Source of the DNA: Chiloscyllium plagiosum
Taxonomy: Eukaryota
DNA length: 33,561 nucleotides
NCBI RefSeq assembly: GCF_004010195.1
Contig: NW_025214611.1
Coordinates: 13,541 to 47,101, forward strand
Direction: 5' to 3'
Shown here piece by piece: positions 1 through 33,561 of this stretch. The first letter of the stretch is position 1; each line of letters begins with the position of its first letter. The notes below the pieces were generated by a model. That model searched no databases, was not told where the DNA came from, and saw nothing but the letters and a program-made list of their open reading frames with translations. The translations under genes were made by a program, and so were the position numbers.

Positions 1-40
1 GAACAGCACAGCAGGTCAGGCAGCATCTAGGGAACAGAAG

Positions 41-76
41 ATTCGACGTTTCGGGCACATGCCCTTCTTCAGGAAT
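41..76 (-). ncRNA. Minimal type I hammerhead ribozyme motif (Penelope pLTR)
   Basis: Minus strand reads attc-CTGAAGA-a-gggc-atgt-gccc-GAAA-cg-TC-gaat: stem I attc/gaat, core CUGANGA and GAAA, stem II gggc/gccc, palindromic mini stem III (ACGT), UH cleavage site. Confidence 0.7.
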
Positions 77-343
77 GAGCAGAGAGTGTTCAGCAGGAGA
101 AGATAAAAGGTAGGGAGGAGGGACTTGGAGGAGGGGAGTTGGAAGTGGAGGAGATGCGGTGGAGGGCACCGTCGACCACGTCGCCTTCCTGACCTGCAGT
201 CTTCTTGTTGACCTCTCCGCCTCCATCCTACTCCGACCTATCACCCTCACCTTGACCTCTTTCCACCTATCACATTTCCAACGCCCCTCCTCCAAGTCCC
301 TCCTCCCTACCTTTTATCTTCTCCTGCTGAACACTCTCTGCTC

Positions 344-379
344 ATTCCTGAAGAAGGGCCTGTGCCCGAAACGTCGAAT
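344..379 (+). ncRNA. Minimal type I hammerhead ribozyme motif (Penelope pLTR)
   Basis: attc-CTGAAGA-a-gggc-ctgt-gccc-GAAA-cg-TC-gaat, with all core nucleotides and stems present. Confidence 0.7.
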
Positions 380-437
380 CTCCTGTTCCCTGGATGCTGC
401 CTGACCTGCTGTGCTGTTCCAGCAATAAAGTTTCAAC

Positions 438-1850
438 AGCACTACACTGTCAGTGGGCCATGACTGAGTGAGCACTGCACTGTCAGTGTGCCATGACTGA
501 GAGAGCACTGCACTGTCAGTGGGCCATGACTGAGAGAACACTGCACTGTCAGTTGGCCATTACTGAAGTAGCACTGCACTGTCAGTGGGCCATGACTGAG
601 ACAGCACTGCACTGTCAGTGGGCCATGACTGAAGGAGAACTGCACTGTCAGTGGACCATGACTGAGAGAGCACTGCATTGTCAGGGGCCATGACTGAGAG
701 AGCACTGCACTGTCAGTGGGCCAAACTGAGACAGCTGTACACTGTCAGTGGGCCATGACTAAGAGAGCACTGCACTGTCAGTGGGCCATGACTGAGAGAG
801 CACTACACTGTCAGTGGGCCAAGACTGAGAGAGCACTACAATGTCAGTGGGCCATGACTGAAGGAGCTCTGCACTGTTAGTGGGCCATGACTGAGAGAAC
901 ACTGCACTGTCAGTGTGCCATGACTGCGAGAGCACTGCACTGTCAGTGGGCCATTACTGAATTAGCACTGCACTGTCAGTGTGCCATTACTGAAGGAGCA
1001 CTGCACTGTCAGTGGGCCATGACTGAGAGAGCACTGCACTGTCAGTTGTGCATGTATGAAGGAGCACTACACTGTCAGTGGGCCATGACTGAATGAGCAC
1101 AGCACTGTCAGTGGGCCATGACTGAGAGAGCACTGCACTGTCAGTGGGCCATGACTGAGAGAGCACTACACTGTCTGTGGGCCATGACTAAGAGAGCACT
1201 GCATTGTCAGTGAGCCATGTCTGAGAGAGCACTGCATTGTCAGTGAGCCATGACTGAGAGAGCACTGCACTGTCAGTGTGCCATGACTGAGAGATCACTG
1301 CACTATCAGTTTTCCATGACTGAAAGAGCACTGCACTGTCAGTGGGCCATGACTGAGAGCACTGCACTCTCTGTGTGCCTTGACTGAGTGAGCGCTGCAC
1401 TGTCAGTGTGCCATGACTGAGAGAGCACTGCACTATCAGTGGGCACTGACTGAATTAGCACTGCACTGTCAGTGTGCCATGACTAAGACAGCACTGCACT
1501 GTCAGTGTGCCTTGACTGAGTGAGCACTGGACTGTTAGTGGGCCATGACTGAGAGAGCACTGCACTGTCAGTGGGCCATGACTGAGAGAGCACTGCATTG
1601 TCAGTGGGCCATGACTGAGACAGCACTGCACTGTCAGTGAGCCATGACTGAGAGAGCACTGCACTGTCAGTGTGCCATGACTGAGACAGCACTGCACTGT
1701 CAGTGTGCCTTGACTGAGTGAGCACTGCACTGTCAGTGGGCCATGACTGAGACAGCACTGCACTGTCTGTGGGCCATGACTGAGAGAGCACTGCACTGCT
1801 GGTGGGCCAGGGCTGAGTCAGTACTGTATTGTTAGTGGGCCAGGAGTCAG
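438..1850. repeat. 33-bp minisatellite array 1 (~42 units; consensus actgtcagtgggccatgactgagagagcactgc)
   Basis: Head-to-tail 33-bp units with scattered substitutions and a few 31-32-bp units, degenerating at the right end. It explains the repetitive SQSWPTDSAVL, TVQCSLSHGPL and MTERALHCQWA ORFs. Confidence 0.97.
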
Positions 1851-2039
1851 GCAAAAGTGTATTAAACATGATGGTAATTGCAGTGGTCGTTGAAGTTTCT
1901 CATCATTATGAGATCTATGGCTAAATTACTGGTTTGAAGTTCAGAATTCCACATACAGTGTGAAAAGTAATATGGGTGAGCTGAGGGACAGGGCGTGACT
2001 TGTATATTCCTCTCTCCTATCTGAACAACACCACTATGT

Positions 2040-2463
2040 CTAGTCTCTTGTCATGTAGCTGTGTTTTAATTTGCTCCATACCCTTTCCTGCTCTCTATCT
2101 CTATAGCCATATGCGGAGCTCGAACTCTCATTATGTGTCCAATTCCTGCCCTCTTGACTGGCATAGTCTGCTCCATTAATGCTCAGTGAATCCTGCACAC
2201 ATCTAATCATAGATTCATTCCCAATCCCAATATTTGTGGTCTTTCCATTCAGTGTAGAGAACCTAAGTTCTGGAATTCCATCCATTCCATCCTCACCTTT
2301 ATAACACTCCCTAAAATCTAGCTCTTTGAGCAAACATTTGGTTAACTATCTCAATATCTTCTTGCCTAGCTTGGTGCCCACTTTTGTTTATAATCATTTT
2401 TGGGCCACTTCTTGGGCCATTTTAGAATGTTAATGGCGTTATAAAAATGCAACTTGTTTGTGT
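2040..2463 (+). mobile_element. Degenerate LINE2 (L2)-like 3' end
   Basis: Recognisable L2-type tail: ...cctaagttctggaattcca...ctctttgagcaaacatttgg...ggcgttataaaaatgcaacttgtttg. No intact ORF. Confidence 0.55.
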
Positions 2464-2994
2464 TAATCATGCTGCTCACATTTTTTCTCTATGGCAATGT
2501 ATCAATCTCAAACTAATGGGACATTCCCCCATATCAATTCAAAATTAGTGCCACTTACCCTCGCTCTCCCTATAACATTGGTTCCATCCTAACTAATCTT
2601 CCTGCCGGCATTCTTTCCTTAGCTGTGTAGCAATTTTAAAATGTTACTGTTTTGTTCTTTCCTCTCAACAATATATCAACCCTAAACTAATCATTGCTCC
2701 ATAGCTATGTATGGAAACCAAGTGTATCCTACTGCCCCACTCTATCATAACAAACCACTTTTAGTGCTGTAGGAATTCATTTTGCCTCTTTATCAACCCA
2801 CAACCCCACTCTTTCATTTTAACCCTTTATCATTCCAAAACTGTTCCCATTAGTCTACGCTCTTCTCACAGTTATAGATTAATCACAAATTAATTGTGTT
2901 AGCCTATTTGCTCCAAGTTTTAGGGTGAAACATGCATTGTTTGGGAATCTCTCTCATCACAGAGATAGATTGTGAATATGCTAACAGACACAAA

Positions 2995-3166
2995 GCACAG
3001 AAACACTCCAGAGTCCTTCCTGTATGCACAGTTATTCCCCACCTTAGGGCTGACGGAGCACTGATTGAGGGCAGTCTCTATCCCATTACAGTTCACATCA
3101 TAAACAAAGATGTCTCCAGTTCTGTCTCCATCATTGTTACTGACAGAACAGCCCAATAGTTCAACA
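2995..3166 (-). pseudogene. Broken SRCR domain exon (C-terminal half only)
   Basis: Translation GDRTGDIFVYDVNCNGIETALNQCSVSPKVGNNCAYRKDSGVFLC matches SRCR G.G.IWLDDV.C.G.E..L..C...NC.H.EDAGV.C. The preceding LNYWAVLSVT segment is in another frame. The N-terminal GRVE/WGTVC half and the CSG|gt donor are absent. Confidence 0.7.
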
Positions 3167-3591
3167 CTGTATAAAACTTATTGCTCAACATTGTCTTCGG
3201 ACCCCACGAAATCTCGAAGCATGACATCAAACTTGGGCAACAACATTCTTCCATGTTGTTCACCAATTGGAAAAAGCTGAAGGTAGCAATGGCACACATC
3301 TGGTGGGAGAACTTCGATGTCAGTCATCTGGAGGGGCTTCGCAGCACCGTGCCTAACCAAGCTGGCCGAGTCCTGAAGTAATTAACAGTTCGACTGGACA
3401 TACAGTAAATGGTGAGGGAAACAAAGAAATGGAAAAAGCGACCACATTGGCCTTACAAACCTACATGTGGGGATGCAGATGTCTGTGACAATATTGGTCA
3501 GCATGATTCTCATTGAGACTATGTCCTGACTTTATATAGAGAACATCAGCCATTGTAATGTGTGGCACTGTGCTAAACGGGATAGATTCAG

Positions 3592-4385
3592 AGCTTAAAA
3601 ATGTGTTGCTGGAAAAGTGCAATAGGTCAGGCAGCATCAAAGGAACAGGAGAATCGACGTTTCGGGTATGAGCCCTTCTTCAGGAATGAGGAGGGTGTGC
3701 CAAGCAGGCTAAGATAAAAGGTAGGGAGGAGGGATTTGGGGGAGGTGCGTTGGGAATACGATAGGTAGAAGGAGGTTAAAGTGAGGGTGATAGGCAGGAG
3801 AGGGAGTGGGGGCGGAGAGGTCGGGAATAAGATTGCAGGTCAAGAAGGCAATGCTGAGTGTGAGGGTTGGGACTGAGAAAAGGTGGGGGGAGGGAAAATG
3901 AGAAAGCTGGAGAAATCTGCATTCATCCCTTGTGGTTGGAGGATTCCTAGGAGGAAGATGAGGCGCATTTCCTCCAGGCGTCGTGTTGCCATGGTCTGGC
4001 GATGGAGGAGGCCAAGGACCTGCATGTCCTTGGCGGAGTGGGAGGGGGAGTTAAAGTGTTCAGCCACGGGGCGGTTGGGTTGGTTGGTGCAGGTGTGCCA
4101 GAGGTGTTCTCTGAAACATTCCGCAAGTAGGTGGCCTGTCTCCCTAATATAGAGGAGGCCACATCGGGTGCTGTGGATGCAGTAAATGATGTGTGTGGAG
4201 GTGCAGGTTAATGTCTGACAGATATGGAAGGATCCCTTGGGGCCTTGGAGGGAAGTGAGGGGGGAGGTGTGGGCGCAAGTTTTGCATTTCTTGTAGTTGC
4301 AGGGGAAGGTGCCAGGAGTGGAGGTTGGGTTGGTGGGTGGTGTGGATCTGATGAGGGAGTCGAGGAGGGAGTGGTCTTTCCGGAT
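3592..4385 (-). mobile_element. Penelope-like element 3' part: GIY-YIG endonuclease remnant plus pLTR with hammerhead (3652-3687)
   Basis: Minus translation CTSTHIIYCIHSTRCGLLYIRETGHLLAECFREH...PVAEHFNSPSHS...LIFLLGILQPQGMN is the Penelope GIY-YIG signature. The downstream sequence matches the pLTR at 276-437. Confidence 0.85.
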
Positions 4386-5113
4386 TCAGAGCAGATCAAC
4401 AAGTGCAGATATGGGTATCAATGAGGCACTGTGGTCATCAACAGCAGCAAAATTGGAATCAAACAATTGATAATCTTGTGACCAAATATATTTCTCACAC
4501 GAGAATAACCATCAAGCCAGTGGATCAATATTAGTTCAGTGAGGCATGTAACAGAGCATGCCGGGAGCAGCACCCAACAACCAAAAACAGGGAACAAGTC
4601 TGGTGAAGCTACCACATAGGATCAGAGGTATGCAACAAAATTAGACAAAATTAATTGATCAATGGATCAGATAAGAACTCCACAGTGCTGCCACATCCAG
4701 CCAGGAATGCTGACGGCCAATGAAGCAACCAACAGGAGGAAGATGATTGACTAATGTCTCCAACTCAACCTCCTTCAGAAGTGCCAGTAATCACATATAC
4801 CAGTATTCAGTCAATTCAATTCACTCCATGTGATAGCACAAATTGGCGACAGGAACTGGAAACAGCAAAAGTTAGCAGCCCCAGTATTATTCCAACATTA
4901 GTACTTAAAACTTGACCTCCAAAATTGCCATGCCCCTATTTTTAGTACATCTATAACAATGGCACCTCACAACAATGTCGAAAATTGCCCAGATATATCC
5001 AGTCTACATTAAGGAAACCAAATCAGCACGATCATTGAGTTTGTCATTGACAGCGCTGTCAAAGAACACTTACACAGCACTATCCTGCTCACCAATGCTC
5101 AATTTGGGTTCAG

Positions 5114-7243
5114 ACAAGAGACAATAGACAATAGGTGCAGGAGTAGGCCATTCTGCCCTTCGAGCCTGCAACATTTTTCCTGCCTCCAGAGTGTCCAATT
5201 TGCTAATGTTATTACTAATACCATCTTCTATATCATTAATATATATTGTAAAAAGCTGCGGTCCCAGCACTGATCCCTGCGGTACCCCACTGGTCACTGC
5301 CTGCCATTCTGAAATGGAGCCGTTTATCACTACTCTTTGTTTCCTATCAGCCAACCAACTTTCAATCCAAGTTAGTACTTTGCCCCCAATACCATGCGCC
5401 CTAATTTTGTTCACTAACCTCCTATGTGGGACTTTCTCAAAAGCTTTCTGAAAGTCCAGGTAAACTACATCTACTGGATCTCCCTCATCCATCTTCAGAG
5501 TTACATCCTCAAAAAATTCCAGAAGATTAGTCAAGCATGCTTTCCCCTTCATAAATCCATGCTGACTCTGACATATCCTGTTACTACTATCCAGATGTGT
5601 CATAATTTCATCCTTTATAATAGACTCCAGCATCTTTCCCACCACTGAGGTCAGACTAACTGGACTATAATTTTCTGCTTTCTCTCTCCCACCTTTCTTA
5701 AAAACTGGTATAACATTAGCCACCCTCCAATCCGCAGGAACTGATCCCGAATCTATCGAACTCTGGAAAATAATCACCAACGCATCCACAATTTCCCGAG
5801 CCACCTCCTTCAGTACCCTGGGATGCAGACCATCAGGCCCCAGGGACTTANNNNNNNNNNNNNNNNNNNNNNNNNNNNNNNNNNNNNNNNNNNNNNNNNN
5901 NNNNNNNNNNNNNNNNNNNNNNNNNNNNNNNNNNNNNNNNNNNNNNNNNNNNNNNNNNNNNNNNNNNNNNNNNNNNNNNNNNNNNNNNNNNNNNNNNNNN
6001 NNNNNNNNNNNNNNNNNNNNNNNNNNNNNNNNNNNNNNNNNNNNNNNNNNNNNNNNNNNNNNNNNNNNNNNNNNNNNNNNNNNNNNNNNNNNNNNNNNNN
6101 NNNNNNNNNNNNNNNNNNNNNNNNNNNNNNNNNNNNNNNNNNNNNNNNNNNNNNNNNNNNNNNNNNNNNNNNNNNNNNNNNNNNNNNNNNNNNNNNNNNN
6201 NNNNNNNNNNNNNNNNNNNNNNNNNNNNNNNNNNNNNNNNNNNNNNNNNNNNNNNNNNNNNNNNNNNNNNNNNNNNNNNNNNNNNNNNNNNNNNNNNNNN
6301 NNNNNNNNNNNNNNNNNNNNNNNNNNNNNNNNNNNNNNNNNNNNNNNNNNNNNNNNNNNNNNNNNNNNNNNNNNNNNNNNNNNNNNNNNNNNNNNNNNNN
6401 NNNNNNNNNNNNNNNNNNNNNNNNNNNNNNNNNNNNNNNNNNNNNNNNNNNNNNNNNNNNNNNNNNNNNNNNNNNNNNNNNNNNNNNNNNNNNNNNNNNN
6501 NNNNNNNNNTCTAGGTCCCCCTGCGCAAGGGACTGAATATCATCCCTTACCAACATGGCCACCCTACCCCCTCTGCCCGTCAGTCTGTCCTTACGATAGC
6601 ACGTGTAGCCTTGAATATTCATTTCCCAGGCCCTGTCCACTTGAAGCCACGTCTCAGTTATCCCCACAATATCGTATCTGCCAAATTCCAAAAGAGCCTC
6701 AAGCTCATCCATCTTATTTCTAATGCTTCGTGCATTCATGTATAGTATTTTTAATTTGTTACTGCCCTCACCCTTCCCATAAGCTCCTATTTCACTCAAC
6801 CTTACAGCATGATCCCTTTCTGAGTTTTCTGCCTCATTGATACAGTTGCCTTTCTTGACTTCCCTTGTTCTAACTTTCCCTCCAACTTCCTTCTTAAACA
6901 TCCCCTCCCCCTCGCTACTTAGTTTAAATGTAGCTGTGTTGCAGTAGCAAACCTGTCTGCCAGAATGCTGGTCCCGAACCTATTAAGGTGCAAACCGCCT
7001 CTCTTGTATAATTTATGCTTACCACAAAACATACCCCAGTGATCCAAGAATTTAAATCCTTGCTTCCTGCACCAGTTCCCCAGCCACACGTTCAAGTCCA
7101 TTATCTCCCTGTTTCTGGCCTCACCAGTCCAAGGAACTGGAAGCAAACCGGAGATAACCACCCTGGACATCCTGCTTTTCAGCCTTCTTCCAAGTTCTCT
7201 GAAGTCCTGCTGTAGTATGTTCCTCCTCTTCTTCCCGACAAGA
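5114..7243 (-). mobile_element. CR1 LINE (ORF1 esterase-like C-terminus, ORF2 APE endonuclease and RT), 5'-truncated and internally deleted near the 3' end
   Basis: ORF1 ...VVISGLLPVP...FLDHW...LHLN (6919-7240). Endonuclease LYMNARSIRNK...GITETWL (6510-6760). RT PADWRVANVIPVFKKG...QHGFMKG...YLDFQKAF...GVPQGSVLGPQLFTIYIND (5190-5850). The sequence jumps from before the FADD motif to the 3' end with a (ctattgt)n tail; gacaaga is repeated at both ends. Confidence 0.92.
5851..6509. other. Assembly gap (659 N) inside the CR1 ORF2
   Basis: Run of N bases. Confidence 1.
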
Positions 7244-7849
7244 CATTCGGCACCTGATTCTTGTTCCAAACATGGATGAAAGAGCTGAATTCATGAGGTA
7301 AGGTGATAATAACTGTCCTTGATATTAAGACTGAGGATGGCATCAGGGATCCTGAACAAAAGTGAACTCGATGGGAATTAAAAGAAAATCTCTTTGCTAG
7401 TTGCAGTTCTACCTATCACAAAGGAAGATGGTTGCAGTTATTGGAAACCAATAATCTCAGCTGAATGGTAGTTTAGCCGAAGCTCCTCAGGGTGAAGACC
7501 TGAACACAACCATTTTCAGCTGCTTCATCAACAACCATCCCTCTAATAGAAGATTCAACTTAGGAATGTTCTCTGGTGAGTGCACATGATCCCATATCAT
7601 TTCTGACTCCGCAGTGACTGAAGCCGACCACCTCCACAAGGAAGAAGTCCTGAACAACATTCAGGCTTGAACAAAGGAATGGTTGTGTCAGACACATTCA
7701 AGCAATGACCGTCACTTATGATAGAAAAATAATCCAACTCTATCCCCTTGACATGCAAAGACATTACTGTCAGCATGTTTCACCATGGCCACATCAGTTG
7801 GGAATAACCAAATCAGACATAAGTCATGTCTCTTTACATCTAATTTTAT

Positions 7850-9640
7850 CTATGACTAGATCTATATAACATGAATTGGACAATGGTTATGTGAGCTAAT
7901 GAAACAAGTTTTAAGTGACTTCCCACATGCACTGTGAAAGATTGCTTCACTTTGGTGAAGACCATACAAGCAGTACATATTGACAACAAAAGCACGTCCA
8001 TGTCCTTTATCAACATTGCTAGCTTATTTCCCAAAGTAACACTCAAGAAAGCCATTGACATTTGCACTATGTTATGACAATCTAAATGTGCCAACAATAT
8101 CTGAATGTGCTCATCAAACTCATGAACTTTGCAAGTTGTGCAGTTGAGTTCAGTTTCAATAGCATCAGGTATGCTCAATTAAATGGCATTACAGTGGGAT
8201 CTTCACCACACCCAACTCTTGTTAACACCTTCACTGGTGACCATGGAAAGTGCGCCTGTGATGGAATGATAAATAACCTTCTCCCCTTGCATACCTCCAG
8301 TACCTAAATGACATGCTTGCCCATATTTCAATCTACAGCTACAAAGAAGTTCTTTACACAGTTTTAGACACATGATTCTCCACTCAAAGTTACCATAAAA
8401 ATGCACCAATCAAACGCGTGCCCTTATAGCGATGTATTAGTTCAGAAATCTACCAATGGGTCCTCTACTATCATTTGCCAAAAGCCTACATTCAGTGGCC
8501 AATATACACATTGGATTTGCTACAGTTCCATACACTACAAGATCAGCCTTATTGGCAATCTCATGAACAGGGCTCACCATAAGCTTGATACTGAGTAGGC
8601 GCAAATTACTGCACATGCTGGAACCTGTCCTGAAAACAAAAAATACTGGAGATCACAGTGCGTCAAACAGCTTCAATGATCCACATCAACTCTGATAAAG
8701 AGTCTTTAGACTCAAAACGTTAGCTTGCCCTCTCTCCATGATTCTACCCACTGTGATCTCCAACAACTTTTGTTTTTAGTCAAGCTTGATACTGAGTTAG
8801 GGCATATCAAACTATTCTGCCTAACTGCGATCCTGATCAAATCATGACTTGTTCTATATTACAAAAACTCTTAAAGAGCCTTTGTCCACTATTTTTGGCC
8901 CAGACAGTTTACCACATATTACCCTTGAACAACAGATACAGCTAGTTGTCTCCTACTGGTACTCTGCAGTAAACTCATGAGTGGTTTTCTACAAGAATTA
9001 TCATCAAGCTAAAAAATAAATTTGCCTACCACTCAAATAAATAAATAGTTATATGAGTTTCACTGCTGCTGTGATGCCAGTTATATAGATCTATGTCCCA
9101 GTGACTGACATAACATATCAACAGCGTGGCCCATTGGCCATTCATAGTAGATAGCATGCCAATTGTTCTCAACTAAGTCACGCTTGCAACCCTCAGATGT
9201 ATGTACACCATTAGGTGTGATTCTGCTATTGGACATAACTTATTTAATGATCCACACCGTGCTAAAAACCACAGCAGAAACCAATCCAAGATTATCATTC
9301 GCACGCACATTGTTACACATTTGCCTGTGCTACATGTAACATACATTCATACACAGGACCCTTTTTATATGGGGAAAAGGAATTCATACATACCTTGCAG
9401 CTTTTTAATTGGAAGAAGATAGGGGGCATGGTGACTGGCAATTTCTGCTTCATTCCCATGGTAACATCCTGAACAACCAGAGTTTCCTGCCTGGTCTGAA
9501 AACTAACATAGGCAGTTAACTGATCTTGTTGCATCTGCATCTTAACCAATTAGCAGACTCTTCTCATGTTATATAAATTAGTGTATCTTGTTTTAAATAG
9601 GTTTGTTGTATCTTAGTCCTGATGAGTGTCTTTTGTCCCC
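7850..9640 (+). mobile_element. Old degenerate Penelope-like element (RT plus GIY-YIG remnants)
   Basis: VEFSFNSIRYAQLNGITVGSS..PTLVNTF (Penelope Q.DG.AMGSP motif), PYSDVLVQK...CQKPTFSGQY, a YEFHCCCDASYI-like GIY-YIG segment near 9050-9090, DSAIGHNL, and a residual CTGATGA at 9619-9625. Confidence 0.75.
8597..8781 (+). mobile_element. ~185-bp non-autonomous hammerhead-type mini-element with internal inverted repeats and a 16-bp target-site duplication
   Basis: aagcttgatactgagt occurs at 8581-8596 and 8782-8797. Inverted arms aaaacaaa..tggagatcacagtg / cactgtgatctcca..tttgtttt. Decayed core CTGATAA-a-gagtc-ttta-gactc-AAAA-cgt at ~8692-8720. Confidence 0.75.
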
Positions 9641-10299
9641 TTTTGCCAATGTTTAGCAGCTCCATCCTTGAATCACACAACAACTTGTGATTATCATTGA
9701 CTGGAAATGCAATTTTACTGACTAGAAATGTAATGTGACAACATGAACAGTTCAGAGGCTGCAAATTCTTTGGTGAGTACCTCAACCCTTGATGTACTCA
9801 AGTCTGACCAACATTTAGATTCACACTGTGACTGCAGCTCCAACAACATTAAAGAAGCTCAATCTGTACAGGACAAATGAAGCTACCTAATCAGTCTCGT
9901 ATCATGTTTTAAAATATTACTTCCTCTACCATTAATTCTGTGTGGCAATTCTTGTGTCACACATACATGATGGATTGCAACAATTTCAGCAGCACCTTCA
10001 AAAGCCAAATTCTTGACCAGCTAAGATGAAAAGGACAGCAAATCCTAGGGAATAGGAATCAAGGCTTCATCCAAGCTACATCCTATATGGACTTGCAACT
10101 ACATCACCAATTCTTCACTGTCATTTTTTGAAAACTCTCCTGAATTGCAATGCAACTCTACCATCACCAAATGGACAGCACTGATTGAAGAATGTGGCTC
10201 ACCATCATTCTACAGGTTAACCATTAATTATCAAAAAGTGCTGCCTTGCTCACCATGCTCAAATAAATGGATTGGCATTCATTTGATGCTTTATAGGAC

Positions 10300-10718
10300 C
10301 ACTAAATGCCAAAAAAGGTTTTACAGCCAACTAGGGACTATTGTTTTGGAAACATAATCACTATTATGCAGGATACATAGGAGCTAATCTGCAGTCAACA
10401 ACTTGCACAAGTAACAATGACCAGATGACCTGTTTATCGTGATGCTCATTTAGGAATATAAATTGGGCAAGACACCATGGGTAACAACCCTGCTTCTTGT
10501 CAAACCAGTGTGAGCAGACCTTTTACATCAACCCACATGGGTAATGTAGCCTTGGTTTAACATCACAATCAGAAGACAAAACCTTAGACTGGAACACTCC
10601 CTCAATTCTGTACAGGAGTATCAGCCTTGATTATATCACTCAGGCTCTTGACTGGGACTTCTACTCAGAAGTTTAGGATTTACAGGCAAATGTGCAACCA
10701 ACTGAGCCACAACTGACA
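10300..10718 (-). mobile_element. tRNA-derived Deu-domain SINE (SacSINE1-like), degenerate
   Basis: Minus strand begins gtcagttgtggctcagttggttgcac (A-box-like), followed by ...ggctgatactcc...gagggagtg...gttaaaccaagg and ...cctatgtatcctgcataatagtg; pattern recalled from shark Deu-SINEs. Confidence 0.6.
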
Positions 10719-10794
10719 CATCCTACGAAAAAATAAAAGACATTTTCCAATGTGACAGCTGGCAATAAAAGTTAAGATGAAGCCACAGTGGATT

Positions 10795-11130
10795 GGTTTT
10801 ATTCATTCATGAACAAGGATGGCATTAACTGTCCATTAATAATAAGCCAAGAGGAAGGGATGATGGGTTTTCTTGAACTGCTACCTTTATATATAGGTAC
10901 AGCCACAGTGCTGCAAGGAAGAGTGTTTCAGGGTTTGACCCAGCTGCAATGACGGAATAACCAAATTATTTACAAGTCAGCAGGTGTGCAACATGTGTTG
11001 TGACCTTCCCAGGCATCTGTTGCATTTCTTCTACCAGATGGGAGAGGTCATATTTTCAAAGGTGCTGCCAAAGGAAATTTGCCATCATCTAGAATGGTCA
11101 TTTTGATGCCATTGTGCACTAGTCGCAGAG
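10795..11130 (-). mobile_element. Degenerate LINE 3' fragment, resembling the old LINE tail at 10020-10270 in the opposite orientation
   Basis: ttcttgaactgc...ccacagtgctg...tttgacccagc...gaccttcccaggcatctg...ttttcaaaggtgctgcc roughly mirrors 9985-10210. Confidence 0.45.
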
Positions 11131-11139
11131 AAAGAGAAT

Positions 11140-11625
11140 ATTTAAGATGTTTGAGGGAGTGTCGATTAGATAGGCTGTTTATGCCTAGGATAAAGAAATA
11201 GCGAAAGGGTGTAGGCCATAGGGCACTGGAACACAAGGATGAAAACGGCAGACCTGGTAAAGATTCACAGAGAATTAAAGAGGGTGAGAACCCAGGAAGG
11301 ATTTCAACATGAAGATCAACATTCCTGGGTTAGAGAAGGTAAAAGACAGGGAGGGCCAGGGTCTTGGGGGGACATGAATGTGAGCGTGAAAATTGAGAAA
11401 CTGGGAAGGTTTACATTGATAATAAGGCAATGGTGCAATTTGGAAAGGAATACGGGAATAGTAGACGGTGAAGGAGGTTAAAGCAGGCAAGGGCCATGGA
11501 CTGATTTAAACAGGACAATTAGAATTTTGAAACCAAGGTAAAGCCAGAACAGAAGCCAATGTAGGCCAATGTATACTGGGGAGCAAGGGATGTTGGGGCA
11601 TGGTTTGAGATGTGTGGCAAGCTCA
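11140..11625 (-). mobile_element. L2-like LINE fragments
   Basis: ggggccatggactgatttaaacaggacaattagaattttgaaaccaagg...ccaatgtaggcc is the reverse complement of an L2 ORF2 C-terminus (LHWL...FKILIVLFKSVHG). Confidence 0.55.
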
Positions 11626-11644
11626 GTGAGAGCTGCTGATTTAC

Positions 11645-11956
11645 CTGAGCAGATGACTCCAGCATGTTGACATCCAGCACTGTGATTGGCACCGAGTGGG
11701 TTGGCAATGCATTGGTCCAGTGAGTCTTCCGTTCCATTACATCTGACCCCACTGAGCAGGATCTCCCCGCCACCTTGTCCACGATAAGCCCCAGTTATGG
11801 ACTCAGACTTCCCACAGTTCAGCTGTCTGCAGACAATGTCTCCATTGGTGAGATCCCAACCATCGTCACAGACTGTCCCCCAGGTGGACTTGTAAAGGAT
11901 CTCCACTCTTCCTGAGCACCTGCTGTTCACATCGACCAGTCTGACAGGGAAACGTC
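11645..11956 (-). CDS. SRCR domain exon 3 (312 bp, phase 1-1) of a DMBT1/CD163-like scavenger receptor; atypical cysteine pattern
   Basis: Acceptor tgtgtttccctgacag, donor G|gtaaat. Encodes RFPVRLVDVNSRCSGRVEILYKSTWGTVCDDGWDLTNGDIVCRQLNCG...VRCNGTEDSLDQC...HAGVICS with no stop codon. Confidence 0.92.
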
Positions 11957-12278
11957 CTGTCAGGGAAACACAAAGTTAGATTATTCTTCCCCTTTGGTTT
12001 CAATCTCCATAATTTTCCCTTTCCTTCACTAAAGAACAAAATAAGGCCATTCAGGTCTCGAGCAGAACCAGCACATCATTCAGCCCCTTGATCTGGTTAC
12101 ACAGGAACAGAAGGAAGCAGATCCCCTGAAGCCAGTTATACAGGAACTGAAGGGACCCATTACTTCTCCTAATAGATCACTAACTCAGCACTGTCAAGGA
12201 TTCGAGCATAGACCATTGTTATACTACATGACTCAAAATGTTGAAAATCTTTCAGCATAATGCAATATCACTGCTGAC

Positions 12279-12587
12279 CTGAGCAAGTAACTCCAGCATC
12301 CTGACTGTGTGTGCAGTTGTTGATATTCCTCTGCTCTCTTGGGCACTCATTGATGGTGCCCTCGGTCCCAACGCATCGAAAATTATCCAGCCAGATGGGA
12401 TCTTCTCCTGGGCCAAAGCTGCTGTTCACAGACACAGCAACCCCACACCTGAGCTGCCTGCAGACAACTGAGGCATCCATGATATCCCACTCATGGTCAC
12501 AAACAGTGCCCCACGAGGAATTCTTGTAAATTTCAACTCTTCCTGAACACGCATGAAGGCCCTCTTGCAGTCTGGGGGGCAGTGGAC
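12279..12587 (-). CDS. SRCR domain exon 2 (309 bp, phase 1-1), group B (8 Cys)
   Basis: Acceptor gctgcttttccag, donor G|gtcagc. Encodes PLPPRLQEGLHACSGRVEIYKNSSWGTVCDHEWDIMDASVVCRQLRCG...PIWLDNFRCVGTEGTINEC...NNCTHSQDAGVTCS. Confidence 0.95.
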
Positions 12588-12754
12588 CTGGAAAAGCAGC
12601 AATAGAACACATACTTTGTGAACTGAACAAAAAACATACAGAGAGCAGTTATCACATTCAATTCCCTGACCTCAATACTCAGCCTATAAAAGCTGTTCCG
12701 AATTACTTCATCAATCTTCTCCCCCTTTCCTCGACTCTTAAATATCTAAATCTG

Positions 12755-13383
12755 GTCCAAGATAGTGGCAGTGTAGGACGCTTTAGCCAGAGCTCATCTG
12801 CTCTGCCTATTATTCTTTTTCTTCTCTTTTTCTCCTCTCTGTGTTCTTTTCCCTTCTTCTCTCCCAGGCTTTCATGACTCCCAGTCCCCGACCACTCATA
12901 GCCTGCATGCAGACATAACAAGCCTGGTGTGGTGGCCTTTTGTCCTGATGTGGTGAGGCAGCCTCTGGCCTGATGTGGTGTGGCTGCCTCCCGGCCTTGC
13001 GTGACAACTCCTGGCATAGCATTTAGGCTCTTGGCCTGGCATGGCCACCTGGCATGTGGCATCCAAGTCTTGAGGTGATTCCGGACTGATCTCCCGGCCT
13101 CATGAACTATGAGGTGAACCCTGGTGTAGTCTGGAGCCAAGGCCCAATGCAAACTGGAGACTAGGTGCCAGCATGGTCCAGGTTAAAAGACCATTAGTCT
13201 GAACTTTTATCTGCTCAATGCTGGACTTCTTATTTCTCTATTTTCTAAAATCTTGTAACGGAATTTGCTGTACCCAGGTACCTTTGTACCTAAGATGGCA
13301 CTGTAACTGGTGATGTATAAACTTTTCACTGTACTTATTTGAGTACAAGTGACAATAAAGCTCATTCAATTCAATTTAATTCA
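12755..13383 (+). mobile_element. Interspersed retroposon-like repeat, family unassigned
   Basis: GC-richer body ending in ...acttttcactgtac...gtgacaataaa plus a (ttcaa)n microsatellite tail, typical of LINE/SINE 3' ends. Confidence 0.45.
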
Positions 13384-13535
13384 TCTCTTTTAACGTTGCA
13401 CATCCAGAACTCTAGACTCACATTTATCTGGTTCCACAGCCTGCTTTTCCTTCATCGAGTTGGGTGTCTATTCCTCTGCCAGCCTGAACTGGCACTTAAG
13501 CAAAGTGGTATGCTCAGGCACAAGCCTAACTCCTA

Positions 13536-14158
13536 TGTTATGATGCTGTGCCTTTAACAAGGTTATGTTGTTCTTGGTTTCTTTTTCAGAGGGGTCATAA
13601 CTACAGAGACTCTGGTAGATTTAGTTTGAATGGTTTTAGGGCCAGTTTGATTATAGCTAACAGATAGTGCCTCAGAAAAACGCCTTTCAAGTTTAAAAAA
13701 CACGTACAATGAAAGGGGGGTGATCAGTTCTCCCAGCTCAGCTTTTCTCTGGTTTGGATTTGGTTTCTTTTTAGCGGGCAGTCAGTTGTGAAGCTGCTGG
13801 ACCTAAAACAGCAGGTCCATGCTGATCCTCTCCCTCTCTGGCATCTCTCATGTAAGACCCTTGGTTTGATCTTTCTTTTTTCCCACCGGGGCATTAATGG
13901 GGATTGTTGCAAGTATTTGGACCAGCATCATTAAGTTGGGATAATCTGTTGGGTTTCCAGATAGGTTAAGTTATTCTGTATTCTGTTGTCTTTTATTTGT
14001 GTTTCATTCAGTAACCCTGTCAATAAATTCTGTTTTATTTAAAACTAAGTGGGTTGCTCCTAGAATATCTGCTCACACCTGCTTATAACAACTAGCAACG
14101 TTCGAGTCCAGGCTACTTTCCTGAAATGTGTTGATGAGGTCTGGCCTGCTCCATAACA
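13536..14158 (+). mobile_element. Solo LTR (probably Gypsy-type), 623 bp
   Basis: tgttatg...cataaca terminal inverted repeat, AATAAA near 14022, near-TSD ccta/cctg, and ends related to the LTR at 27887-28498. Confidence 0.75.
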
Positions 14159-14204
14159 CCTGTCACACAAACACTGCTACAGACATGCACACAAACTCCT
14201 CTAT

Positions 14205-14560
14205 ACACAAATGAATATACAAATATACAAATTAGTAGCTGAAGTAGGCTGGTTGGCACCTTGAATCTGCCCCATCAATCAGTGAGTCCAAGAATGATCT
14301 GACTATGACCTCAACTGCATTTTCCACCCTACTACCAATACCACTTCAGTCCCTTGTTAGTCAAAAATCTATCTCGATCTGCCTTAAACCTTTCAATGAA
14401 CCTTTCTCTGTTGTTCTGGAGGCAAGAGAGTTTCATAGACTCAGAACCATCAGAGAAAATCCATTCCCCTCATCACAGTCTTAAATGAAGAAACCTTTGT
14501 TTTCCAACTGTTCTCTTTATTTCTAATCATTCCCATAAGAGGAGCCATTCTTTTAGCATT
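14205..14560 (-). mobile_element. Old CR1 3' end
   Basis: (aatatac)n tail followed by a degenerate reverse-complement CR1 3' UTR (gaagtaggc...tgatctga...tgccttaaa...ttcaatga). Confidence 0.6.
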
Positions 14561-14564
14561 CATA

Positions 14565-15435
14565 CCTTTGAATTTTGAAAAATTTTTGAAGTAACAATGA
14601 GGGCAGAGCGATAGACTTGATCAATATGGACTTCAGTAAGGCATTCGACAAGGTTCCCCATGGGAGACTGATTAGCAAGGTTAGATCTCATGGAATACAA
14701 GGAGAACTAGCCATTTAGATACAGAACTGGCTCAAAGATAGAAGACAGAGGGTGGTGGTGGAGGGTTGTTTTTCAGACTGGAGGCCTGAAGATCGGATAG
14801 TGAAGAAGGCGTTTGGTATGCTTTCCTTTATTGGTCAGAGTATTGAGTACAGGAATTGGGAGGTCATGTTGCAGCTGTACAGGACATTGGTTAGGCCACT
14901 GTTGGAATATTGCATGCAATTCTGGTCTCCTTCCTAACGGAAAGATTGTTGTGAAACTTGAAAGGGTTCAAAAAAGATTTACAAAGAAGTTGCCAGGGTT
15001 GGAGAATCTGAGCTACAGGGAGAGGCTGAACAGGCTGGGGCTGTTCTCCCTGGAGCGTCGGAAGCTGAGGGGTGACCTTATAGAGGTTTACAAAATTATG
15101 AGGGGCATGGATAGGATAAATAGACAAAGTCTTTCCCCTGGGGTCGGGGAGTCCAGAACTACAAGGCATAGGTTTAGGGTGAGAGGGAAAAGATATCAAA
15201 GAGACCTAAGGGGCAACTTTTTCACGCAGAGGGTGGTGCGTGTATGGAATGAGCTGCCAGAGGATGTGGTGGAGGCTGGTACAATTGCAACATTTAAGAG
15301 GCATTTGGATGGGTATATGAATAGGAAGGGTTTGGAGGGATATGGGCCGGGTGCTGGCAGGTGAGACTAGATTGGTATGGACGGGTTGGACCGAAGGGTC
15401 TGTTTCCATACTGTACATCTCTATGACTCTATATT
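14565..15435 (+). mobile_element. CR1 LINE 3' portion with an internal deletion at ~14788
   Basis: MDFSKAFDKVPH...VVVEGCFSDWRP jumps to DRIVKKAFGML...LERVQKRFT...LFSLERRKLRGDLIEVYKIM...FFTQRVVRVWNELP, ending in a ctatgactctat tail. Confidence 0.92.
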
Positions 15436-15439
15436 GTTC

Positions 15440-15800
15440 AGTCCACTCCACCTCTCATTCTGCAAAACTCAAATGGATGTAGGTCAAACCAGTCTGACCT
15501 TTATGTATAAGATAAGCATCTCATTCCAGGAAACTATCAAGGTAACCTTGTCGATACTGCTTCAACTGCAAATATCTCTTCTTTTTCGATAAGGCAACTG
15601 AAACTGAACGAGGTACTTTAAATGTAATCGCAACTGTGCCCTGTACAAATCATCATAACTTTAAATTCCATCCCTTTTACAATAAAGAGCAGCATTCCAT
15701 TTGCCTCCCTAAGCATATGCTGTACTTGAATGGTAACTTTCTGTGATTCATGTAACAGAACCTCAGATTGTTCCAAGTGTATAACATGGCAACATGGCAA
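15440..15800 (-). mobile_element. Old CR1 fragment
   Basis: Minus translation HESQKVTIQVQHMLREANGMLLFIVKGMEFK resembles the CR1 ORF2 C-terminal region. Confidence 0.6.
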
Positions 15801-15944
15801 AGTTTAACAATTCTGCCAATAGAGTGTGCTCCTCATGATAGAGGTCACAGGATAGAGAACAGGCATTTGTATATGATTGTATTTTCTTCTGTGAGTTTGC
15901 TGTCTTTCAGTGTTGTTTCTAATGCTGCTAAGAAAACGTAGCAG

Positions 15945-16410
15945 CTTCAGAGACACGGACAAAAAAGATTTACAAAATACCTTGCAAGGATTATAATAAA
16001 TGTTACATTGGACAAACAGGCAGAAAACTAGTCACAAGGATACATGAACATCAACTAGTCACAAAAAGACATGACTCACTCTCACTAGTATCTTTACATA
16101 CAGACGAGGAAGGACACCACTTTGACTGGGACAACACATTCATCCTAGGACAATCCAAACAGAGACATGCACAAGAATTCCTAGAAGCACTGCATTCCAA
16201 CCAGAACTCTACCAACAAACACATTGATTTGGACACCATCTAGAAAATCCTGAGAAAAAGAACTGAAATAACATCACCAACCAAAAGAAATCTCAACACA
16301 TAAATAGGAAGCAGAATGTAACACTAGCGCCTCACTAATGATGTTATCTAGTATGGTGACAAAATGTCTGAAACCAAACTTTCCAGCTCAGTGAGCAAAC
16401 TCACATCCAG
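15945..16410 (+). mobile_element. Penelope-like 3' fragment (GIY-YIG plus decayed hammerhead pLTR), second family
   Basis: YIGQTGRKLVTRIHEHQLVTKRHDSLSLVSLHTDEEGHHFDWDNTFILGQ...EFLEALHS, plus a decayed CTAATGA...AAAA-tgtc at ~16335-16370. Homologous to 22200-22515. Confidence 0.85.
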
Positions 16411-17303
16411 AGTTCCAGTCTGTATTTGGAAAGTTATAATCTCCTGCCATAACCACCTTATTATTCTTACAGATAACTGAAATCACCTTACAAATTTGTT
16501 TCTCAATTTCCCACTTACTATTAGGGGGTCTATAATACAATCCCAATAAGGTGATCATCCCTTTCTTATTTCTCAGTTCTACCCAAATAACTTCCCTGCA
16601 TGTACAGGTTCTACAGTAGGGTGTGTGTGCCTGCAGTTGCTACAATACATCTGGTCATTCACTTTCACCATGTATAATCAAGGGGAAAATTGTACCATGA
16701 AGGTTCCAAGTTGTCACTTGGGCTGCTTTTGTTGAATTTATTGAATTATTATTTTCTGACTGGCTGCCCATTCTCAACTCTGGCAATGGTTTAGCAGTCT
16801 TGTTGAAATAGAGTTTGGTTTTTTGATGTTTCATCTTACTATTTTCACTCTTAATGTTTGTATTTCTTTTTTTCAGTAATATTTGCTATTGAAAGAATAC
16901 AACATAACACTAAAATTCGTACTGGAATTTTTTCCATGTCTTCAGTAGGTGTGACTCTCCACTCAAGGACTGTCATTATATATATATCAATGCATGATTT
17001 GATTGATTTCTTTGTGATGCCTTTGTGATTTTTCACCTTCACCTCAGCCTTTTCATGGGCCGAGTGTGGAGATAATGCATGGTGTTGAATTTCCCAATCT
17101 TAATCCTGTGAATACATGTTTGTACTTATCTCAGATGAGTTCCATGGTCAATGGTTTAGTATGTTGCAGCACATTGCAAATCTCTTTGTGCACATTGAAG
17201 GTTACCAGTCCAGCTTTTGACTTGCTCCTGCTTAAATTAGTGGCGTTTACTTGCCATCTTTGAAAGATCTTCTTTCATGTAATTGCAATAGACTCACTGA
17301 GTA

Positions 17304-17506
17304 ATCTATCATCTTGACACGAGTATGATGCTATTACATATTCTTATCATATAAGAACTAAACAAAAGGAACAAAACAGGAAAGTTAAAGTCCCCCATAA
17401 CAACCACCCTATTACTGTCACTCATCTCCTGACATCTATCATCTTGACACGAGTATGATGCTATTACATATTCTTATCATATAAGAACTAAACAAAAGGA
17501 ACAAAA
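17304..17506. repeat. Perfect 73-bp direct repeat (17304-17376 and 17434-17506) flanking a 57-bp CR1 endonuclease fragment
   Basis: atctatcatcttgacacgag...aaaggaacaaaa occurs twice, 130 bp apart. The spacer's minus strand encodes QEMSDSNRVVVMGDFNFP (APE GDFN motif). Confidence 0.9.
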
Positions 17507-17509
17507 AGA

Positions 17510-18600
17510 CACTGTACGTCCCACGTGACTAGCTTTTAATATGATCATGCCTGATCTTCAGTTTCACCTCCAGTTTCCTGCCTACTCCCTGTTTCTTCTC
17601 TGAAAGATTCAAACCTTGCCTATCTCAGCTTTAAGTATATTCAATGATGCACATACACAACCCTTTAGCATGAAAAAAATCCAGAGGCACACCTCTTTGT
17701 GTAAAGAAATTTCTCCTCACCTCAGTCCTCAGTGATTGGCCTCTTACTTTGAGACGAGACCATACTCTAGATTGTTTTTCCCCTAGTTGCACAATCTCTC
17801 AGTGTCAATCTTGTCATGTCCCTTCATAATTCTGAATGTGTCAGTAAGATCACCTCTCATTGTTCTAAAATCTGGAGAATAGAGATTACCTTCACCTTTC
17901 GCATCAAAGGACAAACCTCTCATCCTACAGACAATCAAGTGAACCCTCACTCTATGCCTCCAATATAAAACATGCCTTTCCTTAAACATGGTGACCAAAA
18001 CTGCACACCAACCAATGATGCAGACTCACCAATGCCTCAAATAATTGCAGCAAGATTTTTTATTCTTATACTCCAATCCTCTTATAATAAATACCAACGC
18101 GACATTTGCTTTCATAATTAGTTATTTGCTGTACCTGTATGTTAAGTTTAAATGGCCCTTCACAAGTATACTCATGCCTCAAAACATCGATATTCACAAG
18201 TTTGGCACCTTTTAAAAAGTATTGTGCTTTTCAATTCTTAGCACTAAGTGAATAATCTCACACTTGCCCACATCATAGTTCATCTGCCATTCATTTAACA
18301 CATCTATATTTTTTTGTAACTTCATTGTGTCCAACCACAGCTTGCACTCCACTTAGTTCTGCATTATCAACAAACTTGGATCAATACTCTCTGTCCCTTT
18401 GAGTAATTAATTTATATGGTAAAGAGCTGAGTGTCCAGCACCGTTCCTTGTGGCTCTCCTCTAGTTACTGCCTGTCATTTTCAAAATGCTTCATTTACCC
18501 TTATTCTTCTTTTCCTGTTCATTAACTTATTTGCTATACATGCTAATATGCCATCTCAATTCCATGAGCCCATTCATATCCGTCTGAAGAGCTGGTAATA
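17510..18600 (-). mobile_element. Old CR1 LINE 3' portion
   Basis: Minus translation LYSPDFRTMRGDLTDTFRIMKGHDKID, plus decayed SKFADD/GVPQG-like segments near 18350-18470. Confidence 0.7.
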
Positions 18601-18739
18601 ACCTTGTGCGTTTTCTGTTTGATTATGTTTGATTCCAATAGCTTTGATCACTTTAACAAAAACTGTGGCAGCACCTTTCTTTGCTTATTATCCACTCACG
18701 AATCCAAGCTTCAGATTGTCCTTCCACTGAATGGGGTGA

Positions 18740-18764
18740 CTCTATCTCTCTCTCTCTCTCTCTC
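18740..18764. repeat. (CT)n microsatellite
   Basis: ctctatctctctctctctctctctc. Confidence 0.8.
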
Positions 18765-18879
18765 CAAATATAAATATATATCTCCATGCACTCTCCCTCA
18801 CCATTCATTTTCCAAACATTGCAATAGTATTACAAAATTAAAGAACTGGATATTCTTAGTGTAAATTTCTCATTAAACT

Positions 18880-20040
18880 CTATATATCGGCATGCCATTC
18901 GAAAACCTTCATCCTCCTTTAACAGTGTTTTGATAGCTCTGACTCCTCTTTCACTTTTACTCCTCTACCTGACAATTAGGAATCATTTCTTCCATGGATC
19001 TCACTCATTCTTGTGATTCCCATGGAACCTTGGTATATTGTTCCAAAGATATCTGCCTGGAGTGAGACCAGATTCACCAGCTTCTTGTTGTATACTAGCA
19101 AAACATGCACAACAGCAAAGTGCTTCCTATTCTCAAATGATAGTTTCATCACCACACCACTGGCACAGCACTGTGACAACCTGGTATGCAATACTGGATA
19201 TAGCAGATGTTTTCCTCATCTTCATTTGCTCATGACAAATTTCTTGGAGCTTTTGGCCATCATGCTGCAATAAATTGAGAAAATAAGACTCAATCTTATT
19301 ACTAAAGTTAACGTTCTCAATCCTTTGAAATTCCTTCTCCTGATGTAATTTCCAGAACCATGCTTGAGCTATCTTAAGGATTCAGTAATGTTTGCTAGAT
19401 GGGCAGAACTTTTGCCAGCTAATTAATCATTCTAAAGATTTATTGAAGGACCTTGTACAGAAGTAGAAATTCAGACTAATGCTTGCCTTTTGTAGGTCAT
19501 CTATTATGGTCTTACTACTAACAATTTGCCCTCATCTATGCTTTCAAAAAAATCATACTTTTCCTTTGGCGTCAGATCTTCTTCTGATAGATGATTCAAA
19601 GTAGCTTTAACCCTCAGGTCAAGTTCTTCAAAGATTTCCCATGGACACTAATAGCCACATGGCATATTACTCGGTAATACCCTGAAGAATGGTCAATATT
19701 GTTCTTTGCAAAACATCTGTACTAACATCATACCAAATTTCAAATGATTCACACAAGCTTTTCTGAATGACTAATGAAGGTTGTCAGGAATTGTGATTCC
19801 TCTTTATAAGGAGCTTTCCAAAAGCTGCCATACTTAGAGTCAGATAGCACAGAGACCCATGGCCCATTTGAAAATAAAATGTTTGGAATATTTTACCAAA
19901 CTTTCATTTACAGAAGACATTGGATGGAACTCCCTTGCTAAAGCCTTATTAATTCTATCTGATGGATATTACACCTTGACGAGCTGTGGTATTGGTTCAC
20001 TTTACAACAGTTCACTCACCGTATACTATCCAACTGGGAG
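18880..20040 (-). mobile_element. Degenerate Gypsy/Ty3 pol remnant (RT through integrase zinc finger)
   Basis: Minus-strand fragments NKALAREFHPMSSVNESL, SFWK..EESQFLTTF (RT) and LLVYNKKLV..SLQADIFGTIYQGSMGI (integrase H2C2-like), with many stops and frameshifts. Confidence 0.65.
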
Positions 20041-20084
20041 ATGTGACGATGATATGCATGCTCAATGCGTTAGTGGACTATTAC

Positions 20085-20399
20085 CTGAACACTGAACTCC
20101 AGCATCCTCGTAGTGTTGACAGTTATGCTCACCCCAGTGTGTCGCAACACACTGATCGAGACTTGACTCGGTTCCATCACACAGCACATCATCCAACCAG
20201 ATTGGTCCACTGCCCTGTCCAAAGGATGCTCCAGTGGTGGCCCGGATTGCTCTCCCACAGTTGAGCTGCTGACACACCACCTGTGCATCTTGTAGGTCCC
20301 AGTAATCACTGCAAACTGTTCCCCAAGTGGAGTTGTGAAAAATCGCCACTCTCCCATCACACAAATTGTCTCCATCTTCCAGTCTCACCATTGCTGACT
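20085..20399 (-). CDS. SRCR domain exon 1 in this window (315 bp, phase 1-1), group B (8 Cys)
   Basis: Acceptor tgtttgtttttgtttctag, donor G|gtaata. Encodes [48 protein letters not shown]...[25 protein letters not shown]...[17 protein letters not shown]. Confidence 0.96.
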
Positions 20400-21071
20400 C
20401 TAGAAACAAAAACAAACACAAGCTCAATATCTGCCATTACCAACTCCAAACATCTCCTTGGTATCAATTACGACTCTGCGTTCAATGAGGGGGAAGGAGT
20501 GTCAAGGCTTCAACCCCAAGAGGCTCCCAACCCAGGACAAGTTACTGTTATCACAAATCCTGAGGTAGTAACAGGCAACTTCTGAGGAGAGATACTGACA
20601 GGAAAGTCCAGCTCTAAGGCCTTATGATACTAATTACCATTTTGTTTTTCTGGGCCTGGACATAAAAGAGGGGAGGGAGTGAGCATACACAACAGGGTCA
20701 CAACAAACAATAGGAATCCAGATTGAAAGATCAGTGAGTGTGGTGGAAAGTTCATGTGGCAATTGTAGGGTTGGAGTGAAGGTGAGGCCAGGAAGGAGCC
20801 ACTACACAACAAGTTCCAGAAATCTCCGTTGGCACGGTGCTTCTTTAACTAGGAGATGAACAGATTGAGAGTCATTTTGATCATTAAAGTGTTACAAACT
20901 CATTATAGGGACAGTTAACATTTAAAGAAGAAATTCAAATACACAGAAATTAACCGATTGAACCCTTTTTCACATTTACAAACACAAACAAATTTTGTTA
21001 TATATCAAAAAGACTCAAACAAAGGAAACATAATTAACTTAACACAATGAATTATAAAGTTCTACTTTTTA

Positions 21072-22065
21072 TATAGAACATGGAACAGTTAGCGCAGTAC
21101 AGACTCTTTGGCCCTCGATGTTATGTCGACCTTTTATCCTACTCTCAGATCAAACTAACCTGCATACCTTACATTTTACGACCATCCATGTGCCTATCCA
21201 AGAATTGCTTAAATGTCCCCAATGTATCTGACTCCACTACTACTGTTGGCAGTGCATACCACTCTCTGTGTAAAGAAACTACTTCTGGCAGCCCAGTGGC
21301 TCAGTAATTAGCACTCCTGTCTCACAGCACCAGGGACCTGGGTTCGATTCCAGCCTCAGGTGACTGTGGAGTTTACACATTCTTCCCGTGTCTGCATGGG
21401 TTTCCTCCAGGTGCTCCAGTTTCCTCCCACAGGGCAAAGTTAGGTGAATTGGCCATGCTAAATTGCCCATAGTGTTCAGGGATGTGTAGGTTAGGTGCAT
21501 TAGTCAGGAGTGAATATAGGATAGTGGAATGGGTCTGAGTGGATTCCACTTTAGAAGTTCGATGTGGACTTGTTGGGCCAAAGGGCCTGTTTTCATACTG
21601 TAGGGGTTCTATGATGTGTCAGGGATAATGGCCATATTAAATTGCCCATAGTGTTCAGGGATGTGTAGATTAGGTGCATTAGTAGGGGGTAAGGGTAGAG
21701 AAATGGATCTGAGTGGTTAATCTTCAGAGGGTCAGTGTCGACTTGTTGGGCCAAATAGCCTGTTTCCACACTGGAGGATTTCTGTGATTCTGACATCTCT
21801 CCAAAACCTTCCTACAATCACCTTAAAATTATGCCCCTTTGTGATAGCTATTTTCACCCTGGGAAAAGGTCTCTGGCTAGCTGCTCTATTTATGCCTCTC
21901 AACATCTTGTACACCTCTATCAAGTCATCTCTCATCCTTCTTCACTCCAACGAGAAAAACCCTAGCTCCCTCAACTTTTCTTCATAAGACATGCCCTCCA
22001 ATGCAGACAGCATCCTGGTAAATCTCCTCTGCAACCTCTCTAAAGCTTCCACATCCTTCCTATAT
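21072..22065 (-). mobile_element. CR1 3' portion interrupted by an HE1-type SINE
   Basis: KDVEALERLQRRFTRML...SYEEKLRELGFFSLE...MRDDLIEVYKMLRG (21790-22060), with the 3' UTR and tail at 21072-21285. Confidence 0.8.
21288..21790 (+). mobile_element. HE1/V-SINE-like tRNA-derived SINE with a tandemly duplicated 3' half
   Basis: A-box gtggctcagtaatt, B-box ggttcgattcc, and V-domain gtggagtttacacattcttcccgtgtctgcatgggtttcctccaggtgctcc. The tggccat..aaattgcccatagtgttcagggatgtgtag...gttgggccaaa..gcctgttt segment occurs twice (21450-21610 and 21629-21790). Confidence 0.88.
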
Positions 22066-22199
22066 ACTTCTACGAAATTCCTTAACTTATGAAACCTTGA
22101 AAGTTTATTCATGTTCCCTAGGACCAAACCAAAGCTATGTCACCATATGCTAGAATTTATGTTAATTCTCCATAACGTTCCAGCAATTCCTCCAAGGTG

Positions 22200-22515
22200 A
22201 AAGTCTGAGAGGGTTCTTCTAGAAGCATGGCATTCCAACCGGAATTCTATCAACAAACACATCGAGTTAGAACCCATCTAGCACTCCCTGAGAAAAAGAA
22301 CCAGAAATGACATCACCACAGGAAATGACATCACCAACCCAAAGAAATCCAAACCTATAAATAGAAAGCAGGAATCTGCAGCAGTGCTTCGTCCAGAGGC
22401 CCACTGAAGATGTTACTTAGAAGGATGACAAAACGTCTGGTAATAAACCTTCCAGCTCAGCGAGCAAACCTACACCCAGAACCTTAACCTGAGCTACAAA
22501 TCTTCTCAAAACTTG
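22200..22515 (+). mobile_element. Penelope pLTR fragment with a partly decayed hammerhead (22401-22440)
   Basis: Homologous to 16180-16410; cca-CTGAAGA-t-gttac..atgac-AAAA-cg-TC-tgg. Confidence 0.8.
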
Positions 22516-23249
22516 CTAAGGGGGTTCTTCTATTGGCTCTTTGGATTTGAGGTCTTCCTCACCTTTACCAAATCATACATGCAGATGCCCCATCACATTG
22601 TTCTGGTTGCTGGCAGATTTCCAAGTGCCTTCCTGCAGCTTTCCAAGCTGAGTCTGCTGGTTGCATTCTGCCATAAAACTCTGAGAGGACCACTATGCAT
22701 GTCTTCCAAAGGCAAAATAAATTTTCCAGCTGTCTTTCCACCATGAAGCCCTAACTGACATGCATGGTTCTATTAGCAAACAGAAGCAGAGAAATTGAAC
22801 AAAAGAAGCTCCAAACAAAGTCTCCACCTTGAATGACTAACTGAAAACCAACATGACATACATAGCCGCTCCAGGTAGAAATGTAAATTATTTGCCTTTT
22901 ATTTCCATTACTCAGAAAACTACCCGAATGACTCCCATTATTATCAAAGTCGGAACAGTGCATCTAGAATTATTGGCACCTTTACAAAGGAATACAAAGC
23001 TTCTTACTGTTTATTACCTTACCTTTCTAATTGTTGATGGCCCCAAACTTTGGAGACAAATAAACTCCAGCCTAGTTTAAACTGCAGCAAATTCAGTGTT
23101 TATCAGTTTGTCAATCTGATGCCCAAATACTCTATAACAAAAACTTTAATTCCTATAACAGAAAGAGATGTTCTAAAATACATAAACCATGAACTAGATT
23201 TTTGAAACACCAGTGCTTTACATCCAGCACCATTGAGAAAGCACCATTA

Positions 23250-24511
23250 TGAATAGCACTACTTCCATCAGTGAGTTTCATGAAATAATTGCAAATAAAA
23301 ACCAATAATTTAAGAAAACTTTGTTAATAATTTTAAAAACATGCTCATAAGCTTACTGAGGCTTTCTTGAGTAAGGGTAAAAATGAGTGCATTAGCTAAT
23401 TTTGAAAAAAAGCCAAAGTGCCCCAACTATGTCAAAAAATAGTAAAAGCATAAAACCAAATAGGCTTAAGTAATACCTAGAAATTATTCAGAAGAACTAC
23501 ATTCAAAAACCATTATGATTTTTCAAACTTGGAAGACAGGAGCTTTCATAGCAAAAAGATCAGTTTAAGATCATCGTAAAGGTTTCCATCCAAGCTTAAA
23601 GAAAGTCTTCACAGTTGAGCTACCAGATTGCACAGCCAAAGAGGCCTCACAAGCTTGTAAAGCCAATTTTGACTTTCCTGTGGCAATCAACATGTTCAGC
23701 TATTTGAGTATTTGAGATGAAGATTTGAGGCAATTTCAGCTGACCAGGAATCCATATTGGTGGAATGCCTGAAATACACACTCTTGCTCTTCAAATTAAT
23801 GTGAGCACTGAGACATACATTTTGTCTCTTGTGTGTGACAGAATAGTATTCTTGAGGTGCTCTGACTTGACTCTCACTTCCCAACCACAGAACAGCACAG
23901 CAAATATTCAATGTATTAAAGGGATATATGGAGAATGAAAATCTTCCCTAGGATTGCACAATTGGATTTTGTACTTATGATACTCCAGCTATGGCAGACC
24001 ACCAGTCAGGCAAAATGAGTTACTTTATCTACTGTTTAGAGTAACTGCATGATTGTCAGGAAACAACAGGCACCTAAAATGAGCACACATCTAGGGGCAG
24101 TATTGGAGTGGCTCACATCAATTGTGAACTACATTAAAGCTCACGACTTTGCCAATGCATGTGAAGACAGAGGATCTGATCATGATGTGTTATTGTATCA
24201 TACTAAGGCCTGGTGGCTGTCAAGAGGAAGAGTACTGCAAATGTGTTTTGTACTGAGAGATCAGTTGCTTGTATTTGCAGTGGACTGCAAAAGAATGTAA
24301 ATGACTCATTTTTCTGTGGCTAAAAGCAATTTACCTTATGATCATGCTACAGACTCTTTGGGAAACAAAAATTAACTGAATACAAATGTGTCAGGAAAGA
24401 ATGATCTCCAACTGAGTGAATGACCCAGAGCATTCCTGATAAAATTGCATTTTGGAAGAGCAATATGTTACCATTGAACTGACTCTCCCCTAACAACATC
24501 TAACAGCATCC
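23250..24511 (+). mobile_element. hAT (Buster/Charlie; ZBED8/SCAND3/FAM200-like) transposase remnant
   Basis: IVNYIKA...ACEDRGSDHDVLLYHTKAWWLSRGRVLQ matches the Buster LL.HTEVRWLSRG motif. Heavily frameshifted; the start boundary is approximate. Confidence 0.75.
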
Positions 24512-25709
24512 ATCGGACACGCCTTGGCGTGCCCATTTGCCACCGGGCGGTGGGGATCCCCAGTGGAGGGCTCTGTACAGGGGAGTCCTCCCTCTTTCTC
24601 TCGGGGATCTGGGGTGGAGGGTGCTGCACGCAGCAGTCCCCTGCAACCACAGATTGCGGTGGTTCACGGACTCCCAGCCCAACTGCTTGTTCTGTGGTGC
24701 TTGGAGTCCATGGACCACGTGTATATTGGGTGTGGGCGTTTGCACTCCCTTTTTGATTTTCTTAAAAACCTTCTCCTCTGCTTTTGGTTGCACTTCAGTC
24801 CCACGCTCCTGATCTTCGGGCACCCGGTACGGAGGAGGAGGTAGGGCAGGTCTGAAGACCTCCTCATGGGTCTGCTCCTGGGCCTGGCCAAACTGGCCAT
24901 AAACAGGTCCAGGCAGCGGGCCGTGGAGGGGGTCGTTAGGGCCGACTGCCTGCCCCTCTTCCGCGGTTACGTTAGAGCCCGGGTGTCTCTGGAGAAGGAG
25001 CATGCGGTCTCCACCAACACCCTGGAGTTGTTCAGGGAGAGAGGGGCGCCGCAGGGAGTGGAGTGCATCATTTCTCCCTCCAACTCTATTTTGATTTAGT
25101 CCCACCTGACCTGCACATCTTTGGACTGTGGGAGGAAACCGGAGCACCCGGACGAAACCCACGCAGACACGGGGAGAACGTGCAAACTCCACACAGTGGG
25201 TCGCCTGAGGCGGGAATTGAACCCGGGTCTCAGGCGCTGTGAGGCAGCAGTGCTAACCACTGTGCCACCGTGCCGCCCACAAAGGAATTACAACCGGTTT
25301 CCTCCCACGCAGACACGAGGAGAATGTGCAAACTCCACACAGACAGTTGCCTGATGCAGGAATTGAACCCGGTTCTCTGGCACTGTGCCACCGTGCTGCC
25401 CATGTACTTTCAGCTTAAACCTGTTGAACTATAATCTGGTGTTGTATAATTTTTAACTTGGTTACTTGCGACAGGCCTCCTCCCAAAGGATATGAAGGGC
25501 AGTGTTTGTCACTGGCCACTCGGATGTTTTCCTATATTCCTGGTGGTGGAAATTGAATAAATATTCGTGCACTTTGTGTCTCTCACTGTGTCTCACACCT
25601 ACACGCACACGCCATGGGTGCTGGGGGAAAAAATAAGCGCTTCCGCAGTTAGGCAGTAGTGTGGGGGTTAAAACAAAAAGAAAAAAAGAAAAAAAAAAGG
25701 GAAAAAAAA
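24512..25709 (+). mobile_element. 5'-truncated Tx1/L1-clade LINE with poly(A) tail and a 10-bp TSD
   Basis: ORF2 C-terminus WRVLHAAVPCN...CLFCG..ESMDHVYIGC (zf-RVT/CCHC)...LLLGLAKLAI. A-rich tail at 25670-25709. TSD aacagcatcc at 24502-24511 and 25710-25719; the empty site is visible in the inverted copy near 27190-27205. Confidence 0.9.
25097..25402 (-). mobile_element. HE1/V-SINE-like copy (25097-25278) plus a second partial copy (25303-25402) within the Tx1 3' region
   Basis: Reverse complement gggcggcacggtggcacagtggttagcactgctgcctcacagcgcc...gggttcaattccc...gtggagtttgcacgttctccccgtgtctgcgtgggtttc. Confidence 0.88.
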
Positions 25710-26033
25710 AACAGCATCCTAGTCATGTGATGACCAATCACTGCAGGTGTCTGCATTTTCACTTTGTAGCAATTCCCTCCAGTTGGAGAACAAAGACTTA
25801 GATTTGTAGGCAGCTAATTAAAATTTCAAGCAGTGCCATTTTACAGAAAATAACTTCAGAGTTTCTTCTAGATTAGCTTAATTGCAAAGTGGTTTATGTA
25901 GATAAGTGGGTAAGGGATGTGCTCAGATGAGGTAGGCAGCTAGAGGTGTGTATAGATGGGGTAAATGGGTAAAAGGATTGGATGGTGATTCAGTGTTGAA
26001 TCAAGCTCATGGGGAGCGGATGTCAGAGGATAT

Positions 26034-26068
26034 CACCTGATGAAGGAGCGTCGCTCCGAAAGCTAGTA
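26034..26068 (+). ncRNA. Minimal hammerhead ribozyme motif in a Penelope-type pLTR fragment (26032-26120), third family
   Basis: cac-CTGATGA-a-ggagc-gtc-gctcc-GAAA-gc-TA-gta: intact core, 5-bp stem II, palindromic AGCT stem III. Confidence 0.7.
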
Positions 26069-26880
26069 CTTCCAATTAAACCTGTTGGACTATAACTTGG
26101 TGTTGTGTGATTTTCAACTTATACATGAGTATATAGGGTAACAATGACAATTTCTCCCTATGTTCACATGAGTTGATAAACAGATGGGTGAGACTTAATG
26201 TAATACACAATTAATACAACCTACTCCAATACTGCACCTAGCTCTGTGCTCCATTACTTAGTTGCTAGTTGTTTCCTGAGATCCATGTTGTTACTGCAAA
26301 CAGCAGGTGATGTATGACAGTTCTGACTTGTAACCTGCCATAGATAGGGCATTATTTAGTACACCATCCAGCTGTAAAATTCCATGGATATCTTTGTCCT
26401 CTCTGCTCCCTTATTGTCCTCTATTTGCTACATTGCTCCAGATATTTGGGGTCTGGACATGCTCCAAATTTCACATCCTGGCCTCTCAGAAACCCTGACT
26501 CAGGATTGGTGTGAGAAATGTAAACTTCCAATGCATGTTTCCCAGTTTGCTATTATCCTACGCAAATGGTTCTGACTCTTGAGTTAGAGTTGAAGACTTG
26601 GGAAGGATGTTGTTTACCTACATTGGTTGTTACCTGCAGAATGCTAATGTAAGATGATGTGGTTTATTCATCCAACTGTCTGCCTGACCCCCTGAATCAC
26701 CTTGAGCCTCCAACTACCCAAACCTTATGACATCCCATCATCTTCTGACAATCCCTCAACCCTTTGACTCTCTGACCCTCTTCTCATCCAACCCTTTATC
26801 CCAACTGACACTCTGCATGTTCCTTGACCATTCAAGGTCCCCTGACTCTCTGAAGCCTGAGCGTCCACCTGCTCCTATTG

Positions 26881-27280
26881 ATCCTCTGACATCCACTTCC
26901 CATGAGCTTGATTCAACACTGAATCACCACCCAATCCTTTTACCCATTTACCCCATCTATACACACCTCTTAGCTGCCTACCTCAGCTGAGCATATCCCT
27001 TACCCACTTATCTACATAAACCACTTTGCAATTAAGCTAATCTAGAAGAAACTCTGAAGTTATTTTCTGTAAAATGGCACTGCTTGAAATTTTAATTAGC
27101 TGCCTACAAATCTAAGTCTTTGTTCTCCAACTGGAGGGAATTGCTACAAAGTGAAAATGCAGACACCTGCAGTGATTGGTCATCACATGACTAGGTTGCT
27201 GTTAGATGTTGTTAGGGGAGAGTCAATTCAATGGTAACGTATTGCCCTTCCAAAATGCAATTTTCTCAGGAATGCCCTGG
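26881..27280 (-). repeat. ~400-bp inverted duplicate of 24425-24511 plus 25720-26031
   Basis: Near-identical reverse complement, e.g. 27010-27194 versus 25718-25900. This copy lacks the Tx1 insertion. Confidence 0.95.
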
Positions 27281-27333
27281 TGTTGTGTGATTTCTAACTT
27301 TGTACACCCCAGTCCAACACCGGCATCTCCAAA

Positions 27334-28711
27334 TCATGTATAAGTTGAGTTTTGAAGACCATGTTTTTGAGCTGAAATTAGGGGGTCGACTTATACACGA
27401 GGTATAGTTTTCGAGAGGATGAAATTCATGCTTGGCATAAGTAAAAAAATAGACAAACAAAAGCTAGATCTTGATATAAAATATTAAGCAATAATATCTC
27501 GAATATTAGCAAATTTAAACAAAGTAAAATGGACCTAGCTTGTACAAAATGCTAAAACAATTATAATACTTTCATACTATATAGGTAATATCTACGGTGG
27601 TTGAGTATAGGACACATGGTGAAGAAAAACGTTTGTACTCAAGTCTTGATTGTCACCGGCATCTCATCTTTGAGTAGTAACATGTTTTTAAGCACTAGCA
27701 AGAGAAAGGCAATCACAAACAAGTTAATATCCATATGGTCATCTAAAACGGGAAATTTACCTTCCACGCAGCACCCGGTCCCTGAACGTTCCCTGTAATA
27801 AGTTCGTGCTGGTAAACCACAGGTAACTCAAAACGCAGAAACTGACTCCGCGGTTTACTGTAATTCTGAAAACCTGGATTGGATCGTGTTATGGACTAGG
27901 CCAGACCACTCAAACCATTCTCGAGCAGGCAACCCAGACCATAACTTTGCAATTTGTTTCGGTAAGTGTACAGTGAAAGTTACCCAGAGTAAGTTAGCTA
28001 GGTTGACTACTAGGTTTTAAAACAGACTAAAACTTTATTCACAAAGTTACACAATGAAGCATAAAGAACCCCGACAGAACTCAGTCTGTCCAAATTAGAC
28101 TTAATTATGCTGTTCCAAATATACACAACAGTTCCAATAAGCAAATCCCCTTTCAAACACAGTAAAAGAAAAAGGTGCAGCTGCTTACAGGTTGAAGCAA
28201 GAAGGGCAAAAACAAAGAGAGAGCCTGTTTTCACACAGCTCACTGTTGAACTCCCAACTAGTTTTGGACTGAACTGCTCAGCTAGAGAGCTGACCACACC
28301 TCTTTCGTTATACAGGCCACTTCTAAAACATGACCACTTTGACCTGAAGTCTCATCTGTTACATATAAACAAAAAGGCCTCTCAATACCTTTAATCTCTG
28401 TACCAAACCAGTCTAACTGGCACTGGGAGCGTTTTATGACCCCTCTAAAAAAAACCAAGGACACAATATCCTTGAGAAAAGGGACCAGCGTTGTGACAAT
28501 CATGATGGCTGATGGACTGGAAGACCTGGATCGAAGCGGGTCCGGCCAGCAGACTGGAAGGCCAGAGGGGAGTGCAGTGGGCAGGCACAGTGATTCATAA
28601 ATGTTGATCTGTAACTGTGAAGAACTAGGGTTGAGTTATACATGAGGTATATGGAAAATACAAGAGGTTGTCTTGTGTACGAGGTCAACATATACACAGG
28701 TATATACGGTA
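27334..28711. mobile_element. Non-autonomous Tc1/mariner-pogo-like DNA transposon; its left terminus is displaced and inverted at 26114-26140, and it contains a solo LTR
   Basis: Right end ...aacatatacacaggtatatacgg-TA. The matching terminus acttatacatgagtatataggg-TA is at 26117-26140. Internal gtcgacttatacacgag-type subterminal repeats occur at ~27385 and ~28630. Confidence 0.65.
27887..28498 (-). mobile_element. Solo LTR (probably Gypsy-type), 612 bp, related to 13536-14158
   Basis: tgttat...gtgaca ends, near-TSD atcg/atca, minus-strand AATAAA at ~28033-28038, and a shared end motif ggtctggcct..tccataaca. Confidence 0.75.
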
Positions 28712-28902
28712 TGTCATTGTGAAAGTAATTGTTTCAACTATCATGTGAAGATCACAGCAAAAGCTTTTTGAACTGAGGTCATCTGCTTTCATTTGTAAAA
28801 TACTGCCAAATAAAACAACTTTCTCTGTGGTCATAATTGGATGTGCCACCTTGTGAACATCAGTCATAAATGTTGGAAAATTCAAACCGTCAATTGGCAG
28901 AT

Positions 28903-31900
28903 CTCAGTGAGCAATACAGTCAGTGGGCCATGACTGACAGAGTACTACAGTCAGTGGGCCATGATTGAGAGAGCACTACAGTCAGTGGGCCATGACTGAC
29001 AGAGTACGACAGTCAGTGAGCCATGACTGAGAGAGCATTACAGTCAGTGGGCCATGACTGACAGAGTACTACAGTCAGTGGGCCATGACTGAGAGAGCAC
29101 TACAGTCAGTGGGCCATGACTGAGGGAGCGCTGCACTGACAGTGTGGCATGACTGAGAGAGCACTGCACTGTCAGTGGGCCATGACTGAGAGAGGACTGC
29201 ACTCTCAGTGGGCCATGAATGAGAGAGCACTGCATTGACAGTGGGCCATGACTGAGACAGCACTGCACTGTCAGAGGGTCATGACTGAGACAGCACTGCA
29301 CTGTCAGAGGGTCATGACTGAAGGAGCACTGCACTGTCAGTGTGCCATGACTGAGGGAGCACTACACTGTCAGTGGACCATGACTGAAGGAGCAGTGTAT
29401 TGACAGTGGGCCATGACTGAGAGAGCACTCCACTGTCAGTGTGCCATGAATGAGAGAGCACTGCACTGTTAGTGTGCCATGACTGAGTGAGCACTGCGCT
29501 GTCAGTGTGCCATGACCGAGAGAGCACTGCATTGTCAGTGGGCATGACTGAGAGAGCACTGCACTGTCAGTGTGCCTTGAATGAGAGAGCACTGCACTGT
29601 CAGTGTGCCTTGACTGAGTGAGCACTGCGCTGTCAGGGTGCCTTGACTGAGTGAGCACTGCGCTGTCAGTGGGCCATGACTGAGAGAGCACTGCACTGTC
29701 AGTGGGCCATGACCGAAGGAGCACTGCACTGTCAGTGGGCCATGACTGAACGAGCACTGAACTGTTAGTGGGCCATGACTGCGACAGCACTACACTGTCA
29801 GTGGGCCATGACTGAACAAGCACTGCACTGTTAGTGGGCCATGACTGAGAGAGCACTGCACTGACTGTGGGCCATGACAGAAGGAGCACTGCACTGTCAT
29901 TGAGCCATGACTGAGTGAGCACTGCACTGTCAGTGGGCCATGACTGAACGAGCACTGAACTGTTAGTGGGCCATGACTGCGACAGCACTACACTGTCAGT
30001 GGGCCATGACTGAAGAAGCACTGCACTGTTAGTGGGCCATGACTGAGAGAGCACTGCACTGTCTGTTGGCCATGACTGAAGGAGCACTGCACTGTCATTG
30101 AGCCATGACTGAGTGAGCACTGCACTGACAATGGGACATGACTGAGAGAGCACTGCACTGGCACTGGACCATGACTGAGAGAGCACTGCACTGTCACTGG
30201 GCCATGACTGAAGGAGTACTGCACTGTCAGTGGGCCATGACTGAGACAGCACAGCATTGTCAGTGTGCCATGACTAAGAGAGCACTGAACTCTCAGTGGG
30301 CCATGGCTGAAGGAGCACTGAACTGTCAGTGGGCTATGACCGAGTGAGCACTCCACTATCAGTGGGCCATGACTGAGAGAGCACTGCACTGTCAGTGGGC
30401 CATGGCGGAAGGAGCACTGCACTGTCAGTGTGCCATGACTGAGAGAGGACTGCACTGTCAGTGAACCATGACTGAGAGAGCACTGCAGTGTCAGTGGGCC
30501 ATGACTGAGAGAGCACTGCACTGTCAGTGTGCCATGACTGAGAGAGCACTGCAGTGTCAGTGGGCCATGACTGAGAGAGCACTGCACTGGCAGTGTGCCA
30601 TGACTGAGAGAGCACTGCAATGTCAGTGGGCCATGACTGAGAGAGCACTGCACTGTCACTGGGCCATGACTGAAGAAGCACTGCACTGTTAGTGGGACGT
30701 GACTGAGAGAGCACTGCACTGACTTTGGGCCATGACTGAAGGGGCACTGCACAGTCATTGAGCCATGACTGAGTGAGCACTGCAATGTCAATGGGCCATG
30801 ACTGAGAGAGCACTGCACTGTCAGTGGGCCATGACTGAGAGAGCACTGCACTGTCAGTGGGCCATGACTGAGAGAGCACTGAACTGTCAGTGGGACAAGA
30901 CTTAGAGAGCACTGCACTGTCAATGGGACATGACTGAGAGAGCACTGCACTGTCACGGGGCCATGACTGAGAGCACTGCACTGTCACTGGGCCATGACTG
31001 AAGGGGCACTGCACTGTCATTGAGCCATGAATGAGAGAGCACTGCGCTGTCAGTGTGCCATGACCGAGAGAGCACTGCATTGTCAGTGGGCATGACTGAG
31101 AGAACACTGCACTGTCAGTGTGCCTTGAATGAGAGAGCACTGCACTGTCAATGTGCCATGACTAAGAGCGCACTGAACTGTCAGTGGGCCATGGCTGAAG
31201 GAGCACTGAACTGTCAGTGGGCTATGACTGAGAGAGCACTGCACTGTCAGTGGGCCATGGCTGAAGGAGCACTGCACTGTCAGTGTGCCATGACTGAGAG
31301 AGAACACCACTGTCAGTGAACCATGACTGAGAGAGCACTGCACTGTCATTGAGCCATGACTGAGAGAGGGCTGCACTGTCAGTGGGCCATGACTGTGAGA
31401 GCACTACACTGTCAATGAGACATGAGTGAGTGAGCACTACACTGTCAGTGGTCCATCACTGAGAGAGCACTGCAGTGTCAGTGGGCCATGACTGAGAGAG
31501 CACTGCAATGTCAGTGTGCCATGACTGAGAGAGCAGTGCACTGTCAGTGGGACATGACTGAGAGAGCACTGCACTGTTAGTGGGCCATGACTGAGAGAGC
31601 ACTGCACTGTCAGTGGGCCATGACTGAAGGGGCACTGCACTGTCATTGAGCCATGACTGAGTGAGCACTGCAATGTCAGTGGGCCATGACTGAGAGAGCA
31701 CTGAACTGTCAGTGGGACATGACTGAGAGAGCACTGCACTGTCAATGGGACATGACTGAGAGAGCACTGCACTGTCACTGGGCCATGACTGAGAAAGCAC
31801 TGCAGTGTCACTGGGCCATGACCGAAGGAGTACTGCACTGTCAGTGGGCCATGACTGAGACAGCACAGCATTGTCAATGTGCCATGACTAAGAGCGCACT

Positions 31901-32048
31901 GAACTGTCAGTTGTCCATGGCTGAAGGAGCACTGAACTGTCAGTGGGATATGACTGAGAGAGCACTGCACTGTCAATGGGCCATGGCTGAAGGAGCACTG
32001 CACTGTCAGTGTGCCATGACTGAGAGAGAACTCCACTGTCAGTGTGCC
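28903..32048. repeat. 33-bp minisatellite array 2 (~95 units), same family and orientation as array 1; it starts with six 31-bp variant units
   Basis: Head-to-tail units with the same consensus and internal higher-order duplications. Confidence 0.97.
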
Positions 32049-32185
32049 GTGGAAGGTGAGCACCAGGGGCGTTCTGTCCTTGTTACAGTTGGAGGGGTGG
32101 GGATGGAGGGTGGATGGGTGGGGTGTGGACGAGATGCGTTGGAGGGCATCTTTAACCACGTGGGAAGGGAAATTGCGATCTTGAC
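32049..32185 (-). mobile_element. Penelope-like ORF fragment abutting the minisatellite
   Basis: DRNFPSHVVKDALQRISST...NKDRTPLVLTFH (region between RT and GIY-YIG); a related segment lies at 146-181. Confidence 0.65.
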
Positions 32186-32913
32186 AACCTGAGACTGTTA
32201 TCCAGCCACCATGTCTGCTGGTGTCTGAGGGTTCAGCTAGAATTGGATTATGTGCTCTGTAATACAGTAAATCCCAAGCTGCTCCATACCCAGGGGAGTA
32301 GGGGGAGCGGTGTGGAAGCAGAGGCGGGGGGGCAGGGGGTTGGGAGGATGTGTATTCTAAGCCATGCTGCTGAGACCTCCCTTCAGTTTGAACTGACAGC
32401 AAAGCTGAAGCATGGAGATGAAAGCATTGACCTGCCAGTCTAGATTATCCCAGCCTTTCTTCTCATGACATCTCAGCAGCAGCCATGCTGCGGTGCCGGG
32501 GGTGGGGATAGGGAAGGTCAGCTAGTTCCTTGTTTTCCATTGCTTTTGCTTCATTACCCAACATCCCAGCGGAGGCTCTGGGGAGATGTGCTACAAGATT
32601 TCACTTTCATTTTCAATCTGTAAGCCCTGTAGCTGTCGACCTTCTGTCGCGCTGAGTAACAAGATGTAATCTGGCTTGTCTTTGAACACAGGATCCATGG
32701 CAATCGCTCCTCAATGCCTCTCATTCAGCCTGACAACCAAGAGGCAGACGATGAGATGACAGTGATATTACCCACAGCCCATCGAGCAACGTGTTCATCC
32801 TGTATGGTTATTACAAAGGATAGAGAACAGATCAAATCTCATTCAAACGGTTTTGATAGACTAAATAAGGAAAGAATATTATTGCTGACGGGAATGTTGG
32901 TAACCAGACAACG

Positions 32914-33112
32914 TCGAGTCAGAAATCACATGACACCAGGTTATAGGCCAACAGATTTATTTGAAATCACAAACTTTCAGAGATTCACCTGATGGGGGAG
33001 GGGGGCATTCCGAAAGTTTGTGATTTCAAATAAACCTGTTGGACTATAACCTGGTGTTGTGCGACATGTGACTTTGTCCAGCTCAGTCCAACACTGACAT
33101 CTCCACGTCATG
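32914..33112 (+). mobile_element. ~200-bp Penelope-type fold-back mini-element with a decayed hammerhead, inserted in a CR1 fragment
   Basis: Inverted arms 32927-32978 and 33011-33062; CTGATG...tccGAAA; gacaacg duplicated at 32907-32913 and 33113-33119; same family as 26032-26120 and 27277-27338. Confidence 0.8.
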
Positions 33113-33561
33113 GACAACGCAGAGTTAAGGTTATTGGCAAACAAACCGGATGAAAAGAAACAGAGATTTCTTTTAGCCAGTAAGTTGTTGTGATGTGGAA
33201 CACATAAGGTGTAGTAGCAGACTCTTCGCAATTCGCAAATGATAATCAGATAAATATTTGTATTTATAATTGTGAGGCCAGTGGGGAAAGAATGCTGGGG
33301 GGGCAGGTGTGGGGGAGAGCAGCTCTTTCTGAGAGGCAGCATTGATGGGTGGAATGGCCTCTGTCTGTGTGTTGTGATTTTTCAAATGCTCACAACAAAA
33401 AATGAAGAATATTCAATCATGGGGAAGAAACCAGTCTCGATAAAGGCTGAAGGTTTTTTCAGATGTTCATATTGATTATAAATCCCCAGTGAGCTGCACT
33501 TGGACCTACCACAAAAGATTCCACTTTGATTGCTTATTTACCTTATCTCCTGGTTGTTAAG

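Follow-up and report, generated by a model that had tools for sequence, protein, structure and literature searches.

Split Penelope-like terminal repeats bound a local inversion with inverted duplication in Chiloscyllium plagiosum and suggest a single, doubly primed insertion

The window, the whole stretch of 33,561 nucleotides from Chiloscyllium plagiosum that was analysed, contains a rearranged locus with the assembled order L-A-pLTR1-[t15' B A']-pLTR2-t15-T. At this locus 1167 bp are inverted and 400 bp duplicated, in agreement with the inversion of about 1.16 kb and the duplication of about 400 bp given in a preliminary description. All blocks of that description are real and were recovered at their coordinates. 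Their limits hold overall, with two corrections: pLTR2 starts at 27276 when the bases cctgg are counted, and B proper begins past the 15-mer that precedes it. The features are as follows.

23438-24479, plus strand: degraded transposase of hAT type, lying in the left flank L and crossing the L/A boundary (24424/24425) into A (tblastn, Pfam)
24425-24511, plus strand: distal 87 bp of A in its left copy (93% to 27194-27280 inverted)
24512-25719, plus strand: composite LINE-like insertion with A-rich tail, SINE-like pieces and a third pLTR piece (identified by the empty site in inverted A)
25720-26031, plus strand: A, proximal 312 bp (97.8% to 26881-27203 inverted)
26032-26120, plus strand: pLTR1, tailless, from the hammerhead 5' edge to the inner end (aactt), putative second cDNA (alignment to the 32.9-kb pLTR)
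26037-26067, plus strand: putative minimal hammerhead with CTGATGA, one unpaired base, helix II, GAAA and a palindromic AGCT (pattern scan)
26114-26128, minus strand: t15', inverted copy of the probable 15-bp target-site duplication (exact inverted match to 27334-27348)
26129-26140, minus strand: outer 10 bp of T's left terminal repeat plus flanking TA, apparently moved by the inversion (match to T's right end)
26129-26880, minus strand: B, single-copy inverted segment (sequence comparison, G skew, tblastn)
26881-27280, minus strand: A', inverted duplicate of A lacking the later insertion and starting mid-transposase (sequence comparison, P0001 match)
27276-27338, plus strand: pLTR2, 5'-truncated, with a 38-nt tail (27301-27338), putative first cDNA (alignment to the 32.9-kb pLTR)
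27334-27348, plus strand: t15, probable target-site duplication at its original place (exact inverted match to 26114-26128)
27334-28711, plus strand: T, non-coding TA-flanked DNA transposon remnant whose left terminal repeat lacks the first 10 bp (terminal-repeat comparison)
32907-33127, no strand assigned: normal insertion of a related pLTR, inverted arm 32917-32981, direct arm 32985-33112 (alignment, flank comparison)

The locus is single, dead and built of repeats, with no evident function, and a gap of 659 N is present elsewhere in the window. Part of the region's sampled words was found in 18 of 24 sequencing runs, with shares of 0.46-0.67 in organism A (two studies) and 0.20-0.36 in organisms B and C; repeats may explain these shares, which concern the region and not its junctions.

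Alignment of the left A (24425-24511 plus 25720-26031) with the reverse complement of 26881-27280 yielded 11 substitutions and one gap per 400 columns. These differences are unevenly spread, 6/87 in the distal against 6/313 in the proximal part (Fisher P 0.027), which makes the 2.8% divergence unsafe as a clock and leaves the event undated. The 1.2-kb insertion in the left copy is flanked by a 10-bp target duplication (24502-24511 / 25710-25719), whereas the inverted copy retains the empty site. Its three ORFs gave no Pfam match, the label Tx1 being that of the preliminary description.

The ancestral order L-A-B'-T, of which A-B'-T had been proposed beforehand, is supported by three independent in-window markers, older features that the junctions have cut: the hAT transposase fossil, a G-rich tract and a DNA-transposon terminal repeat. 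The hAT protein P0001 (aa 83-456) is colinear with the fossil in tblastn, and HSPs of 24 out of 150 hAT relatives span the L/A boundary with at least 15 nt on each side. The Pfam domain Dimer_Tnp_hAT was assigned to P0007, P0001 scoring just below the cut-off, and P0011 had no Pfam match. In inverted A, P0001 (aa 443-493) matches 27267-27142 with an E-value of 1.6e-5; this was the only strong tblastn match there among the 150 hAT proteins, and the weak HSPs near the junction J3 (13 of 14, E-value 0.01 or worse) were disregarded. A further hAT scrap lies inside B at 26388-26188 (tblastn). The G-rich tract, with a G skew of 0.54-0.83 per 52 bp, is split such that its first half forms the last ~155 bp of proximal A and its second half lies in B (26880-26673). 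T shows short open stretches only in six-frame translation. Its missing terminus was recognised at the left end of B, as previously suggested: positions 26114-26140, reversed, are identical to T's right end (28685-28711) at 22 of 27 positions. That this end of B is an unrelated copy of the terminal repeat was rejected, since the bases it contributes are precisely those missing from T, and it runs no further than the pLTR.

The 15-mer at 26114-26128 and 27334-27348, already noted as inverted, is an exact inverted pair of precisely that extent, occurring once per strand in the window, and it abuts the ends of both pLTR pieces. None of 3000 random anchor pairs, allowed a slack of 7 nt on either side, exceeded 10 nt. 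From the sequence, the 15-mer is best read as the target-site duplication of a Penelope-like element, split between the junctions so that one copy of the inverted pair stands beside each pLTR piece. The microhomology to the pLTR that had been reported for three junctions was found at J2 (26114-26128; aactt, 5 nt), J3 (27276-27280; ccag, 4 nt common to both A copies, a fifth being confined to the inverted one) and J4 (27334-27348; tcatg, 5 nt). J1 (A/pLTR1, 26031/26032), which was not among these three, has no clear microhomology, at most two or three uncertain bases. Poly(A) is absent at J2 and J4. The L1 hallmarks, poly(A) and a TTTT/A endonuclease site, are lacking, so that the event, though it works like one of L1, is not an L1 event.

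Both junctions of the inversion are bridged by reverse-transcribed pieces of one pLTR, the preliminary description having already placed pLTR pieces there. On the pLTR of 129 nt at 32984-33112, pLTR1 covers positions 2-91 (70/90 identical) and pLTR2 positions 67-129 (50/62 identical from 27277). They lie on the same (plus) strand; 25 nt of the element are present in both, with three differences, one of which is a target-derived base; a single RNA was presumably the source of both. The hammerhead was recognised by pattern, using the features of minimal motifs in PMC4209133, and is a putative ribozyme; Rfam gave no matches across the window, hammerhead included, and folding of the region as a monomer recovered helix II alone, as expected of a minimal motif. 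The tail of 38 nt, present on one arm only, fits the 30-40-bp tail of EN+ Penelope-like elements, and an inverted 5'-truncated arm with a short target duplication is seen directly in the 32.9-kb copy and, at the main locus, only after undoing the inversion. It is on hammerhead, tail and arm layout that the Penelope label is based, and it should be taken as a structural assignment. No Penelope ORF linked to this pLTR family was found within the window; a weak GIY-YIG remnant at 15932-16240 (E-value 0.001, below the cut-off) is followed by a terminal sequence different from the pLTR of the locus. A 28-base pLTR motif had no matches in metagenome contigs.

The insertion at 32.9 kb served as control; it is a single copy, belongs to another subfamily (~80% identical) and has a decayed duplication. 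Its inverted arm is tailless and ends at pLTR position 90, its direct arm is tailed and ends at 129. The target duplication is degenerate and about 15 bp long, the flanks matching at 11/13 positions in the core and 12/19 overall, as compared to 3-5/19 at six shifted registers. The inner end, position 90-91, is common to pLTR1, the control inverted arm and the third piece at 25404-25459 within the 1.2-kb insert; the outer end, position 129, is common to pLTR2 and the control direct arm.

The presence of pLTR pieces at two canonical ends, together with a 15-mer that reads as a target duplication, points to two separately primed cDNAs. We therefore consider it fairly probable that a single Penelope-like insertion primed both target strands and that its cDNA ends joined upstream host DNA rather than each other. 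The causal role earlier ascribed to such an insertion is supported by the in-window markers. When 26032-27280 is flipped back and one A is removed, the layout becomes TSD / inverted tailless pLTR / tailed pLTR / TSD, which is the textbook Penelope layout (PMC3846280, PMC8557442), and the same orientation of both pieces is what would be expected if the inverted arm was re-inverted along with its flank. According to PMC11167929, a lizard Penelope-like enzyme cleaves and extends both strands, and reverse transcription of its element has two starts in vitro, to which a 30-40-bp tail is tied; the 38-nt gap between the pLTR ends fits that tail.

The end product, the order L-A-B'-T and the positions of the pLTR ends are read from the sequence; the steps of insertion would have been as follows. 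The endonuclease of the element would cleave the two target strands within T's terminal repeat, with an offset of about 15 nt, upon which each 3' end would anneal to pLTR RNA via some five bases and be extended. The outer start would give the tailed pLTR2, and the inner start, 38 nt upstream, the tailless pLTR1 that reaches the hammerhead 5' edge. In the normal course, exemplified at 32.9 kb, the two cDNAs would then be joined to each other, and direct 15-bp repeats would enclose the resulting inverted-arm insertion. At the rearranged locus the left end would have been remodelled before joining. By the simplest route, the pLTR1 cDNA would, after resection, fold back to its own strand ~0.77 kb upstream and be extended by fill-in; a nick 400 bp further on would then open the hairpin, and the freed end would join the pLTR2 cDNA via ccag. 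Alternatively, a 400-nt staggered break across A may have been captured by both cDNA ends, a route with the same product and indistinguishable from the former. Several points speak against the reading of a doubly primed insertion: fold-back priming should leave homology at J1, yet there are two or three uncertain bases at most; a palindromic insertion completed and then broken centrally would leave much the same ends; and PMC11167929 describes initiation as independent of homology to the cleaved DNA, while each priming junction of our locus has 5 nt of homology. The control, a single copy from another subfamily with its decayed duplication, and the lack of a linked Penelope ORF within the window likewise count against it.

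The second of these points corresponds to a two-step history, which we regard as unlikely, though less so than the other alternatives. A normal palindromic pLTR insertion with its 15-bp duplication would later have been broken at its centre by cruciform or hairpin cleavage, one arm being chewed back, and staggered-break repair across A would have inverted the segment. The identical final sequence is expected and the pLTR1 end falls where the palindrome centre would be; moreover, Drosophila commonly shows inversions of the staggered-break type, in which the inverted duplications range from 46 bp to 1.9 kb (PMC1885836). Nevertheless, a second independent event centred on an insert of ~150-200 bp is required, a hairpin formed from the present arms has stems of 25 bp only, and the identical 15-mers beside 2.8% divergence of A give no sign of an older insertion, although 15 bp are almost powerless in this respect.

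The preliminary description favoured one cDNA that switched onto genomic DNA. In such a scheme a strand would copy 62 nt of pLTR RNA, switch to genomic DNA where A starts, copy A, B' and the 15-mer, return to the RNA for pLTR1 and finally be joined to the terminus of A. Such a route can indeed be read along a single uninterrupted strand, the switches having homology (ccag, aactt), and host DNA captured between pLTRs has been reported (PMC3846280). However, the strand would have to copy its template for 15 nt on the far side of the nick, so that a sister chromatid is needed; the RNA would have to be re-entered exactly at the canonical inner site of normal second arms; and the original B' must also be deleted, B being single-copy. 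With canonical pLTR ends and a 15-mer that reads as a target duplication, this scheme is less economical, not the best fit, and in our judgement improbable.

An assembly artefact, be it a fold-back read or a haplotype join, is very improbable: assembly is known to have difficulty with inverted Penelope structures (PMC8557442) and the window does hold the gap of 659 N, but the A copies differ at 12/400 columns and by the 1.2-kb insertion with its own target duplication, and an artefact would not leave the pLTR ends at canonical sites, each next to a copy of a 15-bp repeat. Ectopic recombination between two independent pLTR insertions, suggested by pLTR pieces at both breakpoints with 25 nt in common, is hardly credible and was rejected, since inversion requires copies in opposite orientation and both pieces are on the plus strand; there is also just one short target duplication, to which site the outer-type ends J2 and J4 belong.

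Among known systems, Mendez-Dorantes et al. describe for L1 how the reciprocal end was inverted over 917 bp without loss of the TSD, as well as inverted duplications by self-annealing (10.1101/2024.12.14.628481). These insertions share with our locus a sub-kilobase to kilobase inversion beside the insertion and an inverted target duplication, and their model, resection plus self-annealing, resembles the simplest route proposed here. Our locus differs in being Penelope-like, in having cDNA at both ends, in combining inversion with a 400-bp inverted duplication, and in that the event is old, fixed or inherited rather than somatic or experimental. Zumalave et al. (10.1101/2024.08.27.596794) describe one twin-primed L1 insertion divided over two junctions. 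Their inversion with unequal flanking duplications of 18 and 419 bp resembles ours with 15 and 400 bp, but spans 2.67 Mb and involves two L1 insertions; and twin priming is occasional in L1, whereas two start sites are seemingly routine for the pLTR of the locus.

With the canonical EN+ Penelope-like unit (PMC3846280, PMC8557442, PMC11167929) the locus shares a tailless inverted and a tailed direct pLTR, a 30-40-bp tail, a short target duplication and a minimal hammerhead. Here, in contrast, the arms are unjoined, run in the same direction and enclose inverted host DNA, and the duplication is inverted. The staggered-break inversions of Ranz et al. (PMC1885836) likewise have inverted duplications of comparable size at both breakpoints; their model is without retroelement cDNA at the junctions, whereas at our locus one of the staggers has the features of a target site used by a retroelement. 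Penelope has been linked to inversions in Drosophila virilis (Evgen'ev, PMC3681739), which in the accessible text is a cytological coincidence of positions and not a sequence-level mechanism. Our literature search returned no sequence-level case of a Penelope-linked local inversion.

How Penelope-like elements come by their inverted arm and the tail on one side is, according to PMC8557442 and PMC11167929, an unsettled question. Arms on separate junctions, each at its own start site beside one 15-mer, are the footprint expected of two cDNAs primed from the two cut strands. If the doubly primed insertion is correct, insertion-coupled local inversion, for which base-level descriptions exist for L1 in tumours and in cultured cells, is extended to another class of retroelement and to an inherited genome. 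More tentatively, a staggered cut of ~15 nt, both strands of which are primed at two fixed positions on the RNA, might be the routine mode of integration of Penelope-like elements, and in cartilaginous fishes, where stubs are very abundant, mis-joined ends could repeatedly give rise to kilobase inversions and inverted duplications in the germline. The locus would then represent a split intermediate, in vivo evidence of arms that are separate cDNAs. The locus offers a simple signature that can be counted genome-wide, which would be a same-direction pair of one tailless and one tailed pLTR with an inverted target duplication.

Self-comparison of the window bore out the block layout of the preliminary description, in which a left flank (L) and segment A are followed by an inverted block set between two pieces of one Penelope-like terminal repeat (pLTR), and then by a DNA transposon remnant (T):

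24425-24511 and 25720-26031, segment A, interrupted by a 1.2-kb insertion that is flanked by a 10-bp target duplication
26032-26120, plus strand, first pLTR piece (pLTR1)
26114-27280, inverted block of 1167 bp, single-copy segment B and inverted A
26114-26128, inverted copy of a 15-mer, abutting the right end of pLTR1
26881-27280, segment A present again, inverted
27276-27338, plus strand, second pLTR piece (pLTR2)
27334-27348, the 15-mer at the start of T, abutting the right end of pLTR2
32907-33127, related palindromic pLTR copy, the control

Over 400 columns the copies of A show 11 substitutions and a single gap (2.8%, 95% interval 1.4-4.9%), and inverted A keeps the empty site of the 1.2-kb insertion, which is therefore later than the duplication. 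Differences are unevenly spread, with 6/87 in 24425-24511, the 87 bp severed by that insertion, versus 6/313 in 25720-26031 (P 0.027), possibly through conversion between still-adjacent inverted arms. The pLTR pieces have 25 nt of the element in common and the 15-mers are exactly inverted; an inverted match longer than 10 nt occurred in 0 of 3000 random anchor pairs. The junction microhomology reported earlier is present, with 5 nt at J2 (26114-26128), 5 nt at J4 (27334-27348) and 4-5 nt at J3 (27276-27280); that at J1, between A and pLTR1, is not clear-cut. J1 (26029-26034) is itself a short palindrome, gatatc, and a nearby 3-base homology to the ancestral end of A lies two bases out of register, which suggests slippage during joining.

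Three older features are severed by the junctions, namely a hAT transposase, a G-rich tract and the terminal repeat of T, and thus the ancestral order A-B'-T (B' being B turned back), as first proposed, is well supported from within the window. When 150 relatives were aligned to the decayed hAT transposase running from 23438 onward, 24 of them crossed the L/A boundary, with only ~8-12 codons on the A side. One relative used as query, P0001, has an additional 11/14 match at 24438-24479, and its residues 443-493 resume in inverted A, spanning the empty insertion site (E 1.6e-5; one of the 150 proteins). L-A is therefore old, and inverted A starts mid-gene. The G-rich tract, chosen by eye, takes up the terminal ~155 bp of A and the opening ~210 bp of reversed B, and pLTR1 lacks it. 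The G skew of its halves is 0.69 and 0.49 versus 0.09 in pLTR1; among overlapping background windows, 0 of 3452 attain the former value and 0.8% of 3434 the latter. This continuity makes A-B' old. Reversed B ends in TA, the outer 10 bp of the terminal repeat and the 15-mer, matching the right end of T at 22/27 positions, and T begins at the 15-mer without those outer 10 bp; since reversed B supplies the end that T is without, B'-T is old too. The decayed hAT pieces at 23438-24479 and 26388-26188 are 72% alike over 204 bp and share direction once B is turned back.

In the control, a normal mini-insertion of a related subfamily, the inverted arm is tailless and the direct arm tailed, and the target duplication of ~15 bp has decayed (core 11/13; 12/19 in register versus 3-5 at six shifts).

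Coverage of the pLTR pieces on the control's 129-nt scale
pLTR1: 2-91
pLTR2: 67-129
control inverted arm: 26-90
third pLTR piece, 25404-25459: 37-91

The three tailless pieces thus stop at a single inner site and the two tailed ones at a single outer site, 38 nt apart. The third piece, which sits in the later insertion adjoining SINE-like pieces, stops at the inner start site, and no tailed partner for it turned up in the window; it may represent a further insertion that was split or remodelled. For a Penelope-like protein from a lizard, Frangieh et al. (PMC11167929) found cleavage and extension of both target strands and two RNA start sites, which bound a 30-40-bp tail. The Penelope unit, as described by Arkhipova et al. 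(PMC3846280) and Craig et al. (PMC8557442), is an inverted tailless pLTR plus a tailed pLTR flanked by short duplications, and undoing the inversion gives such a textbook unit, in which the 15-mer is the duplication. pLTR1 matches a minimal hammerhead pattern with an unpaired base and a palindromic helix III, features noted by Cervera and de la Pena (PMC4209133); Rfam gives it no score, and within the window no Penelope ORF was found in association with this pLTR family.

Judged from sequence, the most likely cause is one Penelope-like insertion that was primed at both ends and sealed wrongly. After a ~15-nt staggered cut within the terminal repeat of T, both 3' ends would have primed on pLTR RNA, one at each start site, with the resulting cDNA ends then joined to upstream host DNA rather than to each other. 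With one cut, the left end would be resected and the pLTR1 cDNA would fold back where A ends on the right; after fill-in, A would be nicked at its left end, with strand displacement, and the freed end joined to the pLTR2 cDNA via ccag. This route yields the observed product base for base, and an identical sequence would arise from a break staggered across A of the kind described by Ranz et al. (PMC1885836). This reading has against it the scant homology at J1, the in vitro report of priming without homology (PMC11167929) and its reliance on a single control copy. The main rival, in which a completed palindromic insertion later broke at its centre, is less likely. Less probable still is the single nascent strand switching templates of the preliminary description, which has to copy beyond the nick in its own template and then return to the RNA at the canonical site, with the original B' being lost; of that account, a Penelope-like insertion stands as the likeliest cause. 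An assembly artefact is unlikely, as the copies of A have diverged from each other, and ectopic recombination does not fit the orientation of the pLTR pieces.

Twin priming was reportedly described by Ostertag and Kazazian in 2001. The locus works like L1 local-inversion events. Mendez-Dorantes et al. (10.1101/2024.12.14.628481, 2026 version; earlier version PMC11702581) show that the reciprocal end can carry a 917-bp inversion, and report inverted duplications and a retained target duplication, for which they invoke resection and self-annealing; Zumalave et al. (10.1101/2024.08.27.596794) describe single twin-primed insertions divided between two junctions, and also an inversion of 2.67 Mb accompanied by duplications of 18 and 419 bp. 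L1 cDNA intermediates also recombine with distant breaks (PMC13526784). For Penelope, published work reports cytological coincidence with breakpoints (PMC3681739) and an indirect role (PMC6278893). A full-text literature search, with most subscription papers outside its scope, found no base-level Penelope flank inversion, nor does the accessible part of 10.64898/2026.07.22.740005 contain one. Insertion-coupled inversion at the sequence level appears undescribed for Penelope-like elements, and the fossil is real and unusually legible, a single locus with no evident function.

The window is rich in repeats and carries three SRCR-domain (scavenger-receptor) exons on the minus strand, at 11478-12648 and 20062-20436, and in both respects it resembles shark DNA. 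The nearest of these exons is 4-7 kb away from the rearrangement, which falls within or beside a scavenger-receptor-type gene. Inside T, ~610 bp at 27887-28497 start with TG, end with CA and have a near-match 4-bp flank, and look like a candidate solo LTR. A second hammerhead-bearing family has inverted arms at 1-419 and 3595-4385, and its hammerhead patterns lie at 72 on the minus strand and at 348 on the plus strand; 226-436 is present again inverted at 3595-3805, and a 33-bp tandem array starts between them.
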